Part shown: piece by piece, positions 1 through 64,000 of the stretch
Layout of the letters: the number at the start of each line of letters is the position of its first letter
Numbering within the stretch: position 1 is the first letter of the stretch
Sequence record: OQ446694.1
Direction: 5' to 3' (one strand)
DNA: 64,000 bases
Source: Escherichia phage Killian
Made by a program: the position numbers and the translations under genes
The notes under the pieces: model-generated
Seen by the model: only the letters and a program-made list of their open reading frames with translations
The model's database searches: none
Told to the model about the DNA's origin: nothing

Positions 1-230
1 TCATGATTAAACCAATTATAATCGTACGCCAAATCCATTAGATTATAATATGTAAAAGGCACCGGATTAACATCATTAGTCACAAGCATATAATTAGTAA
101 CTGCTATAATTTCATTGTTTTTAACGAATACAAACCGTGATTGATGTGAATGACCCGGACCCGCGTTTTCACGATTAATGATATAACACTGGGCACCTTT
201 ATATTTGTATGTATCTTTACACTTGTGCAT
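1..230 (-). CDS. hypothetical early protein, C-terminus beyond window edge (T4 61.x-like position)
   Basis: minus-strand ATG at 228-230; frame stays open to the window start. Confidence 0.3.
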   Translation of the reverse strand, partial: MHKCKDTYKYKGAQCYIINRENAGPGHSHQSRFVFVKNNEIIAVTNYMLVTNDVNPVPFTYYNLMDLAYDYNWFNH

Positions 231-241
231 TTGATAGAGCA

Positions 242-535
242 TTATTCACCTACCACTTCAGCGATGATATTTTTATTATTAAAGTTTTTATCGCAATACA
301 GAACATAATTATACTGCATTACACCACCAGACTTAAGTTGTTTTTGCACCTCAGCTTTCATTTCAGGACGATCACGCTCAACGATATTCATAATATCTGC
401 TTCAATTTGAGTTTCAACCTCAGTCTGGTCTGCAGTCATAGACCACTCACACAAATCTTTATCATAACCTGCCATAGCAGGCTGAGCAGCACAAGAAGAT
501 AAAGCAAAAATTGCAGCAAAGATAAATTTTTTCAT
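242..535 (-). CDS. small secreted/lipoprotein-like protein (T4 61.x position)
   Basis: 97 aa ORF; hydrophobic N-terminal signal with LSSC lipobox-like motif. Confidence 0.5.
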   Translation of the reverse strand: MKKFIFAAIFALSSCAAQPAMAGYDKDLCEWSMTADQTEVETQIEADIMNIVERDRPEMKAEVQKQLKSGGVMQYNYVLYCDKNFNNKNIIAEVVGE

Positions 536-593
536 GATAATCTCCTCAGTAGTTTATGTTTATAGTATCTCAATTTCCAATAAAAGTAAACAA

Positions 594-893
594 TTATTTT
601 AAAACTTCTGCATAATCACATGCTACAAACTGTTTCTCTAACTTGACGATTTTACGAAAGTATCTTTTGCATTGACGAATCTGTCGCTTCGTAGGGCGCA
701 CAGCAAACTTAATAAATTCCACTCGACCAAATGGAGGACTTTCTTCTGCTGGAATATCTAATACTAATTCCCACGTATCTGCAATAAGTGCTTTGAATTG
801 AGTATTTTTCCTAACATTATACGGAGTAGGTTTAAATAAAACGATATGCATATTATCCTCGGCAATCCACTTCGCATACTTTCTTGTCATCAA
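594..893 (-). CDS. hypothetical basic protein (T4 61.4-like position, next to dmd)
   Basis: 99 aa ORF; Lys/Arg-rich C-terminal part. Confidence 0.45.
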   Translation of the reverse strand: MMTRKYAKWIAEDNMHIVLFKPTPYNVRKNTQFKALIADTWELVLDIPAEESPPFGRVEFIKFAVRPTKRQIRQCKRYFRKIVKLEKQFVACDYAEVLK

Positions 894-1035
894 TGAAAGC
901 TTTAACTAGTGCTTTATTAACTTCAGCATATTGATTAGTAGCCCAGTGAACGTCATCTTTCATCATTGTGATTTCTTTAGTAAACATGCTTTCATTCTTA
1001 AACCACCCCATAAAAACTACCTTTACCAATTCCAT
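853..1035 (-). CDS. dmd: Dmd antitoxin-like protein (inhibitor of RnlA/LsoA toxins)
   Basis: 60 aa, MELVKVVFMGWFKNE..., matches recalled T4 Dmd in length and sequence; sits immediately downstream of gene 41. Confidence 0.7.
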   Translation of the reverse strand: MELVKVVFMGWFKNESMFTKEITMMKDDVHWATNQYAEVNKALVKAFIDDKKVCEVDCRG

Positions 1036-1093
1036 AACAATCTCCTCATTTAACCAACAAGACTACTATACCATAGTCTTGTCAGCTTGTAAA

Positions 1094-2521
1094 CTAAAAT
1101 TTTAATTCATTTGCCAAAGCATCTAACTGAGCTCGAGCGGATTCGTTTCTTTGATAGCGATTCTGTTCAGCCTGAATCTGCTGTGAACCTGCTACTTCGT
1201 TCACTTCAGTTGGAGTAGAATCTTGTTCAATTTCTACCCATTTCTGATTTCCTTTTTGAACACCCATCAAAAACTTATTCCATTTATTCTTATCACCGTA
1301 TCGTGATTTGATTTGCTTAATGAGTTGTTGTTCAGCAGCTGCTAGCTCCTCGGTTTCAATGACCGCAAGCATAAAATCGGCTGTTGCTGGAAGGCCGGCA
1401 GATTCTGCAATATCGCTCATGTTAACATCAGAAGAGTCCCAAGCTTGTTTACCAACCTGTGCTGCGGTCCAAAGAACAGTTTCGGTTTCAACAGCCAGAG
1501 CACGCAATTCCTCTGCGATAGCTTTAACAGTTGTGTAACTATTTTCTGAATAAACTCTGATGCGGCAAGATTTACAAATACCCAGATAGTCAACAATAAT
1601 GATTGTTGGAACAAAATTCTTCTTGAGCTTCAATTCATTCAAGAGAGACCTGAATGTATTAGCGTCTGCTCCACCAGTAGGATACTGTTTAACGATTAAA
1701 CGTCCAAGAGTAGATTTCTCACGCCATTTTTCCATTTTTCCTTTATACTCAGCGTAAGAAATATGCCCATCATCAATGTCATCAAGAGAAACATCAAGCA
1801 TATTAGCATCAATACGCTTAGCACAGACTTCTTCTGCCATTTCCATGGAAATGTAAAGAACATTATGTCCGAGCTGCAAATAATCTGCTGCCAATGAACA
1901 CAGACCTAATGACTTACCGACGTTAACACCAGCCATTAAAACGTTCAGTGTTCCAGTTTCAGCTCCGCCTTTAGTAATTTTATTTAGAATTTTGAGTTTA
2001 AATGGAACCTTACGAGCTTTATTCATATAAGATAGCCAACGTGCTTCGTAGTCATCCATCCAATCATGACCAACGTAACTATCAAATGAAATTGATAATG
2101 CTTGGCGCATGATGTCAGGAATAGCACCAACATCCGGCATTTTCTTATTTCGTTTTTCCGGAGGAAGCTCAGCATTAGTTTGAATTTCAATTATTTTAGA
2201 TGTGGCGTTAAACATCGCCCTTTGCTGAACATATTTTTCTGTTTCTTTTACTAACCAACTATGGTCTTCTGGCGAATCGGCCAGTTTTGAAATAAGTGTT
2301 TTTACACCAGAATATTCTGTTTCAGTAAATGAACTATTTTCTAATGCAACATTTAACGCATTAATAGATGGAACGCTATGGTATTCATTAACATGAGATT
2401 TAATTAATTTGAATGTATTTTTAGCTGGACCACTTTCAAAATATTCTGAATCCATATATGGCCAAACTTTTGAAAAATAAGCTTGATCAAATATGAGATG
2501 GGAAAGAATAATTTCTACCAC
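1094..2521 (-). CDS. 41: replicative DNA helicase gp41 (DnaB family)
   Basis: 475 aa; Walker A GVNVGKS; same length as T4 gp41 as recalled. Confidence 0.95.
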   Translation of the reverse strand: MVEIILSHLIFDQAYFSKVWPYMDSEYFESGPAKNTFKLIKSHVNEYHSVPSINALNVALENSSFTETEYSGVKTLISKLADSPEDHSWLVKETEKYVQQRAMFNATSKIIEIQTNAELPPEKRNKKMPDVGAIPDIMRQALSISFDSYVGHDWMDDYEARWLSYMNKARKVPFKLKILNKITKGGAETGTLNVLMAGVNVGKSLGLCSLAADYLQLGHNVLYISMEMAEEVCAKRIDANMLDVSLDDIDDGHISYAEYKGKMEKWREKSTLGRLIVKQYPTGGADANTFRSLLNELKLKKNFVPTIIIVDYLGICKSCRIRVYSENSYTTVKAIAEELRALAVETETVLWTAAQVGKQAWDSSDVNMSDIAESAGLPATADFMLAVIETEELAAAEQQLIKQIKSRYGDKNKWNKFLMGVQKGNQKWVEIEQDSTPTEVNEVAGSQQIQAEQNRYQRNESARAQLDALANELKF

Positions 2522-2530
2522 ACTTACTCC

Positions 2531-2893
2531 TTAAAAGAATTTAAATTTTTTCTTTGACCTTTTATTAAATGCATCTTGTAGTTGCATTGTAATACATTTT
2601 TCTACATGAGGAGCTAACTCAGCTTTTCTTTCTTGGTCAAGAACAGCAAAGTCCATTACGACTTTTCCATCAACCCAATCTAATTTTGTCACATACACAA
2701 TGTGTGTAGAACCATCTTCTAGTTTAATGACAATCTCCTGGATAACATTTTCCATGGCAGATTTAATTATCTTAAGAGATTCATTAAAAAGACGTTCTTT
2801 TCTTTCTTCTTCCCCCTCCGAAGAGGGGGATTCATCGATAATTTCTAGATCTAAATCTAAATCATCTTTATTCATTAAATTCTTCCATATCAC
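2531..2893 (-). CDS. 40: gp40 head vertex assembly chaperone
   Basis: 120 aa acidic protein between uvsX and 41, as in T4. Confidence 0.7.
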   Translation of the reverse strand: MIWKNLMNKDDLDLDLEIIDESPSSEGEEERKERLFNESLKIIKSAMENVIQEIVIKLEDGSTHIVYVTKLDWVDGKVVMDFAVLDQERKAELAPHVEKCITMQLQDAFNKRSKKKFKFF

Positions 2894-4049
2894 TTAACTG
2901 ATCTAGGTCAGTTTCTAAATCAGCTGCTGATTTACTTTTACTTTCTGGAGATTTAAATTTTTCAACCTTTGAGTTAATCAATTCATCAACTTCAGCTTCA
3001 ACAATTTCATTACTATCAATAGCACCTAACTGATAAGCACGTTTAATAGCATCTCGGAATGGTTGATGCTTAAATAAAGGACCCCAGAATGTAGTGCAAT
3101 TGGTATCTTTTGCACGCCAAGATTTTTCTTCGCGAATCATCTCGCCAGTTTCTTCGTCAAGAAATTCACGAGCATACCAGCCATTTTTAGGTTTTACCAC
3201 AAATCCTAATTCAAGAGCCATATCTAACAATCCAGAATAAGGATCGATGCCACCGTCAAATTTAACATCAATAAAGAATTTACTTTTTTCTTTAACGGTA
3301 CGAGATTTTTCTACATTTAGAACAAATTGATACCCCTGAAGATCAGAACCATCTTTAATCTGGCGCTTACCGATAATGAATACAGTATCAGCCGAATACA
3401 TTACGCCTGTACCACCTGTCATCACGGTTTTACTAAACATTTCAATTGTTTCAATTGTATGGTTAACCGCAACACACGGAATGTTTTTAATACTAAAATA
3501 AGGAGTAACAATACGGAATAATGACTTCAGTGATTTAGCACGAGTCATATCTGCCACAGATTTTTCATTCAAGGCATCTTCCGTTTCTTTCTTAGAAGCC
3601 ATATTACCAATTGAGTCGATGAATACAATAACTTTTTCACCACGCTCAATAGCTTCAAGCTGATTCACCATATCAATTTTCAGCTGTTCAACTGACTGAA
3701 TTGGTGTATGAATTACTCGTTCCGGGTCAACTCCCATGGATCGCAAATAAGCTGGAGTAATACCAAATTCGCTATCATAGAATAGACATACCGCGTCAGG
3801 ATATTTGTTCAAATACGCCGCAACCATAGTCAAAGACATATTTGATTTAAAGTGTTTAGAAGGACCTGCAAAAATGGTTAAACCAGACTGCATACCACCA
3901 TCAATCGCACCAGAAATAGCGATATTAAGCATTGGGATTTTTGTACGGATTACATCCTTTTCATTAAAGAATTTAGATGTAGTCAGTTCAGCAGTCATTT
4001 TAGAAGTGGAAGCTTTAATCAAACGGGATTTTAAATCTGCAATAGACAT
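2868..4049 (-). CDS. uvsX: UvsX recombinase (RecA/Rad51 family)
   Basis: 393 aa; RecA-like core; T4 position. Confidence 0.95.
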   Translation of the reverse strand: MSIADLKSRLIKASTSKMTAELTTSKFFNEKDVIRTKIPMLNIAISGAIDGGMQSGLTIFAGPSKHFKSNMSLTMVAAYLNKYPDAVCLFYDSEFGITPAYLRSMGVDPERVIHTPIQSVEQLKIDMVNQLEAIERGEKVIVFIDSIGNMASKKETEDALNEKSVADMTRAKSLKSLFRIVTPYFSIKNIPCVAVNHTIETIEMFSKTVMTGGTGVMYSADTVFIIGKRQIKDGSDLQGYQFVLNVEKSRTVKEKSKFFIDVKFDGGIDPYSGLLDMALELGFVVKPKNGWYAREFLDEETGEMIREEKSWRAKDTNCTTFWGPLFKHQPFRDAIKRAYQLGAIDSNEIVEAEVDELINSKVEKFKSPESKSKSAADLETDLDQLSDMEEFNE

Positions 4050-4126
4050 TCATTTTTTCCATAGGCATCATTATATTTTCCTCACTGGTTAAAGATAAAG
4101 TAATTATAACACAATAAATTTAGGCA

Positions 4127-4975
4127 TTAATCAACTGCTATTGGATGAATAGCATTAAACTTATGAAACGCTTCTGATTTTTCTTTGCGCGAAACACACA
4201 TGCGAAGAACCTTTAATGGCTCGTCTTCTTCACCTAATGATTTTCGTTTTTCAATATTAGAAGTTTTCCAACGAGCTTGCTCTGGAAACTCTCTATTGAT
4301 TTGCTCAAGAGCTCTATTATGTTTTGAATTACTACGAATTGAACTACATCCGCCTGGAGCTTGTGCTTTTCCAGATACAACCAGATATTTGAACAAGGCC
4401 AAATGCGGATAACCTTGATTAATTAAATTGAGAAATGCATACATATCTTCGCATAAATCAATTTTTCCATACCCAATTTGTTCTGTCGTAAGTTTTCCAA
4501 GGTCATACCATGTATTCGTGAATCCATATGAATTTTCACGATAATTACCCCAAGATGAAGTAATTTTAAAAATTGGTAAACGAGCATGACCATGATAATA
4601 CCCGCAATCCATGGCATCTTCAACGTATTGAATCAATTCATAGAACTGTTCACGAGTTAATTGATTAATTTTATCTACGCAGCGACGATCATCTTTCTTT
4701 CGCATTGAACTCATACGAATAGTAGTATCATCATCAATCATCCAGATTCGTTGGCCTGCATACATATCAGTAATTGCTTTACGAGTACCAGCAATTCCAT
4801 TAACATCATCAGGAATAGTTATAATTTTGGCTCTAGACCCGTAAGCGTCATAATAAGCTTTTTCTTCGTGTTCACGTACTACAATATGCGGTTCATAATC
4901 AGATGGAAACATATCAAGGGCAGAAACTGCCCCTACGCGTTGATAGCTTGGAATTACGAATTGAATCATTTCCAC
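4127..4975 (-). CDS. putative DNA glycosyltransferase with DxD motif (not T4 beta-gt; possibly T2/T6-type beta-glucosyl-HMC alpha-glucosyltransferase)
   Basis: 282 aa; IWMIDDD DxD motif; occupies the uvsX-42 slot where T4 has beta-gt. Confidence 0.5.
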   Translation of the reverse strand: MEMIQFVIPSYQRVGAVSALDMFPSDYEPHIVVREHEEKAYYDAYGSRAKIITIPDDVNGIAGTRKAITDMYAGQRIWMIDDDTTIRMSSMRKKDDRRCVDKINQLTREQFYELIQYVEDAMDCGYYHGHARLPIFKITSSWGNYRENSYGFTNTWYDLGKLTTEQIGYGKIDLCEDMYAFLNLINQGYPHLALFKYLVVSGKAQAPGGCSSIRSNSKHNRALEQINREFPEQARWKTSNIEKRKSLGEEDEPLKVLRMCVSRKEKSEAFHKFNAIHPIAVD

Positions 4976-5706
4976 TCACCGTTATAATCTTTTTTCGCAA
5001 TATGAGTTTCGCCAGTTTTCCACCAATGGTCAACCAAATAAAAATGACGGGAATACACATGAAGGCTTCCGACATTCCATATAATGGAACCTGCTTTATA
5101 CTGACGAGTTGAATCACCTGCATTCAAATCAGATACTAATTTATCTAGTACGTATTTTTGCCATGCATAATCATTACGGAATCCGAAAACCACGTCATTT
5201 GAACGCATGCTTACTACTGCATTGACTTTCTTATCACGAATCAGGTACTGTACTGTATTAGTACACATGAAATCTGACATACCATCTTTATTGTAGTCAA
5301 ACTGCATGGATGGACGAGTATAAATCATGATACCACGCCGAGAATCAGGATTTTGACCAAGCTCAGCTAAACACATATCATACTGGGCATAGTTATCTTC
5401 TGACCAGATGGCCCAACCATAATTCGAGTTAATTTCGCCTTTAGAAGATGCTACCTGTTGCCAAATCTTTGGTGTTTCACCTGGAATATCTTTAACAAAC
5501 AGACTTTGAGACTTATACCATTCAAGTTCACGTTGAATGTATTCATCATTAAGAGCGCCAAAAATAAACGGTTCATCTGCTACAAATGATGCACCAATAA
5601 TTTCAATAGTTTTAACACCAGTTTTATCAACTACGAAATCTTTTTCCTTTAATGCAAGCCCCAAATGAAGACGGATTTCTTCAACTGTCATAGAGTCACT
5701 AATCAT
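4966..5706 (-). CDS. 42: dCMP hydroxymethylase gp42
   Basis: 246 aa; thymidylate-synthase-like fold; T4 length and position. Confidence 0.95.
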   Translation of the reverse strand: MISDSMTVEEIRLHLGLALKEKDFVVDKTGVKTIEIIGASFVADEPFIFGALNDEYIQRELEWYKSQSLFVKDIPGETPKIWQQVASSKGEINSNYGWAIWSEDNYAQYDMCLAELGQNPDSRRGIMIYTRPSMQFDYNKDGMSDFMCTNTVQYLIRDKKVNAVVSMRSNDVVFGFRNDYAWQKYVLDKLVSDLNAGDSTRQYKAGSIIWNVGSLHVYSRHFYLVDHWWKTGETHIAKKDYNGEWK

Positions 5707-5804
5707 TTAAACCTCAATTGATACATTCATATTTAACTTGTAACAGTAATAAACCCCAACCTATAATAAGTGTCGGAATCATAAGAGGAACTGTTACGCT
5801 ATAG

Positions 5805-5840
5805 TATATACTTATTATAATCATCAAGATTAAAAGCAAT
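5805..5840 (-). promoter_or_regulatory. candidate MotA-dependent middle promoter for gene 42
   Basis: -10 TATAAT with TGCTTTT (MotA-box-like) about 20 nt upstream. Confidence 0.3.
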
Positions 5841-5859
5841 ACTGCTAAAATTTTGCTTT

Positions 5860-6111
5860 TCATTCCTTCTCTCTGATGATAATTACTTGGTTTTGCTGTG
5901 CAGATTTTTTAGTTTCACCCGCAATTGACCAAATAAATGTAATAAACCAACCAATGATTGACCAGTTAAACAGTAAAGATGTGAAAAAGATTCCTACTGT
6001 CGATTTTGACCCACGCATCAAGGCGATGAACCACGGAAGCATGTATATAATAATAGCCAACACGCCTGAAACTAAAACCATAAAAATTGAACCTGCTACT
6101 AAAGTTTCCAT
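5860..6111 (-). CDS. imm: Imm immunity/superinfection exclusion membrane protein
   Basis: 83 aa with two hydrophobic helices; T4 position. Confidence 0.8.
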   Translation of the reverse strand: METLVAGSIFMVLVSGVLAIIIYMLPWFIALMRGSKSTVGIFFTSLLFNWSIIGWFITFIWSIAGETKKSAQQNQVIIIREKE

Positions 6112-6118
6112 GTTTTCC

Positions 6119-6499
6119 TCACTTAGTCAAATTTTTTACGCATGAATTATAAGAATTCACTACATACTCCATTGGAGCATTTTTACCAGTACGCCATTGG
6201 TAATTATTAGCCCAATTAGCCCAAAGTTCGGCGCAGTAGTTTTCAATTTTTTCTTCGCGTGTAATTACATCCGAATTACGATATGCTTGGGCAGATTCAT
6301 CTGGACGAATAGCTTCATCAAAATTCGCCTGCATTTGTTCTACTGTCTGTTTTGGAGCTTCTTTATAACACTTGACGTTAGGATTATAAAATTTGCTTGA
6401 ACAGTTTACAATTTTTCCTACATCAGACTGATTTACTACCGGTCCTTGAGCTACACAGCCAGTAAGACCTAATGCAATAACCAAAATAGCAATTTTCAT
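6119..6499 (-). CDS. lipoprotein (imm.1-like position)
   Basis: 126 aa; signal peptide with LTGC lipobox. Confidence 0.5.
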   Translation of the reverse strand: MKIAILVIALGLTGCVAQGPVVNQSDVGKIVNCSSKFYNPNVKCYKEAPKQTVEQMQANFDEAIRPDESAQAYRNSDVITREEKIENYCAELWANWANNYQWRTGKNAPMEYVVNSYNSCVKNLTK

Positions 6500-6509
6500 A
6501 ATAATTTCC

Positions 6510-6775
6510 TCAAATACAAGTAGTAATTACTCCAGTAGTGCTTACACAGGTATTACCTAATTGAACACCAAGCGTTCCATTAGTATTCATATGAAGATTA
6601 TCATCAATTTTTGTTGATACTTTACCATTCATGTGAATAACAGTATTAGATTCAATCACATTCTGAGTGTCATTTTCAATATCAATAAATGGAACAGCTG
6701 CTAATGCAACTAGAACAACTGCTAATGCAACTAAACACGCTGCTAAACAACCATAAACAATTTTCATTTTATTCT
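6510..6775 (-). CDS. small membrane-anchored protein
   Basis: track ORF 6510..6956 over-extends into gene 43; MKIVYG start at about 6775 has a GGAG Shine-Dalgarno and follows the early promoter. Confidence 0.45.
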
Positions 6776-6794
6776 CCAAATCCGTATCAGTTGA

Positions 6795-6835
6795 TAGTTG
6801 TATAGTACCACGGAAGAACAGGGATGTAAATAGTT
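6795..6835 (-). promoter_or_regulatory. T4-type early promoter cassette (-35 GTTTACA, 17 nt spacer, -10 TACTAT)
   Basis: reverse complement reads GTTTACATCCCTGTTCTTCCGTGGTACTATAC with A-rich upstream region. Confidence 0.6.
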
Positions 6836-6918
6836 TTGTGAAAAAATTTTTAATGAATTTACAGGACCTAGAATCATCTATTTTTCTTAAGTATAGATTT
6901 ATATTACTTGTATGAAAA

Positions 6919-6936
6919 AGGGACCCGGAGGTCCCT
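6919..6936 (-). terminator. stable hairpin downstream of gene 43
   Basis: AGGGACC-CGGA-GGTCCCT inverted repeat. Confidence 0.45.
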
Positions 6937-6948
6937 AGATTTATTCTA

Positions 6949-9645
6949 TCAGCCAAACAGGAAGTCTAACGAAGCTTTTTCTTCATAGTCCATACCCGCC
7001 GATTCACACATGCCCGCAAGCGGTTTAACAAACGATTTTTGGAACAAAGTTGAGTAGTCAATCCAAGACAGTACATCAGAACGAATTTCTTTTGGAAGTT
7101 CTGTGCCTGATGGCCAAGCAATGCACTTGTCACCAAATGGATTTCCTTCACGTAATGGAAGAACCATTACCTTATTTCCATCCAAAATTGGAGCTACACC
7201 TAAACCGCTAACAGCTCGACGATAAGTTAGCACACCACGAATATGGAACGGACATTTAAATCCTGGCCAACCTTTATCATCATATTTCGCTATATCGTTC
7301 GCAGTTTTTACTTCAGCAATAACTTTATAGTCAAGTTGACGATATTCTTTCTCAAAGTTCTTGTAGTATTCTTGGACAGACTCTTCGCCTTCCTGAAGAA
7401 TACGACGAATACTTTCTTCGAGAGCTTCTTGTACTGCTTTTGGTGTTGAACTCTGCTGAGTTTCCATACCCATGATTTTTAGATGTGGTTCAGCAAATCG
7501 CTTATCTTCCATATCATAAACGTTCAGAGCATAACGTTTTTTCGCTTTCCAAAATCCACCAACACCCTTTGAACCAAGCGGAGGACAAGAAATAGCTTCA
7601 CGGTCCATATGCATCAGATGCTCGCGGTTATTCATATAATCACATAACTCACGATATGCAACATCAATCATAGGTTCCATCTTTTTCTTACCAAACTGAT
7701 TCATGAATTCAACTAAATCATTTTGTTCTTTAAAGCGATCAAGACCTACTTTTTCAATTACTTTATCTACACAAACATATACCGAATCAGTATCACCTGC
7801 TGCGATGAAATCTTCACCATTAGTTCCACACACTTTATTTAGATATTCATTAATTTTGCGAGCAATCCACTGAATACCGACTTGACCGAAAATTGTGATA
7901 GCAGTAGCATTTCGCAAATCATAGTAGCGGAAATGAATATTACCAAGAGCACCATAAAGACTGTTAATAAGAATTTTACGGTTCAGCTGATTTGTGTTAG
8001 CAAGTGTAGCAGCTTTTTCACATTCTTCAATCAGACTGTTAAGAACAGATTCGGTGTAATTCGATAATTCGTTTAAGAAATCATCATTGAACTTAACATA
8101 TCGTTCAACTTCCGGTTTAGTTGAACAAGACCCTGCACCTTTCATAATAATCTTTTTAATAGCTTCGGCATTCATTTCTTCAGCGAACATTTTCTTTTTC
8201 CAATCTTTACGCTGGAAAAATACTTTAGCGATTTCCTTTGGAATGATACCTTCTTGATGCTTATCATACATCCATCCATTCGGAGAACAAGAATATTCAT
8301 CACTTGGCTTAGGAGCTGTTCCTGCGATATATTCATGAATTGGATGAACTTTAAATTGCCCGCGAATAGTCTCAGGACTAATGTTAACCTGACGAATAAT
8401 GCTAGGATACAGAGACGTCAAGTCAAAACTCATAATGTATCGACGAGCAATCGGTTTAGGTTCAAACACAAATGCACCTGGAAAACTCTGTTTAACGTGC
8501 GAACCTTGTTGAGGAATAACCTTATGTTCACCTTTCAGTGAGTTAAAAATAATAGCATCCCAAGTTTTAATAGGACTCATTACACCAGAAAAAGGCATTT
8601 TAGCGTAATAAGACATACTTAAAACTAGATCGATAAACCCACGAATTTTATCAATTGCTTGAACTGATTCTACGTCAATGATGTTATAACTAATGTATCG
8701 TTGATGATTAGTCTCACGAAGTTTATTAATAGGACCATCGTACGGCAATTTACCTTTTTTGGTTTCATGTTGAGCAACTGATTCCAAAGAGAACGATGGC
8801 AAATTAGTAAATGCGAATTTCTTGTACAAATCTAAATAATCAAGAATAGATACGCCATCAATAGAATAAATTTCTTTACTACCGTACATATTTTGAATTA
8901 GTTTAGATTTTACTCGACCGATTGGAGAGAAACGTTTCATACTACGTTCACCGAGAACCATTTTAACACGATTCATGATATACGGAACGTCAAATCCCTC
9001 AATATTCCAACCAGTAAAAATAGCAGGTCGTTTCTGTTCCCAGAGATTAATATATTCCATGAGCATATCACGCTCATTATCAAATGGCATATAAATTACT
9101 CGGTCAAGAATTTCTTGAGGAACTTCATCACCACCTTCACAGTCAAGCTTAGCAGCTAACTTTGCGTCCCATTTTGATACTGAACCGTACATTGAATTCA
9201 ACAAATCAAAGACGTAAAAACGATCGTCAATTGAATCATAATGAGTGATAGCATCAATTTCATATTCTGCTTTCATTGGGTCAGGAAATTTATCACCAGT
9301 AACCTCAATGTCACAGTTAGCTACACGAACAAATTTTCGGTCATAAACAATTTCTGAACCATATGTATCACTGATATAAGCGAGTTTAAAATCGTTCATA
9401 CCGAGAGCTTCGAGACCAATGTCTTCCATTCGTTTCATCCAGTCTCGTGCATCTTTCATTGATGGAAATTTTTGAGGAGCACAATTTTTACCATAAATGT
9501 CTTTGTATTTTGACTCTTCCTTACAATGCCTAAACATAGTCGGAAGATATTCTACTTCACGGGTACGTTCCTTTCCATTTTCATCAATATAACGTTCAAC
9601 AATATTATTTCCGACTGTTTCGATAGAGATATAAAATTCTTTCAT
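6949..9645 (-). CDS. 43: DNA polymerase gp43 (family B)
   Basis: 898 aa; exo and pol motifs including YGDTDS; T4 length. Confidence 0.97.
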   Translation of the reverse strand: MKEFYISIETVGNNIVERYIDENGKERTREVEYLPTMFRHCKEESKYKDIYGKNCAPQKFPSMKDARDWMKRMEDIGLEALGMNDFKLAYISDTYGSEIVYDRKFVRVANCDIEVTGDKFPDPMKAEYEIDAITHYDSIDDRFYVFDLLNSMYGSVSKWDAKLAAKLDCEGGDEVPQEILDRVIYMPFDNERDMLMEYINLWEQKRPAIFTGWNIEGFDVPYIMNRVKMVLGERSMKRFSPIGRVKSKLIQNMYGSKEIYSIDGVSILDYLDLYKKFAFTNLPSFSLESVAQHETKKGKLPYDGPINKLRETNHQRYISYNIIDVESVQAIDKIRGFIDLVLSMSYYAKMPFSGVMSPIKTWDAIIFNSLKGEHKVIPQQGSHVKQSFPGAFVFEPKPIARRYIMSFDLTSLYPSIIRQVNISPETIRGQFKVHPIHEYIAGTAPKPSDEYSCSPNGWMYDKHQEGIIPKEIAKVFFQRKDWKKKMFAEEMNAEAIKKIIMKGAGSCSTKPEVERYVKFNDDFLNELSNYTESVLNSLIEECEKAATLANTNQLNRKILINSLYGALGNIHFRYYDLRNATAITIFGQVGIQWIARKINEYLNKVCGTNGEDFIAAGDTDSVYVCVDKVIEKVGLDRFKEQNDLVEFMNQFGKKKMEPMIDVAYRELCDYMNNREHLMHMDREAISCPPLGSKGVGGFWKAKKRYALNVYDMEDKRFAEPHLKIMGMETQQSSTPKAVQEALEESIRRILQEGEESVQEYYKNFEKEYRQLDYKVIAEVKTANDIAKYDDKGWPGFKCPFHIRGVLTYRRAVSGLGVAPILDGNKVMVLPLREGNPFGDKCIAWPSGTELPKEIRSDVLSWIDYSTLFQKSFVKPLAGMCESAGMDYEEKASLDFLFG

Positions 9646-9703
9646 AGATATTCCTTAGTTTATAGCCCGAGTTATTAGGCTCTTGATATATTATACTCCA
9701 AAT

Positions 9704-9721
9704 AAGGGGCCGAAGCCCCTT
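9704..9721 (-). terminator. C(UUCG)G tetraloop hairpin between 43 and regA
   Basis: GGGGC-CGAA-GCCCC on plus, giving UUCG loop in minus-strand RNA. Confidence 0.5.
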
Positions 9722-9723
9722 GC

Positions 9724-10092
9724 TTAATTACCAATCGTATATTTTGGAACGAGTTTCCATTCATGTTTTTGTTTAAAAGAAATAACTCGGAAGTTATTGG
9801 TTAAATCTTTCATAAAAGTTCTTTGACCAGGAACGATTTCAATCAGTCCCCAATCTTCTAACAGCCACGCAATCGAATCACGACGAACTTCATCTTCTTC
9901 TGTCATTTCAACCTGACGGCCATCCATACGAAGCATTTCTTTAAAATGAACGATATAGTATAGTCCTTTTTTCTGAAGAATATGACAGGACTGATACAGA
10001 ACTTTATCTTTATTATTAGCAATTCCCATACGAGTCAAGGTTTCTTTTACTTTCAGAAAATCTTCAGGTTTTTTAAGAGTAATTTCAATCAT
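9724..10092 (-). CDS. regA: RegA translational repressor
   Basis: 122 aa; T4 position between 43 and 62. Confidence 0.9.
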   Translation of the reverse strand: MIEITLKKPEDFLKVKETLTRMGIANNKDKVLYQSCHILQKKGLYYIVHFKEMLRMDGRQVEMTEEDEVRRDSIAWLLEDWGLIEIVPGQRTFMKDLTNNFRVISFKQKHEWKLVPKYTIGN

Positions 10093-10093
10093 T

Positions 10094-10657
10094 TTACCAT
10101 TCCAATGCTAGTTTTTTGAGTTGTTTCTGTTCTTTTACATTCTTAGTCACTTCTTTCAAAAAATCATCCGTGACTAAACCTTTTAGTTCTTTTAATACTA
10201 AAGGAAGTTTTCCATTTTTAGCAAGAATTGATTTATAGTTAATTGCATCATTTGTATTAACTTGATACCGCTTAGCAAGTAACTTAATAATCAATACTTC
10301 AGTAGAATCTTCAACCAGTTTTGCCCATTTACCATATCTTTTACCCCGAGGAACAGCAGCCATCAGATAATTAAAATGGGCTTCATCGCTTAAACCTGAT
10401 CCAATTAAATTCATAGCATATACAGCTGGCATGCACTCAGGAAATTGTGATAATGCATTCTCAACCATGTATTTTGAATAATCTTTTTGAGCAATAGAGC
10501 ATTTAGTTTTATTATTAATAGCTCCAATTATTTCAAAAAATTCATTTTCAGCTTTTTCCTTAAAAGAATCAGCAGCAGATTGGACAGCTGTCCAATCTTT
10601 TGAATACCAAGCAACTTGATGCTCGTTTAATTGAATATCATCTTCAAATAAGCTCAT
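10094..10657 (-). CDS. 62: clamp loader small subunit gp62
   Basis: 187 aa; T4 length and position. Confidence 0.9.
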
Positions 10658-10658
10658 A

Positions 10659-11633
10659 TCACTTCCACTGCATTTCGCATGCTAATTGAATGAAAAGATA
10701 TGCTAAATGTAATTCAGTATTAGCCGCAATTCCGTGATACTGGTTATTTTCACCAACAATTTCATACATACGAATAATACTTTGTGGAGTTACGCGTGTA
10801 TAGATTTCTTCGGCAAGTTTACCTACGAACCACGAATAATCAGCTGCATATTTTGGTGCTAAAGCTCTGAGCTGTTTAACATCTTTATTTTTGAGAGATT
10901 CAAGAACATCATCAATAGCACCACGATCGTTAGTAACCAGTGATAAAATACCAGCATCCAAAACACCTTTAGATGAATAACTATCGAGCTCACCAATAGT
11001 TTTACGAAAATCAGGAAAATTCTTTTTAACCAAAGCTGCTACAACTTTCATATCAGCTATAGCAATTCCTTCATGCTTACAGATTTCAGTCAATCGACGA
11101 ATCATCTGCTTCATCATTTCAATTTTATCTTCATCGGTCGGCTGACCGAACGTAATAACTCGGCAGCGTGACTGAAGCGGTTTAATAATACCATCAATAT
11201 TGTTAGCAGTAATAATAATACTACAGTTTGAACTATAAGCTTCCATAAAGGAACGAAGATGTCGCTGAGACTCTGCTAACCCTGAACGGTCAAATTCATC
11301 AATAACGATTACTTTTTGACGACCATCAAATGAAGCTGCACTAGCAAAATTAGTCAAAGGACCACGAACGAAATCAATTTTACAGTCTGATCCATTCACA
11401 AACATCATATCAGCATTTACATCATGACACAATGCTTTTGCTACAGTTGTTTTACCTGTTCCTGGAGAAGGAGAATGAAGAATAATATGTGGAATTTTAC
11501 CTTTACTTGTAATAGATTTAAAGGTTTCTTTATCAAAGGCGGGAAGAATACATTCATCGATAGTAGATGGACGATATTTCTGTTCAAGAATGTGTTCTTT
11601 TTCATTTACAGTAATCATAATTTCCTCATTCAA
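10659..11633 (-). CDS. 44: clamp loader ATPase gp44 (RFC-like AAA+)
   Basis: 324 aa; Walker [10 protein letters not shown]; arginine finger region. Confidence 0.95.
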
Positions 11634-11649
11634 GTTTTAGTGTAAATTT

Positions 11650-11666
11650 AAGGGCCGAAGCCCTTT
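11650..11666 (-). terminator. C(UUCG)G tetraloop hairpin between 45 and 44
   Basis: AGGGC-CGAA-GCCCT followed by T-rich run. Confidence 0.5.
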
Positions 11667-11667
11667 A

Positions 11668-12354
11668 TTAAAAATCGTGGGTAGAATCAGCTTCAAGAGC
11701 TACTACATAATTCGCGTGTTCACCTTCAAATTTAGCAGCACCTTGTTTACCTTTTGCCCAGAGCAGAAGTTTATAATTTCCTGGTTGCATTTTCATATTT
11801 GCCATATTGATAATGAAATTAAATGTATTTTCACCATCATAATCACCAAGAGTCAAAGAATATTTAACACGGGTCAAAGCAGAATCTTCTACTTTATTAA
11901 AACCGTTAATTACGATTTTACCTTCTTTTACTGTGATAGCAATTGTATCAATCTGCAGACCGCGAGATACACGCAACAGCTGTTGAAGGTCTTCAGCTTT
12001 AATTTCGGTAACAACAGATGCTACCGGGAATGGAATTGGTTTATTAGGAGCAACTACTGTACTCGGATCGGCTGCTGGCCAAAAAATTGTTGAACGAGCA
12101 TCAGCAATTTTAATATTTCCATCTTCTGACTGGGAAATTTCTGCATCGTCATTAACTAGAGACAGAATACCGAGAAAACCGTTCAAATCGTAAATTGCTA
12201 CATCAAAATCAATAGTGTCAGAAATATTTGCTTCCGCATAAGTTGTACCATTAACTGCGCGAGTCATAATAAATTGACCAGATTTAAGCATAATACCAGA
12301 ATTAATAGTAGCGAAATTTTTAAGCAGAGCAGTAGTATCTTTAGACAGTTTCAT
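11668..12354 (-). CDS. 45: sliding clamp gp45
   Basis: 228 aa; T4 length and position. Confidence 0.95.
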   Translation of the reverse strand: MKLSKDTTALLKNFATINSGIMLKSGQFIMTRAVNGTTYAEANISDTIDFDVAIYDLNGFLGILSLVNDDAEISQSEDGNIKIADARSTIFWPAADPSTVVAPNKPIPFPVASVVTEIKAEDLQQLLRVSRGLQIDTIAITVKEGKIVINGFNKVEDSALTRVKYSLTLGDYDGENTFNFIINMANMKMQPGNYKLLLWAKGKQGAAKFEGEHANYVVALEADSTHDF

Positions 12355-12379
12355 GTAATTTCCTTCAATTCAAATGAGA

Positions 12380-12410
12380 TTTAATTTTATAACTAATTTA
12401 ATAAAGCAAT
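12380..12410 (-). promoter_or_regulatory. candidate MotA-dependent middle promoter for gene 45
   Basis: TGCTTTA MotA-box-like element upstream of a TAAAAT -10. Confidence 0.3.
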
Positions 12411-12799
12411 TAACGATTAAAATCGGCAGCAATTGTTTCCGCAACAATTTGAGCAGCAACAATTAGACGTTCATCTGCATTACCGCAATAATCATCTTCA
12501 AGGCGTTCACCACATGAAGTCATAATAAATTTAGCACCAGCATTTAAAGATTCTGTCGTATGTTTGCGCATTAGTTCAATCCATTTATTACTTACTTCAC
12601 GATCGATAGCTTCATAATACGCATGACGAGCAGGTGCAGATTTAATTTTGCTCTGAATAACTTCCATCGCGTTATCAGAAAGAGACAAAACCCATGCTCG
12701 ACGAATTTTATTTTGGTTTTGTGGATTTGATTCAGAACGCACGTGTTTTGGCTGAATATCTTTTACATCAACAGTATAATTCACAGTAATTTTAGTCAT
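12410..12799 (-). CDS. rpbA: RpbA RNA polymerase-binding protein
   Basis: 129 aa; T4 position between 45 and 46. Confidence 0.8.
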
Positions 12800-12808
12800 A
12801 ATACACCT

Positions 12809-12997
12809 TTAGTCATAATAATCAGTAACAGTCCAAGCTTCATTTCTGTTGGACATTATTTTCGTATATTCTGCTTTAAATGCATTCTTAAGCATAGATT
12901 CAGTAACTATATGCTCTTCATTAGAAAAATTATTTCTCAGAATATATCGTTTTATTTCAGGAATAGTTAATAGATGCTGTCCAGTTGAATATTCCAT
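12809..12997 (-). CDS. hypothetical small protein (45.2-like)
   Basis: 62 aa ORF in early operon. Confidence 0.4.
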   Translation of the reverse strand: MEYSTGQHLLTIPEIKRYILRNNFSNEEHIVTESMLKNAFKAEYTKIMSNRNEAWTVTDYYD

Positions 12998-13052
12998 GTT
13001 TTTCCTCCATAGAGATTATACTCTAATAAATTAAAGCATAATCTCTTATAAA

Positions 13053-14735
13053 TTAAACCATTACAGTAAATCGACCAACTTTCTTCATTTGAAGATGCTG
13101 ACCATATGCTTGCGGGTCGTGGTCTCTATGTGAAATAACAAAAACATTAGTATTTTTTAAACTATCTAAAATAGTTGAAATAGCTTTTACACCTTCAACA
13201 TCAGTTGCTGAATCAAAAACTTCATCGAGAATTAGTGTGTTTATTTTAACACCTGAAACTTTTTCAGCAATATCACGCCAAGTAAATAGAAGAGCAATAT
13301 CAATTCGTGCTTTTTCGCCTTGACTGAATGAAGCATAACTAAAATCTTCACGACCACGGGATTTAATTGTCTCATTAAATTCTTCATCTAATGTAAACAC
13401 ATAATCCGCTTCCATTATTTTAAGATAATGGTTAATCTGCTTATTAAATAATGGAATGTACTTTTTAATAATAGCACCTTTAATACCAGAATCTTTGAGC
13501 ATATCAGTCAAAATTCCTCTGTGGTATTTTTCCATTACTAAATTAGTTTTTGTCTTAACAATTTTATCAAGTTCTTCTTGAAGCAGTGCTATTTCATCAG
13601 CATGGTCAATAAACTCGGATGATGCTTTTTCTATAGCCGCTTTAACCTTTTTAGCTTTATCTACCGTCGTGATTAGAGATTGCTTTTTATTGCGAATATC
13701 ATTCGCCAACGTCTGCTGGGTTTTAATATTATCTCGGTATTCATCAACGAGAACTTTTAAATTATCACGATGTGTTGAAAGCTGTTCAAACGAATGCGTG
13801 CATTCAGAAACTTTATCTTTAATTTTAGAAACAACTTTATCACCGGAACTTAATTGTGACAAACAGGTTGGACATAATCCACCTTCGTGATACATATTAA
13901 TGACTTTATTATACGAGTCAATTTTTGATTTAATTAAAAATGCTTCTTGACCGATTTTATTAAATGCATCAGTCGGGTCTTCATCCAAAACAATATTAAC
14001 TAATCTTTCATTAGCTTCTTCTATTTCCGATTTTAACGTTCTAGCTTCTTTCGCCAAATCATCATACATATTCTGCAGACGAGTAAGGTTATCACCAGTT
14101 AATTTTTTCTGACGTTCAACGTTATCATTATATATTTTAATTTGCTGGATAATACTATCTTTTTTAACATCAAGCACTTGGTTTTGTGAATTTAATTCAC
14201 GTATTAGTGCTTTATTAAGCTTATCCATTTCAGCTAATGTTCCTACCTCAAGCAGGTCTTCCACAAGCTTTCTTCGCGCAGGGGTCGACAAACCCATGAA
14301 AGGGGTATACCCTGCTGTACCAAGGACAACAATCTGCTTGAAACTGGCATATGACATTCCGATAAGCTGTTCAAATTCTGCTTGGAAATCTTTACTGCTG
14401 GCAGATTCATTAAGACGTGTACCGTTAACGGTGATTTCGAAAACGTTTGGTTTTTGTCCTCTTTTGATATAGTACTTTTTCTCATCATATTCCATCCACA
14501 ATTCAACTAAAAGTTCTTTCTTATTTGTGCTGTTTATTAATTGACCTTTCTTTACATCACGAAATGGCTTGCCAAAAAGCCCAAATGTGATGGCTTCTAA
14601 CATAGTAGACTTACCACCGCCATTTCGTCCAGTAATAAGAGTTTTTTGAACCTTATCTAGTTGAATGTCAATAGGATTTCCACCTACTGACATTATATTT
14701 TGATACCTAACTCGGTTTAGTTTAAAATTCTTCAC
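13053..14735 (-). CDS. 46: recombination nuclease subunit gp46 (Rad50/SbcC-like ATPase)
   Basis: 560 aa; Walker A GRNGGGKST; coiled coil with CPTC zinc hook; Walker B LILDE. Confidence 0.95.
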   Translation of the reverse strand: MKNFKLNRVRYQNIMSVGGNPIDIQLDKVQKTLITGRNGGGKSTMLEAITFGLFGKPFRDVKKGQLINSTNKKELLVELWMEYDEKKYYIKRGQKPNVFEITVNGTRLNESASSKDFQAEFEQLIGMSYASFKQIVVLGTAGYTPFMGLSTPARRKLVEDLLEVGTLAEMDKLNKALIRELNSQNQVLDVKKDSIIQQIKIYNDNVERQKKLTGDNLTRLQNMYDDLAKEARTLKSEIEEANERLVNIVLDEDPTDAFNKIGQEAFLIKSKIDSYNKVINMYHEGGLCPTCLSQLSSGDKVVSKIKDKVSECTHSFEQLSTHRDNLKVLVDEYRDNIKTQQTLANDIRNKKQSLITTVDKAKKVKAAIEKASSEFIDHADEIALLQEELDKIVKTKTNLVMEKYHRGILTDMLKDSGIKGAIIKKYIPLFNKQINHYLKIMEADYVFTLDEEFNETIKSRGREDFSYASFSQGEKARIDIALLFTWRDIAEKVSGVKINTLILDEVFDSATDVEGVKAISTILDSLKNTNVFVISHRDHDPQAYGQHLQMKKVGRFTVMV

Positions 14736-14995
14736 AAAAGATTCCTTTTAATGTATCTTTTAGACCATTCTATCATATCATCATAATCTAAAAAGTATTC
14801 ATCAAATTCAGCCATGCAAACAACACCTTGTGCTGCTTTTGATGTGATATAAATTATTCCAACATATCTAGAATCTTCTTCGGTGTATTCAATATTTGCT
14901 ATGAATTCATCGTTAATGTCAAATGTCGAAAACTTCACAATATGCATCCTTAATACAAGATACAGCCATATCTTGTAATGATTTAGGTGTGTCAT
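14732..14995 (-). CDS. hypothetical protein (46.1-like)
   Basis: 87 aa ORF. Confidence 0.45.
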   Translation of the reverse strand: MTHLNHYKIWLYLVLRMHIVKFSTFDINDEFIANIEYTEEDSRYVGIIYITSKAAQGVVCMAEFDEYFLDYDDMIEWSKRYIKRNLL

Positions 14996-15182
14996 TATCT
15001 AAAATGTTGAAGTTAAAAGATACAGCCCAGTCAGTGCAGACCGTAACCTTTTTAATACAATTATCTTCAACCTCTAGCGGTTCAAACCAATATTCAATAA
15101 TTTCTTTATGCCCAATATCATCTTTTACTTCGCATTCAAAATGCTGACTCATCATAACATTTTTAAATTCATCAAAAGTCAT
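14919..15182 (-). CDS. hypothetical protein (46.2-like)
   Basis: 87 aa ORF. Confidence 0.45.
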   Translation of the reverse strand: MTFDEFKNVMMSQHFECEVKDDIGHKEIIEYWFEPLEVEDNCIKKVTVCTDWAVSFNFNILDNDTPKSLQDMAVSCIKDAYCEVFDI

Positions 15183-16198
15183 TGTGTTGCCTCTACATAT
15201 AACTGATTTGCATATTGAATAAGTGCTTCGCGGTCAGAATCAGTGATGTCTGGAATTGCATTAATGTATTCTTCCATCAATGTCTGAAGAGATTGAACTT
15301 CAACTTCTTCACTATCATCTGACTCAACAGAGTTATCAATCTTTGACACAACTCGTAATGAATGCACAACTTTTTCTAGTTCAGATTCGAACTTCGTCAG
15401 ATTTTTGTCTACCTCAGTTACTATAACACGTACTGATAGATTTGTAAAATCTTTATAGTCAATTTTTCCCTTAAATGGATATTGAATTCGACGATGCCAG
15501 GTAGTGTTGTTTGGAATAAATTCCATTCGTTCTGTTTCTGTATCAAACATCCAGAACCCACGAGGGTCATTCTCGTCACCTGCAGTTAGTGTCCATGGTG
15601 TCCCAATATATCTGACGTTAGCAGCCTCAGAGATAGTATGGAAGTGACCAGACCACACTTCTTTATAAGTCTTAAGGAAATCAGGTTCAAGACCGTGAGA
15701 TTTCATTCCTTTATAAAAATAAAATCCATTCAGTTCCCAGTGACCAACACAAAAAGAAGCAGATGAAGTTTTGATGTGTTCAAGAATTTCACCAGTATTT
15801 TCTTCACACATCCAAGGAATTAAATCAATCAAACATCCGTCAAAATCTACTGTAGTAGGCTTATCATATACTTTAACATTAGGATATTTAGCCAAAAGCT
15901 CAGTAGAAGCATTTGGATGCATTACATTTTTGTAGTGGAGATCGTGATTTCCTACAATAGTATGTAATGTGATTCCAGCGTCATCAAGCATTTGAACTAT
16001 TTCACGGGCAAACTCCATAGTTTTATGCGTGATCGCTTTTCGTACATCAAAAATATCACCGTATTGAATCCATACAGTAATTCCATTTTTCTTAGAATAT
16101 TCTATCGCTTGCTTAATTCCGTCAAGTTGAATACCGCGAATCCATTCATCATCAGCTTTAACGCCTAAATGCCAATCACCCAAGTTTAGTATTTTCAT
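15179..16198 (-). CDS. 47: recombination nuclease subunit gp47 (Mre11/SbcD-like)
   Basis: 339 aa; phosphoesterase motifs DWHLG, GDIFD, GNHD. Confidence 0.95.
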   Translation of the reverse strand: MKILNLGDWHLGVKADDEWIRGIQLDGIKQAIEYSKKNGITVWIQYGDIFDVRKAITHKTMEFAREIVQMLDDAGITLHTIVGNHDLHYKNVMHPNASTELLAKYPNVKVYDKPTTVDFDGCLIDLIPWMCEENTGEILEHIKTSSASFCVGHWELNGFYFYKGMKSHGLEPDFLKTYKEVWSGHFHTISEAANVRYIGTPWTLTAGDENDPRGFWMFDTETERMEFIPNNTTWHRRIQYPFKGKIDYKDFTNLSVRVIVTEVDKNLTKFESELEKVVHSLRVVSKIDNSVESDDSEEVEVQSLQTLMEEYINAIPDITDSDREALIQYANQLYVEATQ

Positions 16199-16799
16199 GG
16201 TGTCTTTTCCATCCTAATTTAGCTGCTTTTGAAACTAGTTCTTTAATTTTTCCTTTTGTCCATTCAGGACCAGGAGGTTCATGACATAACATTTGCTTAA
16301 CTCCGTTATTATACCATTTTTTACCTTTATTATGTGATGAAGCTTTAAATTTATTTGACCTTCCTTTTACATAACCTTCTGGAATATACGGCAAAAAGGC
16401 AGATTTTCCTGTTAATGGGTCATGTGAATGTATATTTCCTTTACAATTATGAGAACCATATAATGGATGATTTTGTCCTTTAATATCTCTTCCAAATGAA
16501 CCTTTTGGAGCAGCATATGACATATTAAAGAATAATGGATTTTTAACCGCATCATGCAAACGTTGATAATATAGCTCGCATTTAATAGCTTCTTCGCGCG
16601 TATCAAATTCATCTAAAATGCATGAATCAAATAAATGTGGGTTATCTGAAAGTTCTTCATTATAAATTTTCTTATACTTTTTAGATAAAACTGATCCATG
16701 ATATCCGGCTAAATGCCTATCTAAAGATGTAGATCCAATATAAAAAGGAGGAAGTTTATCTCCACTATATATTGTTAAATAAGTTATATATTTTTTCAT
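16176..16799 (-). CDS. freestanding homing endonuclease, GIY-YIG-like with NUMOD-type repeats
   Basis: 207 aa; N-terminal IY...YIG motif; repeated NHPLYG-type motifs; inserted between 47 and a-gt, overlapping the 47 start. Confidence 0.55.
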   Translation of the reverse strand: MKKYITYLTIYSGDKLPPFYIGSTSLDRHLAGYHGSVLSKKYKKIYNEELSDNPHLFDSCILDEFDTREEAIKCELYYQRLHDAVKNPLFFNMSYAAPKGSFGRDIKGQNHPLYGSHNCKGNIHSHDPLTGKSAFLPYIPEGYVKGRSNKFKASSHNKGKKWYNNGVKQMLCHEPPGPEWTKGKIKELVSKAAKLGWKRHHENTKLG

Positions 16800-16802
16800 A
16801 TA

Positions 16803-16936
16803 TCAAGAACCGTCATTGAAATGCAAAATAAAATTATTGAAATAAATCCATCTGGAGTGCTAAAGAACCCAATCCAACACGCTCTAGTAAATAGATAAAA
16901 CGCTAGAAAAAGTATCACATATCCAAGAAATATCAT
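16803..16936 (-). CDS. small hydrophobic peptide
   Basis: 44 aa minus ORF below track threshold, read by hand. Confidence 0.25.
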
Positions 16937-16960
16937 TATATCAAACTCCGTATAAAGCTA

Positions 16961-16977
16961 AAGGGCCGAAGCCCTTT
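16961..16977 (-). terminator. C(UUCG)G tetraloop hairpin upstream of a-gt
   Basis: AGGGC-CGAA-GCCCT. Confidence 0.45.
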
Positions 16978-18178
16978 ATTTTGTAATAATGTCAAACTGT
17001 TCTTTAAAACAGAAGCTTGAATCTTGATGCTGATACAAAAATTCATAAGCTTTTTCGCGTTCACGGTCATAAAGAGTTCGGTCAGATGACAGTTCTTTAA
17101 TACGCTCAAATGTTGATTCCATGTCATTTTCATCAAACCAAACGATACCGCTATCATGAGAAATTAACGGAGTATTATCAACACGGAATTTTAAATTTTC
17201 GCCAGTAGATTTCCAAAATACTGGAATTGTTCCACATGCACCAAGCTCGAGATGAGTATATTCTAAAGAACGTTGTAGATATTTTTTATCCAACTTACTC
17301 AGCTGATAACCAAATCCGGATTTACTCATACGTTCAAGCATTTCGCTATTTACATAACGGTCAAGAATTTGCGTCGGCAAATTAGGAGCAATTTTAATTT
17401 GGTCTACTTGATGAAGACGATAATACTCGTATGGAATTCCTTTTTCTTTAATAGGAATGAACGCTGGAGAACGTTCCAGACCTTCCATAATAGTACTTAG
17501 TCCTGCAGGTTTAAGATGTTTTTCATGAAAATCAAACATCTGATAAAAGCCTTTCCATGTAGTAGTACGACCAATCCAACGGTTGATATTCATGTTAATT
17601 TCAGAAACATCTTTCCAGTAGGTTGATCGAACCTTCGCAATATCCATAGGAGGCTGAAAGTTATATACGGTCGGTGCTTCTTCAATATCATCAAACAGAG
17701 AAACTGTTTCTGGATACCATTCTTTCATTAAAACTTTATTAAAATCGCCATTATCAGAATGACTAAAAATAACATCAGCTCGACGAACAGTTTCTTCTAA
17801 TCCCAAATTTCGGCGTAAAGAAAGAGAAGAATGGTCATGCTGATAAACTACAACACGAACCGAAGGTTTAATATTATCAATAATTTTTTTATAGTTATTA
17901 ATTGTGTCTTCTTCTACTGAAGTAGCAGGAACTGAATTGATAATTAGAATATCACAATCATTTACCAGCTTAAGTGTTTTATCGTATTCTTTTGCCAATA
18001 AAACCGGAATTGAAAATGACTTATAATCATGTGCGCAATTACGAGTAAATGATTTATCTTTAGCATAAACCAAAGTTACTTCATGACCATTTTTAATAAA
18101 CCAATCACGTTGCTCAAGAGAAAATTTAGTTACACCACAACCTTCAAGACCTCGAGCCATAAAAATACATACTTTCAT
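16976..18178 (-). CDS. a-gt: DNA alpha-glucosyltransferase
   Basis: 400 aa, MKVCIFMARGLEGCGVTKF...; T4 length and position. Confidence 0.9.
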   Translation of the reverse strand: MKVCIFMARGLEGCGVTKFSLEQRDWFIKNGHEVTLVYAKDKSFTRNCAHDYKSFSIPVLLAKEYDKTLKLVNDCDILIINSVPATSVEEDTINNYKKIIDNIKPSVRVVVYQHDHSSLSLRRNLGLEETVRRADVIFSHSDNGDFNKVLMKEWYPETVSLFDDIEEAPTVYNFQPPMDIAKVRSTYWKDVSEINMNINRWIGRTTTWKGFYQMFDFHEKHLKPAGLSTIMEGLERSPAFIPIKEKGIPYEYYRLHQVDQIKIAPNLPTQILDRYVNSEMLERMSKSGFGYQLSKLDKKYLQRSLEYTHLELGACGTIPVFWKSTGENLKFRVDNTPLISHDSGIVWFDENDMESTFERIKELSSDRTLYDREREKAYEFLYQHQDSSFCFKEQFDIITK

Positions 18179-18230
18179 TTAATATCCTCATTGTTTTGGT
18201 TTATTTTACCAAAAATTTATAAAGCAATAT

Positions 18231-18246
18231 AGGAGCCGAAGCTCCT
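18231..18246 (-). terminator. UUCG tetraloop hairpin downstream of a-gt
   Basis: AGGAGC-CGAA-GCTCCT. Confidence 0.45.
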
Positions 18247-18418
18247 ATCCGCATAATACGCCATACAGAGGCTCATTAGAGCTTCTAAATTTTATACACT
18301 TATATGTTATAGTTCCTTCTGCTTTAGCTTTATCATGAGACTCTTTAAAACGTCTCATCATTTCTACTTTAGAGGAACGAATTTTATTATAATCTATTTC
18401 AGAAGTCTGGGTGTTCAT
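18245..18418 (-). CDS. hypothetical small protein
   Basis: 58 aa minus ORF read by hand in the gap upstream of a-gt. Confidence 0.3.
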   Translation of the reverse strand: MNTQTSEIDYNKIRSSKVEMMRRFKESHDKAKAEGTITYKCIKFRSSNEPLYGVLCG

Positions 18419-18421
18419 CTT

Positions 18422-18628
18422 TCACAGTTGCCACCATTTTTTGACTTGATAAGAATCAACCCACACTTTCATATTAGGGTCTGCTCTTACAATAGGAGGA
18501 TTAACTTCTTTGATTGAACTATCATGGTATTCTTTTTCAGAAATTTTCACGCAAAGATGACCATTCAAAGATTCAGTAAATCCTGCATTAATTTTAAGAC
18601 GCTTGAATTTTACGTGTGTAAGCATCAA
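18422..18628 (-). CDS. hypothetical small protein
   Basis: 68 aa ORF. Confidence 0.35.
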   Translation of the reverse strand: MMLTHVKFKRLKINAGFTESLNGHLCVKISEKEYHDSSIKEVNPPIVRADPNMKVWVDSYQVKKWWQL

Positions 18629-18911
18629 TCATATCCTCAATCTGCGATCTAGTAGTCTTCCAAAGAATACTAATGAGTTCATCGTTATATGGCTGTTTTA
18701 GAATATCCCGACTTTTCTTGATAGCATATTCGTATTGAGCGAAATTATTGTTTTCAGCTGCAATCTGAGCGTGTTTATAAAGACGGTTCAGTTCGCGTTT
18801 ATTTTTAGACAATAACTTATTTGCTTTTCTTTCTGCTTCAAGACGGTTCTTTTCTTCAATAGAAGAAATAAGCTTTTCCACTTCATCATTAATTTCGGGT
18901 TTATCAGTCAT
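18594..18911 (-). CDS. hypothetical coiled-coil protein
   Basis: 105 aa ORF. Confidence 0.45.
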   Translation of the reverse strand: MTDKPEINDEVEKLISSIEEKNRLEAERKANKLLSKNKRELNRLYKHAQIAAENNNFAQYEYAIKKSRDILKQPYNDELISILWKTTRSQIEDMIDAYTRKIQAS

Positions 18912-18912
18912 A

Positions 18913-19131
18913 TTATTTCTCTAATATAAAATAAAAATCATCATCTGTTAAATGATACCGATAGTTTAATTCTACACCATTAGATTTAAAAGCGGTATCA
19001 TACGGATTTTCTGGATCAATATCAATGTCAAGAGCTAAAACTTCCCTGAGATACATTTTAAGTAAATAGGGAATAGCTTCAACTTCAGGTATTTCTTCCA
19101 AGAATCCGGAGAGGTTAATCGTTAGCCTCAT
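18913..19131 (-). CDS. hypothetical small protein
   Basis: 72 aa ORF. Confidence 0.45.
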
Positions 19132-19678
19132 ATAAAAAATCCAAACTAGGAGAATCGTCTACAACACTTTTCTTTTCAGCCCCTGGTGTTCTATAGGTTG
19201 ATTCTTCGTAATGCGTCATTTTATCGTAGATGTCTTGAATAAAAGTTTCATCTACTAACGCAACCATATCGTCGTCACGACTGTCATAGACATTGTGAAC
19301 GAAGTAACTATATTTCTTTGCAACTTCCTTACGTTCTTTTTTAATACGTTGGACGAATGCATTAAAACAAGCTTGAGTTATATATGCATGTGGGTTTTTA
19401 TATTTCGTTTCATCAAAATTATGAAGTCCCTTAATAGAAGCTTCTATACCATCTGCAATCATTTCTTGTTTCCAAGATTGGGTGTATCCTGAAAAGTTGA
19501 AACGTTTAGATAAGCCTTCTGCAATAAGCATAATGGCTAATCCGATAGTATCATTCTGACGAACTACTTTATTTGGGTCTTTATTATTTGCTAATTCTGT
19601 TTTCCAATCAATAATAGCTTGTAAAAGCTCTTTATTGTTTACGTAATTATATTTAGGCTTAGTTTCTGACATTTTCAC
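19115..19678 (-). CDS. 55: late-transcription sigma factor gp55
   Basis: 187 aa; T4 position. Confidence 0.9.
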
Positions 19679-19750
19679 CTCTTAGCTCAATTCATAGATC
19701 TATTATATCATAATATTTGAAGATCTATCTTAAAGCATAGAGGATATCAG

Positions 19751-20020
19751 TTATCTAAGTAAACAGTATGCTTGGAACACTTTCTCCATCATCTTTTTAA
19801 ATTCATGAATATCTATGTAATGACTAGTTAAATCAGCATGATATAAAAAGTCTAAAAACTTTTCATGTGTGCTAACATATTCGCTTTCATTTAATTCAGA
19901 AACATGGCTTTCCCAATATCCAACACCAGTCTTATTTGGGAAAAATGAAATTTTCATGTATTGGTCAACATAGAAAATTCCATAATTTTCAATAGTAATA
20001 GAAATATTAATAAATTTCAT
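19751..20020 (-). CDS. hypothetical protein
   Basis: 89 aa ORF. Confidence 0.45.
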   Translation of the reverse strand: MKFINISITIENYGIFYVDQYMKISFFPNKTGVGYWESHVSELNESEYVSTHEKFLDFLYHADLTSHYIDIHEFKKMMEKVFQAYCLLR

Positions 20021-20232
20021 GCATTCATCAACTTAGCCGCTTCAAGAGCTGCATCTAGTGAATCAAATTGGTCAACGTATTCAATCAATTCGCCATAATT
20101 GGCGTATAACCACCATTGGCTAAATTCATACTCAAGGATGAATCCATTTCCTTCAATTTGAGTTAAACCAATGCCATTTGTATTTACTTCATATCCGGCA
20201 AGACGCAAATCGTTAATAAGAACTTCGTTCAT
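20017..20232 (-). CDS. hypothetical protein
   Basis: 71 aa acidic ORF. Confidence 0.45.
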   Translation of the reverse strand: MNEVLINDLRLAGYEVNTNGIGLTQIEGNGFILEYEFSQWWLYANYGELIEYVDQFDSLDAALEAAKLMNA

Positions 20233-20234
20233 AA

Positions 20235-20561
20235 TTATGCCTTAGTAATTTTCAGGTCAGCAAATTTTTTCTTGCGTTGATTTTTCATACGACGAATAGT
20301 TTTATCGGAAATTTCATGTTTTTGATAAGCTTTAGATTCTACACCAAAAGCTTTAACATCAAATTCTGACAAAATATATTGAACCAACAATTCACGGACA
20401 GTATTGCGTCCAATTTTCTGATCATTCTGTTTCATCGTCTGATGAAGTTCTTTTTCCCATTTATCCAAAATTTGAGGAGTTACAATATCGCCTTTTTCTA
20501 GCAAAGAAACTACTTTATCATATGCATAAGAATTGATGGCGTTTTTAATTTGAATAGTCAT
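20235..20561 (-). CDS. hypothetical protein
   Basis: 108 aa ORF. Confidence 0.45.
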   Translation of the reverse strand: MTIQIKNAINSYAYDKVVSLLEKGDIVTPQILDKWEKELHQTMKQNDQKIGRNTVRELLVQYILSEFDVKAFGVESKAYQKHEISDKTIRRMKNQRKKKFADLKITKA

Positions 20562-20600
20562 ACATTATCCTCAATTACATTAAAATTTTATTATCCAAAA

Positions 20601-20616
20601 AAGGGCCGAAGCCCTT
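20601..20616 (-). terminator. C(UUCG)G tetraloop hairpin
   Basis: AGGGC-CGAA-GCCCT. Confidence 0.45.
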
Positions 20617-20815
20617 AGCTAAACTGTTTGGCACCCTTCCAGCCTTCGTACATCATTGCGGCTGATATTAATATTGCTCCTGCGCATTTTGAATATTTGT
20701 GATTCCAAAACCAGTTTAGAAAAACTTCGTCATCAATACCTTGAGCTATCATATTTTCAAAGAACTGACGACGAGCTTCAGCAATTCGTTGCGATAATTT
20801 AGATTCAGGATTCAT
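20615..20815 (-). CDS. hypothetical small protein
   Basis: 66 aa ORF following a hairpin. Confidence 0.4.
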   Translation of the reverse strand: MNPESKLSQRIAEARRQFFENMIAQGIDDEVFLNWFWNHKYSKCAGAILISAAMMYEGWKGAKQFS

Positions 20816-20950
20816 TTAAATTTTCCAGTTACCATTTTCATCAATAAATTTAATCCAGTCATTTACTGACCACTTGGTCGTATCGCCTTTTGGAGCAACA
20901 TTTAAAGTGTATAATCCTTGTTTAAAAAGCATGCGTTTGATATTCATATT
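20816..20950 (-). CDS. hypothetical small protein
   Basis: track ORF 20816..21031 trimmed to an internal Met to avoid overlap. Confidence 0.3.
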   Translation of the reverse strand, partial: NMNIKRMLFKQGLYTLNVAPKGDTTKWSVNDWIKFIDENGNWKI

Positions 20951-20954
20951 TTCC

Positions 20955-21248
20955 TCAGCTGTAACGATAGCACTCGTTTGATTTACGCTTAGCAACTCGT
21001 TGAGAAGTATTGTAATCAAAATCATCGTCAATGTAAACTGATTTTTTCAACTTTCTTACTTCACCACGTAATTGGCGATTTAACTCATCTTTAACTTCTG
21101 AATCAATGCCTTTCATTCTACGCCATTTATCAGAGCGAAAAATGTTTTCGACCATATCTTTATGACTTACACCATCAGGAGCTTTACGCTTTCCAAAATA
21201 GTCATAATCACGCACTTTTAAATCTTTACGACGATACGTTTTACCCAT
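20955..21248 (-). CDS. hypothetical basic protein
   Basis: track ORF 20955..21293 trimmed to MGKTYRR start adjacent to upstream stop. Confidence 0.4.
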   Translation of the reverse strand: MGKTYRRKDLKVRDYDYFGKRKAPDGVSHKDMVENIFRSDKWRRMKGIDSEVKDELNRQLRGEVRKLKKSVYIDDDFDYNTSQRVAKRKSNECYRYS

Positions 21249-21423
21249 GGAGTTTAATTTCCTTAGCAACTGAACTAAATACAGCACGATCACAAATCAT
21301 CTGTTTATGTAACTTGAGTATAAGATAATAAACTTCAAAGCCGTTTACATAAGTAACACGAACAACATTACCATTAATAAAATAATACTGTCCCTTTTTA
21401 ATTTCTTTATCAACCACAACCAT
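21241..21423 (-). CDS. hypothetical small protein
   Basis: 60 aa ORF directly downstream of an early promoter. Confidence 0.4.
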   Translation of the reverse strand: MVVVDKEIKKGQYYFINGNVVRVTYVNGFEVYYLILKLHKQMICDRAVFSSVAKEIKLHG

Positions 21424-21449
21424 ATCAATTCCTCAAAGGCAATTCATGT

Positions 21450-21486
21450 GTTAATAATACCACAGTTTGAACTTCTTGTAAACAAC
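21450..21486 (-). promoter_or_regulatory. T4-type early promoter (-35 GTTTACA, -10 TATTAT)
   Basis: sigma70-like hexamers at 17 nt spacing upstream of ORF 21241..21423. Confidence 0.55.
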
Positions 21487-21580
21487 TTTGTGAAAATTAT
21501 TTTAGGGAACGATAAGAAGGGAACGATAGTTAGAATGGTAATATACAGAATGTGAGAAAGAAAGGCCCAGAGGGCCCATC

Positions 21581-21889
21581 TTAGTCTTCTATGATATCTC
21601 TATCATATCCAAGTGAAATGAGAGTTTCTTTGAAGTGTTTAATGTTCTTTTGTCTAGAATCATTGATGAAAATGACTGGATAACGAATGTTAAGAGATGT
21701 GAATCCAGCGCGTTTAGCAAGAGATACAATCAGTGGACGATCATACTCAATCTTACCATTATTTGTAAGAACTTTATAGAAAGTAAAAGGAGCATTGAGC
21801 TCCTTTAGAAGTTTTGTAACTGATTGACATCCAGGACAACGACCTACTTCATCTGGAATTCCATAGACTTCAATCTTGTTTTGTTTCAC
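21581..21889 (-). CDS. nrdH: NrdH-like glutaredoxin
   Basis: 102 aa; CPGC redox motif. Confidence 0.75.
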   Translation of the reverse strand: MKQNKIEVYGIPDEVGRCPGCQSVTKLLKELNAPFTFYKVLTNNGKIEYDRPLIVSLAKRAGFTSLNIRYPVIFINDSRQKNIKHFKETLISLGYDRDIIED

Positions 21890-21891
21890 AA

Positions 21892-22104
21892 CTATTCCTT
21901 ACTAAGAGCAGCATTCAGCTTATTAGTAATTTTATCCAGACGCTCATTGAACTCGCTAGAAGATAGTCCTTTTTCTGGAGAAATTAAGCTAATCACGAAA
22001 AATATAGCAATAAAAGGAATAAGAAAAATAGCACCAACTGCCATAAACAAAAAGAACGTTACAGTTGTAAGAAAATCAGCTAAACCTTTACGAAATTTAT
22101 ACAT
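21892..22104 (-). CDS. small membrane protein
   Basis: 70 aa with one hydrophobic helix. Confidence 0.4.
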   Translation of the reverse strand: MYKFRKGLADFLTTVTFFLFMAVGAIFLIPFIAIFFVISLISPEKGLSSSEFNERLDKITNKLNAALSKE

Positions 22105-22219
22105 ATTTTACCCTTAATTGATTAACCAAGCATTGATAAGCACTAAACTATATTGTGAATAAAATTCTGGACCAAAATGAAAAATCATATCATTTATAGT
22201 GTCCATAATATAATTCAAT

Positions 22220-22690
22220 TTAATCATGTTTCCACACCCCATCGGTATTTGACCAAAGTCGCTGATTATCTGATCCTCGCCACAGCTTTTTGGTCGGAAG
22301 ATTTTTCTCATACTTCCCATCAATAATAACATCAACATATTTAAGCATTTCTAGTTGTTTAATATCCTCAAACTTATATCCTGTCCACAACCAAATGCTT
22401 TTATTTGGATAAAGATTTTTTACTGTTTGAACAATGCAATGAACAACATCTCGGTTATCAGGATAGAGAGGGTCTCCTCCAGTTATAGTTAATCCTTCTA
22501 TATAATCATTATTCAAACATTCAATTAATTGTTCCAGTGTTTCACCAGTGAATGGAACGCCATTTCTAGCATTCCACGTTGATTTATTATAACACCCTTC
22601 GCATTTATGCAAACAACCTGTAACGAAAAGAACGACCCTGCATCCAGGGCCATTCACAAAATCGCAGGGATAAAATCTATCGTAATTCAT
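22220..22690 (-). CDS. nrdG: anaerobic ribonucleotide reductase activating protein NrdG (radical SAM)
   Basis: 156 aa; CxxxCxxC cluster motif CLHKCEGC. Confidence 0.9.
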   Translation of the reverse strand: MNYDRFYPCDFVNGPGCRVVLFVTGCLHKCEGCYNKSTWNARNGVPFTGETLEQLIECLNNDYIEGLTITGGDPLYPDNRDVVHCIVQTVKNLYPNKSIWLWTGYKFEDIKQLEMLKYVDVIIDGKYEKNLPTKKLWRGSDNQRLWSNTDGVWKHD

Positions 22691-24504
22691 TGGTGTTTAA
22701 CCCTATGCATGATTTCTTTATTTTTGCCGAGATTAAATCCGCGTTCATTCGGATTTCCCAAATAACCACAAGTTCTTCTTATTGTGTTCATCTTTTTAGG
22801 ATCAGTTTCTCCACAAATAGAACAAACAAACCCGTTTTCAGTAGGAGTCATTTCATGGGTACTTCCGCATGTAAAACATTTATCTACTGGCATATTAACA
22901 CCAAAATAATCTAAATGTTGTGCAGCATAATCCCATACAGCCTCAAGACCTTTTAGGTTATTTTTCATATCAGGAAGTTCAACATAAGAAATGTGACCAC
23001 CTGTCGCAATGAAATGATATGGGGCTTCGCGAGAAATCTTTTCAAATGGAGTAATATTTTCTTCTACCGAAACGTGGAAACTGTTAGTGTACCAGCCTTT
23101 ATCGGTAACATCTTTTACACTTCCATATTTTTCGGTATCAAGTTTACAGAAGCGATAGCACAGGTTTTCAGCAGGTGTAGAATACAAACTAAAAGCAAAA
23201 CCGGTTCTTTCAGTCCACTGCTTAAGATGAGCATTCATTTTAGTTAAAATTTCTTGTCCAATATCACGACCGACAAGAATATTCAATTCGTGAATACCAA
23301 TGTATCCTAGGGACACTGAACTTCTACCGTTTTTAAATAACTCAATTATATCGTCATCAGGTTTAAGACGAACCCCGAATGCACCTTCTTGATAAAGAAT
23401 AGGAGCAACAGTCGCTTTAACTCCTTTTAAGGAACTAATTCTACACATCAAAGCTTCAAAACACAAATCCATTCGTTCATTGAACAATTCAGCAAATTTC
23501 TGTTCATTGAACTGTGTTCCAATATAAGAATCTAGTGCAATGCGAGGAAGATTCAGTGTTACAACACCAAGATTATTACGTCCATCAAGAATTTCATTAC
23601 CAGTCGAATCTTTCCATACACCCAAGAAACTACGACAACCCATTGGAGAAACAGGAATAGATGAACCGGTGATAGCTTTATTGTTCTTAGCTGAAATAAT
23701 ATCAGGATACATTCTTTTGCTTGCACACTCTAGAGCAAGCTGCTTAATATCATAGTTTGGATCGTCTTTATAAAGATTAACACCTTCTTCAACGAACATA
23801 ACAAGCTTAGGGAAAATAGGAGTTATCCCATCACGACCAAGACCTTTAATACGATTTTTCAGAATTGCTTTCTGAATCATTCGTTCAGTCCAGTCAGTTC
23901 CCGTACCAAATGTAATTGTTACAAAAGGCGTTTGTCCGTTTGAACTAAAGAGAGTATTTACTTCATATTCATAAGCTTGGAATGCATCGTATACGTCTTT
24001 TTCTGTTTTAGACTGGGCGTAATTCAACGCATCAGCGATTTGCCATTTTTCTGCGTCCTCAATATGTTTTGCGTAGGTGCGTTTAACATAAGGAGAAAGG
24101 ACTTTATCTACATTCGCAAAAGTCGTTCCGCCATATTGATGGGAAGCAACCTGCGCAGTAATTTGTGCCATAATTGCAGTAGCAACGCCGATTGATTTAG
24201 GAGTTTCAATCTGCGCATTACCGAGCTTAAATCCATTCTCAAGCATTCCTTTTAAATCGACTAAACAGCAATTAGTAAAAGGCAATGATATACTGTAATC
24301 TAAATCATGAAAATGAATTAATCCAACATTATGTGCATTTACAATATGACTTGGAAGAATACGACAAGCGATATGTTTAGAAACAATACCGGCCATTAAA
24401 TCTCTTTTTGTTGGAAAGACACGAGAATCTTTGTTGGCGTTTTCGGTATTTAATTCTTTATCTTTATTTGAAATAAAATTTAAAACATCTTTCTCTAAAG
24501 ACAT
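22687..24504 (-). CDS. nrdD: anaerobic ribonucleoside-triphosphate reductase NrdD
   Basis: 605 aa uninterrupted; C-terminal glycyl radical motif RRTCGYLG and Zn-ribbon cysteines. Confidence 0.95.
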   Translation of the reverse strand: MSLEKDVLNFISNKDKELNTENANKDSRVFPTKRDLMAGIVSKHIACRILPSHIVNAHNVGLIHFHDLDYSISLPFTNCCLVDLKGMLENGFKLGNAQIETPKSIGVATAIMAQITAQVASHQYGGTTFANVDKVLSPYVKRTYAKHIEDAEKWQIADALNYAQSKTEKDVYDAFQAYEYEVNTLFSSNGQTPFVTITFGTGTDWTERMIQKAILKNRIKGLGRDGITPIFPKLVMFVEEGVNLYKDDPNYDIKQLALECASKRMYPDIISAKNNKAITGSSIPVSPMGCRSFLGVWKDSTGNEILDGRNNLGVVTLNLPRIALDSYIGTQFNEQKFAELFNERMDLCFEALMCRISSLKGVKATVAPILYQEGAFGVRLKPDDDIIELFKNGRSSVSLGYIGIHELNILVGRDIGQEILTKMNAHLKQWTERTGFAFSLYSTPAENLCYRFCKLDTEKYGSVKDVTDKGWYTNSFHVSVEENITPFEKISREAPYHFIATGGHISYVELPDMKNNLKGLEAVWDYAAQHLDYFGVNMPVDKCFTCGSTHEMTPTENGFVCSICGETDPKKMNTIRRTCGYLGNPNERGFNLGKNKEIMHRVKHQ

Positions 24505-25316
24505 AATTCTAATTTATCCTTTTGAAATTCTTCGTCTAAATATGGGTTCCAACCCATTTTAAACCTTTTGATGAAATTATCAATTCTAAATTTCGGTAAG
24601 TTTAAATCCGCAAAAATAGATGATTTACTTTTAAAATCTGGACCTAAATAATCATATAAAATTTCTGCGTATTTTAACCATAATATACAAGTACCAGATT
24701 TAATTGCTCTCGGAGTTTTCCAAGGTTTTACACCATACATCGGATTTCCACTTCCTTTATGCCTGATAGAAGATGAAATTCCAATTTTAATTTTAGCTTC
24801 CTTTGTATGCGAAAATCCACGATGCGGATTTTCTTTCCAGTATTTTTTAGAAGCTTCTGATATTTTCTTTCTGGCTAAATTAGTATGATGCTTTCCATAA
24901 AATCCATGATTTTTGCCTTTATTACGATTTCTTTTAATCATGGTTATTGATTGCTTTTCTCTAGTTTCTTTAGAAGGAGAAATACCATATGTCGTAAATT
25001 TGCCATCAGCATATGCTAAATTAAAATACTCTTTATTCCATACATCTTTTTCTATATTCTTTTGAAATTCAGCTTCAATGCTAGTTATTTGTTCATCTCC
25101 GACTAATTGAAAATATAATATTTCAACTTTCGGCGTTTCTTTCAACAGGGCTTTTTGAAATTCGGAAGATGACGAAGACGAATAATAAAATTTACCATTT
25201 TTATCAATAATATTCGTTCCGTCAAAAGTGCAATTGGTTTTACTTCCAATATAATAATATGGTGGGGTTTTAGCATTAATTCTACTAATAAATGATAGTT
25301 TATATACTACATTCAT
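24495..25316 (-). CDS. freestanding homing endonuclease-like protein (GIY-YIG-like N-terminus, NUMOD-type repeats)
   Basis: 273 aa; YYIGS motif; repeated NHGFYG/NPMYG motifs; between nrdD and 49. Confidence 0.55.
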   Translation of the reverse strand: MNVVYKLSFISRINAKTPPYYYIGSKTNCTFDGTNIIDKNGKFYYSSSSSSEFQKALLKETPKVEILYFQLVGDEQITSIEAEFQKNIEKDVWNKEYFNLAYADGKFTTYGISPSKETREKQSITMIKRNRNKGKNHGFYGKHHTNLARKKISEASKKYWKENPHRGFSHTKEAKIKIGISSSIRHKGSGNPMYGVKPWKTPRAIKSGTCILWLKYAEILYDYLGPDFKSKSSIFADLNLPKFRIDNFIKRFKMGWNPYLDEEFQKDKLELCL

Positions 25317-25786
25317 TTTAAACTCTTTCTAAGCTGCTTCTTAAATGAAGCTATTAATTGTGTTTTAGTGTCAGATTCATTATATTCAAATCCTCTTTGA
25401 AGCATCTCAGCCATCATTTCCTCTTTTCCTAAACGAGAAAATTCCTTTGATTTATCTCCAACGAAGTTAGGGTGAATATTATTTTGGGTGTAATCGGATT
25501 TTAAATAAGTAAGTAAATTTTCTAACCATTCAAGATAATCAACGCCTTGTCCCTTTAAGCCAGAACGATTAAATTTGTGTTTCATTTGACCTTCCGCTGC
25601 ATTGCAAAGATTACAGAGCAATCCACGTACCTTTCCTGCTTTTGGTCCATTTAATTCATGGTCATGGTCGAGGTGATTAGCTTGAACATCAGGATTTAGT
25701 TCTCGTTGGCAAATTAAGCATTTACCGTTTTGTGCATTATAAAATTTTTGTTTTTCTTCTTTGTATAATTTGCCAGTCAATAACAT
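25313..25786 (-). CDS. 49: endonuclease VII gp49 (Holliday junction resolvase)
   Basis: 157 aa; Zn-binding cysteines and HLDHDHELN His-Me finger. Confidence 0.9.
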   Translation of the reverse strand: MLLTGKLYKEEKQKFYNAQNGKCLICQRELNPDVQANHLDHDHELNGPKAGKVRGLLCNLCNAAEGQMKHKFNRSGLKGQGVDYLEWLENLLTYLKSDYTQNNIHPNFVGDKSKEFSRLGKEEMMAEMLQRGFEYNESDTKTQLIASFKKQLRKSLK

Positions 25787-25828
25787 AATTAAACCCTTAC
25801 CTTAAATAGATAAGGGTATTTATTATTT

Positions 25829-26332
25829 TCAAGTATTGTAAAACATTTGATGCAATCGCTTATATTGCCGAATCTTTTGGTCAGAAAAAGAAATTTGAGT
25901 TTCAAGCCATTCAATATATTCTGCTGCAGCTTGCATTAAATTTCCTTCATAACCATCATTATTTTCTTGTGCAGCTAATTTAGCTAATGCATATGAAATA
26001 CGTTCACCTTGAAAAGCGGCTTTAGGTTTATGAAGAGCTTGATCAACTCGTTCTACAACTTCTTCAATTTCGCCATTTTCCGCTGATTCAGTATTCCACA
26101 AGCACCAATACGTAATTGGCTTATCATAGATGTTAATAATCTTTCCATCAGAAAGTTCAATTTCAATAATTCCAGTATCAGGTTCTATATCATCTTCGCA
26201 TTCTTTTGCAAGTTCACGAACTTTAAAGACAGTACCTGCACTAAGTTCCGGCCAGTAATTACACAGCCCTTTATCAGCACGATTAATTCTAAACCACTTA
26301 TCTACTGCAATCATGTCCCATCTCCATATCAA
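25829..26332 (-). CDS. hypothetical protein (pin / 49.x position)
   Basis: 167 aa ORF. Confidence 0.45.
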   Translation of the reverse strand: MIWRWDMIAVDKWFRINRADKGLCNYWPELSAGTVFKVRELAKECEDDIEPDTGIIEIELSDGKIINIYDKPITYWCLWNTESAENGEIEEVVERVDQALHKPKAAFQGERISYALAKLAAQENNDGYEGNLMQAAAEYIEWLETQISFSDQKIRQYKRLHQMFYNT

Positions 26333-26437
26333 TTAAGTCGTTTATCGTCGGTTCATTATATACTGTTTCTTCATCAGTGTAAACCGGTTCTTCCGGCTCT
26401 GGCTCTACTGTTTCCCATCTAGCCGCCCACCAAGGTT

Positions 26438-26758
26438 TTATAGCGTAATCCATTCTCGTACTGTCTGAGTTACTACACGTTCACGGGGCTCGACTAGTTC
26501 AACAGTCGGAACTGCATAATACCAGTCAGAATGATAAGAACCTGAGCGAGATTCATTTACGGAAACATGTACATTGTGTTTTGGACTAAAATAAACACAC
26601 TGACGATATTGGCATTTACCATCTTGCACCCAGTCTTTTATTTCGACAGGTTTAAGATAATCCGAAAAATCGAAATCATAATTTTCTGAAAATGCATCAT
26701 GGTCTTCGATGATTTCACTCAGAACTGCATCAACATCTAATTTATTTTCAATATTCAT
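26438..26758 (-). CDS. hypothetical protein
   Basis: 106 aa ORF. Confidence 0.45.
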   Translation of the reverse strand: MNIENKLDVDAVLSEIIEDHDAFSENYDFDFSDYLKPVEIKDWVQDGKCQYRQCVYFSPKHNVHVSVNESRSGSYHSDWYYAVPTVELVEPRERVVTQTVREWITL

Positions 26759-26768
26759 TTTTCACCAA

Positions 26769-27158
26769 TTAATTTCGCAATTTATTAAGTTCTTCATAAT
26801 CAATCCAGGATTCTAGTCCTGATGGCAAATCAGATTCAATTTCCCAAAGAAGTTCTTCAATTTTCTGAAGACGATCTAATTCTTCAGCAGGAATAGTAAC
26901 CATTGACGGAGTTCTTGATACGCTAATATCGTAAATCATATTTACCCCCAGTTTGACCATACAATCGCCATATTTCCATTTAGAAATAGACTTTTCACCA
27001 TTAGAATAATAAACTTCAAGTTTAGCACGATTATTTTTAATTTGAATAACCTTTGCTGTCATCAAAGTTCCATACCCATAATAAACTGCAACCTCATCAC
27101 CTACATATACCGCGCTTCCGCGGTAGTCATGGATATAATCAGTTCCTTCGAGCATCAT
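26769..27158 (-). CDS. hypothetical protein
   Basis: 129 aa ORF. Confidence 0.45.
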   Translation of the reverse strand: MMLEGTDYIHDYRGSAVYVGDEVAVYYGYGTLMTAKVIQIKNNRAKLEVYYSNGEKSISKWKYGDCMVKLGVNMIYDISVSRTPSMVTIPAEELDRLQKIEELLWEIESDLPSGLESWIDYEELNKLRN

Positions 27159-27418
27159 TTAAAGTATTCCCGCAATTGGTCAAATCCACCAATATGACTT
27201 CCATCAGGAGCAAATACTTGCGGCATTGTCAAACCAATTTGAGTATCACGACCTAGTTTCGTCAGAAGCTCAGCGATTTTCTCATCATCAAAAACACCTT
27301 TTTCCGGCATAATATTGATAAATTCAAACGGTTGTTTCTTAACAGTCAAAAGACGTTTTGCATTATCACAATACACGCATTTATGGATACTGCTATCATA
27401 ACCATATACTTTAAACAT
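27155..27418 (-). CDS. nrdC: glutaredoxin NrdC
   Basis: 87 aa; CVYC active site. Confidence 0.85.
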   Translation of the reverse strand: MFKVYGYDSSIHKCVYCDNAKRLLTVKKQPFEFINIMPEKGVFDDEKIAELLTKLGRDTQIGLTMPQVFAPDGSHIGGFDQLREYFK

Positions 27419-27419
27419 A

Positions 27420-27710
27420 TTATTCCTTAATTCCTAGTACTTGTTTAAAAGTCTCGTCGTAATCAAGACTTTGGCCCGTTTGTTCTTTATGTTTGTATAT
27501 AATATCACTTACTTCTGATAGCATATTTTTATATGAACGGGTTAAAGCAGATTTAAGCACGCTGTATCTATCAGGAAATTTACCATGTTCATTATAATAA
27601 GCTATTGCTAATTCACGGACTGCCTTTTCAGCAGTCTCCATATATTCTTTACGCTTGGTCATTTTCTTCTCGGTTAAATCGGTGTTTGCAATGACGACAT
27701 TTATATTCAA
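27420..27710 (-). CDS. hypothetical protein (start uncertain, possibly internal Met near 27638)
   Basis: 96 aa ORF overlapping the next ORF by 62 nt. Confidence 0.4.
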
Positions 27711-27966
27711 GCTCTGGTTTACGCCAGTTAATCAATTGGACCTGTTCAGTACCACATTTTGGGCAGTTCGGAACATTCTTAGAAGCCCTTTCGCGACGTT
27801 CAACCATAGCCATAATGGCATCCCAAGCTGGAGGTTTAAAATCTAAATCGTCACAACCATGAATCTTTCCACGCATTTCCAGATCGTCTTCTTCACCAGC
27901 CATAATAATTTTAATTAGACTGGAATTACTTGAAGCTGCAATATCTTCTAATAAGCGCTTTTTCAT
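27649..27966 (-). CDS. Zn-ribbon protein
   Basis: 105 aa; CPKC...CRHC four-cysteine ribbon. Confidence 0.5.
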
Positions 27967-28892
27967 TTCAATACCTCAATAGCATTACGTAAACCATTTG
28001 CTTTTGCATTAAGAGCTTTTAACAATTTGGTGTGCTCTTCAATCTGTTTTTCAACTTCAATTAAACGTGTATTAAGATATTCGCGTTCTTCACTCAGGTT
28101 ATCAATCTTTTCTACTTTAGGTTCTTTTACAACTGGCTTATATGTATTAGGGTTCTTCAGTTTAATTAGAATGCGTGAACTGTACAGCATTGAACCATTA
28201 TCTTCGGTTTCGTCATACATTTCAACTACGTCCATCATCTCCACCATCGTGCAGAGTTTATAAGACAACGAACGAATAGTTTTGTTGTGCTTATTAATTT
28301 CTCTAGCTGTCATGGTGCCGAGATTACGTGAGTAATAATAAGGAACCTGGATATTAATTAATACTGATGAACCACCTGGCTTGTGTGTTACTTCATCAGC
28401 AATAACCCAGTCCTTAACATGAACTGTATTTGTACGGTCATCACCTGCAGTAAATAGTTTACGAGCATGCTTAAAAAGCATATTCACTTGGTCATTGAAT
28501 TGACAAGCAAATTTATCAGCAAATTTAGTTTCAGGAATGGTAGATAACCAATCAGCCAAATGGGTCTTTTTAACATCGTTAACAATAGTAAATTCAACCA
28601 AATCAGTTATAGATGTCTCAGATTTAATAAAGCTCGGCTTCATAAAGTTTTTAATGTTATCACGAGCTATCACAGAAGATAGTAATCGGGAACGTTTGAA
28701 CCACTCTAGCAAAGAACCAAGAGAATGTGAATACGCATTTTGTGTATCTTTACAAATATGGTTTTCCCATCCAATATAGTCTAAAAAATCACGAAGAATA
28801 TTATTGATTACTGCTCTGTGTCCTATCTGATAATTACGATGTTTAGTAATAAGACTGTCAAAATAATCAATATAATGTTTACGAGTTTTCAT
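27963..28892 (-). CDS. uncharacterised protein with C-terminal coiled coil (array member A)
   Basis: 309 aa; heptad-rich C-terminus. Confidence 0.5.
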   Translation of the reverse strand: MKTRKHYIDYFDSLITKHRNYQIGHRAVINNILRDFLDYIGWENHICKDTQNAYSHSLGSLLEWFKRSRLLSSVIARDNIKNFMKPSFIKSETSITDLVEFTIVNDVKKTHLADWLSTIPETKFADKFACQFNDQVNMLFKHARKLFTAGDDRTNTVHVKDWVIADEVTHKPGGSSVLINIQVPYYYSRNLGTMTAREINKHNKTIRSLSYKLCTMVEMMDVVEMYDETEDNGSMLYSSRILIKLKNPNTYKPVVKEPKVEKIDNLSEEREYLNTRLIEVEKQIEEHTKLLKALNAKANGLRNAIEVLK

Positions 28893-28944
28893 GTTCTTCT
28901 CACTTAGTTAATGATTTATACTCCGAGCCATCCTTGGCTTTAAA

Positions 28945-29946
28945 TTACTTAATTAACTGTAAAGCTTGTTCAAGACGATCCAGGCGATTAACAGATTCTT
29001 CCCAAATCCTTTTAGCCTGCTCATATTCTTTCTGCGCTTTATTAGAAATTTCTAGAGCTTCTTTATAAGCTTTTTCTAATGCAATAACTTCTGGACGAAT
29101 TTCTACCGATTCAGGTGAATCATCAAGATTATCCATTAGTTCCTCAAGGGTAGTTTCTTCTTTAGGAGTATTCACAATTTCCTCACATTTTTGTTGATAA
29201 ATTTCTTTATCAGTCGGTGAGTACGCGCACTTTACTTCACGAAGACTAACTACAATTTTGTATCCTTCCCAACCGCGCATATTTTTAAAAGGATAAGTAT
29301 AAATATTTTCTACTGTTTCCATACAAAGTAATGCGGTTTCTAATTGACGAGTTATAGTGCTAGCAATTGAGAAAAATTTATTAATATTCTTTTGGTTAGC
29401 GTCTGGTGTAAAAAATTCATAATTCACAAAAATAGCTGCTTTATTTTTATCAAGCTCGTATTCTTTTATGATAATCATATCAGAAGCCCAAGGATGAATT
29501 TGACGATAATCGCCATAGCATAATTTAGAAGCTGATTTTAGAATTTGCTTTTTGAAAAGTCTGAAATTACTAATCCAACGACGAGTAAAAATATTCTCAG
29601 GGTCTTCTTTATTATTAAGATGATAAGAATTAACATCACCGAACCAATTATATCCTACTACATCTTTGGTTCGTTTAATTTCTTTCCCAAAATTACCAAG
29701 AATATCTCGATTAACCAAATATGAAAGAAGACGAGACTCTTTAAAGGTTTTCTTGATAACATCTTTATCTACACGGCTAGAAATTTTACGAATTTCATGA
29801 ATAAATTTAGTAGAAGAAACAATACCTGCATCAACACTATTGAGCCATTGATTGATAATAGAAATAACGCTATTTTGACCAAACATCGGTATAGCTTTAT
29901 CATCAATAACACTATTGAATGATTTGATATATTCGTTACGAGTCAT
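28945..29946 (-). CDS. uncharacterised protein with C-terminal coiled coil (array member B)
   Basis: track ORF 28945..29997 trimmed to MTRNEY start with GAGGAG Shine-Dalgarno. Confidence 0.5.
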   Translation of the reverse strand: MTRNEYIKSFNSVIDDKAIPMFGQNSVISIINQWLNSVDAGIVSSTKFIHEIRKISSRVDKDVIKKTFKESRLLSYLVNRDILGNFGKEIKRTKDVVGYNWFGDVNSYHLNNKEDPENIFTRRWISNFRLFKKQILKSASKLCYGDYRQIHPWASDMIIIKEYELDKNKAAIFVNYEFFTPDANQKNINKFFSIASTITRQLETALLCMETVENIYTYPFKNMRGWEGYKIVVSLREVKCAYSPTDKEIYQQKCEEIVNTPKEETTLEELMDNLDDSPESVEIRPEVIALEKAYKEALEISNKAQKEYEQAKRIWEESVNRLDRLEQALQLIK

Positions 29947-29971
29947 ATTAATCTCCTCAGTAGAAAGTAAG

Positions 29972-30006
29972 AACATTATACCACATCCTTGTGGCAAAGT
30001 AAACTA
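29972..30006 (-). promoter_or_regulatory. T4-type early promoter (-35 GTTTAC, -10 TATAAT)
   Basis: consensus hexamers plus GAGGAG Shine-Dalgarno before the MTRNEY start. Confidence 0.55.
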
Positions 30007-31032
30007 GTTCAGTGCATTTAGTGCATTGTTCAGTTTAGAACGTTGCTTTGTCAGATTTTGAACCCTTGACTGAGCTTGTTCTAACACCTTTTCAGCTTCT
30101 AGCACTTCATTGGTCGCTTTAACGAGTTCATCATCTACTGCCTTAAGAGACTTCTCAATCGCGTCAGCGTGCCATTTTTCTACAGGTTTAAAATTTGAAT
30201 TTTCAGTAGGAAGAAAACTCACTTTATTAAGTTTACATGCATCTATATTGCTTGAGCTATACATCCAAAATTTAGGATCGTTTGATGAGTAATTGGATAA
30301 ATTTAAATTTAAGTTATCTTGCACTTCCTGCTTTTTCTCTTGCGTGACTTCGTCCTTTCTCAAAAAATCGTATTTAAATGAAACGATCATATCAAGTTCA
30401 TACGTTGTTGTATGTTCCCAATTTCGCTCAAAACGAGGTAAAATCTTAGACTGAACAGCGGCAACAACATCCATATACTTAAATGCTTCTGTCAACTGTG
30501 ATTTAAGGCATTCGCAAATTGAAAGAGAATTTTTTGTATTAGGTTTAAAGCTAATTCGTGCAGTTCTATTATTTTCTTTTAATGGTCTTACTTCCATCTG
30601 AAGAGTATAACCATCAAATTTCAGGTTCTTTAAGTTAATGTCAGAACCTTTTAATCGACTAGCCGTCGACAAAATTTGCTTTAATTGTCTACGGAACAGA
30701 GCAATAAATCTCCATTCAATACGATAATGATTTGGATTGAAAAATCCAGATGATAAATCGACCTTACTTTGACCAACGCCTTGAACAAATAGAGGATTTT
30801 TATAATCAATAGTTTTACAGAAATCGGTGAGCTGCTCACGAGCCGTCATTTGTGTAATATACCCTGCTTTACTAAAATTACGCACCCATTCACTGCTATT
30901 CGTATACTTAAAGTGATGAATAACACGATTAACTTTATCAGGGTCTAAATTATTTTCACACAAAAATGTCATAACATCACGAGTATAACTGGCATTACGA
31001 ACCATATCTTCAATTTGAGAACGAGTTTTCAT
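30004..31032 (-). CDS. uncharacterised protein with C-terminal coiled coil (array member C)
   Basis: 342 aa. Confidence 0.5.
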   Translation of the reverse strand: MKTRSQIEDMVRNASYTRDVMTFLCENNLDPDKVNRVIHHFKYTNSSEWVRNFSKAGYITQMTAREQLTDFCKTIDYKNPLFVQGVGQSKVDLSSGFFNPNHYRIEWRFIALFRRQLKQILSTASRLKGSDINLKNLKFDGYTLQMEVRPLKENNRTARISFKPNTKNSLSICECLKSQLTEAFKYMDVVAAVQSKILPRFERNWEHTTTYELDMIVSFKYDFLRKDEVTQEKKQEVQDNLNLNLSNYSSNDPKFWMYSSSNIDACKLNKVSFLPTENSNFKPVEKWHADAIEKSLKAVDDELVKATNEVLEAEKVLEQAQSRVQNLTKQRSKLNNALNALN

Positions 31033-31040
31033 GGTGTTCC

Positions 31041-31967
31041 TTAAGATTTAAGTAAATCAACAATTTTAATTAACTTTTCACGCTCAGATTTAGCTTTACT
31101 ACTCAATCCAGATAGTCTGAAAATTTCATCATCATATTGTTGAATAGAAATATTCAGCTCTTCAATCTGTTTATTAAAATAATCAATTTGTTCAGAATGT
31201 TTTTCGTTACTACGAACTGGTACAGGTTTCGTAGGCAATTTAGTTGAACTGGATTCATCCGGGCGATAAATTAAAATACAACTTGAACCAATAGGGCATT
31301 TTGCACCAGATGAATATTCTAATGTTCCAGCTTCTTTTAAAACTTCAAAAGCTAAACAGAGATGATGCCCCATATTAACATAATCTGTAGAGTGAGCTCT
31401 GATGTAATAATCGTCTCCACGAATACTAAATTTAAAGCATTTAAGGTCTTCTGTATTATTGGTCTTAAAAATCATTTGTTTATCTAGACCTTTAGCTAAT
31501 CGAGCGCCCAATGCTAATAATCGGCGTTGATTTTCCCACAAATCCGCAATCATTTGATCGAATGATAATTTTGGCATCAGTCGACCATAAAGGTCATATC
31601 CTTTATTATAATTACGAAGGATTTCACTCGCGTTAATACGAGACAATGCTCCAATTTTATTAAGGGCTTTCATAATGCGATTAGATAAACTCATTCCAGA
31701 CCCATTTGTTCGCTGCAAATGTTTTTCTAATCCAAATCCAATATCAACTTTAAACTTATCTAAAATTTCTGCATGAACATCTCTGTCAATAACATTCAAA
31801 TCCAAAGTTGGGTTAAATCTATGAAAAAATTTATCTGGCTCTCCACGGCGAAATACAGTCCATTCATTCATCATTTTTTTATTAGCTAAAGATTTAATTA
31901 CTGCATTGACATTATTAATTACTACTGACATATTTTCCTCACTCAATTTCAATTTTACTAAATACAC
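31041..31967 (-). CDS. uncharacterised protein with C-terminal coiled coil (array member D)
   Basis: 308 aa. Confidence 0.5.
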   Translation of the reverse strand: MYLVKLKLSEENMSVVINNVNAVIKSLANKKMMNEWTVFRRGEPDKFFHRFNPTLDLNVIDRDVHAEILDKFKVDIGFGLEKHLQRTNGSGMSLSNRIMKALNKIGALSRINASEILRNYNKGYDLYGRLMPKLSFDQMIADLWENQRRLLALGARLAKGLDKQMIFKTNNTEDLKCFKFSIRGDDYYIRAHSTDYVNMGHHLCLAFEVLKEAGTLEYSSGAKCPIGSSCILIYRPDESSSTKLPTKPVPVRSNEKHSEQIDYFNKQIEELNISIQQYDDEIFRLSGLSSKAKSEREKLIKIVDLLKS

Positions 31968-32346
31968 AGAATATGATTGAACAGACTACATAAGCGCCAC
32001 ACACAGATTGAACTAATACCATCCCAAAGAACCAAACAATATTATCAAACAGTGTCTGTTTTACGTCGAAAGGACGTAAACTTACAGTAATATTATCACC
32101 TTTTTCTATTGAAGAATACATCTCTGGGGAAATATATTCACTAAATCTATAACCGTCTTTAAGTTCATATACGGCAATAAACGATAAACTAGACCCTTTT
32201 CCTTGTGTTCCTGTAATGGTATTAACTACAGTAACATCATAATCTTTATAATGCATATAATCATTAATAGCATAATAACCGTATGCAACTACTACACATA
32301 AACAACATATCAATAAATTCAATCTTTTAATTATCAACCGTTTCAT
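31939..32346 (-). CDS. membrane protein (two predicted TM helices)
   Basis: 135 aa. Confidence 0.45.
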   Translation of the reverse strand: MKRLIIKRLNLLICCLCVVVAYGYYAINDYMHYKDYDVTVVNTITGTQGKGSSLSFIAVYELKDGYRFSEYISPEMYSSIEKGDNITVSLRPFDVKQTLFDNIVWFFGMVLVQSVCGAYVVCSIIFCVFSKIEIE

Positions 32347-32401
32347 AATAATCTCAATTAAAAGGGCTTAGAACCATTATACCATCCTTGGTATAAAGCG
32401 G

Positions 32402-32929
32402 TTATGCGAGTACCGTCTTTAACCGTTCTTCAAACTTCCGAAGAGTATTTTGGCGTTCAGCTCTTTGCTTTTTGTAAGTTTCAATACGCTCTGAAATGAG
32501 AGTGTATCGTTCATTTACTGATTCTTTCATAAAATCAGGAATTTCACGAGAAGCTTTAATCTCATCAAATTTATCAATAACAGCTTGCTCTTCAGCAATT
32601 AAGTTATCATACATTAAAATATCTTTCTTGATGAACTCAATATCTTCTTGAGTTACACGAGATAATTTAGATGCTTTATCCTTTTTGTACTGTTCGTTAG
32701 TATCACGAGACCAGTGTAATGTACGATTTTTATTCGTATTTTTGTAAATTTCTACAATACCAATCTCATCAATAATAACGATCCAATTCCAGCGGGATTT
32801 GTAAATTTGTCCTCCATCAACTGTGATTTCACCTCCGATTGAGATGTCGTTAAAGAACTTGCTTTGTGCTTCAGATTTAAATTTACCATCATTGTAATTT
32901 ACCAGGTTGAAAATATCTTTAGCGTTCAT
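32402..32929 (-). CDS. hypothetical protein
   Basis: 175 aa; starts directly downstream of an early promoter cassette. Confidence 0.5.
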   Translation of the reverse strand: MNAKDIFNLVNYNDGKFKSEAQSKFFNDISIGGEITVDGGQIYKSRWNWIVIIDEIGIVEIYKNTNKNRTLHWSRDTNEQYKKDKASKLSRVTQEDIEFIKKDILMYDNLIAEEQAVIDKFDEIKASREIPDFMKESVNERYTLISERIETYKKQRAERQNTLRKFEERLKTVLA

Positions 32930-32949
32930 TTTCTGTTCCTCCGTAGTTG

Positions 32950-32988
32950 ATAGTTGTATAGTACCACAGAGGAACAGTCTTGTAAACC
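32950..32988 (-). promoter_or_regulatory. T4-type early promoter cassette
   Basis: same GTTTACA...GGTACTATAC architecture as at 6795 and 50042. Confidence 0.55.
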
Positions 32989-32989
32989 A

Positions 32990-33304
32990 CTAAAAGAAAC
33001 TTCTTTCACAATTTTTTCCACTGAACCATGCGCTCACTGCTTTCTTAGTCTCAGGAGCAGTGTTATCCATAAACCATTCAAAGGCAGCCTTTTTATGATT
33101 CTGGAGGGCTTCTCGGGCTTTAATCTGCTCACGGTCTATTAACACTAACATATGAGCCTTTCTTGTCACCATGGGCTTCTTATGATTTTTTGAATACTCC
33201 CAGTCATTTGTCCATCGCATTGTCGTTGCGAATTGAAATACAGCTTCTTTAATCTTAGTTTCGTAAATTTCACGAGCCTTTGAGTATAACATCACTACCT
33301 CCAT
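32990..33304 (-). CDS. hypothetical protein
   Basis: 104 aa ORF. Confidence 0.45.
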   Translation of the reverse strand: MEVVMLYSKAREIYETKIKEAVFQFATTMRWTNDWEYSKNHKKPMVTRKAHMLVLIDREQIKAREALQNHKKAAFEWFMDNTAPETKKAVSAWFSGKNCERSFF

Positions 33305-33393
33305 TCACCAGTTTAATTCTAGTCATCTTTTTAATGGCAGTCCATATAATCTATTTCTGAACTGCCTTTTTGTCATAGAAGTCCTCTTATGAA

Positions 33394-34380
33394 TTATTTC
33401 AGAAGAGTAACCTCAGCAATTTCTTCCCAACCGTTTTTGTCGGTCATAATAAAGTCAGCAAGATAAAGAGCAGTACGCAGTGAAACATTGCGTAAACGAT
33501 TAACATTAACTTTCATCCATGATAATGCTTTATAAGTTTCTTCATCAGAAAGACCGCGCTTTTGCATCATGTCAGTTGAAAGAATAACATCTTCAACCCT
33601 GACCATAATTTCTTCATTAGTATGAACACCCAAATCCAAATAAACTGAGCGGGACACTAATGCTTGTAAGTGTGGAGCAAGTTTAGTACCACGGTCTAAT
33701 TCGCGGTCAATGTCAACGTTTGTGATAAAAACAATCGTTCCTTTAAATTCAAACTCACGCTCAATGCCTTTTTCTTCTAAGTAAGAAGATGCAGTGCTCC
33801 AGCAGACTTTACGGGTTTCTCCGGTGTCCAGAGCGGCTTTTAGAAGATTAAGAATGTCCATATCAGAGAAAACATCCACATCATCAATCAAAAGGACAGA
33901 ATTCTCTTCACGATTATTCCAAAGCTGTTCATAAAGACCAATACCAGAGATTTTACCATTAATGCTTTTATATTCAATGTATCCAATATCATTTGCTTTA
34001 TTTAAAGCTTTATCTAAAGAATACGTTTTACCAATACCTGCTGCGCCAGAGATAATTAATGAACGAATATTTCCATTAATAATACCGTTCGTCATCATTC
34101 CCATAACATTAAATCTTTTATTAATGCGGGTTTTCATATCTTCATATGATTCTTTAACTTCTTCAACTTTTACACCATCATATGAAATATCTGATTTGTA
34201 AACCCAAACACCGCGACGTTTACCGTCAATTTCAACAAAAACTTTACCATCTCCTTGTGCATCTACCGGAGCATTATCTGGGAACCATTCGCCTAAGAGC
34301 TCAAAAGTTCCAGAGATTTCTTTACCGAAGTAGATACCCTTATTGATAGTTACAGTTTTCATTTTATTCTCCAATTTCAC
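33394..34380 (-). CDS. P-loop NTPase (AAA-like ATPase) with N-terminal extension
   Basis: 328 aa; Walker A GAAGIGKT and Walker B VLLIDDVD. Confidence 0.6.
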   Translation of the reverse strand: MKLENKMKTVTINKGIYFGKEISGTFELLGEWFPDNAPVDAQGDGKVFVEIDGKRRGVWVYKSDISYDGVKVEEVKESYEDMKTRINKRFNVMGMMTNGIINGNIRSLIISGAAGIGKTYSLDKALNKANDIGYIEYKSINGKISGIGLYEQLWNNREENSVLLIDDVDVFSDMDILNLLKAALDTGETRKVCWSTASSYLEEKGIEREFEFKGTIVFITNVDIDRELDRGTKLAPHLQALVSRSVYLDLGVHTNEEIMVRVEDVILSTDMMQKRGLSDEETYKALSWMKVNVNRLRNVSLRTALYLADFIMTDKNGWEEIAEVTLLK

Positions 34381-34393
34381 ATTTGTTTTGATA

Positions 34394-34430
34394 GGGTAAT
34401 AGTATCACACTACTACCCTACTGTAAACAA
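34394..34430 (-). promoter_or_regulatory. T4-type early promoter upstream of the ATPase gene
   Basis: GTTTACAG...TACTATTACCCTATCAA family, also seen at 54660, 54958, 55288. Confidence 0.5.
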
Positions 34431-34431
34431 T

Positions 34432-34695
34432 TTATTTTAATGTTCGCCAAATTTTTACTGCTTCGCGACGAGATACTTCTACAGCTCCAAGTTCTACGGC
34501 TTTTTGGCGGCGGCGCGCGTGTAAGTCATAATGTTTAATGCGTTTATCTTGAAACCAAGAGCGTTTCATTCCTATTGCTTCTGCCATTTCATGAAGCTCT
34601 TCAATATCTCCATCAGTGAACATATGACAATTTTTAGTTGGATGACCGCGAAGTTTCCACCCATGATTCATTAAAACATCTACGTAAACTGTCAT
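34432..34695 (-). CDS. hypothetical small protein
   Basis: 87 aa ORF. Confidence 0.45.
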   Translation of the reverse strand: MTVYVDVLMNHGWKLRGHPTKNCHMFTDGDIEELHEMAEAIGMKRSWFQDKRIKHYDLHARRRQKAVELGAVEVSRREAVKIWRTLK

Positions 34696-34841
34696 TGATT
34701 CTGCTCCAAATATGTTTCTATAATTTTCTGAGCGAGATAAACTGCGTTATCTTCAGTTGCATCTTCTAAGAAATTTTCAAAACAAGCTGAAATCTCTTCT
34801 GTGTCAATCAACTTTTTTACTTCAATTAACGTAGTTTTCAT
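34692..34841 (-). CDS. hypothetical small acidic protein
   Basis: track ORF 34692..34886 trimmed: the MVLYNYQL prefix is the translated promoter -10 region; MKTTLIEV start has a Shine-Dalgarno. Confidence 0.4.
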   Translation of the reverse strand: MKTTLIEVKKLIDTEEISACFENFLEDATEDNAVYLAQKIIETYLEQNQ

Positions 34842-34869
34842 TTTATTCCCCCAAATCCACATCAGTTGA

Positions 34870-34908
34870 TAGTTGTATAGTACCATAAAGCTTTATGCTT
34901 GTAAACAA
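34870..34908 (-). promoter_or_regulatory. T4-type early promoter cassette
   Basis: GTTTACA / TACTATAC elements. Confidence 0.55.
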
Positions 34909-34935
34909 CTTTGTGACGTCATTTTAAACAAAAAA

Positions 34936-34953
34936 AGGGAGCCCGAAGGCTCC
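34936..34953 (-). terminator. UUCG-type hairpin downstream of the nucleotidyltransferase-like gene
   Basis: GGGAGCC-CGAA-GGCTCCC. Confidence 0.45.
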
Positions 34954-34956
34954 CTA

Positions 34957-35970
34957 TCATTTATAATAACTTCGGTGGTTTTCAAGATATACCTCTTCAA
35001 CGAACTTGTCCCAGAACTTCATGTCTACCTTATCAGGCATACCGTTCTTAGCTGCCTGGATGGCTAGGACTTCAACCAAATCAACAGTATCTTCAAGAAG
35101 TTCTTGAACTTCTTTAAATGGTAATTCACCGGCTTTAATCAGCTTAATGATAGAGGCTTCGCGCAATGGGAACGCCAAATCACCTGTTTGGTAGATTTCC
35201 ATCAATTGATACCCTGCGCGATAAGCATGACTCAGAGCTTTCCAGTCAATACCTTCATTAGCTTCAGCCTTACGAGCACGTTCACCATATTCCGCATCGA
35301 GCTTATTCAGAGATTGCTTGAGCTCGATTAAAGACAAGGTGGTTTGGTACTTACGTCCAAGAACAGTATAGAACGTTTGAGGACCTGTTTTCTCGTGGTT
35401 ATGGAATACCCATTCACAGAACTCGTTTTCAGGAAGCCGATGTTTAATATCTACAATTTTAGTACGACGTTGTCCTTGTGTTCCATCTTCTCGGTAATCA
35501 ACCCACTGGTCAGGAATTTGATTAACTACTTTCAATACATCACGTAATGCGGCCAAACGAGAACCCTTAACACCATATTTAGAAGCTTGCTTGCGGACAT
35601 ATCCTAAATAGGATTTCATGTTAGTCGTATAAAACCGTGAACGATTGTCTTGAATAAACTTCCATACATCAGGCAAATCAGATTTAACTACTAGTTCAGG
35701 TGGAGTGTGGAGCATATCCAATGCTACAGTTTCACCATCTGCTGCTAATTTAAAGAAATATTTAAGACTGTATAGTTCATGGTCAATATCATCTTTAGTG
35801 TTTTTAGATGATGTGTTGTTAGTGTTTTTACTCATATGCTCTTTAACATTTCCGATAAGAATATCGCGAGCAGGAGGAACAAAGATTTCTTTAAAATCTA
35901 CATCAGATTCTGGAGTAGAAGTTCCATAAAGATGACTACCAAAATAGCTTTTCATTACTGTTTTCATCAT
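34957..35970 (-). CDS. polymerase-beta-superfamily nucleotidyltransferase-like protein
   Basis: 337 aa; N-terminal GSHLYGTSTPESDVDF fits the G[GS]x(9-13)DhDh nucleotidyltransferase signature. Confidence 0.5.
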   Translation of the reverse strand: MMKTVMKSYFGSHLYGTSTPESDVDFKEIFVPPARDILIGNVKEHMSKNTNNTSSKNTKDDIDHELYSLKYFFKLAADGETVALDMLHTPPELVVKSDLPDVWKFIQDNRSRFYTTNMKSYLGYVRKQASKYGVKGSRLAALRDVLKVVNQIPDQWVDYREDGTQGQRRTKIVDIKHRLPENEFCEWVFHNHEKTGPQTFYTVLGRKYQTTLSLIELKQSLNKLDAEYGERARKAEANEGIDWKALSHAYRAGYQLMEIYQTGDLAFPLREASIIKLIKAGELPFKEVQELLEDTVDLVEVLAIQAAKNGMPDKVDMKFWDKFVEEVYLENHRSYYK

Positions 35971-36440
35971 TCAGCCTTATATTCAATAACAGGACATACT
36001 TTAGCTTTACGAGCTTTTAAAAATTCGACGATAATAGATTTCTTGGGTTGAATAGGAGGTAAACCTTTATACGCCCTATCAATATTTTCTACATGTAAAG
36101 CATAATCCTTTTTCCATTTATAATCTTTATATTTTTCATGCAATTGTGCAGGAATAACAAATGAACCGATAATAAGTAAAACAAGCAAAATGGCAAGTAT
36201 AAATGCTGCTGGAATAAGAGTCCATAAACTACCAAAAATAAGCCATTTCTGTATGATTTCTGCACAGATGATAGTTAGACCTGCGAGTATAGTACATCCG
36301 AAAAAAGAAACGAAAAATGTAGGAATAACAATAGACCAAAAATACGCGCATAGTGTCTTAGGCCGTTTCCATTCATCATTAAACATTTTGAATAATTTAT
36401 AGTGCCAAGAGCTTTCATTAATAATCATAATTATAATCAT
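35967..36440 (-). CDS. membrane protein (about four TM helices)
   Basis: 157 aa hydrophobic ORF. Confidence 0.5.
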   Translation of the reverse strand: MIIIMIINESSWHYKLFKMFNDEWKRPKTLCAYFWSIVIPTFFVSFFGCTILAGLTIICAEIIQKWLIFGSLWTLIPAAFILAILLVLLIIGSFVIPAQLHEKYKDYKWKKDYALHVENIDRAYKGLPPIQPKKSIIVEFLKARKAKVCPVIEYKAE

Positions 36441-36958
36441 CCTTTCATTGAAGGTGTAACAGTTGTTAAATACTTAATCATAGCTTCAGCTTCTGATTTT
36501 GATAATGAAATTTCTCCATTGTTTTGACGAATAGAAATAAAATCTGGATGACGGTCACCACCAGCTTTCAAAACACACATATAAGTATCAGTTTCATCTT
36601 CAATATTTGAAATGATTGAAGCAGTTCCACATGAATGCGGTTTTTGATAAATCAATACGGCTTTTCTTCCACCGTTTGACTGTTCATAAACTTTTAACAC
36701 ATCAAACAAATCACTTCTTTTATCAATAGCTAAGATGTTGTTTTCATCTTCAATGTTAAATCCTTCGGATACTTCATAAAGTGTCACCCATAAATCACCT
36801 ATATCGATAGTAGCATTTTCCTTTCCATGACTTTCAAGAGTATGACAAATTTTCTTGATTTCGTCATAACTCATTTTAATAATATCATCTCCTTGAATAA
36901 GGAAGATGTCATTTTTAAATTCAACACGAATTAAACCACTTTCACTTGAAATAAACAT
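36437..36958 (-). CDS. hypothetical protein, tandem paralog 1
   Basis: 173 aa; C-terminus ISLSKSEAEAMIKYLTTVTPSM resembles the neighbouring ORF. Confidence 0.45.
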   Translation of the reverse strand: MFISSESGLIRVEFKNDIFLIQGDDIIKMSYDEIKKICHTLESHGKENATIDIGDLWVTLYEVSEGFNIEDENNILAIDKRSDLFDVLKVYEQSNGGRKAVLIYQKPHSCGTASIISNIEDETDTYMCVLKAGGDRHPDFISIRQNNGEISLSKSEAEAMIKYLTTVTPSMKG

Positions 36959-36964
36959 ATTTCC

Positions 36965-37522
36965 TCACTTTGAAATCATAGTTGGAATGACAGAATCAAG
37001 ATAAGTCTTTAGCGCAATAGCTTCGTCTTTGGTAAATGTGACAATATGTGATCGAAAATCGTCAATTTGACGAATAGTTAAGACATCTCCCTCTTCATAA
37101 CATTTTGATACATTTAAAACAGTTTCATAATTTTGATTACAAGCGTTAGTAATAATAGCATTGCAATTTTTAAACCATTTTAAACTATGTTTTCTTTCAT
37201 TAGAATAATAAAAATATTTAATCTTATCTATAAAACTATCCCAATGGATAACTGATAAACACATTGACTCACTTTTAATATTAAATCCTGGGCATAAAGA
37301 ATAAAAATGAATTTTATGCTCATCATTAATGCTTACAATTTTATCAGTGTAAGGTTTTTCAATTTGGGTTAAATGAATAATTTCGCTAGGCGTAAAATAT
37401 AGCATATCGTCTTCTTGCGTCAAACGATACATATTATTTACTTTTTCTATAGCCAATTCACCAAAAAGTGAACTAACTTCTAGTACTAATCGTTTCATAT
37501 TGATTCTCTTCGACTCACTCAC
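36965..37522 (-). CDS. hypothetical protein, tandem paralog 2
   Basis: 185 aa; C-terminus VTFTKDEAIALKTYLDSVIPTM; start appears to be GTG preceded by AAGGAG. Confidence 0.45.
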   Translation of the reverse strand: MSESKRINMKRLVLEVSSLFGELAIEKVNNMYRLTQEDDMLYFTPSEIIHLTQIEKPYTDKIVSINDEHKIHFYSLCPGFNIKSESMCLSVIHWDSFIDKIKYFYYSNERKHSLKWFKNCNAIITNACNQNYETVLNVSKCYEEGDVLTIRQIDDFRSHIVTFTKDEAIALKTYLDSVIPTMISK

Positions 37523-37654
37523 AATTACATACTCCTTTGAATAATATCAATAATGTTGTTTACCAGATTATAAGTAAACATTGGGTAATTATATTGAATC
37601 ATCACATACACAACAAACAAAACTTTCATTCTCTTCTCCTTGGCAGTTGACAAG

Positions 37655-37690
37655 ATTACTATACCATAACCTTGCCAACTTGTAAACCAT
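37655..37690 (-). promoter_or_regulatory. T4-type early promoter
   Basis: -35 TTTACA and -10 TATAGT at 17 nt spacing. Confidence 0.45.
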
Positions 37691-37852
37691 TAAATGACGT
37701 TTTCAATAAAATTCTGAAGCTTTGTGTGAGCATCAACCATGATTTTCATTTCTTCCTTTGCAAAAGCTGTACCTCTTTCACGAGAAGAATACTCATAGTC
37801 AGAAACTGCATTAGCGTATTCTTCAATTAGCTTCATTAAAAACATCTGCTTT

Positions 37853-38047
37853 TCAGTTTTCATTATTCCACCTAATCATTTCAAGATATTGAACTAACTT
37901 AGCTTTGGATTTATCCAAATCCTTTTTAGCTGCTTCTATACCATCGTATGAATATCCTTCACAATGCTCAACTGCCAATTGGTATGAATCTATTTCAATA
38001 TCACGTGCTAATTTAATGATTTTTTCAAACTGTTCACGTGTTAGCAT
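37853..38047 (-). CDS. hypothetical small protein
   Basis: 64 aa ORF. Confidence 0.4.
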   Translation of the reverse strand: MLTREQFEKIIKLARDIEIDSYQLAVEHCEGYSYDGIEAAKKDLDKSKAKLVQYLEMIRWNNEN

Positions 38048-38049
38048 AC

Positions 38050-38289
38050 TTAAACTCTCGTATTATGATCGATAATTTCATCAAGAAACATATCTAAAGC
38101 TTCTACAGCATTATCAACTTTAGCTTCAAGTTCTTCAGCGCCTTTATTTGCAATGCCTGCCGAAAACCAAGCAAAGTCACTAAGTTCCTCATCTGCTTTG
38201 CGAATTAAAGCTACCAATTCTTTAATTTTATCTGCTTGTTCGATACTAATCATTATTCCACCACATATGAAAGAGAGAATATTGCACAC
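38050..38289 (-). CDS. hypothetical small protein
   Basis: 79 aa ORF. Confidence 0.4.
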
Positions 38290-38441
38290 GCCATATGAGT
38301 TGCAGCTTCATCACACATATCATAACGTTTCTTAAGAAGTTCTACAAGTTCTTCACTTGTAACTTCATCCATGTCGACGAAAAAATCACCATTAATGATG
38401 ACGTAAATATTTCCTTCTTGATTAAGTGCTTCAATTTTCAT
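38253..38441 (-). CDS. hypothetical small acidic protein
   Basis: track ORF trimmed to MKIEAL start downstream of an early promoter. Confidence 0.4.
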
Positions 38442-38464
38442 GATGTTCTCCTCTTTATCCGATG

Positions 38465-38501
38465 GTTGTATAGTATCACAACTCAAATGGAAAGTAAACC
38501 G
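38465..38501 (-). promoter_or_regulatory. T4-type early promoter
   Basis: GTTTAC / TACTATAC elements. Confidence 0.5.
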
Positions 38502-38513
38502 GTAAAATGAAAA

Positions 38514-38532
38514 AAGTCTCCCGAAGGAGACT
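38514..38532 (-). terminator. UUCG-type hairpin
   Basis: AGTCTCC-CGAA-GGAGACT. Confidence 0.45.
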
Positions 38533-38536
38533 AATG

Positions 38537-38923
38537 TTATTCGAGGGAAAGAAGATATTTGCTCTGGTAAAACATTCCAGTAATATCATCTATCGTGCTT
38601 TGAATGGCTGGAGGCATTTCTTTATAAATGCTGTTAGATTGGTCTAGTATGCGATCAATCATTTTAATTGTGTCGGTAGGAAGTTTACTAGCATCTGGAA
38701 TTGAAGGTGTGTATTTTCTACCAGAATACCCCAAATATTGCTCGCCAAATTTATCAATCAAATCTGGCAACTCAGAGAAAATAAAATCGTATGCCTTGTG
38801 TCTAACATAACTTTTAGTTTCAAAATGCGCAGAATGAAAATAAGCTTGTGCAGCCATTAATAAACCTAAGTATTCATCTGCCTTTGAAGGTTTTCCACTT
38901 TGTGAAAAGTCGCTGAATTTCAT
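38537..38923 (-). CDS. hypothetical protein
   Basis: 128 aa ORF preceded by a UUCG-type hairpin. Confidence 0.45.
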
Positions 38924-39213
38924 TCAGTCTCCAATTTAATGTTCATAATTCTAGCGTATGATTGTGCCATCTCCGCGCCTCGTTCTATACATTCAAAATC
39001 GGAAGAGCACGGGTCATTTTTATAGGTCGTTCGCATAAAACTATAGAACTGTTCAGATGATTCTACGCTTTTATTTTCAAAAAGCATATAAACATGTCTA
39101 ATACCAGATTCCATAAATTTATCAAAATGAGGATCGACATTCGCTTCAATCGGTGGAGATAAAGCAAATGCTAATCCTAGCATGGCAAATAATGCCGTTG
39201 CTTTTAAGGCCAT
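38920..39213 (-). CDS. secreted small protein
   Basis: 97 aa; N-terminal signal peptide. Confidence 0.45.
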   Translation of the reverse strand: MALKATALFAMLGLAFALSPPIEANVDPHFDKFMESGIRHVYMLFENKSVESSEQFYSFMRTTYKNDPCSSDFECIERGAEMAQSYARIMNIKLETE

Positions 39214-39225
39214 AAAGGCCTCCTA

Positions 39226-39438
39226 TCATTTTTGTCCTGTATTTACTTTATGCCGATGCACGGCCTTAACTTTATCAAGGTATTTTTCAAAATTTCGCAA
39301 TCTAGTATAGTCTGCCGGAGATTGGTTGAGTGATACTTCTCGACGCAAAGCTGAAATGATATTTCCAACTTCCCTACGAATTTCATCTAATTGAAGAACA
39401 GTAAGATTGCGAAGTTGCTTTTCAGTTAATTGTAGCAT
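39226..39438 (-). CDS. hypothetical small protein
   Basis: 70 aa ORF. Confidence 0.4.
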
Positions 39439-39480
39439 ATATACCCCTTTAGTTAGATAAACCTATTTATAACTTTTGCA

Positions 39481-40062
39481 CTAACCGAGCTTTTTAGTTA
39501 ATTCATTCCAATGTTTTCTGCACAAAGAAACATAAATTTCATCACCAATACAGATTTGATTACCTTCTTTAACTGGTGTTCCATCTTCCATTAATCGAGC
39601 CGTCATAATCGCTTTTTTACCGCAATGACAAACTGCCTTTAGTTCAATAAGTTTATCTGCAATCGCCAAAAGTTCTTTAGAACCTTCAAATAATTTTCCG
39701 GCGAAATCAGTCCTTAGACCATAAGCCATAACAGGAACATTATATGTATCAACAATTCGACTTAATTGATGCACCTGTCCAGTTTTTAAAAACTGGGCTT
39801 CATCTACAAATACACAATGAATATCTTTTTGTGCTTCAGCCCATTTATAGAACTCAAAAATATCCATATCATCCGTAATAATATTCGCTTCCTGCTTAAT
39901 TCCAATACGAGAAACGACTTCACAGACAGAATCGCGAGTATCAATAGCAGGCTTAAGAACTAATACACCCATTCCACGTTCTTTATAATTATGCGCAGCA
40001 GTCAAAAGAGAAGCAGATTTTCCAGCATTCATTGCTGCATAAGTAAAAATTAAACTCGCCAT
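39481..40062 (-). CDS. tk: thymidine kinase
   Basis: 193 aa; P-loop AMNAGKS; C-terminal Zn cysteines; T4 length. Confidence 0.9.
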   Translation of the reverse strand: MASLIFTYAAMNAGKSASLLTAAHNYKERGMGVLVLKPAIDTRDSVCEVVSRIGIKQEANIITDDMDIFEFYKWAEAQKDIHCVFVDEAQFLKTGQVHQLSRIVDTYNVPVMAYGLRTDFAGKLFEGSKELLAIADKLIELKAVCHCGKKAIMTARLMEDGTPVKEGNQICIGDEIYVSLCRKHWNELTKKLG

Positions 40063-40071
40063 ATCACCTTC

Positions 40072-40257
40072 TTAAAGCGTATTCACATAAGCTATTAATT
40101 CGTTTTCTTTCTTATCAAACCGATCAGCAAATTCTTCTTGTTGATCGGGAGATAGCGGGCCGTATTCATCATAAAAGGTGTTTGCTTCTGTATGCTCATC
40201 TAGAAGTTCATGGATAAGCTCAAACAATTTATCTTTTTGTTCTTTACTCAGACTCAT
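40072..40257 (-). CDS. hypothetical small acidic protein (tk.1-like)
   Basis: 61 aa ORF. Confidence 0.45.
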   Translation of the reverse strand: MSLSKEQKDKLFELIHELLDEHTEANTFYDEYGPLSPDQQEEFADRFDKKENELIAYVNTL

Positions 40258-40427
40258 ATATTAATTTCCAGGAGTTTTAAAATAATTCGCTTTTGCTTAA
40301 ATATTTCCATAGTTAAATGACCAGTATCTTTTTGACCGATTCCAATGGCAAAACCTTTATTGACAGCGAGTTCAATTAAATTATCAAGCTCACGTAACAC
40401 TTCATATTGTAACTCAAAACTATTCAT
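40254..40427 (-). CDS. hypothetical small protein
   Basis: 57 aa ORF read by hand; ATGA start/stop overlaps on both sides. Confidence 0.35.
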   Translation of the reverse strand: MNSFELQYEVLRELDNLIELAVNKGFAIGIGQKDTGHLTMEIFKQKRIILKLLEINI

Positions 40428-40636
40428 TTCGGTTTACCTTCTTTAACGAAATCGGGATAAGGATAAAATCCTGAATAAAATCCTTCACCTTTATGATTGA
40501 TGCATCCTTTATTAGAACAATAGCACCAATAATCGAAATCACAAGCCATTTCATCATTACATAAAGCAAAAACAACTGGCCATTCACACTTTTCGCAGTG
40601 GGCATTTTTAAGAATACTTGTTTGGCTCATAACCAT
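40424..40636 (-). CDS. Cys-rich small protein (putative Zn-binding)
   Basis: track ORF 40424..40651 trimmed; CEKCEW...CYCSNKGC cysteines. Confidence 0.4.
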   Translation of the reverse strand: MVMSQTSILKNAHCEKCEWPVVFALCNDEMACDFDYWCYCSNKGCINHKGEGFYSGFYPYPDFVKEGKPK

Positions 40637-40839
40637 GTAACCTTTAAACAATATTCTTCTACGTGTTGTTTACGACCTTTCTTATCAATAAAGTTATATT
40701 CAACGAATGTTCCAATATAGTCTTTATCTACACCATGTGGACTATTAATTGGGCATTTAGTACGGCAAATGCGTTCCCATTGACGAATAATTTCCACTTT
40801 GTTTTTAGGATCAAACGGATGCGGGTAATGTACTTTCAT
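40627..40839 (-). CDS. hypothetical small protein
   Basis: 70 aa ORF. Confidence 0.4.
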   Translation of the reverse strand: MKVHYPHPFDPKNKVEIIRQWERICRTKCPINSPHGVDKDYIGTFVEYNFIDKKGRKQHVEEYCLKVTWL

Positions 40840-41290
40840 AATCCACCACTATTAAATCAATATCAGGAGTAAACATGTCGATTAATTTAGAAACCTTATC
40901 CCAATCGCCGCCAGCAATACCGCAACCTATACGTGGAATGTAAATTACTGGTTTAAACAAAAGGGTTTCTGCCTGTAGATTTAATTCTATCATGCAGTTT
41001 ACTAAAGCACCATAATCAAGATTAGGACCCGGTTCGTATTGTGTATACAGGTTATAGCATATACTAAATCCCGTAGGACTATGTTTAAAAACAATAGACA
41101 TATCGCCTAATTTATCACGAGAACCGTACTCGGTAGTGGTTTTATCTATTTCTAAAATTTTGGGATAGGCTCTTGCTAATTGACCCGCTACGCCAGAGCC
41201 CATTGTGTGGAAGCAATTGCACCCGTGCGCAATAATATTACCTTGAAGAAATAGGGCGACAATATCGCCCTTGATATATTTTACAATCAT
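40811..41290 (-). CDS. macro domain protein (ADP-ribose binding/processing family)
   Basis: 159 aa; GCNCFHTMGSGVAGQ resembles the macro-domain nucleotide-binding signature. Confidence 0.6.
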   Translation of the reverse strand: MIVKYIKGDIVALFLQGNIIAHGCNCFHTMGSGVAGQLARAYPKILEIDKTTTEYGSRDKLGDMSIVFKHSPTGFSICYNLYTQYEPGPNLDYGALVNCMIELNLQAETLLFKPVIYIPRIGCGIAGGDWDKVSKLIDMFTPDIDLIVVDYESTLPASV

Positions 41291-41634
41291 CTAGTACTCA
41301 ATCCTCGATTATAAGAATCTACTAAACGGTCAACCATTGAATGACAAGCGGCTTTATCTTTCTCCTCCGCAACTGAACATTCTAAGGTATTCCACTTTTT
41401 AGCATATCGTTTTAACAATGTATCATTTTTGTATCTGCTTGATTTATCTCTTTCTCCGTCTTTATATGCATATATTAATTTCTGCGCAAATTCAGCTTGG
41501 CATGCTTTATTTTTCCCACAATAATCCGCGGCAGTACGGTTTACATACTCTCTAATTTCAGTATATGATGTATCTGCTAACGCAGAAGCAGAAAATGAAA
41601 TTAATCCTATACATAAAACCAAAATTTTAGTCAT
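41287..41634 (-). CDS. vs: Vs valyl-tRNA synthetase modifier-like protein, with signal peptide
   Basis: 115 aa (T4 Vs length as recalled); position between tk.x and regB. Confidence 0.5.
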   Translation of the reverse strand: MTKILVLCIGLISFSASALADTSYTEIREYVNRTAADYCGKNKACQAEFAQKLIYAYKDGERDKSSRYKNDTLLKRYAKKWNTLECSVAEEKDKAACHSMVDRLVDSYNRGLSTR

Positions 41635-42172
41635 TTACTATTTCCAAAAGTTTATTATTTTTAAGGTAATTAGCCTTTTCTAGGACTTCAGAAGCATATT
41701 TAGAACCTGCTTTAACATTCCATCCCGAATTATAAGAGGATATTGCTTTTCTTATATCGCCCTTATGTATATTTAACCAATAAGAAAGTTCAATGTACGC
41801 CCAGGAAGCTGAATTGGACCGTTTATTCAACATTCTTTTTATTTCAGCATCGGTCATATTATAACCAAGTTCCTTAACTCTCGCTCGCATAGTAGGCAAA
41901 TAATTTTGGAACATTCCATAGGCATGATGCTTTGGTTTAGATTTTAAATTAACTCCGGCAGAGCTTTCTTGCCACAAAATAGCAGCCATTATATGACCTA
42001 ATCCGCTCTTGTGGATATTTTTGTGTGTTTTATATTTTCCATCCTTAGAAAATTGTTCCCCGAATTGATATGCGTAACGCATGTTATCGAGTTGGACATT
42101 ACTGAAAGTATGCTCGGAGCTATGCGCCATCATTGAAATGGCCAATAGACCAGCGAGTAGTGCTTTTCTCAT
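41627..42172 (-). CDS. secreted lytic transglycosylase-like protein (vs.1-like)
   Basis: 181 aa; signal peptide; ILWQESSAG and SYNSG motifs typical of SLT domains. Confidence 0.55.
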   Translation of the reverse strand: MRKALLAGLLAISMMAHSSEHTFSNVQLDNMRYAYQFGEQFSKDGKYKTHKNIHKSGLGHIMAAILWQESSAGVNLKSKPKHHAYGMFQNYLPTMRARVKELGYNMTDAEIKRMLNKRSNSASWAYIELSYWLNIHKGDIRKAISSYNSGWNVKAGSKYASEVLEKANYLKNNKLLEIVND

Positions 42173-42179
42173 GCTTACC

Positions 42180-42641
42180 TCATTGAGTTTTAATTACTGC
42201 TTTAGAAGCCTTTCCTGGTAAACGACGACTGTTAATAATTGCCATCCTACATTGAAGTGACGGGTCTTTGAACTTCGCATTAGGTTTACAAACTGTAAAT
42301 CCAAGCCAAAGATTTCCATCTGTGATTTCTAAACGTCCAGGACGGTATTCAACCCCATCAATAAAATCCTCATCAATGTCAGGCCGCGGAGGCATACTCA
42401 GGAATTCATTAACTTCTAAAACATGGTCTTTTATTTTGTGGAATAATTCAAAAACATATGTCTCATCAATCTCCCGCTGAATTGCACGATCAAGAAGATG
42501 CTGAGAATATTTTAGATGAAACGATGAGACTCCTGCTGCTTTTGATGCCTCACGAATCTCATTGTTAATTTGACGAAACTCCGACTCAAAATGACGACGG
42601 AGTTTATTTCGACGGATAAAAACTTCTGTGTTGATAGTCAT
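42180..42641 (-). CDS. regB: RegB site-specific endoribonuclease
   Basis: 153 aa, MTINTEVFIRRNKLRRHF...; T4 length and position. Confidence 0.7.
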   Translation of the reverse strand: MTINTEVFIRRNKLRRHFESEFRQINNEIREASKAAGVSSFHLKYSQHLLDRAIQREIDETYVFELFHKIKDHVLEVNEFLSMPPRPDIDEDFIDGVEYRPGRLEITDGNLWLGFTVCKPNAKFKDPSLQCRMAIINSRRLPGKASKAVIKTQ

Positions 42642-42666
42642 GTTATTCTCCTCTTAACTGATAGAA

Positions 42667-42700
42667 AAATTATACCACAGTCAAGAGGAAAAGTAAACAG
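42667..42700 (-). promoter_or_regulatory. T4-type early promoter upstream of regB
   Basis: -35 GTTTAC, -10 TATAAT. Confidence 0.5.
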
Positions 42701-42979
42701 TTATTCTTTAAATCTAATCAATTTATTCATAGACTTTGAAACTTCTGCACGAACCTCATGTAAATTTTTGAGTTGCTCAAGACGCTGCGCATAGTAAGCA
42801 ATTTCATCTTCTTCGAGACAGTCCTGTGAATCTTCTTTAAGATAACGCGCATAGTCCTGGAAAGCGTTACGGACTACTTCCTGGAAGTCATCAAGACTTT
42901 GAATTTTCTTAGGAGCAACAGATACACGACGAGGGGCAGTATAATACTCATAACCAAACCCTGCGCTTAATTGAGCCAT
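42701..42979 (-). CDS. hypothetical protein (vs.3 position)
   Basis: track ORF trimmed to [13 protein letters not shown] start. Confidence 0.4.
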
Positions 42980-43245
42980 TAATATTTTTCCTCTGGTTGG
43001 AACACAGCACGACAAGCCCACATACTGGCTTCTTTGAGTTTCGTTTTAGCAATAGTTAACTGATCAAGACTTTCAGCATAATTCTTCGCGAATTCACAGT
43101 CTTCACAATTATCTAGCGCTTCCCAGAATTCATCATATAAAGCATCAAAGATAAGTCCTAAACGAACTTCAGCATCTTTGATAGCATTCACTTTACTGAT
43201 TTTATCGTCAGTATGTGGCTTATAACCTTTAATGTCTTCAATCAT
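42979..43245 (-). CDS. candidate Acb2-like cyclic-oligonucleotide sponge (vs.4 position)
   Basis: 88 aa; second ORF after regB, as T4 vs.4; assignment by position and size only. Confidence 0.4.
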
Positions 43246-43459
43246 ATTTTACTTCCTCACCTGTTCCCAAATCGTATTCAACTAAACGAATAGGTTCATG
43301 AATGCCATATCCTTGAACAGAAATTTCTGTCGTAGGATAAATTCCATTAATATCACCCATGTTCCACGCTTCATTAAATTGCTGTTCGCCTGAATTACTA
43401 AACCACTCGGCGAAAGCATTTAGCACATCTTCAGAACCTTCAATAATTATCTTTGCCAT
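43238..43459 (-). CDS. hypothetical small acidic protein (vs.5 position)
   Basis: 73 aa ORF. Confidence 0.4.
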   Translation of the reverse strand: MAKIIIEGSEDVLNAFAEWFSNSGEQQFNEAWNMGDINGIYPTTEISVQGYGIHEPIRLVEYDLGTGEEVKYD

Positions 43460-43833
43460 TACAAACTCTCAGTAAAGGTACGAGCAATAACGTCGCGTTG
43501 CTGCTCCGGAGTCAGAGAGTTAAAGCGAACTGCGTATCCGGATACACGGATGGTCAGCTGCGGATATTTTTCCGGATGCTTAACTGCATCTTCCAGAGTT
43601 TCGCGACGCAGAACGTTTACGTTCAGGTGTTGACCACCCTCGATTTTAACTGTAGGTTGTGTTTCAATTTCAATTTCACGGGCATGCAAACCATAGAAAA
43701 TTTCTGGGTCTACAAAAGAGTCCTCTTTAAAGGTTTTAGAGACAATAATTCGTGCTTGAATACCATCTTCAAAATAAATAGTACCTTTATGTGTGCCTTC
43801 AAGAATTTGATATGCTTTCATATACCCTCTCAA
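43459..43833 (-). CDS. autonomous glycyl radical cofactor GrcA/YfiD-like protein
   Basis: 124 aa; C-terminal [17 protein letters not shown] glycyl radical motif. Confidence 0.8.
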
Positions 43834-44210
43834 TTAGAAAATAAATTTATCCAAGATTGCTCTTTAATTAAAAATGGCTCAGAATCATATGCCATCAAAC
43901 TTTGGGTGATTAGTCCTTTAAAAGGTCCATCAATAAATTCCATGGTAAAATATGGAATTTTATTCATTAATCTTGCATTAGGAGCAGTGCACAAAACTCT
44001 GCATCCTTTGAATACGCCTTTTTGTAATTTGTATTGCTTAGGATAAAATTCGCTCAAGACGTTGTTATTTGCCAAAATTTCAAAATGATTCACCAACTTA
44101 TTTTTAATAGTTTTTGGTGAAAAATAAAGATATTCGAAAAGCTGTGTGTCTGTCATCATTGCATTCCGATTACGAAAAACTGCGGACGAGTAATACCACC
44201 GATGCAGCAT
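43830..44210 (-). CDS. hypothetical protein (vs.7 position; start uncertain)
   Basis: 126 aa ORF overlapping the next ORF. Confidence 0.4.
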
Positions 44211-44698
44211 TTACTATTGCAACAGTATTGTACAGTTTCAATATGAATATCGTAAATTTTATCCATATCAGGAGATTTAACAGGCTCATCGATTATATAC
44301 AGAATTCGAGAAAGCGTTAAACCTCTGAACTTGCTACCTCTATTACCAACAAAACTACGGACAGAATCAGTAAATAAACGGAATCGAATATCATCGCTAG
44401 AATAACGAGAAAATTCTTTTTTAATGTGGTCCGCAGAAATTTTAGCGTAAGATGAAGTATTAGAAAGAACAATAACTGTTCCACCGTCATACAACCAATT
44501 AGCAGCAAAGTTAGTCACAGCAATTGATTTACCGGATTGACGTCCACCATCTAGTCGAAGTGTGCAGTATTCTTTAAATAAATGTGGCGAATCAGGTACA
44601 TAAAATCCACTATTACAAATTTCTTCTACTCTAGCATCAGAATGGTGTGTAAAAGCATTCATCAGGGATAGATAAGGACCAGTTAAAAATGTTCTCAT
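44156..44698 (-). CDS. hypothetical protein (vs.8 position)
   Basis: track ORF 44156..44746 trimmed to MRTFLTG start. Confidence 0.4.
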   Translation of the reverse strand: MRTFLTGPYLSLMNAFTHHSDARVEEICNSGFYVPDSPHLFKEYCTLRLDGGRQSGKSIAVTNFAANWLYDGGTVIVLSNTSSYAKISADHIKKEFSRYSSDDIRFRLFTDSVRSFVGNRGSKFRGLTLSRILYIIDEPVKSPDMDKIYDIHIETVQYCCNSKCCIGGITRPQFFVIGMQ

Positions 44699-44708
44699 TT
44701 TGTTATCT

Positions 44709-45260
44709 CTAAATTTGGGCCATTCCATGGCGCATGAATTTTCCATTTCTGTATTTACCCATTACCGCACTTGGGCTCGACCTTATTACAGGTTGGCGGG
44801 AATCCCTCATAGAATCATGAGGTCCAGCTTGTTCCCATGTTATTTGAATGTAAATATTTTTGCCGTAGTATTTATACCAGTGTGGCTTCATTAAAATTTT
44901 TTCATCGAGTCGTTGTTGACTCAACTTAATAGCTGATTTGCATGGGTTATAATCATTTTTCCATTCTGCTGGAATATCGCTGATGTCAGGAACTTCAGTA
45001 TCTTTTATACTAAACCCACGTTTTAAGCATTCCATTATAATGTCTGATTGACGCTTTCGCAAAAATTCTAACTTATCGTAAAAGAACGTGACATGACCAG
45101 AACCTAAAATAAACTCGGAAGATATTTTAAAATCTTTAACCCGTTTACCATTTGCCACGTGTTTACGAACTATACCAAAAACACGTGGCAATTCACGGTA
45201 TTCTGCAATTAAATGTTGGTCAGCAAGTTCAGATACTAAAGTCAAATTAATACGAGTCAT
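44709..45260 (-). CDS. denV: endonuclease V DenV (pyrimidine dimer glycosylase), apparently C-terminally extended
   Basis: N-terminal 135 aa [17 protein letters not shown]... matches recalled T4 DenV; frame continues about 45 aa past the expected stop. Confidence 0.85.
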
Positions 45261-45282
45261 TTTATCTCTCCAAGTAACTGTG

Positions 45283-45317
45283 AATATACTATCACAATTC
45301 TAGGAGAAAATAAACTG
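45283..45317 (-). promoter_or_regulatory. early promoter upstream of denV
   Basis: -35 GTTTATT, -10 AGTATA. Confidence 0.4.
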
Positions 45318-45620
45318 TTATTTACCTTTAATTACTTTAGCTGCTTCGATAGCCGCTTGCTGAAGGTCATCCATAGACATACCGAATTTAGAAGCAAAGT
45401 TATCAATTTTCTTTTCGACAGCATTCAAAGGCTTGGCCTGTTTACCTTCATTAGCGCCAGGAAGAGCGAGAATACGCTCTTTGTCAATATAAAGGCTTAC
45501 AAGTTTCTTACGGTCTTTATCGGACAAATCGTGAAATGAATGGGCCTTTTTATTTATAGCGGCTTCTAATTTACCTGCACTCACTCGCGCTTCAGTAATA
45601 AATTCTTGATATGTTTTCAT
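45318..45620 (-). CDS. ipII: internal protein (IPII-like) with capsid-targeting N-terminus
   Basis: 100 aa; MKTYQEFITEA N-terminus matching the IP capsid-targeting/prohead-protease cleavage consensus. Confidence 0.6.
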   Translation of the reverse strand: MKTYQEFITEARVSAGKLEAAINKKAHSFHDLSDKDRKKLVSLYIDKERILALPGANEGKQAKPLNAVEKKIDNFASKFGMSMDDLQQAAIEAAKVIKGK

Positions 45621-45651
45621 ATGTTTCCTTTAAATATTTTAATTAGTAATT

Positions 45652-45690
45652 GTGAATATATTATCGCAGTTTTAGGAGAAAATAAACAAC
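45652..45690 (-). promoter_or_regulatory. early promoter upstream of IPII-like gene
   Basis: -35 GTTTATT and -10-like element, same architecture as at 45283. Confidence 0.4.
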
Positions 45691-45691
45691 T

Positions 45692-46222
<531 letters not shown>

Positions 46223-46678
46223 TTAAAAGAGGTTGTTCATTATTCTGTAAAGTGAAGGACCCATCACATATTGCCACTGAGTACGAGGAATAAGAGCAAA
46301 AGCATCCATCTCTGGAATCATAACGCCATCTTTATTTTCAAAATAAGACTCGCAATGGCAATTTCTAAACATCTCATGCTCTACTGGAATCGTATAATAA
46401 AATAACTGTAAGTCTTTATTACTAGAATATTTAAATACACCTAAGTCTTCTAGAAGGTCTGGATTATAATTGCTAAAGCCAGTCTCTTCTAAGCATTCTC
46501 TTCGTGCTGCATCTAGTGCGCTTAAATCAGAACTTTCTACACGCCCCTTTGGAATATCCCAGCGATGTGCCATCATTCCAGGCTTACGAGAACCAGTAAC
46601 CCGTCCCATGAATAAATCTTTATCTTCTGTCATAAAGATAATACCAGCTGATAGTGTTTTCATTTTAATTTCCTGCAT
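46223..46678 (-). CDS. nudE: Nudix hydrolase NudE
   Basis: 151 aa; Nudix box GRVESSDLSALDAARRECLEETG. Confidence 0.8.
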   Translation of the reverse strand: MQEIKMKTLSAGIIFMTEDKDLFMGRVTGSRKPGMMAHRWDIPKGRVESSDLSALDAARRECLEETGFSNYNPDLLEDLGVFKYSSNKDLQLFYYTIPVEHEMFRNCHCESYFENKDGVMIPEMDAFALIPRTQWQYVMGPSLYRIMNNLF

Positions 46679-47148
46679 TCAGTGATAAAGTTATTTAAAT
46701 TTTGAGTATATTTCTTTTCATCAAAAATCTTTTGTTGTCTGCGCATCCGCCATGGCATTTCAATGAACATGTACCATATTCCTGATAATATTGATGCTGT
46801 AAAAATATTAACAAGTATGGTTAAAAGAATCCAATCTCCTATTCTGTCCATTGGATTTTTTATAAAAAAGTAAAATACGAATGATGACACAGGAAGACTA
46901 ATGATATACCACAGAATCATAATCTTATCTGTGAACCATTCAGCATTCGTTAACTTAGCACGACCATTATGAATACACACGAATTTATCATCTGTTACAG
47001 TAGATGGCTTAACTGCTTGATATCCCATTCTAAACTCCCTAATTAATCGTTTCTTTGTATCTTCAGAACAGCCGCTCCAGTCAACTCTATCAACTGAAAT
47101 GCCATCGTCCCCATCATCTAAATCATACCAGTGAGTTTTTAAAATCAT
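46660..47148 (-). CDS. membrane protein (e.x cluster)
   Basis: 162 aa with hydrophobic helices. Confidence 0.45.
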   Translation of the reverse strand: MILKTHWYDLDDGDDGISVDRVDWSGCSEDTKKRLIREFRMGYQAVKPSTVTDDKFVCIHNGRAKLTNAEWFTDKIMILWYIISLPVSSFVFYFFIKNPMDRIGDWILLTILVNIFTASILSGIWYMFIEMPWRMRRQQKIFDEKKYTQNLNNFITECRKLK

Positions 47149-47519
47149 TTAATTTTCCTACAATCACTCACAAACTCTTCCATTGATTCTTTTTCAATAT
47201 AAGACATATAGCTATTATATTCCTTTAATTGTATTTTGTAATCCTTTTTTCTTTGCCAATTTATTTTAAAATTATCATAATGAAAATATAACATGGTACC
47301 AAAGAATGAAAATAATGAAATTGCTATAGTATAATGAAGTTCACTCCAAACTTCTATTATATCTACTATACCGCTGACGTTACTGCGGATGTTTAAAATA
47401 AAACAGTCAATTAACAATCCAATAAAACTACCCGCAAGAGCTGCAGCCAATGCCACAGCAAAAATTGAAAATGACTCAGAAAAAGAATATTTGACTTTAT
47501 TTAGTTTTGGCTTTTGCAT
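47145..47519 (-). CDS. membrane protein (e.x cluster)
   Basis: 124 aa with hydrophobic helices. Confidence 0.45.
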   Translation of the reverse strand: MQKPKLNKVKYSFSESFSIFAVALAAALAGSFIGLLIDCFILNIRSNVSGIVDIIEVWSELHYTIAISLFSFFGTMLYFHYDNFKINWQRKKDYKIQLKEYNSYMSYIEKESMEEFVSDCRKIK

Positions 47520-47914
47520 CGTGATTCCTTAACAAATTTCATAATTTCATCAAATTCATACATATCTAGCTTAAGCTGGTGTTCCTTTTTAATCTTTTTA
47601 CACTGAGCTTTCCAATCACGTACACGTTTACGATAATGTCTTCCTTGATACCAGTATCCTACCCAATTTACAGGTACTAATAAAAGCGGAACTACCAATG
47701 GAAGAATTAGTGTTGCTCCAAATATTACACCAGATTCAATATCAGTCATAACGTCTATAACCATTCCAGCAATCACCAAAATCACAAATGATACAGCTAC
47801 CACAGGACCTATTAACACATCAGTAGAAATTAGCTGACGCTTTGGTTCATACTTCACGGGTTTACTTGGAAGGTATAGTGATGGCTTTGACATATTCTCT
47901 ACATTCCTTAACAA
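47501..47914 (-). CDS. membrane protein (e.x cluster)
   Basis: 137 aa with hydrophobic helices. Confidence 0.45.
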   Translation of the reverse strand: MLRNVENMSKPSLYLPSKPVKYEPKRQLISTDVLIGPVVAVSFVILVIAGMVIDVMTDIESGVIFGATLILPLVVPLLLVPVNWVGYWYQGRHYRKRVRDWKAQCKKIKKEHQLKLDMYEFDEIMKFVKESRCKSQN

Positions 47915-48476
47915 ATTTTTCTAATAATAAATCGCTTTCAAAATTGGGATTTTCTACGAATTTATCAAAAAGATCATCAACAATAGTTAAGATATTCTTT
48001 TTACTAAGAATACGCTTATTTTCATATTTTGTTTCAGAGTCAACTATAAGAGTAAAGAAATATTTCTTTCCCTGAAATTTTACCGTAGTATCAATATAAA
48101 ATAAATTTGATTTTTGTAAATTACGTTTAAACCATGCATCACTTAAACTATAAACGCCAAGATAATCATAATCGTCGTTTAAATAACAAACCGTCCATTC
48201 AGGAGAAATGAAATCAGTAAATTCAACATCAAAATCACACGTCAATGAATGAATTGATTCAATACTGTTAATGAGTATTCCAGGACGTATTAAAGACTTT
48301 TTACCTCTATAAAATCTTCCAGAAAGACTTTCATCAGTTTCATATGAAGACCCCCAATAGTAATTACGTCCTTCTGCCATGCGTTTAAGAGCATTTAGTA
48401 ATTGGTCTGGAACATCAACCTGTCTTTGGAACTCTTCAAACATTGAATTGAAATCACTTTGCATTTTCATTTTCAT
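47862..48476 (-). CDS. hypothetical protein
   Basis: 204 aa ORF. Confidence 0.45.
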   Translation of the reverse strand: MKMKMQSDFNSMFEEFQRQVDVPDQLLNALKRMAEGRNYYWGSSYETDESLSGRFYRGKKSLIRPGILINSIESIHSLTCDFDVEFTDFISPEWTVCYLNDDYDYLGVYSLSDAWFKRNLQKSNLFYIDTTVKFQGKKYFFTLIVDSETKYENKRILSKKNILTIVDDLFDKFVENPNFESDLLLEKFVKECREYVKAITIPSK

Positions 48477-48495
48477 TCCTATTTACTCCAAGTAT

Positions 48496-48513
48496 AAGGG
48501 GCCGAAGCCCCTT
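48496..48513 (-). terminator. C(UUCG)G tetraloop hairpin
   Basis: AGGGGC-CGAA-GCCCCT. Confidence 0.45.
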
Positions 48514-48517
48514 ATCA

Positions 48518-49111
48518 TTATTTCAGAGAATTAATGTATTCCTGAACATCGGCAGAGGTAGTTTCAACCCCAGAAATATTACCATTAAAGGTTTCAACTC
48601 GAGCAAGGGTATCTTCAATATCAACCTTAGTCAGTGCTGCAATTTCAACTACATCATCGGCAGTACTAATTCCAAGGGCATTTGCCGCACGAGTTTCACG
48701 GATATATTCCAATTTAACTGCAAGCTCTTGACGAGCATCATCTAACTCAACTACTTTCTTGGCGATTTCAATTCGCATTTCAGCATAACCGTCAGCCTTA
48801 GTAGTCAACTGCTCAGCTGTTCGACGATATAGTAAACCGAGTTTAGCATGCATTGTTACATCTTGACCTTCGGAAAGAAGTTTACGAATTTCACGCTCTT
48901 TTGATTCAGCCTGTCGATTCTTTTCGACAATAAGTTCACGAATACGTTTTTCTTCATTAATAGATTTAACAGAAGCAGTTTTTAGATCTTTAATTTTATC
49001 AAGCAGTTTTGCTGCTGCAGCAGTATACTGTTCTTCAACAGATAGATTTTTAGCCATAGCAGAACCAAGTTTAGTGCGAATAAACTCAACAATTTTCTTT
49101 AGTGTGTTCAT
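48518..49111 (-). CDS. coiled-coil protein (weak PspA/IM30-like character)
   Basis: 197 aa, largely helical with charged heptads. Confidence 0.4.
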
Positions 49112-49153
49112 AGTATTTCCTTAAGTTGATTAAAAATAAAATCTGTGAAAGAA

Positions 49154-49684
49154 TTATATCATACTATTTAAGAGATGTAAACTATTTTTAATTTTACAAA
49201 TTCGTTCAGCTTCTTCAACAGCGGCGGCGATAATGCTTTTAGCTATAGGAGTATTAATACTAGTAGCTTTTACACTTAACACGATTTCTTTATCTTTACT
49301 AGGCCAACCCCACGATTTTTCACCATGAGTGCCTTTAATTACAGCAGACACCTCAAGTGAGCATCCATTATCACATGTTTTTACATTAACAACCCAAGGG
49401 TCACTTTTCTCAACCGGTTTATCAATCGGTTTATCCCAGTAAATATTAAGAATACGTGGGACATCAAATTTAGCAGGGCAAATCTTAACCGTAAGACCTT
49501 CGCTTTCTAGCCAATTAATAAGAGGGCGTTCATACATGCGGCGATGTGGGCTTCGGACTCGACAAGCCTTGTGCCCATTGCTTGCGGCTTCACTAAGCTG
49601 TTCTAATACCTGCTTTTGCATTATTGATAAGATACCATCAAAAGATTTTTCGGAAGTTTCATTCAGTTCTGTATAAAGAGACAT
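49154..49684 (-). CDS. hypothetical protein
   Basis: 176 aa ORF. Confidence 0.45.
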   Translation of the reverse strand: MSLYTELNETSEKSFDGILSIMQKQVLEQLSEAASNGHKACRVRSPHRRMYERPLINWLESEGLTVKICPAKFDVPRILNIYWDKPIDKPVEKSDPWVVNVKTCDNGCSLEVSAVIKGTHGEKSWGWPSKDKEIVLSVKATSINTPIAKSIIAAAVEEAERICKIKNSLHLLNSMI

Positions 49685-49707
49685 AACGGTTTCCTCAAGT
49701 TACAGGC

Positions 49708-49741
49708 TCATAATATCTCAATCATGAGCCTGTGTAAACTT
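49708..49741 (-). promoter_or_regulatory. early promoter overlapping a hairpin
   Basis: -35 GTTTACA, -10 ATATTAT; embedded in inverted repeat CAGGCTCAT...ATGAGCCTG. Confidence 0.4.
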
Positions 49742-50003
49742 ATTTCATATTATTAAAATATTCTTCTGCGATTTCGTCGTTATCATGGTAAACTTTAGAA
49801 GACAGTTTAACATAACCTTCAGCAGTGAACATGTTAATCACAACATTTACAGTATACCACTGACCATCTTCATTACCCATTACTGCGTAAGTTTCAAACA
49901 TCGGATGATCAGGACCGATAACTTTAATATCATTCACTGTACGACCGAAATCTTCTGAAACGCATTTCATAAAGAAGTTGAACAGTTCGCCGTAATTATC
50001 CAT
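49740..50003 (-). CDS. hypothetical protein
   Basis: track ORF 49740..50057 trimmed: MVLYNYQL prefix is the promoter -10 region; MDNYGELF is the probable start. Confidence 0.4.
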   Translation of the reverse strand: MDNYGELFNFFMKCVSEDFGRTVNDIKVIGPDHPMFETYAVMGNEDGQWYTVNVVINMFTAEGYVKLSSKVYHDNDEIAEEYFNNMK

Positions 50004-50041
50004 TTCATTCTCCAAGTTGTTTTTCTGTATCAGTAGTTGAT

Positions 50042-50079
50042 AGTTGTATAGTACCATGGAAGAACAGGGATGTAAACAG
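50042..50079 (-). promoter_or_regulatory. T4-type early promoter cassette
   Basis: near-identical to the cassette at 6795 including the spacer. Confidence 0.6.
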
Positions 50080-50215
50080 TTTTGTGAAAAATTTTTTAAA
50101 AAGTTTTAGGGAATTCTAGGGAAGGGAGGGGCAATTAAAGGATAGGATAATATATTATAAAGGGTAGAAACTAAATGATGCTTAGAGAGGTCCAGAAAGG
50201 CCTAGATACCAAAAA

Positions 50216-50234
50216 GCCCTATCATTTAGATAGG
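50216..50234 (-). terminator. rho-independent terminator after IPIII-like gene
   Basis: CCCTATC-ATTTA-GATAGGG followed by a U-run on the minus strand. Confidence 0.5.
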
Positions 50235-50243
50235 GATTTAAAA

Positions 50244-50807
50244 TTATTTATCTAGTTTAGTTATTATAGCTTCTGCGGCAGCTTTTAGCTTAGATGCAGT
50301 GTTAATACGATTTTTAATTTCAGTATACGCATCGCCAAGAACATCAAGGCTATCAGAATAAACACTTACACTATTGCGTTCGCTATTTGAAATAAAACCT
50401 TTAGTTTTACGATCAAAATCGGTGTACACGTCTTGAAGATCACGGGCAGCCTTCTTTGCATCATCCAATGCATCAAGAGCTTTATTCAAAGCATTAACAT
50501 ATTTTTTAGTGTCAAACATATTCTTAGAAATTTTAACAGGTGCACGTTCAGGAGTAGCTAAGGCAGATTTAGGAACCTGAGCGCCAGATGCCAATTTCTT
50601 AGAAATTTTGAAAAACGCTTTATTGAATTTATTTTCTTGACTCATCGTAAAAGAACTATTATCGATGTTATACATTTCAATAGCTTTAGCTTTCCACTTA
50701 AGAAAATCGCCACGGTCTTTTGGGTCTAATTGAAAGAATACTTTAGTAAGATCTGCTTCAGACGGTAATTTTGCTGCTTCGGTCAAAAATTCGGCATAGG
50801 TTTTCAT
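50244..50807 (-). CDS. internal protein-like (IPIII-like) with capsid-targeting N-terminus
   Basis: 187 aa; MKTYAEFLTEA N-terminus. Confidence 0.55.
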   Translation of the reverse strand: MKTYAEFLTEAAKLPSEADLTKVFFQLDPKDRGDFLKWKAKAIEMYNIDNSSFTMSQENKFNKAFFKISKKLASGAQVPKSALATPERAPVKISKNMFDTKKYVNALNKALDALDDAKKAARDLQDVYTDFDRKTKGFISNSERNSVSVYSDSLDVLGDAYTEIKNRINTASKLKAAAEAIITKLDK

Positions 50808-50897
50808 TTAAAATCCTTGAAATAATTTATCGGTTGGTTATTAATTATTTATTACTTTGTTATTATCCGCAACAGCATTCTCTATGTGATTCAAACT

Positions 50898-50925
50898 AAA
50901 AAGCCCCAACCTTTCGGTCGGGGCT
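50898..50925 (-). terminator. rho-independent terminator ending the tRNA/small-RNA transcription unit
   Basis: minus strand GCCCCGACC-GAAA-GGUUGGGGC followed by UUUUU. Confidence 0.6.
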
Positions 50926-51235
50926 AAGCCTTGCGGCAACCTTGTCGGGGTTCCACCTGCTAAGGCAAGTGTTTGTACGAAACGCCGGGATTTGAACCCG
51001 GTTATTAAGCAGTTGACGCTACTCAATATTTTTAAAAGGCCATATCTCGACCATATCCGAACGTTCCGTCAAAAACGCTACTCGGCTTACGGCAAAGATA
51101 TTTCCTCGAATCGATAATTCGGTGCGCCGTTTCTGCTGTGATGTAAGAGGGCATCAACAAATCATAAAGATTTATTAACGCAATTCCTTACCCAGGGAAC
51201 ATCAGTCCGACGACTTACCGGTAGCGACCCGGCTT
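50926..51235 (-). ncRNA. putative stable small RNA(s), analogous to T4 RNA species 1/2
   Basis: ORF-free region between tRNA-Arg and a GAAA-tetraloop terminator; contains tRNA-like T-arm CCGGGTTCAAATCCCGG. Confidence 0.35.
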
Positions 51236-51241
51236 CTTGTC

Positions 51242-51318
<77 letters not shown>

Positions 51319-51321
51319 TAA

Positions 51322-51987
51322 TTAAAATTTCATTTTTCGACCTTTAAACCATCCTTCTGGAATTGGGTCAGTTTTCTTAATACGTTTAGAAACTTTTTCA
51401 TCTAATGAATGAATCCACATCATACCAAATTGGGAATTCTTTTCGCCCTGTTGATGTTTATTTCTGGCGTGAGATTCTTTCATTTTATTAATAGTTTCAG
51501 GAGTATGGGTCTTGCCCAAGAAAGATTTAGTATTTAAAAATTTCTCTCTATACTTAGGATTATCCCAAAGCTGTTTAAACCTTTCTGAACCCATTTTACG
51601 ATATTTTTCTTTAAGGTCTGGGTCGTTCTCAAATCTGGTTTTAAAAGCGGCAGCTCCTTTTAAGGAAGCTTCTTTCTTTTTATCCAAATATTCTTTAGTG
51701 TTTAAATGGTCCCAACCACCTTCACCACCTAATTTCAAATTATAAACATCAGGGCGCTTTAAAAACTCTTCAGTCACAATATTCTTTTCTGACTCAAACA
51801 TAGAGGTTTTATCGTCAAAGAACTCTAATATTTCTTTAGAAAAATTTTCTATACCATACTTATCTTGGGCTCTTTTTAATAATTTACCAGAACCCATATA
51901 TCCATCATCTAAATTTTCGGTAGAATGAGCGCCTATATAGATTTTATTATTAATTTTATTTGTTATTTTATAAATGTAATGGAACAT
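51322..51987 (-). CDS. segB: GIY-YIG homing endonuclease (SegB-like) inside the tRNA island
   Basis: 221 aa; YIYKITN...KIYIGA GIY-YIG motif; lies between tRNA subclusters as T4 segB does. Confidence 0.65.
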   Translation of the reverse strand: MFHYIYKITNKINNKIYIGAHSTENLDDGYMGSGKLLKRAQDKYGIENFSKEILEFFDDKTSMFESEKNIVTEEFLKRPDVYNLKLGGEGGWDHLNTKEYLDKKKEASLKGAAAFKTRFENDPDLKEKYRKMGSERFKQLWDNPKYREKFLNTKSFLGKTHTPETINKMKESHARNKHQQGEKNSQFGMMWIHSLDEKVSKRIKKTDPIPEGWFKGRKMKF

Positions 51988-52028
51988 AAATATCTCCTAT
52001 TTCTAAGAGTATTTATGTTCCCAAAATA

Positions 52029-52100
52029 TGGCCCTGGGTGGAATTGAACCACCATCTGGCGATTATGAGTCGCTTGCTTGAACCTTCCAGCTACAGGGCC
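52029..52100 (-). tRNA. tRNA with CAU anticodon (Ile-lysidine type or Met)
   Basis: hand-folded; acceptor GGCCCTG/CAGGGCC; anticodon loop CTCATAA. Confidence 0.6.
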
Positions 52101-52106
52101 TTGATA

Positions 52107-52179
52107 TGCTGATTGACGGAATCGAACCGCCGACATCCTCATTACAAGTGAGGTGCTCTACCTACTGAGCTAAATCAGC
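52107..52179 (-). tRNA. tRNA-Thr (anticodon UGU)
   Basis: hand-folded; anticodon loop CTTGTAA; T-arm GGCGGTTCGATTCCGTC. Confidence 0.7.
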
Positions 52180-52186
52180 GAAATTA

Positions 52187-52273
52187 CGGAGGCGATAGGA
52201 TTTGAACCTATGAGTCGCCGGAGCGACTGCCGGTTTTCAAGACCGGTGCATTAAACCACTCTGCCACGCCTCC
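52187..52273 (-). tRNA. tRNA-Ser (anticodon UGA)
   Basis: hand-folded; long variable arm; anticodon loop CTTGAAA. Confidence 0.7.
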
Positions 52274-52275
52274 AG

Positions 52276-52349
52276 TCTCCGCGGCAGGATTTGAACCTGC
52301 GACATTCTGCTCCCAAAGCAGACGCTCTACCAAACTGAGCTACACGGAG
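52276..52349 (-). tRNA. tRNA-Pro (anticodon UGG)
   Basis: hand-folded; anticodon loop TTTGGGA; T-arm GCAGGTTCAAATCCTGC. Confidence 0.7.
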
Positions 52350-52361
52350 TAAATTAAATTT

Positions 52362-52433
<72 letters not shown>

Positions 52434-52439
52434 AAACTT

Positions 52440-52526
52440 TGGTACGAGAAGTGGGACTCGAACCCACAAGGAAATCATTCCGCAGCATTTTAAGTGCTGT
52501 GCCTTTACCAATTTGACCATTCTCGC
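52440..52526 (-). tRNA. tRNA-Leu (anticodon UAA)
   Basis: hand-folded; long variable arm; anticodon loop CTTAAAA; CCA encoded. Confidence 0.7.
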
Positions 52527-52532
52527 TCTATA

Positions 52533-53165
52533 TTATTTATTACGTGAAAAAGATTGTTCTATCAATTCTGGACACTTTCGTTCTATCCATTTTCTAGCTT
52601 TTTGTGGGCTTATACCTATTATTTTAGCAGCTTTACTAACCCATCCAAATTTAGAATAATCGATTTTAACTAATTCTTCGTAAATTTCATCAGTTAAAAT
52701 CTTTTCATTAATATTTACCAGTAAATGATATAATTTATTATCATTAGCAATTTTAATGAATCTTTTATAGTTTCCGCCTTTACTTAAACCTAATGAAGTA
52801 ATTGCAGATGATATAGTAGCCGAATTTAATAGTGCGTTTAAAATTTCTTCATCACTAACATTATAACGCTTTTTATTATTTTTAATATTTTTACCAGCAA
52901 AAGTATCAGTTTGCGAATGGCAATTTGGACATAATAATCTTAAATTTGATTTAAGATGATTTTTGTTATTTCCATCAATATGGTCTAATTGCAGAACAAT
53001 ATGCTTATTTTGCCATTTTGAAATTTTACAAATTGCACACTCATATGGAAAAATATTTTCTTTTATTATTTTGTCTTTCAGCTTTCCTGTACTAAAATTT
53101 GGATGTTTTCCTTCAAAAATTTCAGCTAATTTAGTATCCATAATATAATTCCCAATTATTAACAA
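52533..53165 (-). CDS. HNH homing endonuclease
   Basis: 210 aa; CxxC...HIDGNNKNH...CPNCH HNH/Zn motif; abuts tRNA-Leu. Confidence 0.65.
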   Translation of the reverse strand: MLIIGNYIMDTKLAEIFEGKHPNFSTGKLKDKIIKENIFPYECAICKISKWQNKHIVLQLDHIDGNNKNHLKSNLRLLCPNCHSQTDTFAGKNIKNNKKRYNVSDEEILNALLNSATISSAITSLGLSKGGNYKRFIKIANDNKLYHLLVNINEKILTDEIYEELVKIDYSKFGWVSKAAKIIGISPQKARKWIERKCPELIEQSFSRNK

Positions 53166-53240
53166 AGGCTCTCAAGCAAGAACCCTTGATGATAGAGGGT
53201 ATTAATCAGTGCGATATGAGTTAATAATAACAAATAATTC

Positions 53241-53756
53241 TTAAAGCAAATTAAACATTTTAACGGTCGGCAAAACAATTTCTTCTTCTATATAAGAGTA
53301 TTTAACACTCTCAACTACACGCAAAAAATCATAATCATAATACTCAGAAGCATTACCTAAAATATTAATAAGTCCTTCAAGCACCTTATTACTATTCACA
53401 AAGAATAAGTCAAATACACGTTCTTCATCTTCTTCAGATTTATTACCAAGATCAACTTCTATGCGAAAGACCTTTTTAATGAATTCTGGATAAAGCTGGT
53501 CTGAGAACAGTCCTTCAACCAAGTATTCATAAATAAAAAGAGATTGCTCGCTGAACAAACCATTACCGCAATAGCGCTCAATTTTAGTACTAGAATATCT
53601 GCTTTTAAATTTCTTTAAAAGATACTGAAATTGTAAGATTTCATGCTCTTCTACGCCAAACAGTGTTTTAGTTTTATAGTTGTCACCATCATTTTCCCAG
53701 GTAGTGACATCAATTACGTAGCCCTGCGGAATTGTAGTACCTAAACAAATATTCAT
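53241..53756 (-). CDS. hypothetical protein
   Basis: 171 aa ORF. Confidence 0.45.
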   Translation of the reverse strand: MNICLGTTIPQGYVIDVTTWENDGDNYKTKTLFGVEEHEILQFQYLLKKFKSRYSSTKIERYCGNGLFSEQSLFIYEYLVEGLFSDQLYPEFIKKVFRIEVDLGNKSEEDEERVFDLFFVNSNKVLEGLINILGNASEYYDYDFLRVVESVKYSYIEEEIVLPTVKMFNLL

Positions 53757-53759
53757 TTT

Positions 53760-54050
53760 TCACCACGCTGCGTTAATGTAAGTATATTTAATACATTCAA
53801 GACCCAAAGGATTCTTGAAAATATCATATTCAAGAGGACCTTTTTCTGTTTCAATAAAGAAATCAAAATTTACTGTATTAAATTTACGTTCTTCCTTCAC
53901 TAATTTAACTTGAGAAGATGAACGGTCAATGTAAACCCTTTCAACTTCAAAACATGTTAAAATGCCATAATCATCAATCAAAGCTTTAGCCGCGTCTTGA
54001 TCATATTTATATCCATTTTCAATGGATGATACTTTCGCATAAAGAATCAT
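53760..54050 (-). CDS. hypothetical protein
   Basis: 96 aa ORF. Confidence 0.45.
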   Translation of the reverse strand: MILYAKVSSIENGYKYDQDAAKALIDDYGILTCFEVERVYIDRSSSQVKLVKEERKFNTVNFDFFIETEKGPLEYDIFKNPLGLECIKYTYINAAW

Positions 54051-54052
54051 TA

Positions 54053-54451
54053 TCAGCCTTCATCAACAATAGTGTGAGTATTGGCATTTACGATTTGCCA
54101 CCAGTCAAATCGATTAGAACCCATCGGTTTGTTTTCATTTTCTTTGATAATGTCACGGAGTTCATCTTCAGAGAATGCTTTAGCGATTAAATCGGTATAC
54201 CCACCACGGGGATAATAATTATCACCTGCAAACAAAAGGAAATTTACCTTCCCGGAAGCAACATATGCTTCCTTAGGATACTTGTTTCCTGCGTGGTCAA
54301 CCACTTCAATATAACGGTAAGGAATATCGGTTCTTTCAACCCATTGCCATGCCGCCGCAGGGGAATCGAAAGCATCTACACCTAAACGATTATCTTCATC
54401 TTTAGACGGATTATTTTCGTAATCCGCATATACATAATATTCAACGTTCAT
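54053..54451 (-). CDS. hypothetical protein
   Basis: 132 aa ORF. Confidence 0.45.
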   Translation of the reverse strand: MNVEYYVYADYENNPSKDEDNRLGVDAFDSPAAAWQWVERTDIPYRYIEVVDHAGNKYPKEAYVASGKVNFLLFAGDNYYPRGGYTDLIAKAFSEDELRDIIKENENKPMGSNRFDWWQIVNANTHTIVDEG

Positions 54452-54636
54452 TATTCACCTTTAGAAATTTTATCCATAACGATAGCAATTAAACCAATTA
54501 AAAATGCTACTACAAGTGAAAAAACATTTTCTGCCGTAGTCAATAATCCGCATATAAATCCAACAAACATTGAAAAACTGAAAGCGGAAGCAGAAATTGC
54601 AATAGCAACATTTCGAATTAATTCACAACGTTTCAT
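54451..54636 (-). CDS. small membrane protein
   Basis: track ORF 54451..54777 trimmed to MKRCEL start downstream of a promoter. Confidence 0.4.
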   Translation of the reverse strand: MKRCELIRNVAIAISASAFSFSMFVGFICGLLTTAENVFSLVVAFLIGLIAIVMDKISKGE

Positions 54637-54659
54637 TTTATTCTCCTCAGTAGTTGATA

Positions 54660-54697
54660 GGGTAATAGTATCACTACCCCATCTAAAAGTAAACTTA
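54660..54697 (-). promoter_or_regulatory. T4-type early promoter (IP locus family)
   Basis: TTGATAGGGTAATAGTATCAC...GTAAAC cassette. Confidence 0.5.
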
Positions 54698-54928
54698 TTT
54701 TTTACGAAAAATTGATTTATTTTCTGCTGCCCATTTTTCAATAACTGCAACAGGACCAGTAACAACAATTTTATCACCGTAATCTTCTGCGGCGAGTTGA
54801 CCGAAATTATCTAATGCATCACGAAGAACTCCATGAGGCATTTCACCCATTTTATCTTTCTTGCCGGTGTAAATAAACTCAGCTTTTACATCAGAAGATT
54901 CAGCGATAAACTCTTTGAAAGTTTTCAT
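54695..54928 (-). CDS. internal protein-like (ipI-locus family) with capsid-targeting N-terminus
   Basis: MKTFKEFIAES start (second Met of track ORF 54695..54940). Confidence 0.55.
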   Translation of the reverse strand: MKTFKEFIAESSDVKAEFIYTGKKDKMGEMPHGVLRDALDNFGQLAAEDYGDKIVVTGPVAVIEKWAAENKSIFRKK

Positions 54929-54957
54929 TTTGATTTCCATTTGGTTTTGTTTTGATA

Positions 54958-54994
54958 GGGTAATAGTATCACAGCTAAAACCCTATGTAAACAA
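54958..54994 (-). promoter_or_regulatory. T4-type early promoter (IP locus family)
   Basis: cassette repeated before each IP-like gene. Confidence 0.55.
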
Positions 54995-55004
54995 CTTTGT
55001 GAAA

Positions 55005-55262
55005 TTATTTTAAATCTTCTAATCGTTTCTTCATCTTAGAACCATTCTTAGCGATTTCTCCTGCATCAGAGCATAATGCTAAAAGCGCTTTAACTTTAGT
55101 TTGGTCTCCTTTAAAAGATGAAGGATCGACTGCAGCAGCAAGTTCTTTAATACGAGAGAAAAGACGCTCGGCTTCAGCTAAAGCCATTCCAAGCTTTACT
55201 TCCATACCGTGGGAAGATTCAGTGATAGTAGTTTTTGTAGCAAACTCTTTGAAAGTTTTCAT
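55005..55262 (-). CDS. internal protein-like (ipI-locus family) with capsid-targeting N-terminus
   Basis: 85 aa; MKTFKEFATK N-terminus; own early promoter. Confidence 0.55.
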   Translation of the reverse strand: MKTFKEFATKTTITESSHGMEVKLGMALAEAERLFSRIKELAAAVDPSSFKGDQTKVKALLALCSDAGEIAKNGSKMKKRLEDLK

Positions 55263-55287
55263 TTTATTTTCCTAATTAATTTTGATG

Positions 55288-55324
55288 AGGTAATAGTATC
55301 ACTACTAAAACCCCGTGTAAATAA
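55288..55324 (-). promoter_or_regulatory. T4-type early promoter (IP locus family)
   Basis: cassette repeated before each IP-like gene. Confidence 0.55.
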
Positions 55325-55334
55325 CTTTGTGAAA

Positions 55335-56019
<685 letters not shown>

Positions 56020-56020
<1 letters not shown>

Positions 56021-56745
56021 TATAGTACCTTTAGTGTATTTTTAATTTTAGAAAAAAGTTCTTCAAGAGAACCATCGTTTGTAATTACTAAATCGCCATC
56101 ACGAATTGGCAATCCAGCTTCTGTAATATGAGTATCATTGGATTTTTGACCAGGACGAACTACATGAATTACTGTAGCACCCATCGCCCTAGCCGCATCC
56201 ATTTCATGGTCTTGACGAGTATCAGGAACGATATAATAATCATAACCTGAGTTAAATTTATCAAGATAATCTAAAGCAAATAATTTTACCCAATACATGC
56301 GGTCGAAGTTATTAACAATCAAATCCGTACCTAGGGCTTGCATCAGACGACGGACTGACCATTGATCTTCAATATTATTTATAACGTCAGCAATCTTGTT
56401 AAATGCTACGAAAGTAACCGATTCTTTTCCTTCGTCATCAAAAACAAACACGCCTTTAATTGGGCTTTTACTATTAAGATAGCAAAATGCTTGTTCCATA
56501 ATCGTAATTACTTCTAATTTAGTCAGATTTAAATTAGTCTCGCGATCATAGTCAATTCCTTCAAACTCTTTACGAGTTAAACAAGGATAGTCAGTGTTTG
56601 CTGCAAATACGCCCCATGCATAAGCCAATGCATCTTTAATAGGACCAGCAAGTTGATATTTAACTGCAGAATAATTATTCATGATAAAATCTGCAGTAGT
56701 ATCTTTTCCACTACGCTTTACACCACTTAAAAAGATTAGTTTCAT
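56020..56745 (-). CDS. 1: deoxynucleoside monophosphate kinase gp1
   Basis: 241 aa; P-loop GVKRSGKDT; T4 length. Confidence 0.9.
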
Positions 56746-56794
56746 ATGTTTCTCCTCAAATTTAGTTAAGATTATAACATATGAAACTGAAGCA

Positions 56795-57325
56795 TTAAAC
56801 TTCTGCTATAATTTTGCCATCTTTTTCTACTTGAAAATACGTATAAGGAATCGTTGCTGTACATACTAAAGCCGGGTCTGAATCTTCCGTGTAGCTAAAT
56901 TCTACTTCAGACAGGTCAGAAACCCAAGGCTTATAAAAATTTATTGACATCACGATTTCAGTTTTACTATTATCTAAAATGTAAAGCGTAATGTATTCAG
57001 GACCTGTTTTTTGGGCAGTATTTTCACCTGTAAGATAGTTACTAGTTCCTAGCATCCATTCATACATTCCTATCCACGACTTAAGTTCTTCATCAACTAT
57101 AAATCTCACAATGAGTGGGTCGTACTCAAATGTAACACCTGGACGTTGTGCTCGGCCTAGTCCAAACGGCCCAGTCACGGTATCAGTAACAGGTATCCTA
57201 ATTCCTGGAATAGGAACTGACTGAGCATTTAAAGTAAAAGCAGATGTAGTATTACTATGTGGTATTGATACTACAAAGTTAGTTGTATTTGCTTGGTTAA
57301 AAATTTGTTGCAGAGCTTGTGACAT
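56795..57325 (-). CDS. 3: gp3 tail completion / sheath stabiliser
   Basis: track ORF 56795..57406 trimmed to MSQALQQIF start, giving the 176 aa I recall for T4 gp3. Confidence 0.8.
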   Translation of the reverse strand: MSQALQQIFNQANTTNFVVSIPHSNTTSAFTLNAQSVPIPGIRIPVTDTVTGPFGLGRAQRPGVTFEYDPLIVRFIVDEELKSWIGMYEWMLGTSNYLTGENTAQKTGPEYITLYILDNSKTEIVMSINFYKPWVSDLSEVEFSYTEDSDPALVCTATIPYTYFQVEKDGKIIAEV

Positions 57326-57431
57326 ATATTCCTCATAATGCTTTATAAATGTTGGTGGTATAATGGGTTTAAGTCCCTTCCATTCAATTCCAATTAGAAC
57401 AAACAATAGAAAAGAATGGAAGATAATAGAA

Positions 57432-58256
57432 TTAGATATTTGACCAGACTTTGTTTGCAGAGAAACGTTTTCCTTTTGAAACGAACTGCTGAAGTGGCAT
57501 TAATACAACGTTCGCCCAGTCTTTCGGGGCGATTTCAACTAGGCTACCCATAATATTACCAGGTATATATGCCTTAATCATTTGGTCTGCACCCCTAAAT
57601 CCTTTCACTTGACTCCAATCAATTTTTAATTTCGTTTTATTAGTAATAGTAGGTGTATTTGAATATTGCTTTAAAAGCTCTTCTAGAAATTGCTGACGAG
57701 CTTTAGGTGGAATATAGTGCAAGTTCAATCCATACATTAAATTATGTTTACCTAAACCGAGGTAAATTATCAAAGGAAATTTATCCCAATAAGGAAGAGT
57801 TTCTTTGTGTTTAGCATCATAAGCAAAAGCATATATTCGTCCCGGCTGCGGGCGAACAACCTTATGTCCTTTTACTTGCTTAATAGTTTCAGCAAACCAC
57901 TTTCTGGTTTTATTATTAATTGCTGCACCTTCATTACGAATTTTATCACGCAATGTTTGCCTGAATGAATTTATCATAAGCAGTTGTCTTTCTTGCTTAT
58001 TGAGTTTATTCATTGGTTTTGATTCAAGCTTTTGAATCTTTTCAGCTGTTTTAATTCCTGAAGCATATTTTGACATTGCTGAAGTAAACGTAGAGTATTT
58101 GATTCCTCTTTCTTCAGCAAATTGCTTTCCTGTCATTCCTTTTGCTTTGGCCTTTTTGTATTCAAGACCTATCTGAATCCATTTCTTTTCGTTTAATGAT
58201 TGCTTAACCTTTGGAACTTGGGGAGTGCTTTCATTAATTATTTGAAAAATAGCCAT
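57432..58256 (-). CDS. 2: gp2 DNA end protector protein
   Basis: 274 aa; T4 length and position. Confidence 0.85.
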
Positions 58257-58708
58257 TATGCCCCCTTAAAGCCAAGAGCTCGTAATCCATCTTCTGTTAA
58301 AATTCTAAATTTTATTCCACGCTTTTCAGCTAAAGCTTGTGCTGCTTTCCATTTGTCAGTATTAACGGAATATGTATAAATTTCATTCATAAATCTTTTC
58401 TTCGCTGCAGTTGTTAGATGTGCTGGTTTAACTGGTGGTTGTGTTTCTTTTTTAGGTTTTATTTCAATAAAAAATTCTTGTCCAGAAGAATCTTTCATCC
58501 AAATATCCATGAAGTATCTACGTTTTTTCCCTTCTGCATTACAAAAATAAGGAATTACTGCCGTTTCACTACCCCATGCAATAATTTCTGGATTTTTATC
58601 TAACCATTCAAAAAAGAATTTTTCCCAATTTGATCTATACGTAATTTTTTTAGGGTCACCTCTATATTTTGATATATTTTTAGGAACCCATTTTCCAGAA
58701 TATGCCAT
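58256..58708 (-). CDS. 4: gp4 head completion protein
   Basis: 150 aa; T4 length and position. Confidence 0.85.
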
Positions 58709-58719
58709 TGGATTCTCCT

Positions 58720-58727
58720 TATAAATA
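58720..58727 (+). promoter_or_regulatory. late promoter TATAAATA for gene 53
   Basis: exact late consensus about 30 nt upstream of the gene 53 ATG. Confidence 0.7.
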
Positions 58728-58734
58728 GATAATA

Positions 58735-58742
58735 TATTTATA
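58735..58742 (-). promoter_or_regulatory. late promoter TATAAATA for gene 4 (divergent from gene 53)
   Basis: plus strand TATTTATA; about 30 nt upstream of the gene 4 start. Confidence 0.65.
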
Positions 58743-58755
58743 AACAGGAGGGCCC

Positions 58756-59346
58756 ATGCTCTTTACATTTTTTGATCCGATTGAATATGCGGCCAAAACG
58801 GTGAATAAAAACGCGCCGACTATTCCTATGACAGATATTTTTAGAAACTATAAAGACTATTTCAAACGTGCTCTTGCGGGATACCGCTTACGTACTTATT
58901 ATATTAAAGGTTCACCGCGCCCGGAAGAATTAGCAAATGCTATATATGGAAATCCGCAGTTGTATTGGGTTTTATTGATGTGTAATGATAATTATGATCC
59001 GTATTATGGATGGATTACTTCGCAAGAAGCTGCTTATCAAGCATCTATACAAAAATACAAAAACGTAGGTGGAGACCAAATAGTATATCATGTGAATGAG
59101 AACGGTGAAAAATTTTATAATTTAATATCATACGATGATAATCCATATGTTTGGTATGACAAAGGCGATAAAGCTAGAAAATATCCTCAATATGAAGGAG
59201 CACTTGCTGCGGTCGATACGTATGAAGCTGCTGTTCTTGAAAATGAAAAACTTCGTCAAATAAAAATAATAGCAAAATCAGACATCAATTCATTTATGAA
59301 CGACCTTATACGTATAATGGAGAAATCTTATGGAAATGATAAGTAA
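58756..59346 (+). CDS. 53: gp53 baseplate wedge protein
   Basis: 196 aa; first plus-strand late gene; T4 length. Confidence 0.9.
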   Translation: MLFTFFDPIEYAAKTVNKNAPTIPMTDIFRNYKDYFKRALAGYRLRTYYIKGSPRPEELANAIYGNPQLYWVLLMCNDNYDPYYGWITSQEAAYQASIQKYKNVGGDQIVYHVNENGEKFYNLISYDDNPYVWYDKGDKARKYPQYEGALAAVDTYEAAVLENEKLRQIKIIAKSDINSFMNDLIRIMEKSYGNDK

Positions 59347-61057
59347 TAACCTTAATTGGTTTGTTGGTGTTGTTGAAGATAGAATGGACCCATTAAAATT
59401 AGGTCGTGTTCGTGTTCGTGTGGTTGGTCTGCATCCACCTCAAAGAGCACAAGGCGATGTAATGGGTATTCCAACTGATAAATTACCGTGGATGTCAGTT
59501 ATTCAACCTATAACTTCTGCAGCAATGTCTGGAATTGGAGGCTCCGTTACTGGTCCGGTAGAAGGAACTAGAGTCTATGGTCATTTTTTAGACAAATGGA
59601 AAACTAACGGAATTGTCCTTGGCACGTATGGTGGAATAGTTCGCGAAAAACCTAATAGACTTGAAGGATTTTCTGATCCGACTGGACAGTATCCTAGACG
59701 TCTAGGAAATGATACTAACGTATTAAACCAAGGCGGAGAAGTAGGATATGATTCGTCTTCTAATATTATCCAAGATAGCAATCTAGACACTGCGATAAAT
59801 CCTGATGATAGACCACTATCAGAGATTCCAACTGATGATAATCCAAATATGTCAATGGCTGAAATGCTTCGCCGCGATGAAGGATTAAGACTAAAAGTTT
59901 ATTGGGATACTGAAGGATATCCGACAATTGGTATTGGTCATCTTATCATGAAGCAGCCAGTTCGTGATATGACCCAAATTAATAAAGTTTTATCAAAACA
60001 AGTTGGTCGTGAAATTACCGGAAATCCAGGTTCTATTACAATGGAAGAAGCGGTAACTTTATTTGAACGTGATTTGGCTGATATGCAACGTGACATTAAA
60101 TCACATTCTAAAGTTGGCCCAGTTTGGCAAGCAGTTAATCGTTCTCGTCAAATGGCATTAGAAAATATGGCATTTCAGATGGGCGTTGGCGGTGTAGCTA
60201 AATTTAACACAATGTTAACTGCTATGTTAGCCGGAGATTGGGAAAAGGCATATAAAGCTGGTCGTGATTCATTGTGGTATCAACAAACAAAAGGCCGTGC
60301 ATCTCGTGTTACCATGATTATTCTTACAGGTAATTTGGAATCATACGGTATTGAAGTGAAAACACCGTCTAGGTCTTTGTCAGCAATGGCTGCTACTGTA
60401 GCAAAGTCTTCTGATCCAGCTGATCCTCCTATTCCGAATGATTCGAGAATTTTATTTAAAGAACCTGTTTCTTCATATAAAGGTGAATATCCGTATGTTC
60501 ACACGATGGAAACTGAAAGCGGTCATATTCAGGAATTTGATGATACCCCTGGGCAAGAACGATACAGATTAATTCATCCGACTGGAACATATGAGGAAGT
60601 ATCACCCTCAGGAAGAAGAACAAGAAAAACTGTTGATAATTTGTATGATATAACAAATGCTGATGGTAATTTTTTGGTAGCCGGTGATAAAAAGACTAAC
60701 GTCGGTGGGTCAGAAATTTATTACAACATGGATAATCGTCTCCACCAAATAGATGGAAGCAATACAATATTTGTACGTGGCGATGAAACTAAGACGGTTG
60801 AAGGTAATGGAACTATCTTAGTCAAAGGTAATGTTACTATTGTAGTTGAAGGTAATGCTGACATTACAGTTAAAGGAGATGCTACCACTTTAGTTGAAGG
60901 AAACCAGACTAATACAGTAAATGGAAATCTTTCTTGGAAAGTTGCTGGGACAGTTGATTGGGACGTTGGTGGTGATTGGACGGAAAAAATGGCATCTATG
61001 AGCTCTATTTCATCTGGTCAATACACAATTGATGGATCGAGGATTGACATTGGCTAA
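59330..61057 (+). CDS. 5: gp5 baseplate hub with lysozyme domain (cell-puncturing device)
   Basis: 575 aa; central lysozyme domain similar to gene e product; C-terminal VxGxxxxx beta-helix repeats. Confidence 0.95.
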   Translation: MEMISNNLNWFVGVVEDRMDPLKLGRVRVRVVGLHPPQRAQGDVMGIPTDKLPWMSVIQPITSAAMSGIGGSVTGPVEGTRVYGHFLDKWKTNGIVLGTYGGIVREKPNRLEGFSDPTGQYPRRLGNDTNVLNQGGEVGYDSSSNIIQDSNLDTAINPDDRPLSEIPTDDNPNMSMAEMLRRDEGLRLKVYWDTEGYPTIGIGHLIMKQPVRDMTQINKVLSKQVGREITGNPGSITMEEAVTLFERDLADMQRDIKSHSKVGPVWQAVNRSRQMALENMAFQMGVGGVAKFNTMLTAMLAGDWEKAYKAGRDSLWYQQTKGRASRVTMIILTGNLESYGIEVKTPSRSLSAMAATVAKSSDPADPPIPNDSRILFKEPVSSYKGEYPYVHTMETESGHIQEFDDTPGQERYRLIHPTGTYEEVSPSGRRTRKTVDNLYDITNADGNFLVAGDKKTNVGGSEIYYNMDNRLHQIDGSNTIFVRGDETKTVEGNGTILVKGNVTIVVEGNADITVKGDATTLVEGNQTNTVNGNLSWKVAGTVDWDVGGDWTEKMASMSSISSGQYTIDGSRIDIG

Positions 61058-61067
61058 TATACTTCCA

Positions 61068-61586
61068 ATGAGCGCTGATTTAGGAGAATCCATGGAAGGT
61101 TCTTCTATCGACGTCACCTTTACCGCTCAATTAGAAACAGGTGAAACGTTAGTATCTATAAATATAACTAGTTACGAAGAAACTCCTGGAGTTTTAGTAG
61201 AAGAAAATCGTTTATATGGAACGTATGAATCTGTATTTGGATTTGGAAATGATGCGTTGAAATATCGTTTAGATAATGAATTTAAAACTGCTGCTTCATG
61301 GGAAGACCTTCCAACTGATTCTAATACCCAATTGTATTTATGGAAAGCTCCTCAGAACCTCCAGAAGACATTCACTTACGAAGTAACATTAATATATGAC
61401 TACCAAGAACAAAGTGAATCTGGAGGTTCTGGTAGTAATTCTAGGTCATCTTCTGATACCACTGAACCAACTGATCCTCCAGCTCCAATAAGAAAAACTC
61501 TTGTTAAAAATTACACAAAAACTATAGTTGGAAATTGGAGTCGTTGGGCTAATAAATTGAGAAGCTACGTGTATGAGAGGCAATAA
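61068..61586 (+). CDS. hypothetical protein (5.1-like)
   Basis: track ORF 61029..61586 trimmed to first Met after the gp5 stop. Confidence 0.45.
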
Positions 61587-61880
61587 ATGTCAGGATTAAG
61601 CTATGATAAGTGTGTTACTGCTGGCCATGAAGCATGGCCTCCAACAGTTGTGAATGCTACACAAAGTAAAGTATTCACTGGAGGAATTGCTGTTCTCGTA
61701 GCAGGCGATCCAATTACAGAACATACAGAAATTAAAAAGCCATATGAAACACATGGCGGAGTGACACAACCTAGAACTTCTAAGGTATATGTCACTGGAA
61801 AGAAAGCTGTTCAAATGGCTGATCCAATATCATGCGGTGATACTGTGGCTCAGGCATCATCTAAAGTATTCATTAAATAG
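61587..61880 (+). CDS. 5.4: gp5.4 PAAR-repeat spike tip protein
   Basis: 97 aa; T4 length and position. Confidence 0.8.
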
Positions 61881-61888
61881 GATTTAAA

Positions 61889-63871
61889 ATGGCAAATACC
61901 CCTGTAAATTATCAATTAACAAGAACAGCAAATGCTATTCCCGAGATATTCGTCGGGGGTACATTTGCTGAAATAAAACAAAACCTCATTGAATGGCTTA
62001 ATGGCCAAAATGAATTTTTGGATTATGATTTTGAAGGCTCAAGATTAAACGTTCTGTGTGACCTTTTGGCTTATAATACATTGTACATTCAGCAGTTTGG
62101 TAATGCTGCCTTGTATGAAAGCTTTATGCGTACTGCTAATTTACGTAGTTCAGTAGTTCAAGCTGCACAAGATAATGGATATTTACCTACTTCAAAATCA
62201 GCTGCTCAAACTGAAATTATGCTAACTTGTACAGACGCATTGAATAGAAATTATATTACTATTCCTCGTGGTACTCGCTTTTTAGCATATGCAAAGGATA
62301 CTTCCGTTAATCCTTACAACTTTGTATCTACCGAAGATGTTATTGCTATTCGTGATAAAAATAACCAATATTTTCCACGTTTAAAATTGGCCCAGGGACG
62401 TATAGTAAGAACTGAAATCATTTATGATAAATTAACACCTATTATCATTTATGACAAAAATATAGATAGAAACCAAGTTAAACTATACGTTGATGGAGCA
62501 GAATGGATTAACTGGACAAGAAAGTCAATGGTTCATGCTGGTTCTACATCAACAATTTACTACATGCGTGAAACTATTGATGGAAATACTGAGTTTTATT
62601 TTGGTGAAGGCGAGATTTCTGTTAATGCGGCAGAAGGAGCATTGACTGCTAATTATATTGGAGGTCTTAAACCTACCCAGAACTCTACGATTGTTATTGA
62701 GTACATCAGTACTAACGGTGCAGATGCGAATGGCGCAGTCGGATTTTCATATGCAGATACATTAACAAATATAACTGTCATCAACATTAATGAAAATCCA
62801 AACGATGACCCAGATTTTGTTGGGGCAGATGGCGGCGGTGATCCAGAAGATATTGAACGTATTCGTGAATTGGGTACTATTAAACGCGAGACCCAGCAAC
62901 GCTGCGTAACTGCGACTGACTATGATACATTCGTTTCAGAGAGATTTGGTTCTATTATTCAAGCAGTTCAGACTTTCACTGATTCTACTAAACCTGGTTA
63001 TGCATTTATTGCCGCTAAACCTAAATCAGGACTATATTTAACTACTGTACAGCGCGAAGATATTAAAAATTATCTCAAAGACTATAATTTAGCTCCTATT
63101 ACGCCATCAATTATTTCTCCTAATTACCTTTTTATTAAGACTAATTTAAAAGTCACATATGCTTTAAATAAGCTGCAAGAATCCGAACAGTGGCTCGAAG
63201 GTCAAATAATTGATAAAATTGATCGTTATTATACCGAAGATGTAGAAATTTTTAACTCATCTTTCGCTAAATCTAAGATGTTGACATATGTAGATGATGC
63301 AGATCATTCTATCATTGGCTCATCAGCGACAATTCAAATTGTTCGTGAAGTACAAAACTTCTATAAAACGCCTGAAGCAGGTATTAAATACAATAATCAA
63401 ATAAAAGATCGTTCTATGGAATCTAATACGTTTTCATTTAATTCTGGACGAAAGGTTGTAAATCCTGATACTGGTTTAGAAGAAGATGTATTATATGACG
63501 TTCGCATAGTATCAACAGACCGAAATTCTAAAGGAATTGGTAAAGTTATTATTGGTCCATTTGCTTCTGGCGATGTTACAGAAAATAAAAACATTCGTCC
63601 ATATACAGGAAACGATTTTAACAAATTAGCAAATTCTGATGGACGCGACAAATACTATGTTATCGGTGAAATAAATTATCCAGCTGATGTGATTTATTGG
63701 AATATCGCTAAAATTAATTTAACATCTGAAAAATTTGAAGTTCAGACCATTGAATTATATTCTGACCCAACCGATGATGTTATCTTTACTCGCGATGGTT
63801 CACTGATTGTATTTGAAAATGACTTACGTCCACAATACTTAACTATCGATTTGGAGCCTATATCACAATGA
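61889..63871 (+). CDS. 6: gp6 baseplate wedge protein
   Basis: 660 aa; T4 length and position. Confidence 0.9.
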   Translation: MANTPVNYQLTRTANAIPEIFVGGTFAEIKQNLIEWLNGQNEFLDYDFEGSRLNVLCDLLAYNTLYIQQFGNAALYESFMRTANLRSSVVQAAQDNGYLPTSKSAAQTEIMLTCTDALNRNYITIPRGTRFLAYAKDTSVNPYNFVSTEDVIAIRDKNNQYFPRLKLAQGRIVRTEIIYDKLTPIIIYDKNIDRNQVKLYVDGAEWINWTRKSMVHAGSTSTIYYMRETIDGNTEFYFGEGEISVNAAEGALTANYIGGLKPTQNSTIVIEYISTNGADANGAVGFSYADTLTNITVININENPNDDPDFVGADGGGDPEDIERIRELGTIKRETQQRCVTATDYDTFVSERFGSIIQAVQTFTDSTKPGYAFIAAKPKSGLYLTTVQREDIKNYLKDYNLAPITPSIISPNYLFIKTNLKVTYALNKLQESEQWLEGQIIDKIDRYYTEDVEIFNSSFAKSKMLTYVDDADHSIIGSSATIQIVREVQNFYKTPEAGIKYNNQIKDRSMESNTFSFNSGRKVVNPDTGLEEDVLYDVRIVSTDRNSKGIGKVIIGPFASGDVTENKNIRPYTGNDFNKLANSDGRDKYYVIGEINYPADVIYWNIAKINLTSEKFEVQTIELYSDPTDDVIFTRDGSLIVFENDLRPQYLTIDLEPISQ

Positions 63872-64000
63872 CAGTAAAAGCACCTTCAGTCACTAGTCTC
63901 AGAATTTCCAAGTTATCCGCAAATCAGGTGCAAGTACGCTGGGATGACGTTGGTGCTAATTTCTACTATTTTGTAGAAATCGCTGAGACAAAGACAGACT
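63868..64000 (+). CDS. 7: gp7 baseplate wedge protein, N-terminal fragment
   Basis: ATG overlaps gp6 stop (ATGA); frame open to window end. Confidence 0.7.
   Translation, partial: MTVKAPSVTSLRISKLSANQVQVRWDDVGANFYYFVEIAETKTD

Follow-up and report, generated by a model that had tools for sequence, protein, structure and literature searches.

Genes at the two loci

The window analysed here, a 64,000-nucleotide stretch of Escherichia phage Killian (sequence record OQ446694.1), carries two separate sets of low-oxygen genes, each of which is already known, and their features are collected in Table 1. Both loci are approximately 97% identical at the nucleotide level to many Tequatrovirus genomes and keep the gene order of T4, namely nrdH-55.8-nrdG-nrdD-49 in the first and regB...vs.6...denV in the second. 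Judged by its sequence, the phage is a T4-like coliphage belonging to Tequatrovirus. An earlier, sequence-only reading of this DNA had named nrdH, nrdG and nrdD, and all three are confirmed on the minus strand, as given in the table. The same reading had described a GrcA-like gene elsewhere in the window together with this anaerobic module; the two loci are 19 kb from each other and make up no physical module.

Table 1. Positions of the genes and of the host-like tract (window coordinates).
Feature	Position	Strand	Description
nrdH	21581..21889	(-)	102 aa; glutaredoxin-like redoxin; CPGC motif
T4 gene 55.8 ortholog	21892..22104	(-)	70 aa predicted membrane protein, between nrdH and nrdG
nrdG	22220..22690	(-)	156 aa; radical-SAM activase of NrdD
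nrdD	22687..24504	(-)	605 aa class III (anaerobic) ribonucleoside-triphosphate reductase; intron-less; radical glycine G580
Free-standing homing endonuclease gene	24495..25316	(-)	273 aa, between gene 49 and nrdD
vs.6 (Y06I) ortholog	43459..43821	(-)	120 aa autonomous glycyl radical cofactor of the GrcA type; radical glycine G95, within the RVSGYAV loop
Tract in vs.6, probably host-derived	43459..43641	(-)	EGGQHLNV codons to stop codon; 94.5-95.6% nucleotide identity to E. coli grcA

The anaerobic reductase genes

The product of nrdD covers the whole of the Pfam NRDD model (1-562 of 562, E=3e-170), scores 896 bits against NCBIfam PRK09263, for which the cut-off is 657, and aligns from end to end (1-605) with the T4 NrdD structure 1H78. 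The catalytic residues G580, C79 and C290 are all kept, and the zinc cysteines C543, C546, C561 and C564 are present. In other words, every feature that defines a class III ribonucleotide reductase is found in this protein, i.e. a full-length match above the cut-offs, a radical glycine near the C-terminus, the active-site cysteines and the Cys4 zinc site. Compared with the T4 proteins (PDB 1H78, 1HK8), NrdD is approximately 99% identical from about residue 65 to residue 605 and retains every catalytic and zinc residue, whereas its first 60 or so residues, and with them the 5' 540 nt or so of the gene, are much more diverged (84.5% nucleotide identity as opposed to 95%). NrdG and NrdH are likewise of the T4 type. 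In particular, the nrdG product matches Pfam Fer4_12 (E=1.4e-48), reaches 198 bits against the NCBIfam NrdG model TIGR02491 (equivalog level, cut-off 126) and carries the CxxxCxxC iron-sulfur motif of radical-SAM activases as C26-x3-C30-x2-C33. The ATG of nrdG overlaps the stop codon of nrdD (ATGA).

The case of nrdH is different in kind. Its product is 100% identical to T4 NrdH and matches a PHROG thioredoxin domain (E=3.5e-16), but the Pfam Glutaredoxin match is marginal (24.0 bits against a cut-off of 22.9), and no NCBIfam family, the curated bacterial NrdH-redoxin included, was found for it at E<=0.001. Its name is the T4 name backed by complete identity, and does not denote a demonstrated equivalog of bacterial NrdH, the electron donor of class Ib RNR. 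What is more, in the majority of characterised class III RNRs it is formate, and no redoxin, that supplies both reducing equivalents, and T4 NrdD has been proposed to have a formate site (PMC4493059). That the three genes together form the anaerobic system, as had been suggested, is borne out for nrdG and nrdD, which pass curated cut-offs and retain their catalytic residues, while nrdH is tied to the reductase by position only.

The phage nrdD is a single continuous frame of 605 codons. Namely, in BLASTN comparison with T4, the T4 exons are joined in the phage at window position 23966/23969 with nothing between them, and the T4 intron of approximately 1035 nt is absent at about 23967/23968; the interruption of about 1 kb that a T4-type group I intron with I-TevII would make was not found within the gene. 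The sequence-only reading was right that, in contrast to T4, nrdD is without an intron, but this is unremarkable: T4 introns have long been known to vary in presence among T-even phages (PMC2988022). Two further differences from T4 concern mobile genes: there is no mobC between nrdG and nrdD, and an additional free-standing homing endonuclease gene lies upstream of nrdD, for which BLASTN found no counterpart in T4. Its 273-aa product matches Pfam NUMOD3 (E=6e-7) and PHROG homing-endonuclease families (E=7e-34), and relatives annotate it as 'homing endonuclease'; it is a mobile-element neighbour that stands outside the metabolic function. The 55.8 ortholog matches PHROG 1930 (E=1.2e-35) and sits where it does in T4.

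A GrcA-type radical protein encoded by vs.6

The open reading frame at 43459-43833, 124 aa long, matches E. coli GrcA (PDB 6OWR) over residues 26-124 (phmmer, E=5e-42) and the C-terminus of pyruvate formate-lyase (PFL, residues 697-759) over 63 residues (E=5e-26). The Pfam Gly_radical domain PF01228 is found in its C-terminal part (E=2.3e-18), PHROG 1209 is matched at E=5e-63, and the final 61 residues are 100% identical to those of E. coli GrcA. The SGY glycine, G95 (G99 in the 124-aa numbering), is conserved and aligns with G102 of GrcA, the point on which the earlier reading had proposed to check the resemblance, and with G734 of PFL. On this evidence, Vs.6 is a spare glycyl-radical domain of the GrcA/YfiD type, and it has the form of one, i.e. 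a small stand-alone glycyl-radical protein of approximately 14 kDa. That said, against the NCBIfam GrcA equivalog TIGR04365 (IPR011140) it scores 154.6 bits over 20-120, which is less than the cut-off of 170, the shortfall being due to the diverged N-terminal half. RefSeq nevertheless gives the T4 ortholog the name GrcA.

While the resemblance to GrcA stands, the length of 124 aa does not. Namely, the TTG at 43833 is a mechanical start of the reading frame, which we reject, and T4 annotation uses the ATG equivalent to 43821. Since the T4 ortholog starts at this ATG and a Shine-Dalgarno sequence, GAGAGGG, lies just upstream of it, Vs.6 probably has 120 aa. A scan for promoters and terminators around the gene gave 15 promoter-like sites where 9.6 were expected, and was uninformative.

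The closest relative considered is T4 Vs.6 itself (UniProt Y06I; NP_049730), which is equally long (120 aa), is identical at 118 positions and different at two, and is encoded at the same locus, flanked by vs.5 and vs.7 within the regB-denV region. E. coli GrcA/YfiD (PDB 6OWR) is likewise a small stand-alone glycyl-radical domain with the RVSGYAV loop. However, the N-terminal 60 or so residues of Vs.6 resemble it weakly, with identity at third codon positions at the random level in that half, and Vs.6 is 7 residues shorter. It is also encoded by the phage, and would serve a cell that no longer expresses its own genes. Over 1,500 phage records contain the gene, and a similar one is present in T5, an unrelated phage that also has nrdD.

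Host-like DNA within vs.6

The two halves of vs.6 differ sharply in their DNA. When the reading frame was compared with 5,426 E. coli genomes using BLASTN, it was matched at positions 193-375 only, and the GC content of this 3' tract is 0.50, as compared with approximately 0.33 in the 5' half and in the flanks. A breakpoint test on the mosaic gave chi2 = 76.9, a value that was reached in none of 2000 permutations. The T4 gene is a mosaic of the same kind, phage-like in its 5' half and E. coli-like in its 3' half, and its host-like tract differs from grcA of E. coli K-12 at 4 of 174 nt, as opposed to 9 of 174 in the present phage.

The pattern extends to other phages and follows the host. In E. 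coli phages, the 3' 175 nt or so of vs.6 are 95-99% identical to E. coli grcA, whereas in Klebsiella phages of the Jiaodavirus type the tract is 98-100% identical to grcA of K. pneumoniae. Within a core of 150 nt, in which the two host genes differ by 11%, identity to E. coli grcA is 96-99.3% in Tequatrovirus (Killian included) and Mosigvirus, while in the remaining phage lineages the identity of the core to either host does not exceed 84%. Phages of E. coli and of Klebsiella share one 5' junction, immediately ahead of the EGG codons, and the 5' half before it is phage-like in both. As the tracts match two different hosts, each with the same junction, the comparison implies that the radical domain of vs.6 has recently been replaced from the host at least two times. 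The reading towards which we lean is that this half is repeatedly overwritten by grcA of the current host through gene conversion, such that the spare part stays an exact fit to the PFL of any species that the phage lineage comes to infect.

Several other accounts of the tract were considered and set aside. Contamination of the assembly does not fit with its presence at the same place, at 95-99% identity, in T4 and in approximately 500 independent phage records. Transfer in the opposite direction, from phage to host, disagrees with the fact that the host gene diverges evenly (86.9% identity between E. coli and K. pneumoniae over the whole gene and 89.1% over its 3' part), while it is the phage genes that are mosaic. 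As for pflB or tdcE as donors, the high-identity matches (94.5-95.6%) fall on grcA and, among the matches listed, tdcE reaches 76.7%. A seemingly longer host tract in Mosigvirus, with a BLAST match from grcA nt 155, is a low-identity extension, and the junction is as in T4.

A known parallel is psbA of cyanophages, a photosynthesis gene with tracts that have been exchanged between the phage copy and the host copy. Both are auxiliary metabolic genes of T4-like phages, and in both the protein is kept matched to the host machinery. In vs.6 of enterobacterial phages, however, the tract is the radical domain, 150-175 nt long, of a 'spare part' for repair, and it has been replaced from two different host species at the same junction.

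Function of Vs.6

Taken together, our reading is that the phage carries two known gene sets, the class III reductase NrdD/NrdG and Vs.6 as a spare part for host PFL, to which we would assign a probability of roughly 0.8. The biochemistry behind the second part comes from T4. Namely, in the account that PMC8683613 gives of Wagner et al. 2001, T4 Y06I is activated by the host PFL activase and restores PFL cleaved by oxygen, and YfiD undergoes the same activation and rescues PFL in the same way. Y06I/Vs.6 is one of only two such spare-part proteins validated so far. The suggestion that the phage copy may repair host glycyl-radical enzymes is in this respect well founded, since repair of PFL is described there as shown in vitro for T4 Y06I, which is 98% identical (PMC8683613).

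In the mechanism that we propose, NrdG, with S-adenosylmethionine and its iron-sulfur cluster, would generate the radical at Gly580 of NrdD, and NrdD would then reduce ribonucleoside triphosphates with formate as the reductant. Host PflA, in turn, would put a radical on G95 of Vs.6, and the 14-kDa protein would dock onto host PFL that has been cut by oxygen at G734 and bring its activity back, by analogy with what the T4 protein does in vitro. Host gene expression is presumably shut off here, as by T4-type phages, and neither new PFL nor new GrcA would be made; because the infected cell could not make them, a phage-encoded copy of GrcA would be what preserves the activity of the PFL already present when oxygen fluctuates. 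PFL kept active in this way would sustain acetyl-CoA and ATP, and would also supply formate, the reductant needed by the phage NrdD. Formate that is made by repaired PFL and consumed by NrdD would thus be a plausible functional link between the two loci. That said, the co-occurrence of vs.6 and nrdD in T4-like phages and in T5 may just reflect facultatively anaerobic hosts.

Could Vs.6 be a functionless passenger, a fragment of host grcA re-seeded by recombination with degraded host DNA and of no benefit to the phage? The mosaic described above speaks for this, as the 3' half of the gene is nearly pure host DNA, was replaced at least two times from different hosts, and recombination with host DNA does happen at vs.6. 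However, the 5' half is old and of phage type, with homology that extends across phage genera, and of the approximately 70 phage copies examined, essentially all have an intact reading frame. Moreover, in RB16/RB43-like lineages, in which there was no recent replacement, the radical domain shows 0-2 amino-acid changes as compared with 30-32 nucleotide changes over 58 codons (30 and none, respectively, between an RB16-like phage and E. coli), and is, to go by these counts, under strong purifying selection. The 9 changes that separate the Killian copy from E. coli are all synonymous. Given also that PMC8683613 reports the T4 protein Y06I to be biochemically active, we regard the passenger explanation as improbable.

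It is a shade less probable still that Vs.6 works against the host, either as a decoy that soaks up PflA or as a PFL-binding competitor that alters carbon flux. Host proteins are often inhibited by T4 early genes, and homology, along with such T4 biochemistry as is summarised in PMC8683613, makes Vs.6 both a substrate of PflA and a PFL-binding domain. Yet, according to the same source, Y06I restored PFL activity in vitro and did not inhibit it. What is more, the whole host domain is exactly conserved, beyond the loop that the activase recognizes, and this fits functional replacement better than a decoy.

Least probable of all, and very doubtful in our view, is that Vs.6 is a spare domain for the phage's own NrdD, activated by NrdG and replacing the NrdD C-terminus after oxygen cleavage at G580: both proteins have a Pfam Gly_radical domain, from which Nolan et al. 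2006 (PMC1524935) drew the looser speculation that the protein might take part in the nucleotide metabolism of the phage, and nrdD and vs.6-like genes do co-occur in T4-like phages and T5, but BLASTP finds no significant similarity between Vs.6 and NrdD (best E=5.9), the glycine lies in RVSGYAV, the motif of PFL and GrcA, and not in the RRTCGYLG of NrdD, the Cys4 zinc site beside the NrdD radical loop is lacking in Vs.6, and the domain is that of host GrcA and PFL (100% identity and E=5e-26, respectively), with DNA that matches host grcA (94.5-95.6%) and not tdcE (76.7%). The mention of NrdD as a conceivable repair target is left unsupported by this dissimilarity and by the PFL type of the radical loop.

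Returning to Vs.6 as a spare part for PFL, both this protein and the NrdD/NrdG reductase are already known T4 biology, and the sole new point seems to be that the radical-domain part of vs.6 is almost pure host DNA. In the literature that we were able to search, no prior report of the host-like tract was found, and the origin of the 3' part from host DNA appears to be unreported. A radical domain nearly identical to the DNA of the phage's own host serves as a clean and dated example of DNA that passed recently from host to phage, the recipients being lytic T-even phages, by which host DNA is destroyed. If the replacement is adaptive, the phage in this way keeps a plug-in part that is matched to the host enzyme.

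Finally, the labels that this family carries vary between databases. PHROG 1209 is still listed as 'unknown function', the T5 copy is labelled 'acetyltransferase-related', and many phage records read 'hypothetical' or 'pyruvate formate-lyase', all of which could be corrected.

Identity of the GrcA-like gene

The window belongs to a T4-like coliphage: both 21400-25400, which holds the nrd genes, and the region around 43000-44800 are approximately 97% identical to many Tequatrovirus genomes. In the latter region, the product of the open reading frame at 43459-43833 has matches to E. coli GrcA (PDB 6OWR; E=5e-42) and to the 63 residues at the C-terminus of pyruvate formate-lyase (PFL; E=5e-26). 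The equivalent position in T4, namely the regB-denV interval with vs.5 and vs.7 on the flanks, is that of vs.6, whose RefSeq name is "autonomous glycyl radical cofactor GrcA". The sequence-only reading had proposed a GrcA-like protein of 124 aa; the likeness is borne out, with complete identity to E. coli GrcA over the final 61 residues, while the length is not, since translation most likely starts at the ATG at 43821, behind the ribosome-binding site GAGAGGG, and gives a product of 120 aa, 118/120 of whose residues are those of T4 Vs.6. The SGY glycine, on which that reading had staked the likeness, is conserved, with G95 of Vs.6 aligned to GrcA G102. Labels of the family are another matter: PHROG 1209, matched at E=5e-63, is marked "unknown function", the NCBIfam GrcA model gives Vs.6 154.6, just below its cut-off of 170, and phage records vary between hypothetical protein, pyruvate formate-lyase, glycerol dehydratase radical and ribonucleotide reductase subunit. 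These are annotation gaps.

Coordinates of the genes discussed (window positions)
Gene	Position	Strand	Description
nrdH	21581-21889	minus	ORF, 102 aa
70-aa ORF	21892-22104	minus	ORF, between nrdH and nrdG
nrdG	22220-22690	minus	ORF, 156 aa
nrdD	22687-24504	minus	ORF, 605 aa
273-aa ORF	24495-25316	minus	homing endonuclease: NUMOD3, PHROG homing-endonuclease families
gene 49 (endonuclease VII)	25313-25786	minus	ORF
vs.6	43459-43821	minus	ORF, 120 aa
vs.8 ortholog	44156-44746
denV	44709-45260		ORF, 183 aa

Function and target of Vs.6

According to a 2021 JBC paper, Wagner et al. 2001 found that E. coli YfiD and T4 Y06I (Vs.6) are both radicalised by PFL activase and both reconstitute oxygen-fragmented PFL, and the same paper counts the two as the sole validated spare-part proteins (PMC8683613). 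Nolan et al. 2006 found vs.6 conserved in 6/6 genomes of T4-like phages and, as its Pfam domain is common to NrdD, speculated that it might act in nucleotide metabolism (PMC1524935). Because of these two papers, the PFL-repair and the NrdD-linked interpretations have both already been published. The observation of a GrcA-like gene is confirmed and its interpretation was partly right, namely in the repair of PFL as published for the T4 ortholog, while the suggestion that NrdD could be the target is very unlikely to hold.

How, then, might the vs.6 and nrd loci be connected? PFL yields formate, and host gene expression is shut off when a T4-type phage infects the cell. In most characterised class III ribonucleotide reductases formate is the donor of both reducing equivalents, and T4 NrdD has a proposed formate site (PMC4493059). 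For these reasons, the phage spare part could keep pre-existing PFL active under fluctuating oxygen, which would maintain the supply of ATP and formate. We consider such a metabolic link more reasonable than repair of the phage's own NrdD by Vs.6, which is very unlikely since BLASTP gives no match between the two proteins (best E=5.9), their radical loops differ (RVSGYAV in Vs.6, RRTCGYLG in NrdD), the NrdD loop is linked to a zinc site, which is absent from Vs.6, and the Vs.6 domain is identical to that of a host protein that fits PFL.

A host-tracking mosaic

At the DNA level vs.6 is a sharp mosaic of a phage-like 5' half and a host-like 3' tract (43459-43641), which makes up the radical-domain half and consists almost entirely of host DNA. 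In a search of 5,426 E. coli genomes, positions 193-375 of the ORF at 43459-43833 alone match grcA, at 94.5-95.6% identity, with tdcE at just 76.7%. The GC content is 0.50 in the tract and approximately 0.33 in the 5' half and flanks. In codon windows, third-position identity to E. coli grcA is no better than random in the 5' half, reaches 90-100% over large parts of the 3' half and drops to approximately 70% towards the 3' end. A maximum chi-square test puts the breakpoint 177 nt from the end of vs.6 (chi2 76.9; 0/2000 permutations as high). Over the last 174 nt, there are 4 differences from E. coli K-12 grcA in T4 and 9 in the window, all synonymous, as compared with 30 between Salmonella and E. 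coli grcA.

The comparison of host tracts covered window 43459-43641, L028 (an IMG/VR locus), L175 (a metagenome phage contig) and loci L001, L166, L167, L168 and L176. Tract identity to E. coli grcA is 96-99% in two genera of E. coli phages, Mosigvirus RPN187 and JS09, of the second genus, having tract and junction as in the window. In the Jiaodavirus-type Klebsiella phages compared (Nispero, L028 and L175), the Klebsiella-type residues LLDAVEH replace LEDAVKH, and the 150-nt core shows 98.0-100% identity to a bacterial grcA gene carried by 24 metagenome contigs, the product of which has exactly the sequence of K. pneumoniae GrcA (GRCA_KLEP7); over this core the grcA genes of E. coli and K. 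pneumoniae differ by 11%. The remaining phage lineages reach at most 84% identity to either. What is more, the 5' junction, at the EGG codons, is common to E. coli and Klebsiella phages, and the 5' halves are phage-like and homologous between genera (window and Nispero, 72%). Older copies (RB16/RB43-like) have 30-32 nucleotide changes and just 0-2 amino-acid changes, so the radical domain is under strong constraint.

The simplest reading of these sequences is that the radical domain has been replaced from host to phage at least twice, independently and recently, probably by gene conversion with host DNA fragments, which purifying selection would make possible by maintaining the homology between vs.6 and grcA. 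We found no prior report of a host-like vs.6 tract in the literature searched, and the host-tracking mosaic appears to be new, a lead of modest interest to phage-evolution specialists.

The vs.6-type gene is present in over 1,500 phage records, and also in T4-like, T5-like and jumbo-phage contigs. In particular, T5 (NC_005859, L165), of an unrelated family, encodes the 122-aa GrcA-like protein T5.056 (27656-28024), whose radical domain is approximately 70% nucleotide-identical to E. coli grcA, and the T5 copy is therefore old. The record calls it only "putative acetyltransferase-related protein". T5 also has NrdD (53961-55685); no nrdG annotation was present within the 48 kb inspected. Separately, an E. 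coli-type tract, 97.3% identical to E. coli grcA, is present in PV654520.1 (H79), a 142 kb record labelled "Pseudomonas phage vB_PSGBLB0006" with P. aeruginosa as its host; this record looks like a Tequatrovirus with an unexpected host label.

The nrd locus and denV

The nrdH, nrdG and uninterrupted nrdD genes of the sequence-only reading are present as open reading frames. NrdG and NrdD far exceed curated cut-offs (Pfam, PHROG, NCBIfam), and the alignment of NrdD to the sequence of the T4 NrdD crystal structure spans residues 1-605 (approximately 99% identity from residue ~65 on); G580, C79, C290 and the Cys4 zinc site are kept. The NrdH protein has the same sequence as T4 NrdH (100% identity), barely clears the Pfam Glutaredoxin cut-off and matches none of the curated bacterial NrdH models.

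In T4 the order is nrdH-55.8-nrdG-mobC-nrdD (intron with I-TevII)-49, from which BLASTN of the window against T4 gave four differences. Namely, mobC is absent, and the start codon of nrdG overlaps with the stop codon of nrdD; the nrdD intron (~1035 nt) is absent, with the junction at 23966/23969; T4 has no counterpart of the free-standing homing endonuclease gene that lies between 49 and nrdD; and the adjoining 5' ~540 nt of nrdD (23969-24504) are 84.5% identical to T4, as against 95% for the remainder, as would be expected from endonuclease-driven co-conversion. vB_EcoM_Lutter and fPS-90, among others, share this layout. An intron-less nrdD, correctly noted before as unlike T4, is nevertheless ordinary, since it is established that T4 introns vary in their presence and that seg and mob endonucleases target nrdD/nrdG (PMC2988022).

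Finally, denV is longer than the 138 aa of T4: where T4 DenV ends in YYGKAIYA, the window reads through the stop position into a 45-aa tail that overlaps the following gene, the vs.8 ortholog. This could be a true extension or a sequence error.

Follow-up and report, generated by a model that had tools for sequence, protein, structure and literature searches.

The window analysed here is a 64,000-nucleotide stretch of the genome of Escherichia phage Killian (OQ446694.1), a Tequatrovirus (T4-like) genome. Four minus-strand open reading frames lie back to back within it and occupy positions 27963-31967, at a locus where DNA identity to T4-like phages reaches 97%. The first-pass annotation had described four consecutive same-strand genes of similar size at these positions, and this description holds. 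Their names, nrdC.3 to nrdC.6, come from the annotation of matching T4-like phages. The genes and their neighbour, with corrected protein sizes, are as follows.

31041..31931, minus strand: nrdC.6, 296 aa; PF26899 and phrog_2257, from the open reading frame and its phrog_2257 match (E 9e-152)
30004..31032, minus strand: nrdC.5, 342 aa; Pfam DUF7235 (PF23882), orthologue of the T4 anti-Dsr1 gene
28945..29946, minus strand: nrdC.4, 333 aa; PF26897 and phrog_1435 (E 5e-166), AlphaFold2 model with pLDDT 82.9 and pTM 0.68
27963..28892, minus strand: nrdC.3, 309 aa; paralogue of nrdC.4, phrog_1435 (E 3e-116)
27649..27966, minus strand: nrdC.2, a 105-aa Zn-ribbon protein (CPKC...CRHC)

The sequence-only reading had not recognised the genes as nrdC.3-nrdC.6, and it misplaced two start codons and a promoter. 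Its size range of 308-350 aa thus needs correction to 296-342 aa, as the values 350 and 308 derived from mechanical TTG/GTG starts. The start of nrdC.4 is placed at ATG 29946, 8 nt past a GAGGAG, because the expected transcription start of the promoter described below lies upstream and homologues are also 333 aa long. For nrdC.6, the start is ATG 31931, with M1 and S2 invariant across genera; the GTG start (308 aa) was rejected given this invariance and because it would run into nrdC.7.

Killian nrdC.5 matches PF23882 over its full length (residues 1-342; 406 bits against a cut-off of 30) and shares 94% amino acid identity over 97% of its length with NrdC.5 of T4 strain 147, where gene order is identical. 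PF26899 is carried by nrdC.6 homologues, and PF26897 by homologues with 87-93% identity to nrdC.4. The nrdC.3 allele is highly polymorphic, matching its T4 counterpart at 64% identity and the Mosigvirus one at 75%. Downstream, the array is indeed closed by a Zn-ribbon protein, as had been proposed: the start of nrdC.2 overlaps the nrdC.3 stop (ATGA), its matches to Pfam zinc-ribbon families being sub-threshold. The same gene directly follows nrdC.4 in Bp7 and RZ, and a nrdC.3-like gene in LF82-8.

All four proteins end in a coiled coil, assessed by hydrophobic occupancy of heptad positions against tail shuffles:

31044..31202, minus strand: nrdC.6 coiled coil, aa 244-296; a/d 0.77 vs 0.18, P 0.0005
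30007..30186, minus strand: nrdC.5 coiled coil, aa 283-342; a/d 0.76 vs 0.16, P<0.0005
28948..29094, minus strand: nrdC.4 coiled coil, aa 285-333; a/d 0.75 vs 0.21, P 0.0005
27966..28109, minus strand: nrdC.3 coiled coil, aa 262-309; a/d 0.82 vs 0.16, P<0.0005

Each tail keeps a single unbroken a/d register over 48-60 residues (7-8 heptads), with hydrophobic occupancy of 0.75-0.82 at a/d and 0.16-0.21 elsewhere (P<=0.0005). AlphaFold places one long helix at residues 285-332 of nrdC.4 and 283-341 of nrdC.5 (pLDDT 70-90). Together, these results bear out the suggested layout of a globular N-terminal part followed by a C-terminal coiled coil. A cruder window scan of the whole proteins for heptads was not significant (P~0.13-0.17). 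The tails also share a common ending, L-x-x-A-[LI]-x-x-L-[KN].

Common ancestry of the globular heads is less apparent at first sight. Pfam and PHROGs place the four proteins in three separate families, and pairwise BLASTP among the four matches only nrdC.3 with nrdC.4 (26% identity over 285 aa, E 4e-8; both in phrog_1435). These observations would fit four non-homologous genes with a convergent layout, whose weak profile scores are compositional artefacts, as would the weak to marginal hhalign scores of nrdC.6 against single families (E 0.02-0.1, z 1.8-2.9). However, this explanation is very improbable overall and largely refuted for nrdC.3, nrdC.4 and nrdC.5. With the last 62 residues (the coiled coil) cut off and z calculated against column shuffles, profile-profile comparison by hhalign still links the nrdC.5 family to the nrdC.3/4 family (E 1.4e-7, prob 94, 148 colinear columns, z 16.7), and the nrdC.6 family to a merged nrdC.3/4/5 profile (E 4.7e-4, 151 columns, z 7.7). 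Profile similarity among the four is therefore detectable even without the coiled coil. Three colinear motifs and a linker junction, [KR]P[VE]...EK, align across all families.

Structure modelling supports this link for nrdC.4 and nrdC.6. The nrdC.4 model, built from a combined alignment of the families, is confident, and in Foldseek it retrieves NrdC.6 of JS10 over its full length (E 1.4e-5, prob 1.0, TM 0.40/0.45); a model of nrdC.5 from a nrdC.5-only alignment was poor (pLDDT 52). Searches of BFVD with Foldseek gave full-length matches (prob 1.0) to ~300-aa proteins of Acinetobacter, Pectobacterium, Erwinia, Serratia and Klebsiella phages, and a weaker match to a protein of Aeromonas phage Aeh1 (E 8.8e-3, prob 0.85). 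Synteny in distant phages also argues for homology, the two matches in Acinetobacter phage Acj61 lying side by side within the syntenic nrdC-nrdC.10 interval. Since its sequence link by itself is weak, the kinship of nrdC.6 with the other members depends on the fold match and the merged profile. In summary, nrdC.3, nrdC.4, nrdC.5 and nrdC.6 are homologous, distant copies of one protein design.

Several of the spacers in and around the array carry promoter-like elements combined with stem-loops:

29947..30003, minus strand: PeSL-type cassette in the nrdC.5/nrdC.4 spacer; early promoter and stem-loop, then a GAGGAG ribosome-binding site
28893..28944, minus strand: degenerate PeSL-like element in the nrdC.4/nrdC.3 spacer; TTTAAA-N18-TATAAA, hairpin GCCA-AGGA-TGGC
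32347..32401, minus strand: middle-promoter-type stem-loop cassette in the nrdC.8/nrdC.7 spacer; GCTT ... TACCA-AGGA-TGGTA ... TATAAT

An early promoter specific to one member had been proposed to lie embedded in the end of the upstream gene. The sequence is real (GTTTAC-N17-TGGTATAAT at 30003-29975, minus strand) but sits inside the 57-nt nrdC.5/nrdC.4 spacer, overlapping nrdC.5 only by the last base of its stop codon. Between the hexamers lies a 7-bp stem-loop (CCACA-AGGA-TGTGG), and the cassette, TTTACT-N17-TATAAT plus stem, fits the PeSL consensus of PST/T4, TTTACW-N17-TAYWAT (PMC4122927). The site is 100% conserved in eight Tequatrovirus loci, Dhaka-, Gapriver- and Mosigvirus have an equivalent GTTTAC...TATAAT at the corresponding position, and the annotation of phage SA21RB has a T4 early promoter there. 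The 32347..32401 cassette stands at the head of the nrdC.7-nrdC.6-nrdC.5 block, where SA21RB is annotated with a terminator and a middle promoter. A generic promoter scan of the region performed no better than chance (29 found vs 27 expected).

Across T4-type phages, the number of array members varies from one to four, so that strict one-to-one conservation is absent. The Tequatrovirus array reads 6-5-4-3, that of Dhaka- and Gaprivervirus 6-5-4 and that of Mosigvirus 6-5-3, while Acj61 has two copies. Of the 708 phage records with a match, no more than 464 cover 80% or more of the 4.8-kb region. Some single Tequatroviruses have deletions, frameshifts and chimeras within the array. For example, phage Manna carries an in-frame nrdC.6(1-270)::nrdC.4(251-333) chimera joined at a 6-nt GAAATT microhomology, P0056 is a nrdC.5::nrdC.3 fusion, and frameshifts occur in the nrdC.4 of T4 strain 147 and of L012, and probably of T2. 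Indels through cassette-cassette recombination were not seen at either junction examined (Manna, ACG-C40), both of which fall within coding sequence.

Rates of evolution differ between genes, with omega (dN/dS) of 0.16-0.41 in nrdC.3-5 versus 0.01-0.04 in gp49, nrdC and nrdC.8-10, a ratio of 4-10x. Gene-wide omega never exceeds 1 in the array genes, and positive selection is thus not demonstrated. With omega of 0.04-0.19 and 95-99% identity across 465 records, nrdC.6 changes little, a pattern as compatible with a housekeeping accessory role as with an arms race; it is the most conserved member, yet the most divergent in sequence within the superfamily.

The clearest lead on function comes from T4. 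Expression of T4 nrdC.5 in trans allows a T4 deletion mutant to plate again on cells carrying Dsr1, a SIR2 NADase defence that this gene overcomes (PMC9391042). By orthology, Killian nrdC.5 is predicted to have the same activity. Two neighbours of the array, 1-2 kb downstream, are also inhibitors of defence systems: gp49.2 inhibits OLD (PMC13096335) and nrdC.1 inhibits Septu (bioRxiv 10.1101/2025.11.20.689424). The four diverged, early, non-essential paralogues thus most likely serve counter-defence, each against a different host immune protein, a reading to which we assign a probability of roughly 0.6. The earlier suggestion of a tandem family diversified under host pressure agrees with the homology, variable copy number and faster evolution reported above, and with the anti-Dsr1 activity of T4 nrdC.5.

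Each protein comprises a globular head (probably an N-terminal helical bundle and an alpha/beta core), a flexible linker and the 7-8-heptad coiled coil. Under this counter-defence reading, the head would be a target-specific binder of one host immune protein, and the coiled coil may be an interchangeable oligomerisation module that adds avidity. nrdC.5 would be the worked example, through its T4 orthologue and Dsr1, probably inhibiting by direct binding; nrdC.3, nrdC.4 and nrdC.6 are presumed to be anti-defence proteins too. Members would be gained, lost, frameshifted and fused into chimeras as the lineage meets different hosts, with promoter-stem-loop cassettes separating the genes.

The shared register and ending of the four tails, their exchange in natural chimeras and the order 6-5-4 kept across Tevenvirinae genera could also point to a single machine, in which the proteins hetero-oligomerise via their coiled coils for one early function and Dsr1 evasion is one read-out. 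This is rather unlikely, since viable phages have one, two or three members in differing combinations, T4 strain 147 and L012 have a frameshift in nrdC.4, and nrdC.5 as the only plasmid-borne gene rescued the T4 deletion mutant, although that mutant may have kept other members.

It is similarly doubtful that the proteins act in early host takeover or metabolic modulation not aimed at immune proteins, with an indirect effect on Dsr1 through a delayed or masked capsid trigger or NAD+ buffering. Interference on the trigger side is conceivable, since the major capsid protein is reportedly what the Dsr1 sensor recognises (PMC12803255), and other phages escape Dsr1 metabolically, via NARP pathways. 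However, Pfam, PDB sequence profile and fold searches found no catalytic or metabolite-binding domain, and the patchy occurrence of the genes, their pseudogenes and the nearby OLD and Septu inhibitors form a picture typical of dedicated anti-defence loci.

A more speculative version of counter-defence, which we consider improbable, is that NrdC.3-6 are early decoys with a tail-terminator-like alpha/beta fold, oligomerised by the coiled coil, which occupy the TPR-type pattern-recognition sensors of bacteria for conserved phage structural proteins (Dsr1, Avs families) before the real late proteins appear, with a different sensor for each paralogue. If true, this would define a family of structural-protein mimics acting as immune antagonists across Straboviridae. 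A possible resemblance of the alpha/beta core to tail terminator and tail completion proteins also underlies the scarcely credible reading of the four as tail or neck assembly factors, against which stand the early promoter and early accessory region, their dispensability in viable phages, Foldseek searches of the PDB without a significant match (lambda gpU, E 0.3), and the lack of any Pfam terminator family match (0/43 members) or PDB sequence match. The tail terminator of T4 itself is gp15.

Comparison with known systems places the array among several partial counterparts. Relative to phage tail terminator and tail completion proteins (lambda gpU, T5 p142, SPP1 gp17-like), the nrdC proteins have no sequence similarity and no significant Foldseek match, and differ in having an additional N-terminal helical bundle and C-terminal coiled coil and in being early and non-essential. 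The PeSL/PmSL cassettes (Arbiol 2010, PMC2839356; Comeau 2014, PMC4122927) show the same motif and stem-loop between accessory genes of the hyperplastic region. However, the array junctions examined lie in coding sequence away from cassettes, that of Manna at microhomology, and so do not demonstrate that PeSL cassettes shuffle the array.

DSAD1 is a phage protein that neutralises DSR2, a SIR2 NADase that senses a structural phage protein, much as proposed here; DSAD1 comes from another phage group, and its direct binding was seen by cryo-EM, whereas for NrdC.5 binding is only proposed. Other islands of anti-defence genes in T4-like phages (dmd-tifA-adfA, anti-TA; gp49.2, anti-OLD; nrdC.1, anti-Septu) are likewise early, non-essential and hyperplastic and encode single-gene inhibitors, but these are small and unrelated, whereas the present array consists of four ~300-aa paralogues with one architecture. 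The closest counterpart is T4 NrdC.5 (DUF7235), to which Killian nrdC.5 is orthologous, with the same position and a full-length family match, the activity having been demonstrated for the T4 protein only. Srikant et al. 2022 treated nrdC.5 as an isolated, uncharacterised early gene, and the paralogy with nrdC.3/4/6 and the domain layout are absent from that account (PMC9391042). The anti-Dsr1 activity of T4 nrdC.5 was already known; a single NrdC.3-6 superfamily is proposed here.

The four array proteins, which databases file under three families, unrelated and functionally uncharacterised, belong to a single superfamily that spans the Straboviridae. The window comes from a T4-like genome of the Tequatrovirus type. 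The locus itself is well represented, with 708 phage records matching the 4.8 kb around the array (best 97.4% identity) and annotating its genes as nrdC.2 to nrdC.8. Transcription on the minus strand runs nrdC.6, nrdC.5, nrdC.4, nrdC.3, and the flanking open reading frames encode endonuclease VII, PinA, the NrdC thioredoxin, the NrdC.10 ATPase and the NrdC.11 nucleotidyltransferase. The first-pass annotation had described four same-strand genes of 308-350 aa; their number, strand and similarity in size hold, but the exact sizes changed once starts were corrected. For nrdC.6, the ATG start was chosen because a GTG extension would overlap nrdC.7. Alternative nrdC.4 starts (350-aa TTG, 343-aa ATG) fall inside or upstream of the promoter that precedes this gene.

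Genes and spacers of the array block (window coordinates)
32347-32401, minus strand: nrdC.8/nrdC.7 spacer, hairpin with CAAGGATG core; GCTT Mot-box type
31041-31931, minus strand: nrdC.6, 296 aa, conserved start MS..IN
30004-31032, minus strand: nrdC.5, 342 aa
29947-30003, minus strand: nrdC.5/nrdC.4 spacer, hairpin with CAAGGATG core, loop AGGA
28945-29946, minus strand: nrdC.4, 333 aa, GAGGAG preceding the ATG
28893-28944, minus strand: nrdC.4/nrdC.3 spacer, hairpin with CAAGGATG core, weak hexamers
27963-28892, minus strand: nrdC.3, 309 aa
27649-27966: nrdC.2, CxxC...CxxC zinc-ribbon protein, start overlapping the nrdC.3 stop

The relationship between the four proteins is largely hidden from pairwise searches. 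BLASTP detects only nrdC.3 and nrdC.4 (26% over 285 aa, E 4e-8), PHROGs joins these two in one family while keeping nrdC.5 and nrdC.6 each separate, and current Pfam splits the array into PF26897, PF23882 and PF26899. Family alignments were compared by hhalign, using database homologues and diverged members from other genera, with two proteins left out (P0237, a repeat artefact, and P0236, a likely chimeric assembly). Scores were calibrated on column-shuffled profiles, and the last 62 residues were cut to exclude coiled-coil bias. The common ancestry implied by the first-pass description was recovered without the coiled coil: the nrdC.5 family matches the nrdC.3/4 family (E 1.4e-7, probability 94%, 148 colinear columns, z 16.7), and the nrdC.6 family matches the merged nrdC.3/4/5 profile (E 4.7e-4, 151 colinear columns, z 7.7), being marginal against either single family (z 1.8-2.9). 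In a MAFFT alignment of 43 members, four features align across all families, namely a first motif (e.g. FKESRLLSYLVNRDILGNFGK in nrdC.4, SKAGYITQMTAREQLTDFCK in nrdC.5 and NKIGALSRINASEILRNYNK in nrdC.6), ...Q..K.IL..AS+L..GD, QL..A...M..V, and [KR]P[VE]...EK at the coiled-coil entry.

The C-terminal coiled coils noted at first reading are also borne out. Each protein ends in one unbroken heptad register of 48-60 residues, with hydrophobic a/d occupancy of 0.75-0.82 against 0.16-0.21 elsewhere (P<=0.0005 against tail shuffles), and AlphaFold models show single long helices at the tails. This tail-specific test replaced a heptad window scan over whole proteins, which was not significant. The neighbouring nrdC.8 (32402-32929, 175 aa) has a heptad-patterned tail of 66 residues (P 0.0005); it was considered as a shorter fifth member and rejected, as profile similarity to the superfamily is absent (E 0.04-0.25). 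A 175-aa protein of Klebsiella phage KPV15 weakly matches the nrdC.4 model (E 3.7e-3).

AlphaFold2 gave a confident model of nrdC.4 from the combined alignment (pLDDT 82.9, pTM 0.68), whereas the nrdC.5 family alone (10 sequences) modelled poorly (pLDDT 52) and was left out of fold searches.

Predicted domains of the nrdC.4 model (residues)
3-84: helical bundle
88-235: alpha/beta core, with strands 88-110, 158-174 and 212-235 and helices 119-142 and 185-208
246-258: helix
259-284: linker, low confidence
285-332: one long helix

Foldseek searches of BFVD with this model returned full-length matches at probability 1.0 to JS10 NrdC.6 (E 1.4e-5), to a 308-aa Yersinia phage protein, and to uncharacterised proteins of about 300 aa from Acinetobacter phages Acj61, Acj9 and fHyAci03 and from T4-like phages of Pectobacterium, Enterobacter, Erwinia, Serratia and Klebsiella. 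A protein of Aeromonas phage Aeh1 matched more weakly (E 8.8e-3, probability 0.85). The two Acj61 matches, p120 and p121, are neighbouring genes that each carry a heptad tail and lie syntenically between nrdC and nrdC.10; together with the other fold matches, they extend the superfamily across the Straboviridae. A related-locus search with the nrdC.6 family reached close genera only. Against the PDB, the nrdC.4 model found nothing below E 0.02 and a sequence-profile search nothing below E 0.09. Acj61 also carries tandem 372-aa genes by gene 40 (Acj61p076 and Acj61p077; locus L022, 9028-11322), annotated as copies of each other; by HMM comparison they show no relation to the nrdC superfamily.

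Gene content at the locus is variable. Among 50,697 phage records searched by tblastn, nrdC.6 occurs in 741, nrdC.3 in 653, nrdC.4 in 553 and nrdC.5 in 530, and at least 80% of the region is held by only 464 of the 708 matching records. An HMM census of fetched loci likewise shows that copy number is not conserved one-to-one across T4-like genomes.

Array content and recombinants in the fetched loci and database homologues
Tequatrovirus: 6-5-4-3
Dhakavirus and Gaprivervirus: 6-5-4, with a shorter nrdC.5 and nrdC.3 absent
Mosigvirus LF82-8: 6-like, 5-like and an nrdC.3-type gene
Acj61: two copies
Pinarejo: 47-aa nrdC.6 remnant only
ACG-C40 (L005 5805-6216): nrdC.6 and an out-of-frame nrdC.5(1-68)/nrdC.3(237-309) stump
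Salmonella phage Manna (L003 5215-6252): in-frame nrdC.6(1-270)::nrdC.4(251-333) with a GAAATT microhomology joint, plus nrdC.3
P0056: metagenomic nrdC.5::nrdC.3 fusion
T4 strain 147 (L007 5914-6946): nrdC.4 frameshifted, 88+272 aa
Locus L012 (8950-9982): nrdC.4 frameshifted, 193+158 aa
T2 (LC348380): nrdC.4 probably frameshifted, three tblastn pieces

The split nrdC.4 genes in otherwise intact genomes are either sequencing errors or the result of a dispensable gene decaying into a pseudogene. On an 803-bp metagenome contig (L023), a 173-aa ORF directly upstream of an nrdC.4 start (P0231, 120-641) carries the coiled coil of nrdC.5 (its last ~63 residues) behind an unrelated N-terminus of about 110 aa; the contig is too short to distinguish a deletion fusion from an assembly chimera.

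The window nrdC.3 is 64% identical to the T4 allele (dS 0.65) and about 75% identical to the Mosigvirus LF82-8 gene (27963-28892 compared with L007 7001-7927 and L004 4998-5948), and identities across phage records are bimodal (355 at >=90%, 291 at 60-80%). Being nearer Mosigvirus than T4, the sequence suggests that this allele was replaced by exchange between genera. Against four Tequatroviruses, pairwise dN/dS is 0.16-0.41 for nrdC.3-5 and 0.04-0.19 for nrdC.6, compared with 0.01-0.04 for the flanking gp49, nrdC and nrdC.8-10; the array thus evolves faster than its flanks, with gene-wide dN/dS never above 1.

Other genes nearby also vary. The zinc-ribbon gene that the first reading placed downstream of the array is indeed there: nrdC.2 is always found after the final array gene, its start codon overlapping that gene's stop (nrdC.3 here, nrdC.4 in Bp7 and RZ, an nrdC.3-like gene in LF82-8). 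It shows variation itself, with 81% identity to T4 and an omega of about 0.2, and may be functionally linked to the array. NrdC.11 (34957-35970; Pfam RlaP nucleotidyltransferase) is only 88% identical to all four Tequatroviruses compared (dS 0.66-0.83), and the adjoining nrdC.10 is 99-100% identical, marking nrdC.11 as a sharply bounded divergent allele. Between them (34432-34886) lie an 87-aa DUF4031 protein and a 64-aa ORF; the DUF4031 gene is unmatched in the T4 strain 147, Pinarejo and Manna loci and present in ACG-C40, which marks it as one of the indels of this hyperplastic region. Two further ORFs (24495-25316 and 26769-27158) encode a homing-endonuclease-like 273-aa NUMOD3-motif protein, which adjoins endonuclease VII, and a 129-aa DUF7205 protein, unmatched in the T4 strain 147 locus and matched over its first ~55% alone (100% identity) in three other phages.

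Expression signals are embedded within the block. An early promoter had been placed inside the end of the upstream gene; its sequence is confirmed, GTTTAC-N17-TGGTATAAT (30003-29975), but it sits in the 57-nt nrdC.5/nrdC.4 spacer. A 7-bp hairpin, CCACA-AGGA-TGTGG, lies between the hexamers. The promoter is identical across eight Tequatrovirus loci, and GTTTAC...CCAAGGATGG...TATAAT precedes an nrdC.4-type or nrdC.3-type gene in Dhaka-, Gapriver- and Mosigvirus. PeSL cassettes are known from T4-type hyperplastic regions, with the PST/T4 consensus TTTACW-N17-TAYWAT (PMC4122927), and the spacer element is, judging by its sequence, of this class. Gene-strand copies of the CAAGGATG octamer number three in the 64 kb, all within array-block spacers. 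The three hairpins, each with an AGGA loop and flanked by hexamers that resemble promoter elements, are consistent with PeSL/PmSL cassettes.

With homology, architecture, plasticity and early promoters established here, the best-supported reading, at a probability of roughly 0.6, is that the four proteins are paralogues made early in infection and directed against host defences. The functional result comes from others' work on the T4 orthologue of nrdC.5: a T4 deletion mutant fails to plate on ECOR17, or on MG1655 with ECOR17 dsr1, and nrdC.5 on a plasmid restores plating (PMC9391042). Just downstream of the array lie two inhibitors that each consist of one gene: gp49.2 blocks OLD (PMC13096335) and nrdC.1 blocks Septu (bioRxiv 10.1101/2025.11.20.689424). 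The head would recognise a target and the coiled coil would oligomerise; we infer this direct binding and oligomerisation, together with the roles of nrdC.3, nrdC.4 and nrdC.6. Literature searches on these three genes, DUF7235 and the anti-Dsr1 mechanism found nothing beyond PMC9391042, and later nrdC.5 work was not found.

Other explanations fare less well. That the products form a single hetero-oligomeric machine is unlikely, since gene content varies. The published rescue comes without a mechanism, and an indirect or non-immune early function is judged comparably doubtful. Convergence without homology is largely refuted by the profile similarity outside the coiled coil and is very improbable. 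A tail-assembly role is the least credible, being contradicted by early expression and dispensability; none of the 43 members matched a tail-terminator or enzymatic family in Pfam.

In a 2026 preprint (PMC12803255), the TPR sensor of Dsr1 is reported to detect the major capsid protein, with tail terminators, tube proteins and further structural proteins being detected by other Avs sensors. Tentatively, and with low probability, the array proteins could be oligomers that imitate a structural-protein fold and pre-empt such pattern-recognition sensors.

Recognising one superfamily, which has a conserved head-linker-coiled-coil design, keeps a syntenic position from coliphages through to Acinetobacter phages and varies in copy number by lineage, changes the reach of a single anti-defence result. 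The nrdC.5 finding becomes a cheap, concrete hypothesis for nrdC.3, nrdC.4 and nrdC.6 in every T4-like phage, and the natural nrdC.6::nrdC.4 chimera suggests that domain swaps could tell the target-recognising part from the oligomerising one. Knowing which array genes a phage has or lacks may also aid host-range prediction in phage therapy.

In summary, the array genes are long-annotated T4 ORFs, nrdC.5 has a published anti-Dsr1 role, and accessory anti-defence genes of a T4 hyperplastic region, among which the array would fall, are already familiar. New, and all directly testable, are the homology that unites the three families, the natural chimeras, and the fold lead.

Follow-up and report, generated by a model that had tools for sequence, protein, structure and literature searches.

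What is the function of the 159-residue protein encoded between vs and tk.3 in Escherichia phage Killian, and does it act against a host defence? The DNA analysed here, called the window throughout, is a stretch of 64,000 nucleotides from sequence record OQ446694.1, and the features that bear on the question are collected in Table 1. A sequence-only reading had called the protein a macro-domain protein in the interval between tk and vs, and had suggested that it might reverse ADP-ribosylation of DNA by DarTG systems. The open reading frame exists as that reading described it and lies on the minus strand, and the glycine-rich motif on which the assignment had been based, GCNCFHTMGSGVAGQ, occupies residues 23-37.

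Table 1. Positions of tk.4, of its neighbours and of the features within it, numbered along the window.
Feature	Position	Strand	Remarks
tk	39481-40062	-	98% identical to T4 Tk; tk.4 lies upstream of tk
Divergent allele patch	40806-41225	.	47-77% nucleotide identity to T4; flanking 60-nt bins 85-100%
tk.4 / adfM ortholog	40811-41290	-	159 aa, single-domain macrodomain, 17.5 kDa, pI 5.0
Overlap of tk.4 3' end and tk.3 start	40811-40839	-	29 nt, out of frame
Loop 2, phosphate-binding	40901-40936	-	Residues 119-130 (PRIGCGIAGGDW); invariant P119, G122, G124, W130
Gln84 codon (CAA)	41039-41041	-	Position of the catalytic Lys in TARG1 (K84), DarG (K80) and PhiKZ gp104
Loop 1, ADP-ribose pocket	41180-41227	-	Residues 22-37 (HGCNCFHTMGSGVAGQ); invariant H22, G23, N25, C26, G33, A35
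ATGA overlap of vs stop and tk.4 start	41287-41290	-	Arrangement also in T4
vs	41287-41634	-	99% identical to T4 Vs
vs, vs.1 (SLT-like), regB	41287-42641	-	Co-oriented, upstream of tk.4

The window belongs to a Tequatrovirus (T4-like) genome, and the 3.3-kb stretch around the gene is 98.5-99% identical to that of numerous T-even phages of Escherichia, Shigella and Yersinia. The gene order on the minus strand is regB, vs.1, vs, the 159-aa frame, tk.3, three small frames and tk. The placement in the tk-vs interval is thus correct, with the frame lying between vs and tk.3 and upstream of tk, and this is the position of tk.4 in T4. The T4 protein (NP_049723), which has 155 residues, aligns with the window protein without gaps over its full length of 155 residues at 58% identity, and the locus vs - tk.4 - tk.3 is common to both phages. 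By position and by full-length homology, the window frame is orthologous to T4 tk.4. The T4 record is labelled 'phosphatase; contains A1pp phosphatase motif', and PHROG 335, which holds the tk.4 family, likewise carries the name 'phosphatase'.

The junctions of the gene are partly those of T4. Translation of tk.4 is likely coupled to that of vs through the ATGA overlap at its start. At its other end, T4 has a 4-nt ATGA overlap between tk.4 and tk.3, whereas the overlap in the window is 29 nt. The window protein has four additional C-terminal residues (PASV) relative to T4 Tk.4, and the final five residues of its structural model have a pLDDT below 50. The chain of small genes linked by ATGA start/stop codons that the sequence-only reading described is present downstream (40254-40257, 40424-40427 and 40627-40630) and also at 41287, but it is interrupted at the tk.4/tk.3 junction. 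The true start of the 75-aa frame of this chain is most likely the ATG at 40630, which would give a product of 68 aa, because its Pfam match spans residues 8-75 of the longer frame. Upstream, vs, vs.1 and regB are probably carried together with tk.4 on one early transcript from a promoter-like site at 42669-42697, upstream of regB, which matches at 10 of 12 positions and has an extended TG. That site is a mere candidate because such matches are no commoner than in shuffled sequence, and a scan of 39300-43300 found no enrichment of promoter-like sites over shuffles. A terminator scan over the same interval returned four terminator-like sites where 2.1 were expected (sd 1.4), a marginal excess. 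On both strands it flagged a perfect 8-bp GC-rich hairpin (AGGGCGATATTGTCGCCCT) at 41253-41271, in codons 7-13 of tk.4 and close to the 5' end of the gene; the hairpin could be a matter of chance or could form an mRNA structure near the translation start.

The surroundings differ from T4 in other respects as well. The interval from tk.3 to tk (40063-40630, minus strand) has a gene content unlike that of T4, which has tk.2 and tk.1 there. In the window tk.1 is missing, tk.2 is represented by a homolog of 61 aa (54% identical, DUF7438), and there are two additional small genes, one of 57 aa (PHROG 3452) and one of 68 aa (Pfam Phage_zn_bind, PF23895). Phage T2 has frames of 57 and 68 aa in the corresponding place, matched by length alone. 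Farther away, at 51242-52526 on the minus strand, lies a cluster of seven tRNA genes with specificities for Arg, 'Met' (CAT anticodon), Thr, Ser, Pro, Gly and Leu. The tRNA with the CAT anticodon is probably a lysidine-modified Ile tRNA. T4 has eight tRNA genes, and a tRNA-Gln seems to be absent from the window cluster.

The assignment to the macrodomains is upheld by several kinds of comparison. The protein exceeds the gathering threshold of the Pfam Macro family (PF01661), scoring 33 bits where 22 are required (E=6.4e-8), over positions 2-117 of the 118 in the profile. In a sequence search of the PDB, the closest entries were Bacteroides BT1257 (~4e-10), yeast Poa1p (1e-9) and Streptomyces SCO6735 (8e-8), with weaker matches to Mycobacterium tuberculosis DarG (3e-5) and human TARG1 (0.009). 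A profile built from 74 homologs raised these to 6e-19 for BT1257, 5e-17 for TARG1, 2e-15 for SCO6735 and 5e-12 for DarG. An AlphaFold2 model computed from 73 homologs was confident (pLDDT 93.9, pTM 0.89), and the window protein as modelled has the three-layer alpha/beta/alpha macro fold. Among PDB structures, Foldseek ranks TARG1, BT1257, Poa1p, DarG and SCO6735 highest for this model (probability 1.00, TM 0.69-0.78). Among the 50 PDB matches listed, 47 are natural macrodomains and three are designed serine hydrolases (probability 1.00, TMq 0.57-0.78), and viral MacroD-type domains rank lower than the five named above. The Pfam, PDB sequence and profile, and Foldseek matches therefore place the protein in the ALC1-like/TARG1-like class of macrodomains. 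Both pocket loops for ADP-ribose are conserved, so that it is a predicted ADP-ribose binder.

What such a protein might do in a T-even phage has recently been addressed by genetics in T4. DarTG2 is a defence system that ADP-ribosylates phage DNA. T2 and T4 lacking adfA and adfN were found to be still DarTG2-resistant (PMC11825919), which predicted another factor, and the result on tk.4 filled that gap. In a preprint of November 2025 (HIDEN-SEQ, bioRxiv 10.1101/2025.11.20.689424), a T4 transposon library was screened on E. coli expressing DarTG2, and tk.4 was the single significant hit. T4 became sensitive to DarTG2 once tk.4 had been cleanly deleted. The authors renamed the gene adfM and go no further than saying that removal of the ADP-ribose from DNA by an enzyme 'seems likely'. 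The knockout plating on DarTG hosts that had been offered as a check of the window protein has thus already been published for T4, with sensitisation as the outcome, and the suggested reversal of DarTG-type DNA ADP-ribosylation agrees with these genetics, which were obtained with another allele, 58% identical. The counter-measures of T-even phages are layered, with AdfA and AdfN directed against DarTG1 and Tk.4/AdfM against DarTG2. Two further observations concern the locus in T4 and T2. In the same screen, vs, directly upstream and ATGA-coupled to tk.4, was the T4 gene most strongly depleted in minimal medium (10.1101/2025.11.20.689424). A T2 RIL-seq preprint detected the Tk.4 protein and found that the host sRNA ArcZ pairs with tk.4 mRNA, and mislabels the gene 'putative thymidine kinase'. 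Apart from this, literature searches that covered other names for the T4 protein turned up no work on it beyond the HIDEN-SEQ preprint. The macrodomain annotation dates from the T4 genome annotation and the role against DarTG2 was published in 2025, so both are already known; the glutamine-type centre, the divergent allele and the NAD+-cluster context described below are refinements rather than discoveries.

The allele carried by the window is not the one that was tested. Window and T4 agree at 98-99% for Tk, Vs, Vs.1 and RegB and at 90% for Tk.3, against 58% for Tk.4. In sliding identity, the edges of the divergent patch are sharp, with flanks of 95-100% nucleotide identity; one edge lies within the first third of tk.4, on its 5' side, and the other at the tk.4/tk.3 junction. 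Both versions are common in the phage collection, with about 275 phage records holding the window-type allele (at least 90% nucleotide identity) and about 224 the T4 type. T2, T4 and T6 carry the T4-type allele, and therefore the published phenotype concerns an allele other than the window's. All of the residues invariant in the family (14 of them, H22, N25, Q84 and G124 included) are common to T4 Tk.4 and the window protein, which makes the same function reasonable to expect, and at the level of catalysis the window allele presumably shares it. The divergence of the alleles may reflect adaptation to differing DarT2 variants, or it may be ordinary T-even mosaicism.

The conserved residues were defined on two sets of homologs. 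In the first, 74 database sequences with 38-97% identity to window Tk.4, the residues H22, G23, N25, C26, G33, A35, D49, N80, Y82, Q84, P119, G122, G124 and W130 are invariant in all 74. The second set comprises 79 IMG/VR loci (35-99% identity), found by peptide patterns that excluded residue 84; in these, Gln84 is present in 79 of 79, Asn25 and Gly124 each in 78 of 78, and His22 in 69 of 78. The remaining nine homologs in the His22 column carry Gln, a natural variant at the counterpart of SCO6735 H24, a residue believed to be important for activity. Residue N25 aligns with N23 of the PhiKZ AdfM.

Gln84 is the residue that sets the family apart from the lysine-type enzymes. A profile alignment puts it opposite the catalytic Lys84 of TARG1, and a MAFFT alignment puts it opposite the lysine of the FPTK motif in Thermus aquaticus DarG, M. 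tuberculosis DarG and PhiKZ gp104. The partner residue of TARG1, Asp125, is replaced by Ala126 in window Tk.4. The same column holds Gln in BT1257 and in SCO6735 (Q85), and the window residues H22, N25, Q84 and G124 correspond to SCO6735 H24, N27, Q85 and G128. For this comparison the SCO6735 chain was rebuilt from HMMER alignments with a numbering offset of 20, and K34, K89 and G128 then agree with PMC9411070. The sequence-only reading had counted on conserved catalytic residues: the lysine of DarG and TARG1 is missing, its place taken by Gln84, while the SCO6735 set is complete. With a Gln at the lysine position and these residues shared, the Tk.4 family is most SCO6735-like, not DarG-like, and we infer from the alignments that its chemistry would likewise be SCO6735-like rather than DarG-like.

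SCO6735 is the most informative precedent. On DNA it cleaves off ADP-ribose that is linked to thymidine, and it shields cells from DarT (PMC9411070). Activity is abolished in the Q85A and Q85E mutants and depends on N27 and G128 as well, a G128E mutant being inactive; the proposed mechanism is initiated by water in place of the lysine route (PMC9411070). SCO6735 (5e3b) and BT1257 (2fg1/2afc) are lysine-less ALC1-like proteins with Gln at the catalytic-Lys position, as in window Tk.4, and all three are orphan single-domain proteins. The His, Asn and loop-2 Gly on which SCO6735 activity depends are all present in window Tk.4 (H22, N25, G124). The differences are that SCO6735 and BT1257 are cellular rather than phage proteins, only about 27-28% identical to window Tk.4, and that the motif at the Gln is NLYTQ in the window as against NMIGQ. 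The K34E/K89E double mutant of SCO6735 has strongly lowered activity on a protein substrate (PMC9411070), and neither lysine is conserved in window Tk.4. A bacterial homolog of Tk.4 in Pelagimonas is an orphan gene like SCO6735, and its neighbourhood contained no darT and no other informative neighbour.

DarG (T. aquaticus 5m31, M. tuberculosis 5m3i) has its fold, its class and the loop-1 Asn in common with window Tk.4, and, going by the T4 genetics, a common opponent in DarT2; it differs in having Lys80 in FPTK where the window has Gln84 in NLYTQ. Membership of Tk.4 in the DarG family was considered and rejected. The match to NCBIfam NF048014 reaches 28.6 bits against an equivalog cut-off of 250 and covers only positions 2-142 of the 338 in the model, which is the macro half. 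There is no catalytic Lys, no C-terminal DarT-binding domain and no neighbouring darT, the adjoining genes being vs and tk.3. The PADLOC DarG match to window Tk.4 is weak (E=3.4e-7).

Independently, PhiKZ gp104 has also received the name AdfM. This macrodomain is localised to the nucleus, strips an oligonucleotide in vitro of the ADP-ribose that DarT2 has attached, and is impaired by N23A (Cell Reports 2026, PMC13309987). Like Tk.4, it is a phage-encoded stand-alone macrodomain that counters DarTG2. We rejected placing Tk.4 in the family of the PhiKZ protein, since BLASTP between them gives 23 bits and gp104 has the FPTK lysine in contrast to Gln84. The close relative of gp104 is rather M. tuberculosis DarG (E=9e-25). 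The name AdfM now covers two unrelated clades of one fold, and in-vitro proof of activity exists for gp104, whereas activity of the Tk.4 family is predicted from sequence and genetics.

Poa1p (an ADP-ribose-1''-phosphate phosphatase, 6lfq-6lfu) and TARG1 (4j5r) are of the ALC1-like/Poa1p-like class and, as top fold matches, resemble window Tk.4. An HxCNC motif is common to Poa1p and the window protein, and PRIGCG to TARG1 and the window protein, with the Gln84 position occupied by Ser in Poa1p and by Lys in TARG1. Poa1p H23 aligns with H22, and by a hand count in the aligned motif S30 falls at Thr29; H23 and S30 are the residues targeted in deposited Poa1p mutants.

We consider it fairly probable that window Tk.4 is an orphan antitoxin-like enzyme that opposes DarTG2 by hydrolysing the marks made by DarT2 through an SCO6735-like centre. 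Tk.4 would be made early in infection, translationally coupled to vs. The host toxin DarT2 would attach ADP-ribose to thymidines in single-stranded phage DNA, in TNTC motifs. Tk.4 would then bind the ADP-ribosyl-thymidine in the single-stranded DNA and hydrolyse the N-glycosidic bond, so that replication could proceed and the action of DarT2 would be cancelled. The centre would consist of His22, Asn25, Gln84 and Gly124, with Asn25 holding Gln84 and Gln84 positioning the distal ribose; water would make the attack, and there would be no lysine-Schiff-base route. The fold, the positional orthology and the residue pattern beneath this proposal are established by the present analysis, while the literature supplies the need for the T4 allele against DarTG2 and the cleavage of ADP-ribosyl-thymidine by a Gln-type macrodomain. 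Against it stand 42% of residues differing between the allele tested with DarTG2 and that of the window. SCO6735 K34 and K89 are not conserved, and the window protein is acidic (pI 5.0). At about 27% identity to SCO6735, the shared Gln could also mean common ancestry within the class and not a common substrate.

An alternative substrate is brought up by more distant phages. In 10 of the 79 IMG/VR loci (L028, L029, L031, L034, L042, L043, L061, L064, L067 and L075; for example L043:1939-5311), a macro gene of the Tk.4 clade is flanked by an NMNAT-NUDIX gene on one side and a NAMPT gene on the other, all three in the same orientation. The macrodomains of these loci are 37-43% identical to window Tk.4 and are all of the Gln type. 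The product of one flanking gene is bifunctional, with a cytidylyltransferase-like and a NUDIX part (NadM/NatV-like), and that of the other is a nicotinamide phosphoribosyltransferase (NadV-like). The latter gene is itself variable: in L061 (3573-5912) the NAMPT-like frame has 779 aa in place of the usual ~467, with a mid insertion of ~300 aa that looks like an intein or a homing-endonuclease insertion, and in L034, L064 and L067 the gene is apparently split. The placement in an NAD+ cluster hints at a metabolite substrate, and because of it we keep alive a second reading, that soluble ADP-ribose derivatives are processed for NAD+ recovery. Tk.4 would hydrolyse ADP-ribose-1''-phosphate, O-acetyl-ADP-ribose or defence-generated ADP-ribose products and feed ADP-ribose/NAD+ recycling, and the effect on DarTG2 would be a secondary or additional activity. 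The old T4 label and the PHROG name point the same way, as does the standing of Poa1p among the best sequence and fold matches, with its HxCNC motif and the alignment of H23 with H22. We nevertheless judge it unlikely. The T4 knockout shows a phenotype specific to DarTG2, which modifies DNA; where the window protein has Gln84, Poa1p carries Ser; no NAD genes adjoin tk.4 in T-even phages; and the adjacency in the distant loci may reflect mere clustering of counter-defence genes. Degradation of Thoeris-type ADP-ribose signals, the other role raised in the sequence-only reading, gained neither support nor contrary evidence from the analysis.

ADP-ribose on protein or RNA would be another target, either as marks of host defence ADP-ribosyltransferases (ARTs), for example the mRNA-modifying CmdT type, or in tuning of the T4 enzymes Alt, ModA and ModB. 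T-even phages themselves encode three ARTs. The Alt and Mod enzymes modify arginine, and to our knowledge arginine ADP-ribosylation is not reversed by classical macrodomains; an Arg-specific macrodomain is known only as a distinct Legionella family. It does speak for such an eraser that TARG1 and SCO6735, which are ALC1-like, also remove Glu/Asp-linked ADP-ribose from protein (PMC9411070). The genetic data, however, include nothing that points toward protein or RNA marks. T-even phages are restricted by CmdTAC although they carry tk.4, and the paper on that system names no phage macrodomain that would act on it (PMC11618068). We regard this kind of eraser as quite improbable. Smaller still is the chance we give to a non-catalytic inhibitor, in which Gln84 would signify lost catalysis and Tk.4 would bind DarT2 or shield ADP-ribosylated DNA. 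The dead mutants SCO6735 Q85A, DarG K80A and TARG1 K84A each still inhibit DarT in vitro (PMC9411070), and co-evolution with a binding partner would be in keeping with the strong divergence of the alleles. But Tk.4 is without the C-terminal DarT-binding domain of DarG, SCO6735 needs Gln at this very position for catalysis, and the strict conservation of H22, N25, Q84 and G124 in homologs of 35-99% identity speaks for an active site that has been maintained. Hydrolysis of DarT2 marks on DNA is therefore the reading that we prefer.

A wider proposal, which we put forward tentatively as a possibility, is that the T-even AdfM is a mechanistically distinct, lysine-less thymidine-ADP-ribose DNA glycohydrolase, recruited independently of the Lys-type AdfM of the chimalliviruses. 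Among Tequatroviruses that are nearly identical otherwise, it would circulate in the form of at least two deeply divergent cassettes with 58% identity, each perhaps suited to a different DarT2 variant, and the clade in NAD+ clusters of other phages may also recycle released ADP-ribose.

DarTG systems stop phages through ADP-ribosylation of phage DNA, and recognising a tk.4 ortholog explains why phages of this kind should plate on DarTG2 hosts, an expectation that matters for the choice of therapeutic phages. The published DarTG2 phenotype covers one of the two common alleles, the T4 type. The points made here about the glutamine-type site, the alleles and the clades leave the basic picture unchanged; the Gln-type site, the two common divergent alleles and the two AdfM clades could guide biochemistry on substrate and toxin specificity.

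Follow-up and report, generated by a model that had tools for sequence, protein, structure and literature searches.

Escherichia phage Killian is predicted to carry the T4 pair of anti-CBASS proteins, the sponge Vs.4/Acb2 and the nuclease 57B/Acb1

Phage T4 encodes both of the anti-CBASS proteins Acb1 and Acb2 (Cao 2023, PMC10312549). Acb1, the product of gene 57B, was found by activity-guided fractionation in which the cleavage of cGAMP was tracked; it bears an HxT/HxT tetrad composed of H44, T46, H113 and T115, and T4 lacking the gene (Δacb1) is sensitised to CBASS (Hobbs 2022, PMC9117128). In the same study, the homologue from Erwinia phage FBB1 was crystallised with cGAMP lying over the tetrad. 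Acb2, the product of T4 gene vs.4 (PDB 7UQ2; Jenson et al. 2023, Huiting et al. 2023), is a hexamer that holds three ligands; its Kd for 3'3'-cGAMP was put at about 30 nM (Jenson 2023, PMC10097602) or about 84 nM (Cao 2023, PMC10312549). The bases of the ligand are stacked by Y8 and F82, polar contacts come from H11, K23 and R79, and S74 takes part as well. The helix cap T12 is required, as its replacement (T12I) inactivates the protein, and the hexamer interface is made up of L29, F33, A66, A73 and A77 (PMC10097602).

The ligands of T4 Acb2 are cyclic dinucleotides; the trinucleotides cA3 and cAAG are not bound, an exclusion that has been ascribed to Y37, A57, L60, D61 and T64 together with the helix geometry (Cao 2023, PMC10312549). 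The related Acb2 of Pseudomonas phage PaMx33 follows the same hexameric sponge principle within the same family; however, its identity to the T4 type is only about 24%, it binds both cyclic di- and trinucleotides and it possesses a second pocket for cA3 and cAAG that the T4 type lacks (PMC10312549). Its T74 has a conserved equivalent in T68 of T4 Vs.4 (PMC10312549). The ligand ranges of the two T4 proteins overlap but differ: the sponge takes dinucleotides only, several of them, among which are some not cut by Acb1, whereas Acb1 also accepts cAAA and does not accept cGG (PMC9117128, PMC10312549). Carrying the sponge can also be a liability, as the defence system Panoptes fires when T4 Acb2 sequesters its decoy nucleotide, and T4 escapes by loss of acb2 (PMC12657218).

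The window analysed here, a stretch of 64,000 nucleotides from Escherichia phage Killian (OQ446694.1), is a segment of a T4-like (Tequatrovirus) genome. A 2.2-kb query around vs.4 matched hundreds of T-even phages of Escherichia, Shigella and Yersinia at 95-99% identity, the closest being phage EcNP1 (98.5%), and a 25-kb query matched phage UGKSEcP2 at 97.6% identity over 93% of its length. Judged against the T4 RefSeq table and phage P8, the minus-strand ORFs between 41287 and 45260 follow the T4 order vs, vs.1, regB, vs.3, vs.4, vs.5, vs.6, vs.7, vs.8 and denV. With regB as landmark, the 88-aa ORF is the second on its high-coordinate side, separated from it by vs.3, and since the surrounding ORFs reproduce the T4 order, it can be assigned to the vs.4 slot, where the first-pass annotation had placed it as well.

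Table 1. Position, strand and product length of the genes and ORFs of the window that are dealt with in the text.
Gene or ORF	Position	Strand	Length (aa)	Description
nrdC.10-like	33394-34380			AAA/STAND-like ATPase gene
DUF4031 protein	34432-34695	-	87	PF13223 (77.7 bits); between the nrdC.10-like gene and nrdC.11
nrdC.11	34957-35970	-	337	Orthologue of T4 nrdC.11 (87% identical); RlaP-type Pol-beta nucleotidyltransferase
157-aa ORF	35967-36440	-	157	Hydrophobic, membrane-like; overlaps the start of nrdC.11
regB	42180-42641	-		Endoribonuclease; 152/153 residues identical to T4 RegB; positional landmark
vs.3	42701-42979	-	92	Function unknown; same position as T4 vs.3
vs.4 (acb2)	42979-43245	-	88	Acb2 family; ATG start
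vs.5	43238-43459	-	73	Function unknown; PHROG 1986 (unknown function)
denV	44709-45260	-	183	138 aa in T4
81-aa ORF	54695-54940	-	81	3' of 57B, at the T4 ipI position
85-aa ORF	55005-55262	-	85	3' of 57B, at the T4 ipI position
57B (acb1)	55335-55790	-	151	2H phosphodiesterase; PF23474; PDB 7T26
57A	55790-56020	-	76	Tail-fibre chaperone; its TAA overlaps the 57B ATG (TAATG)

Within this order, vs.4 is tightly packed between its neighbours. The TGA of vs.5 and the ATG of vs.4 overlap (ATGATTGA), as do the vs.4 stop and the vs.3 ATG (TAATG), and a Shine-Dalgarno-like sequence, GAGGAAG, precedes the vs.4 ATG inside the 3' end of vs.5. This arrangement suggests that vs.5, vs.4 and vs.3 are co-transcribed and translationally coupled. 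Scans for consensus promoters and terminators around vs.4 and 57B gave no excess over shuffled controls (22 sites versus 19.8±4.7, and 12 sites versus 11.4±3.3) and thus no sequence basis for assigning a transcription unit. In the T4 reference, unlike in Killian with its intact vs.5, the gene has lost 1 nt some 49 nt from its start; the frameshift leaves a product of 58 aa and a gap of 36 nt ahead of vs.4. As T4 Vs.4 works without an intact vs.5, it is unlikely that Vs.4 depends on vs.5 as a partner. At the far end of the same gene order, the denV ORF is longer than that of T4. Immediately ahead of where T4 has its stop codon, 7 nt are inserted, and the resulting frameshift extends the ORF by 45 codons, across the conserved spacer between denV and vs.8 and into the beginning of vs.8. 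The extended sequence is also present in other phages, e.g. in PBM-1 at 99.6%.

Over its full length, the 88-aa protein can be aligned with T4 Vs.4, the founding member of the Acb2/Vs.4 sponge family, which has the same length and occupies the same genomic slot, and 85 of 88 residues are identical (97%); the match to the crystallised T4 chain (PDB 7UQ2) likewise extends to 85/88 residues (E = 9e-56). It belongs to the Pfam family PF24729 (Acb2_Tad1_hairpin; Acb2/Tad1 hairpin domain) with 70.6 bits at a cut-off of 27, and it matches PHROG 717 (E = 3.8e-32), from which Jenson et al. gathered homologues of Vs.4 (PMC10097602). In a sequence search of the PDB, 7UQ2 was the only structure retrieved; those of PaMx33 Acb2 were not reached, consistent with its low identity to the T4 type. 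All residues to which a function has been assigned in the T4 protein are retained. These comprise the cyclic-dinucleotide pocket (Y8, H11, K23, S74, R79 and F82), the helix cap T12 and the predicted hexamer interface (L29, F33, A66, A73 and A77), and also the trinucleotide-blocking residues Y37, A57, L60, D61 and T64 as well as T68 are unchanged from T4. Because the residues ascribed to trinucleotide exclusion are the same, we predict Vs.4 of Killian to be a dinucleotide-only sponge in which, by residue identity, the second pocket of PaMx33 Acb2 would be absent. The first-pass annotation had proposed the protein as a candidate Acb2-like sponge, with T4 vs.4 given as a sponge for cyclic-oligonucleotide defence signals. 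Its assignment to the Acb2 family and the binding of dinucleotides are in line with our data; the wording is nevertheless too broad, as the T4 type excludes trinucleotides (PMC10312549).

The product of the partner gene, 57B, is identical to T4 57B (NP_049750) at all 151 of 151 positions (E = 2e-116) and does not differ from the T6 copy (100% identity); 498 records share at least 99% identity with it. Together with the value obtained for Vs.4 against 7UQ2, this E value excludes a chance origin of the two matches. The protein falls into the Pfam family PF23474 (Anti-CBASS protein Acb1) with 202.7 bits at a cut-off of 27, covering 144 of 144 profile positions, and residues 8-148 align with the FBB1 Acb1 crystal structure (7T26/7T27; E = 4e-62). 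H-x-[ST] occurs only twice in the sequence, as HST at 43-45 and as HIT at 112-114, so that the two motifs of 2H phosphoesterases named in the first-pass annotation are indeed there, with both catalytic histidines and both threonines kept: H43/T45 and H112/T114 correspond to H44/T46 and H113/T115 of T4. The mature sequence shows no difference from T4; only the first methionine of the T4 annotation is missing, and the numbering is offset by one residue, because 57A ends in TAA in Killian (TAATG) and in TGA in T4 (ATGATG). NCBIfam had no match for Vs.4, 57B, NrdC.11 or RegB, which is uninformative as this library is aimed at bacterial and archaeal proteins, and the PADLOC models gave nothing useful for the four proteins tested.

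The surroundings of 57B differ from T4 in two further respects. Upstream, close to the 3' end of 57A, 12 nt are missing in frame, so that the product is four residues shorter than the 80 aa of T4. Downstream, at the position of T4 ipI, the products of two small ORFs both carry the leader MKTFKEF with an acidic residue after it; in the 85-aa product the leader is N-terminal, and in the 81-aa product it lies four residues in. We take this leader to resemble those by which T-even internal proteins are targeted to the capsid, and the two ORFs probably encode alternative injected internal proteins of the hypervariable ip locus.

The differences between Vs.4 of Killian and that of T4 amount to three substitutions, E13D, E14D and G17S. 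All of them lie within residues 13-17, in the first turns of helix 1 near the H11 contact, and E13D and E14D directly follow the T12 cap, at which the exchange T12I abolishes the function of T4 Vs.4 (PMC10097602). The function of the allele might hence be changed, either by a loss of activity or by a different ligand range. This, however, appears highly improbable given what is seen among natural homologues. In an alignment of 10 Vs.4 homologues taken from Tequatrovirus, Mosigvirus, Gelderlandvirus, Pseudotevenvirus, Slopekvirus, Marfavirus and Phapecoctavirus records, the pocket residues Y8, H11, K23, S74, R79 and F82 stay the same even in homologues with as little as 54% identity, whereas positions 13 (D/E/A/K), 14 (D/E/K) and 17 (S/G/N/T/D/E) vary freely in proteins that keep all contact residues. 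The substitutions are conservative, D13-D14 occurs naturally in phages ZCKP1, pEK20 and CF-SP2, and the allele is present, exactly or with at least 99% identity, in 17 deposited phage genomes. From this conservation pattern, the D13/D14/S17 allele should behave like T4 Vs.4. A doubt may also be raised for 57B, as its PHROG family (755) is labelled 'RNA ligase', an annotation which is also found in RefSeq T4 and in many GenBank records; the protein would then be an RNA ligase or a 2H enzyme of RNA repair whose action on CBASS signals is incidental. These labels stem from fold-family transfer, though, while the identical T4 protein was purified by its cGAMP-cleaving activity, its deletion sensitises T4 to CBASS (PMC9117128), and Pfam now holds a dedicated Acb1 family for it. 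We therefore consider a primary role in RNA repair very unlikely and regard 57B as the T4-type Acb1.

It had further been suggested that the nucleotidyltransferase-like gene at 34957 stands alongside the pair. CD-NTases belong to the Pol-beta nucleotidyltransferase superfamily. NrdC.11 has the Pol-beta nucleotidyltransferase fold as well and matches PHROG 388 ('nucleotidyltransferase'), and it might thus be a third player in cyclic-nucleotide warfare, e.g. as the maker of a decoy or competitor nucleotide. Its only Pfam match, however, is RlaP (PF10127, 50.1 bits), an RNA-ligase-associated Pol-beta family of RNA repair. No CD-NTase or CBASS cyclase profile of Pfam or PADLOC was matched by this ORF: the sole hit among the PADLOC defence models was the unrelated PDC-S09, below threshold (E = 0.003, 17 residues). 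A PDB sequence search identified no solved relative. The gene is 7 kb away from vs.4 and 19 kb away from 57B. The literature on nrdC.11, judged by titles and abstracts, consists of genome-comparison, mobile-element and genome-reduction studies, and no link to cyclic-nucleotide signalling was found. A part for NrdC.11 in this conflict is very unlikely, and due to its RlaP domain and the lack of a defence-model match above threshold we rejected the gene as a member of the anti-CBASS pair; the suggested association is unsupported. The preferred reading accordingly comprises Vs.4 and 57B.

Both flanks of nrdC.11 depart from T4. The gene for the DUF4031 protein stands where T4 has a short gap only, and the hydrophobic ORF at the other end takes the place of the T4 homing endonuclease mobD.

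Beyond the pocket residues, the alignment of the 10 homologues reveals an uneven distribution of change along Vs.4. Residues 1-32 and 66-88 are nearly invariant across the genera; residues 33-65 are hypervariable and contain indels. The latter segment includes the positions lining the second (trinucleotide) pocket of PaMx33 Acb2, and the ligand range of Vs.4 homologues may therefore differ among T-even relatives.

What we observe for Vs.4 and 57B is orthology, a conserved gene position and the retention of every published functional residue. On these grounds, Killian almost certainly carries the anti-CBASS pair of T4, a Vs.4/Acb2 sponge and a 57B/Acb1 nuclease. We infer the activity of Acb1 from experiments on an identical protein and that of Acb2 from experiments on a protein that is 97% identical. 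By analogy, Vs.4 would be expected to assemble as a hexamer that traps three cyclic dinucleotides, 3'3'-cGAMP and related molecules, in pockets between two subunits. In the predicted pocket, Y8 and F82 would stack the bases and H11, K23, S74 and R79 would touch the ligand. Sequestration of this kind would keep CBASS effectors from their signal, and 57B, as a metal-independent 2H phosphodiesterase, would cleave cyclic oligonucleotide signals.

The first-pass annotation had spoken of two independent countermeasures to cyclic-nucleotide signalling defence. This is correct and describes a known trait of the lineage, since the T4 pair is published (PMC10312549), over 1,200 phage records contain a homologue of vs.4 and over 1,200 a homologue of 57B, and the names 'anti-CBASS protein 2' and 'anti-CBASS protein Acb1' are already in use for orthologues in some GenBank records. 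Both genes are near-identical to those of characterised T4 proteins, and the pair implies no new biology. Most deposited relatives label vs.4 as 'hypothetical protein' and 57B as 'RNA ligase'; the ORFs should read acb2 (vs.4) and acb1 (57B).

With both genes, a phage would be expected to withstand many of the CBASS systems whose signal is 3'3'-cGAMP, cUA or cAAA. There is also a very slim chance that the D13/D14/S17 allele, which is found in a minority of Tequatroviruses, is shifted in its ligand preference or affinity. If true, it might for example bind Panoptes decoy nucleotides such as 2',3'-c-di-AMP more weakly while 3'3'-cGAMP binding is kept, and the shift would represent a natural step toward escape from defences that sense the sponge. 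For the T4-like pair, the carriage of acb2 would be expected to render the phage vulnerable to Panoptes-type systems.

Follow-up and report, generated by a model that had tools for sequence, protein, structure and literature searches.

Endonuclease V of phage T4, the product of denV, is an enzyme in which the α-amino group of Thr2 acts as the nucleophile, Glu23 is catalytic, and Arg3, Arg22 and Arg26 bind DNA. The internal-protein (ip) genes of T-even phages are reportedly polymorphic, and T4-type genomes are said to contain mobile regulatory cassettes; we know of no description of a denV stop loss in the work on either subject. Members of the endonuclease V family are typically single-domain proteins of ~135–145 aa that end just after an aromatic segment. 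When we searched the literature on the DenV C-terminus, the sole precedent found was cv-pdg-NLS, a Chlorella virus member of the family with an engineered basic 10-residue C-terminal tag; the tagged protein has been purified and put to use in DNA repair (PMC5768739).

The window analyzed here is a stretch of 64,000 nucleotides from Escherichia phage Killian (OQ446694.1), in which denV encodes 183 aa and so departs from the family norm (Table 1). Over residues 1–137, the product aligned without gaps to T4 DenV (NP_049733, 138 aa, from NC_000866), with 107 of 137 identities (78%, BLASTP), and to the structure 2END (PDB, E = 6.7e-69). Residues 1–86 matched the Pfam family Pyr_excise (PF03013) at 48.6 bits (cutoff 23, E = 1.1e-12). 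Thr2 and Glu23 are both present (MTRINL..., ...AEYRELPRV) and invariant in an alignment of 30 homologous sequences. Arg3, Arg22, Arg26 and the segment WYKYY (128–132) are also present; in the same alignment R3 and R26 are invariant and R22 and W128 nearly so. By its sequence, then, the window denV is an ordinary T4-type pyrimidine-dimer DNA glycosylase gene with an intact catalytic core. A short basic C-terminal tag, at least, is compatible with use of an enzyme of this family, as in cv-pdg-NLS, and the core of the extended protein is probably still active.

Table 1. Features of the denV region of the window, with related features in other records (L numbers).
Feature	Position	Strand	Basis or remark
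denV ORF, as it stands	44709..45260	-	183 codons + TAG, ATG start (ORF listing, sequence)
DenV core, codons 1-138	44847..45260	-	T4 endonuclease V ortholog (BLASTP, PF03013, 2END, AlphaFold2 pLDDT mostly >90)
Codon 139, CAA	44844..44846	-	TAA stop in close relatives (nucleotide alignments, exact-variant search)
Extension, residues 139-183	44712..44846	-	45 codons from the denV-vs.8 spacer; pLDDT 30-36, no secondary structure
TAG ending the extended frame	44709..44711	-	10 nt upstream of the vs.8 ATG; kept in relatives, TAT in T4
Conserved spacer element, candidate structured RNA	44717..44825	-	Conservation, P2 covariation, covariance-model match
Hairpin CCUCAU..AUGAGG of the spacer element	44805-44822	-	Part of candidate RNA
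Core P2/P3 and invariant 18-nt stretch of the spacer element	44756-44798	-	Part of candidate RNA
Hairpin GCCA-UGGAA-UGGC of the spacer element	44719-44731	-	Part of candidate RNA
vs.8 homologue, 180 aa	44156..44698	-	Next gene downstream of denV, no overlap; 543-nt CDS, MRTFLTG...
ipII-like internal protein gene	45318..45620	-	Directly upstream of denV; relatives annotate 'internal protein II' or 'internal virion protein'
Lysozyme e	45692-46186	-	Gene order e - ip - denV - vs.8, as in T4
Internally deleted second denV	L006:1440-1565 (HX01); L009:1730-1850 (SH-2); L010 ~1400-1515 (N2); L013 (ECCR664)		Downstream of an ipII-like gene
Further element copies	L016:1487-1550; L017:1480-1543; L018:1483-1546; L034:10525-10642 (Pylas)

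The departure begins at codon 139. We aligned the gene ends of the window, UGKSEcP2 and VIPECOOM01, and then those of ZCEC15, T4, HX01 and EcNP1. VIPECOOM01 and ZCEC15 read TAC ATT TAA ATA ACA TGG where the window and UGKSEcP2 read TAC ATT CAA ATA ACA TGG, so that a single T/C difference at position 44846 (minus strand) separates the two forms. The aligned 261 nt across the gene end are gap-free among the window, UGKSEcP2, VIPECOOM01 and ZCEC15, and the spacer of ZCEC15 is 100% identical to that of the window over 147 nt (44699–44845). We conclude that the extension is caused by the natural loss of a stop codon through a single transition. VIPECOOM01 has a further in-frame TAA five codons on, which raised the question of a second stop loss; this TAA is private to VIPECOOM01-type sequences, the majority sequence at the site being GAACAA, as in T4, Sf21, EcNP1, HX01 and ZCEC15, and one change therefore sufficed to open the frame. 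Programmed readthrough or recoding was rejected, codon 139 being a plain sense CAA and the first in-frame stop the TAG at 44711–44709. A frameshift artefact or a pseudogene was likewise rejected, as the gene-end alignments to UGKSEcP2, VIPECOOM01 and ZCEC15 contain no indel.

These results bear on a sequence-only reading of the window, which had noted that the first ~135 residues match the 138-aa T4 endonuclease V and that the frame runs on to 183 aa; both observations hold, with 45 further codons up to the TAG. It had also proposed a nucleotide alignment around the gene end, and that comparison places the stop of the relatives at codon 139, T4 DenV itself being 138 aa long. Among the causes it offered, natural stop-codon loss agrees with the TAA of the relatives, the CAA of the window and the lack of an indel. 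A sequencing or assembly frameshift does not, as there is no length difference and CAA recurs in four independent GenBank assemblies. The idea of a genuine C-terminal extension survives insofar as the frame is open, but the tail derives from a non-coding spacer, is predicted to be disordered and bears no sign of a selected domain.

To understand how CAA could have come to stand at the end of denV, we compared the surrounding genes among relatives. The denV–ip region is a mosaic: ip genes may be missing or may lie upstream or downstream of denV, bordered by one and the same conserved spacer and by denV ends present in duplicate. Sf21 and ESh16 carry an Ip4 gene between denV and the spacer, and EcNP1 carries two ip genes there. 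A dead copy of denV comes after an ipII-like gene in HX01 (a Mosigvirus), SH-2, N2 and ECCR664; megablast did not separate such remnants from full-length copies. These dead copies keep the promoter region, the ribosome-binding site and ATG ACT CG, joined to ...ATGAAAAAATTTTAATGAAGCC... (codon ~118 onwards). As the deletion junction is identical in all four phages and sits in a GACTCG microhomology, the remnants probably descend from a single deletion event. A separate full-length denV with a normal stop lies upstream of the remnant in each phage inspected for it (HX01, SH-2 and N2). The remnants themselves read CAA, not TAA, in four cases out of four, as do the shorter vestiges of EcNP1, phiE142 and L029.

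The genes of the Ip4 type end in TTC AAA TAA at the same spacer junction (Sf21, L002:2432-2440; metagenome contigs L155 and L157), at which denV reads ATT (T/C)AA ATA A. Because Ip4 and denV ends both meet the spacer at this point, its 5' edge appears to be a recombination joint common to different upstream genes. Ip4-type genes normally finish with the ...CATTCAAATAA... junction, which we also found in every decayed denV 3' remnant that we examined. Given that remnants carry CAA and that Ip4-type genes end in TTC AAA TAA, CATTCAAATAA is the ordinary state 5' of the spacer. It provides a stop in the ip frame only; the denV frame needs T. We infer that the CAA allele probably arose, or became more widespread, when a full-length denV recombined homologously with a remnant or an Ip4 end in the course of ip cassette shuffling, of which it would be a by-product. 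Plain recurrent T-to-C point mutation may also account for the allele; its outcome would be indistinguishable from gene conversion, and it is consistent with ZCEC15, which differs from the window at the stop by one base and has an identical spacer.

An extended denV could also be a gene on its way to loss, if the tail or the passage of ribosomes through the spacer RNA impaired function and such copies were later replaced by a second normal denV and deleted internally. All four internally deleted remnants carry CAA and are of the same KNIYI allele type as the window, and the phages inspected for it (HX01, SH-2 and N2) carry, upstream of the remnant, another complete denV that ends in a normal stop. 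Yet the core of the window denV is otherwise undamaged, with all catalytic residues kept, and CAA could equally postdate the death of the remnants. We consider this course of events unlikely. That all the internally deleted remnants come from CAA copies of one allele type would fit neutral decay after duplication as well as a disadvantage of the extended form.

In phages with CAA, ribosomes would continue in frame through the 145-nt denV–vs.8 spacer and lengthen the protein by 45 residues before they terminate at a TAG, 10 nt short of the vs.8 start. In an AlphaFold2 run with the 30-sequence alignment, most core residues were modeled at pLDDT >90, whereas residues 139–183 fell below 50 (30–36). 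The tail is basic, with a net charge of about +4, and on this model it is probably disordered. It is most likely a passenger, neutral or mildly harmful, rather than a new domain, because the spacer sequence appears to be conserved for non-protein reasons, as a structured RNA-like element (see below). Taken together, we find it very likely that the 138-aa stop of denV was lost naturally through a one-base change from TAA to CAA and that the resulting tail is a likely passenger.

Could the extension instead be adaptive, with a basic flexible tail that helps DNA binding or scanning, or with translation near the vs.8 start that couples vs.8 to denV? The allele persists in several isolates, its stop adjoins the vs.8 ribosome-binding region, and there is the precedent of cv-pdg, which was purified and used with 10 residues added at its C-terminus (PMC5768739). 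But the tail is whatever the sole open frame through a conserved non-coding element encodes, it has no predicted structure, the allele is rare while the 138-aa form dominates, and CAA occurs in dead denV remnants too. An adaptive tail is, on this evidence, improbable, slightly more so than a gene on its way to loss. Whatever its fate, in CAA phages denV ribosomes should cross the spacer element and terminate beside the vs.8 ribosome-binding region, and such passage could disturb the RNA fold, couple the translation of vs.8 to that of denV or have no measurable effect.

The core of the spacer element reads ACCUGUAAUAAGGUCGAGCCMAAGUGCGGUAA, and the helix that closes it covaries and contains a bulged G that is invariant. 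Covariation was assessed in an ungapped alignment of 28 distinct sequences. In the helix that flanks the core (P2), columns 17–21 pair with 54 and 56–59 around the bulged G. The pairs found are AU/UA/UG/GC at one position, CG/UA/GC/GU at the next and CG/GC at a third. Changes on both sides were counted in 26 cells, a value reached in 0 of 500 shuffles, and slid controls gave 10 at most. The outer helix shows a compensatory change from CCUCAU/AUGAGG to CCUUAU/AUAAGG in one metagenome contig (L155). In the class of sequences represented by Pylas, GAAUG/CAUUC alternates with GAGUG/CACUC in the outer helix, and GUUGUGAC/GUCACAAC with GUUGUGAA/UUCACAAC. The inner hairpin ACCU-GUNNNA-AGGU and the 18 nt that follow it are invariant. 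Of two invariant alternatives, the local ACCU/AGGU hairpin and ACC/GGU plus GUA/UGC, RNAalifold favours the second, and the sole double change in the inner fold (L157) is contradicted by T4 and class D sequences.

As the fold of the whole spacer was no better than that of shuffles (z = 0.24), support is confined to local helices. A covariance model built from the alignment matched the window exactly once, at 76.9 bits. Simple scans found no promoter or terminator in the spacer, ARAGORN found no tRNA on the element, and Rfam 15 (E ≤ 1) gave no match on it in window positions 44400–45400 or in Murica, Ivi, Pylas, L032, L038 and Mineola. The core sequence was not found in the literature that we searched. 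The compensatory changes suggest that the spacer element is probably a structured RNA.

We followed the distribution of the element by distant blastn with the spacer and by pattern scans of IMG/VR and metagenomes. A 32-nt core is nearly unchanged in T4-like phages of several genera (Tequatrovirus, Mosigvirus, Jiaodavirus Mineola and the CC31 type), in the rV5-like Vequintavirus Murica, in the N4-like Klebsiella phage Pylas and in the 44.9-kb phage Ivi. All the annotated records that we inspected place the element between genes, in the sense orientation of the genes beside it. Beyond the T4-like phages it is often found close to tRNA clusters, at a distance of a few hundred nucleotides at most in Murica, Pylas, L032 and L038. 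The window has seven tRNA genes (Arg, Met, Thr, Ser, Pro, Gly and Leu; 51242–52526, minus strand) ~6 kb from denV, which is usual in T4-like phages; the element does not recur at this cluster, and the window contains one copy only. A weak match to the Rfam family tmRNA_permuted was observed in Pylas (L034:10995-11082, 33.7 bits, below the gathering score of 47), ~400 nt downstream of the element in a 1-kb unannotated stretch after the tRNA cluster.

The element was not found in 5,426 complete E. coli genomes. In bacterial genomes, an 18-mer of the element gave 96 matches without flank conservation, where ~70 would be expected by chance according to our rough estimate; we treated these matches as chance occurrences and rejected them as copies, as their flanks are unconserved and their number is near expectation. 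The one exception is a Levilactobacillus repeat, ...GGGCGGACGGGTCGAGCCAAAGTGCGGTCTCGAC..., on many contigs of L. yiduensis and related species (L053, L057, L061, L068, L078, L100, L103, L107, L125 and L143); its flanks are unrelated to those of the phage element, and only by chance do the two have the 18-mer in common. The 45 additional codons may be the translation of an undescribed structured noncoding RNA, with a ~45-nt core in a ~110-nt T-even fold, common to unrelated virulent enterobacterial phages, a reading that we hold tentatively and place just short of an even chance.

Whether denV overlaps vs.8, as the sequence-only reading had stated, depends on the start of vs.8. The longest vs.8 ORF begins at an upstream ATG (44746), and only this start overlaps denV. 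The ATG at 44698, which is conserved across genera and used by all annotated relatives, leaves a gap of 10 nt, and the proposed overlap is thereby withdrawn. The tail-encoding DNA exceeds the neighbouring genes in conservation, though what is conserved is not a coding sequence. Its conserved blocks ACCTGTAATAAGGTCGAGCCCAAGTGCGGTAA and ATGYGCCAWGGAAYGGCCC are 26, 29, 30 or 31 nt apart in different phages, and since this spacing varies by non-multiples of three, the spacer is best read as non-coding. In T4, vs.8 is annotated as encoding 219 aa (NP_049732), of which the first ~33–39 codons are translated spacer (L004:2308-2413; NC_000866 64807–64912, minus strand); this fusion of spacer and vs.8 needs a T4-specific change of TAG to TAT and an 8-nt insertion. 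Relatives start at MRTFLTG and encode 180 aa, which suggests that the annotated start of T4 vs.8 probably lies too far upstream. In Shigella phage ESh16, the annotation places a 33-aa 'hypothetical protein' (102-nt CDS, L008:1582-1683) inside the spacer and in the frame of the DenV tail. As the block spacing is not a multiple of three across phages, this ORF is probably not a gene, and both annotations look like open-frame artefacts.

The two annotations, which share the denV frame, could alternatively be taken at face value: the spacer would then be a small gene for a 33-aa protein, as in ESh16 and at the N-terminus of T4 Vs.8, and the window DenV a fusion to it. Against this stand the distances between the conserved blocks and the dependence of the T4 fusion on changes private to T4. 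In Murica, the frame (read by eye) is closed by a TGA four codons ahead of the core, and no start codon lies in the interval. Moreover, the core is invariant in its nucleotides, third codon positions included, and its flanks covary as RNA helices. We therefore judge a small protein gene to be very unlikely and retain the interpretation of the spacer as a probable structured RNA.

To estimate how widespread the CAA allele is, we searched public phage genomes. The records closest to the window Tequatrovirus sequence are PBM-1 and UGKSEcP2 (99.7% identity over 701 nt). A denV CDS of 552 nt is annotated in UGKSEcP2, UGKSEcP1 and EPIMAM01 (sewage, Lebanon) and in PBM-1 (poultry bedding, Pakistan). 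The exact 183-aa protein is deposited as CAH1615419.1 and, for phage Killian, WEU67897.1, with six contigs in total. CAA occurs on two linked backgrounds, AAATACTAC (window, UGKSEcP2 and PBM-1) and AAGTATTAC (UGKSEcP1 and EPIMAM01). An exact-variant search of ~50,700 phage records returned the CAA variant four times among the matches listed. In the protein cluster defined at 90%, which has 170 members, the representative and the 13 other listed members are all 138 aa long. None of the best 120 cluster representatives covers the tail, and none spans more than 78% of the query. In IMG/VR, the exact pattern of a full-length denV with CAA occurred in no contig and that with TAA in one, counts too small to carry weight. 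As judged from these deposited sequences, the CAA allele is a natural and real minor variant already present in public phage genomes; within the same records it is rare, and the 138-aa form dominates. Its persistence in isolates from several countries indicates that it is at least not strongly deleterious. A miscalled base or frameshift in one genome is barely credible: stop-loss ORFs in draft phage genomes are often artefacts and the allele is rare in both searches, but there is no indel relative to relatives, the identical CAA is found in phage Killian and in four assemblies that different laboratories, in different countries, produced independently, and it stands on two different linked backgrounds.

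For DenV itself, the stop loss is a small matter: a textbook 138-aa repair enzyme circulates with a 45-residue tail predicted to be unstructured, and annotation pipelines hand down the extended form as 'endonuclease V' without comment. We see in it a known enzyme with a probable passenger tail, already in public records unremarked. As a case of genome evolution it would be a clean one, in which ip cassette shuffling leaves duplicated gene ends able to remove a stop codon. The spacer element is the more useful product of this analysis, being unannotated, kept across phage families and marked by covarying helices, and wrongly given as protein in two records at least, at the N-terminus of T4 Vs.8 and in the 33-aa ORF of ESh16. 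Should it be a structured noncoding RNA, the denV stop loss would amount to an experiment made by nature, one that asks whether the element can work only when it is not translated, with the CAA phages as a ready-made perturbation.

Compared with the described systems, the window locus is nearest to T4. T4 DenV (a pyrimidine dimer DNA glycosylase–AP lyase; 2END, 1VAS; PF03013) and the window protein have in common MTRINL, Glu23, Arg3/22/26, WYKYY and the gene order e - ip - denV - vs.8; they differ in that the window protein is 183 aa long, not 138, with CAA in place of the stop followed by a 45-residue tail predicted to be disordered. The 138-aa DenV of ZCEC15, VIPECOOM01 and Sf21 (protein cluster P0001) is closer still, at 97–99% nucleotide or protein identity and with the common end ...YGKNIYI; in ZCEC15 and VIPECOOM01 codon 139 is TAA, in the window CAA. 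As in the T-even genomes in which ip genes are reportedly polymorphic and cassettes mobile, the denV–ip region is a mosaic across the window and its relatives, with duplicated denV ends. It resembles cv-pdg-NLS in adding a basic C-terminal peptide to a member of the same family, but that tag is engineered and 10 residues long, whereas the window tail is a product of nature, with 45 residues and an arbitrary sequence. Finally, the first ~33 residues of T4 Vs.8 correspond, frame included, to residues 151–182 of the window DenV, both being translated from the spacer: the spacer frame is joined to vs.8 in T4, to denV in the window through the change from TAA to CAA, and to neither in most relatives.
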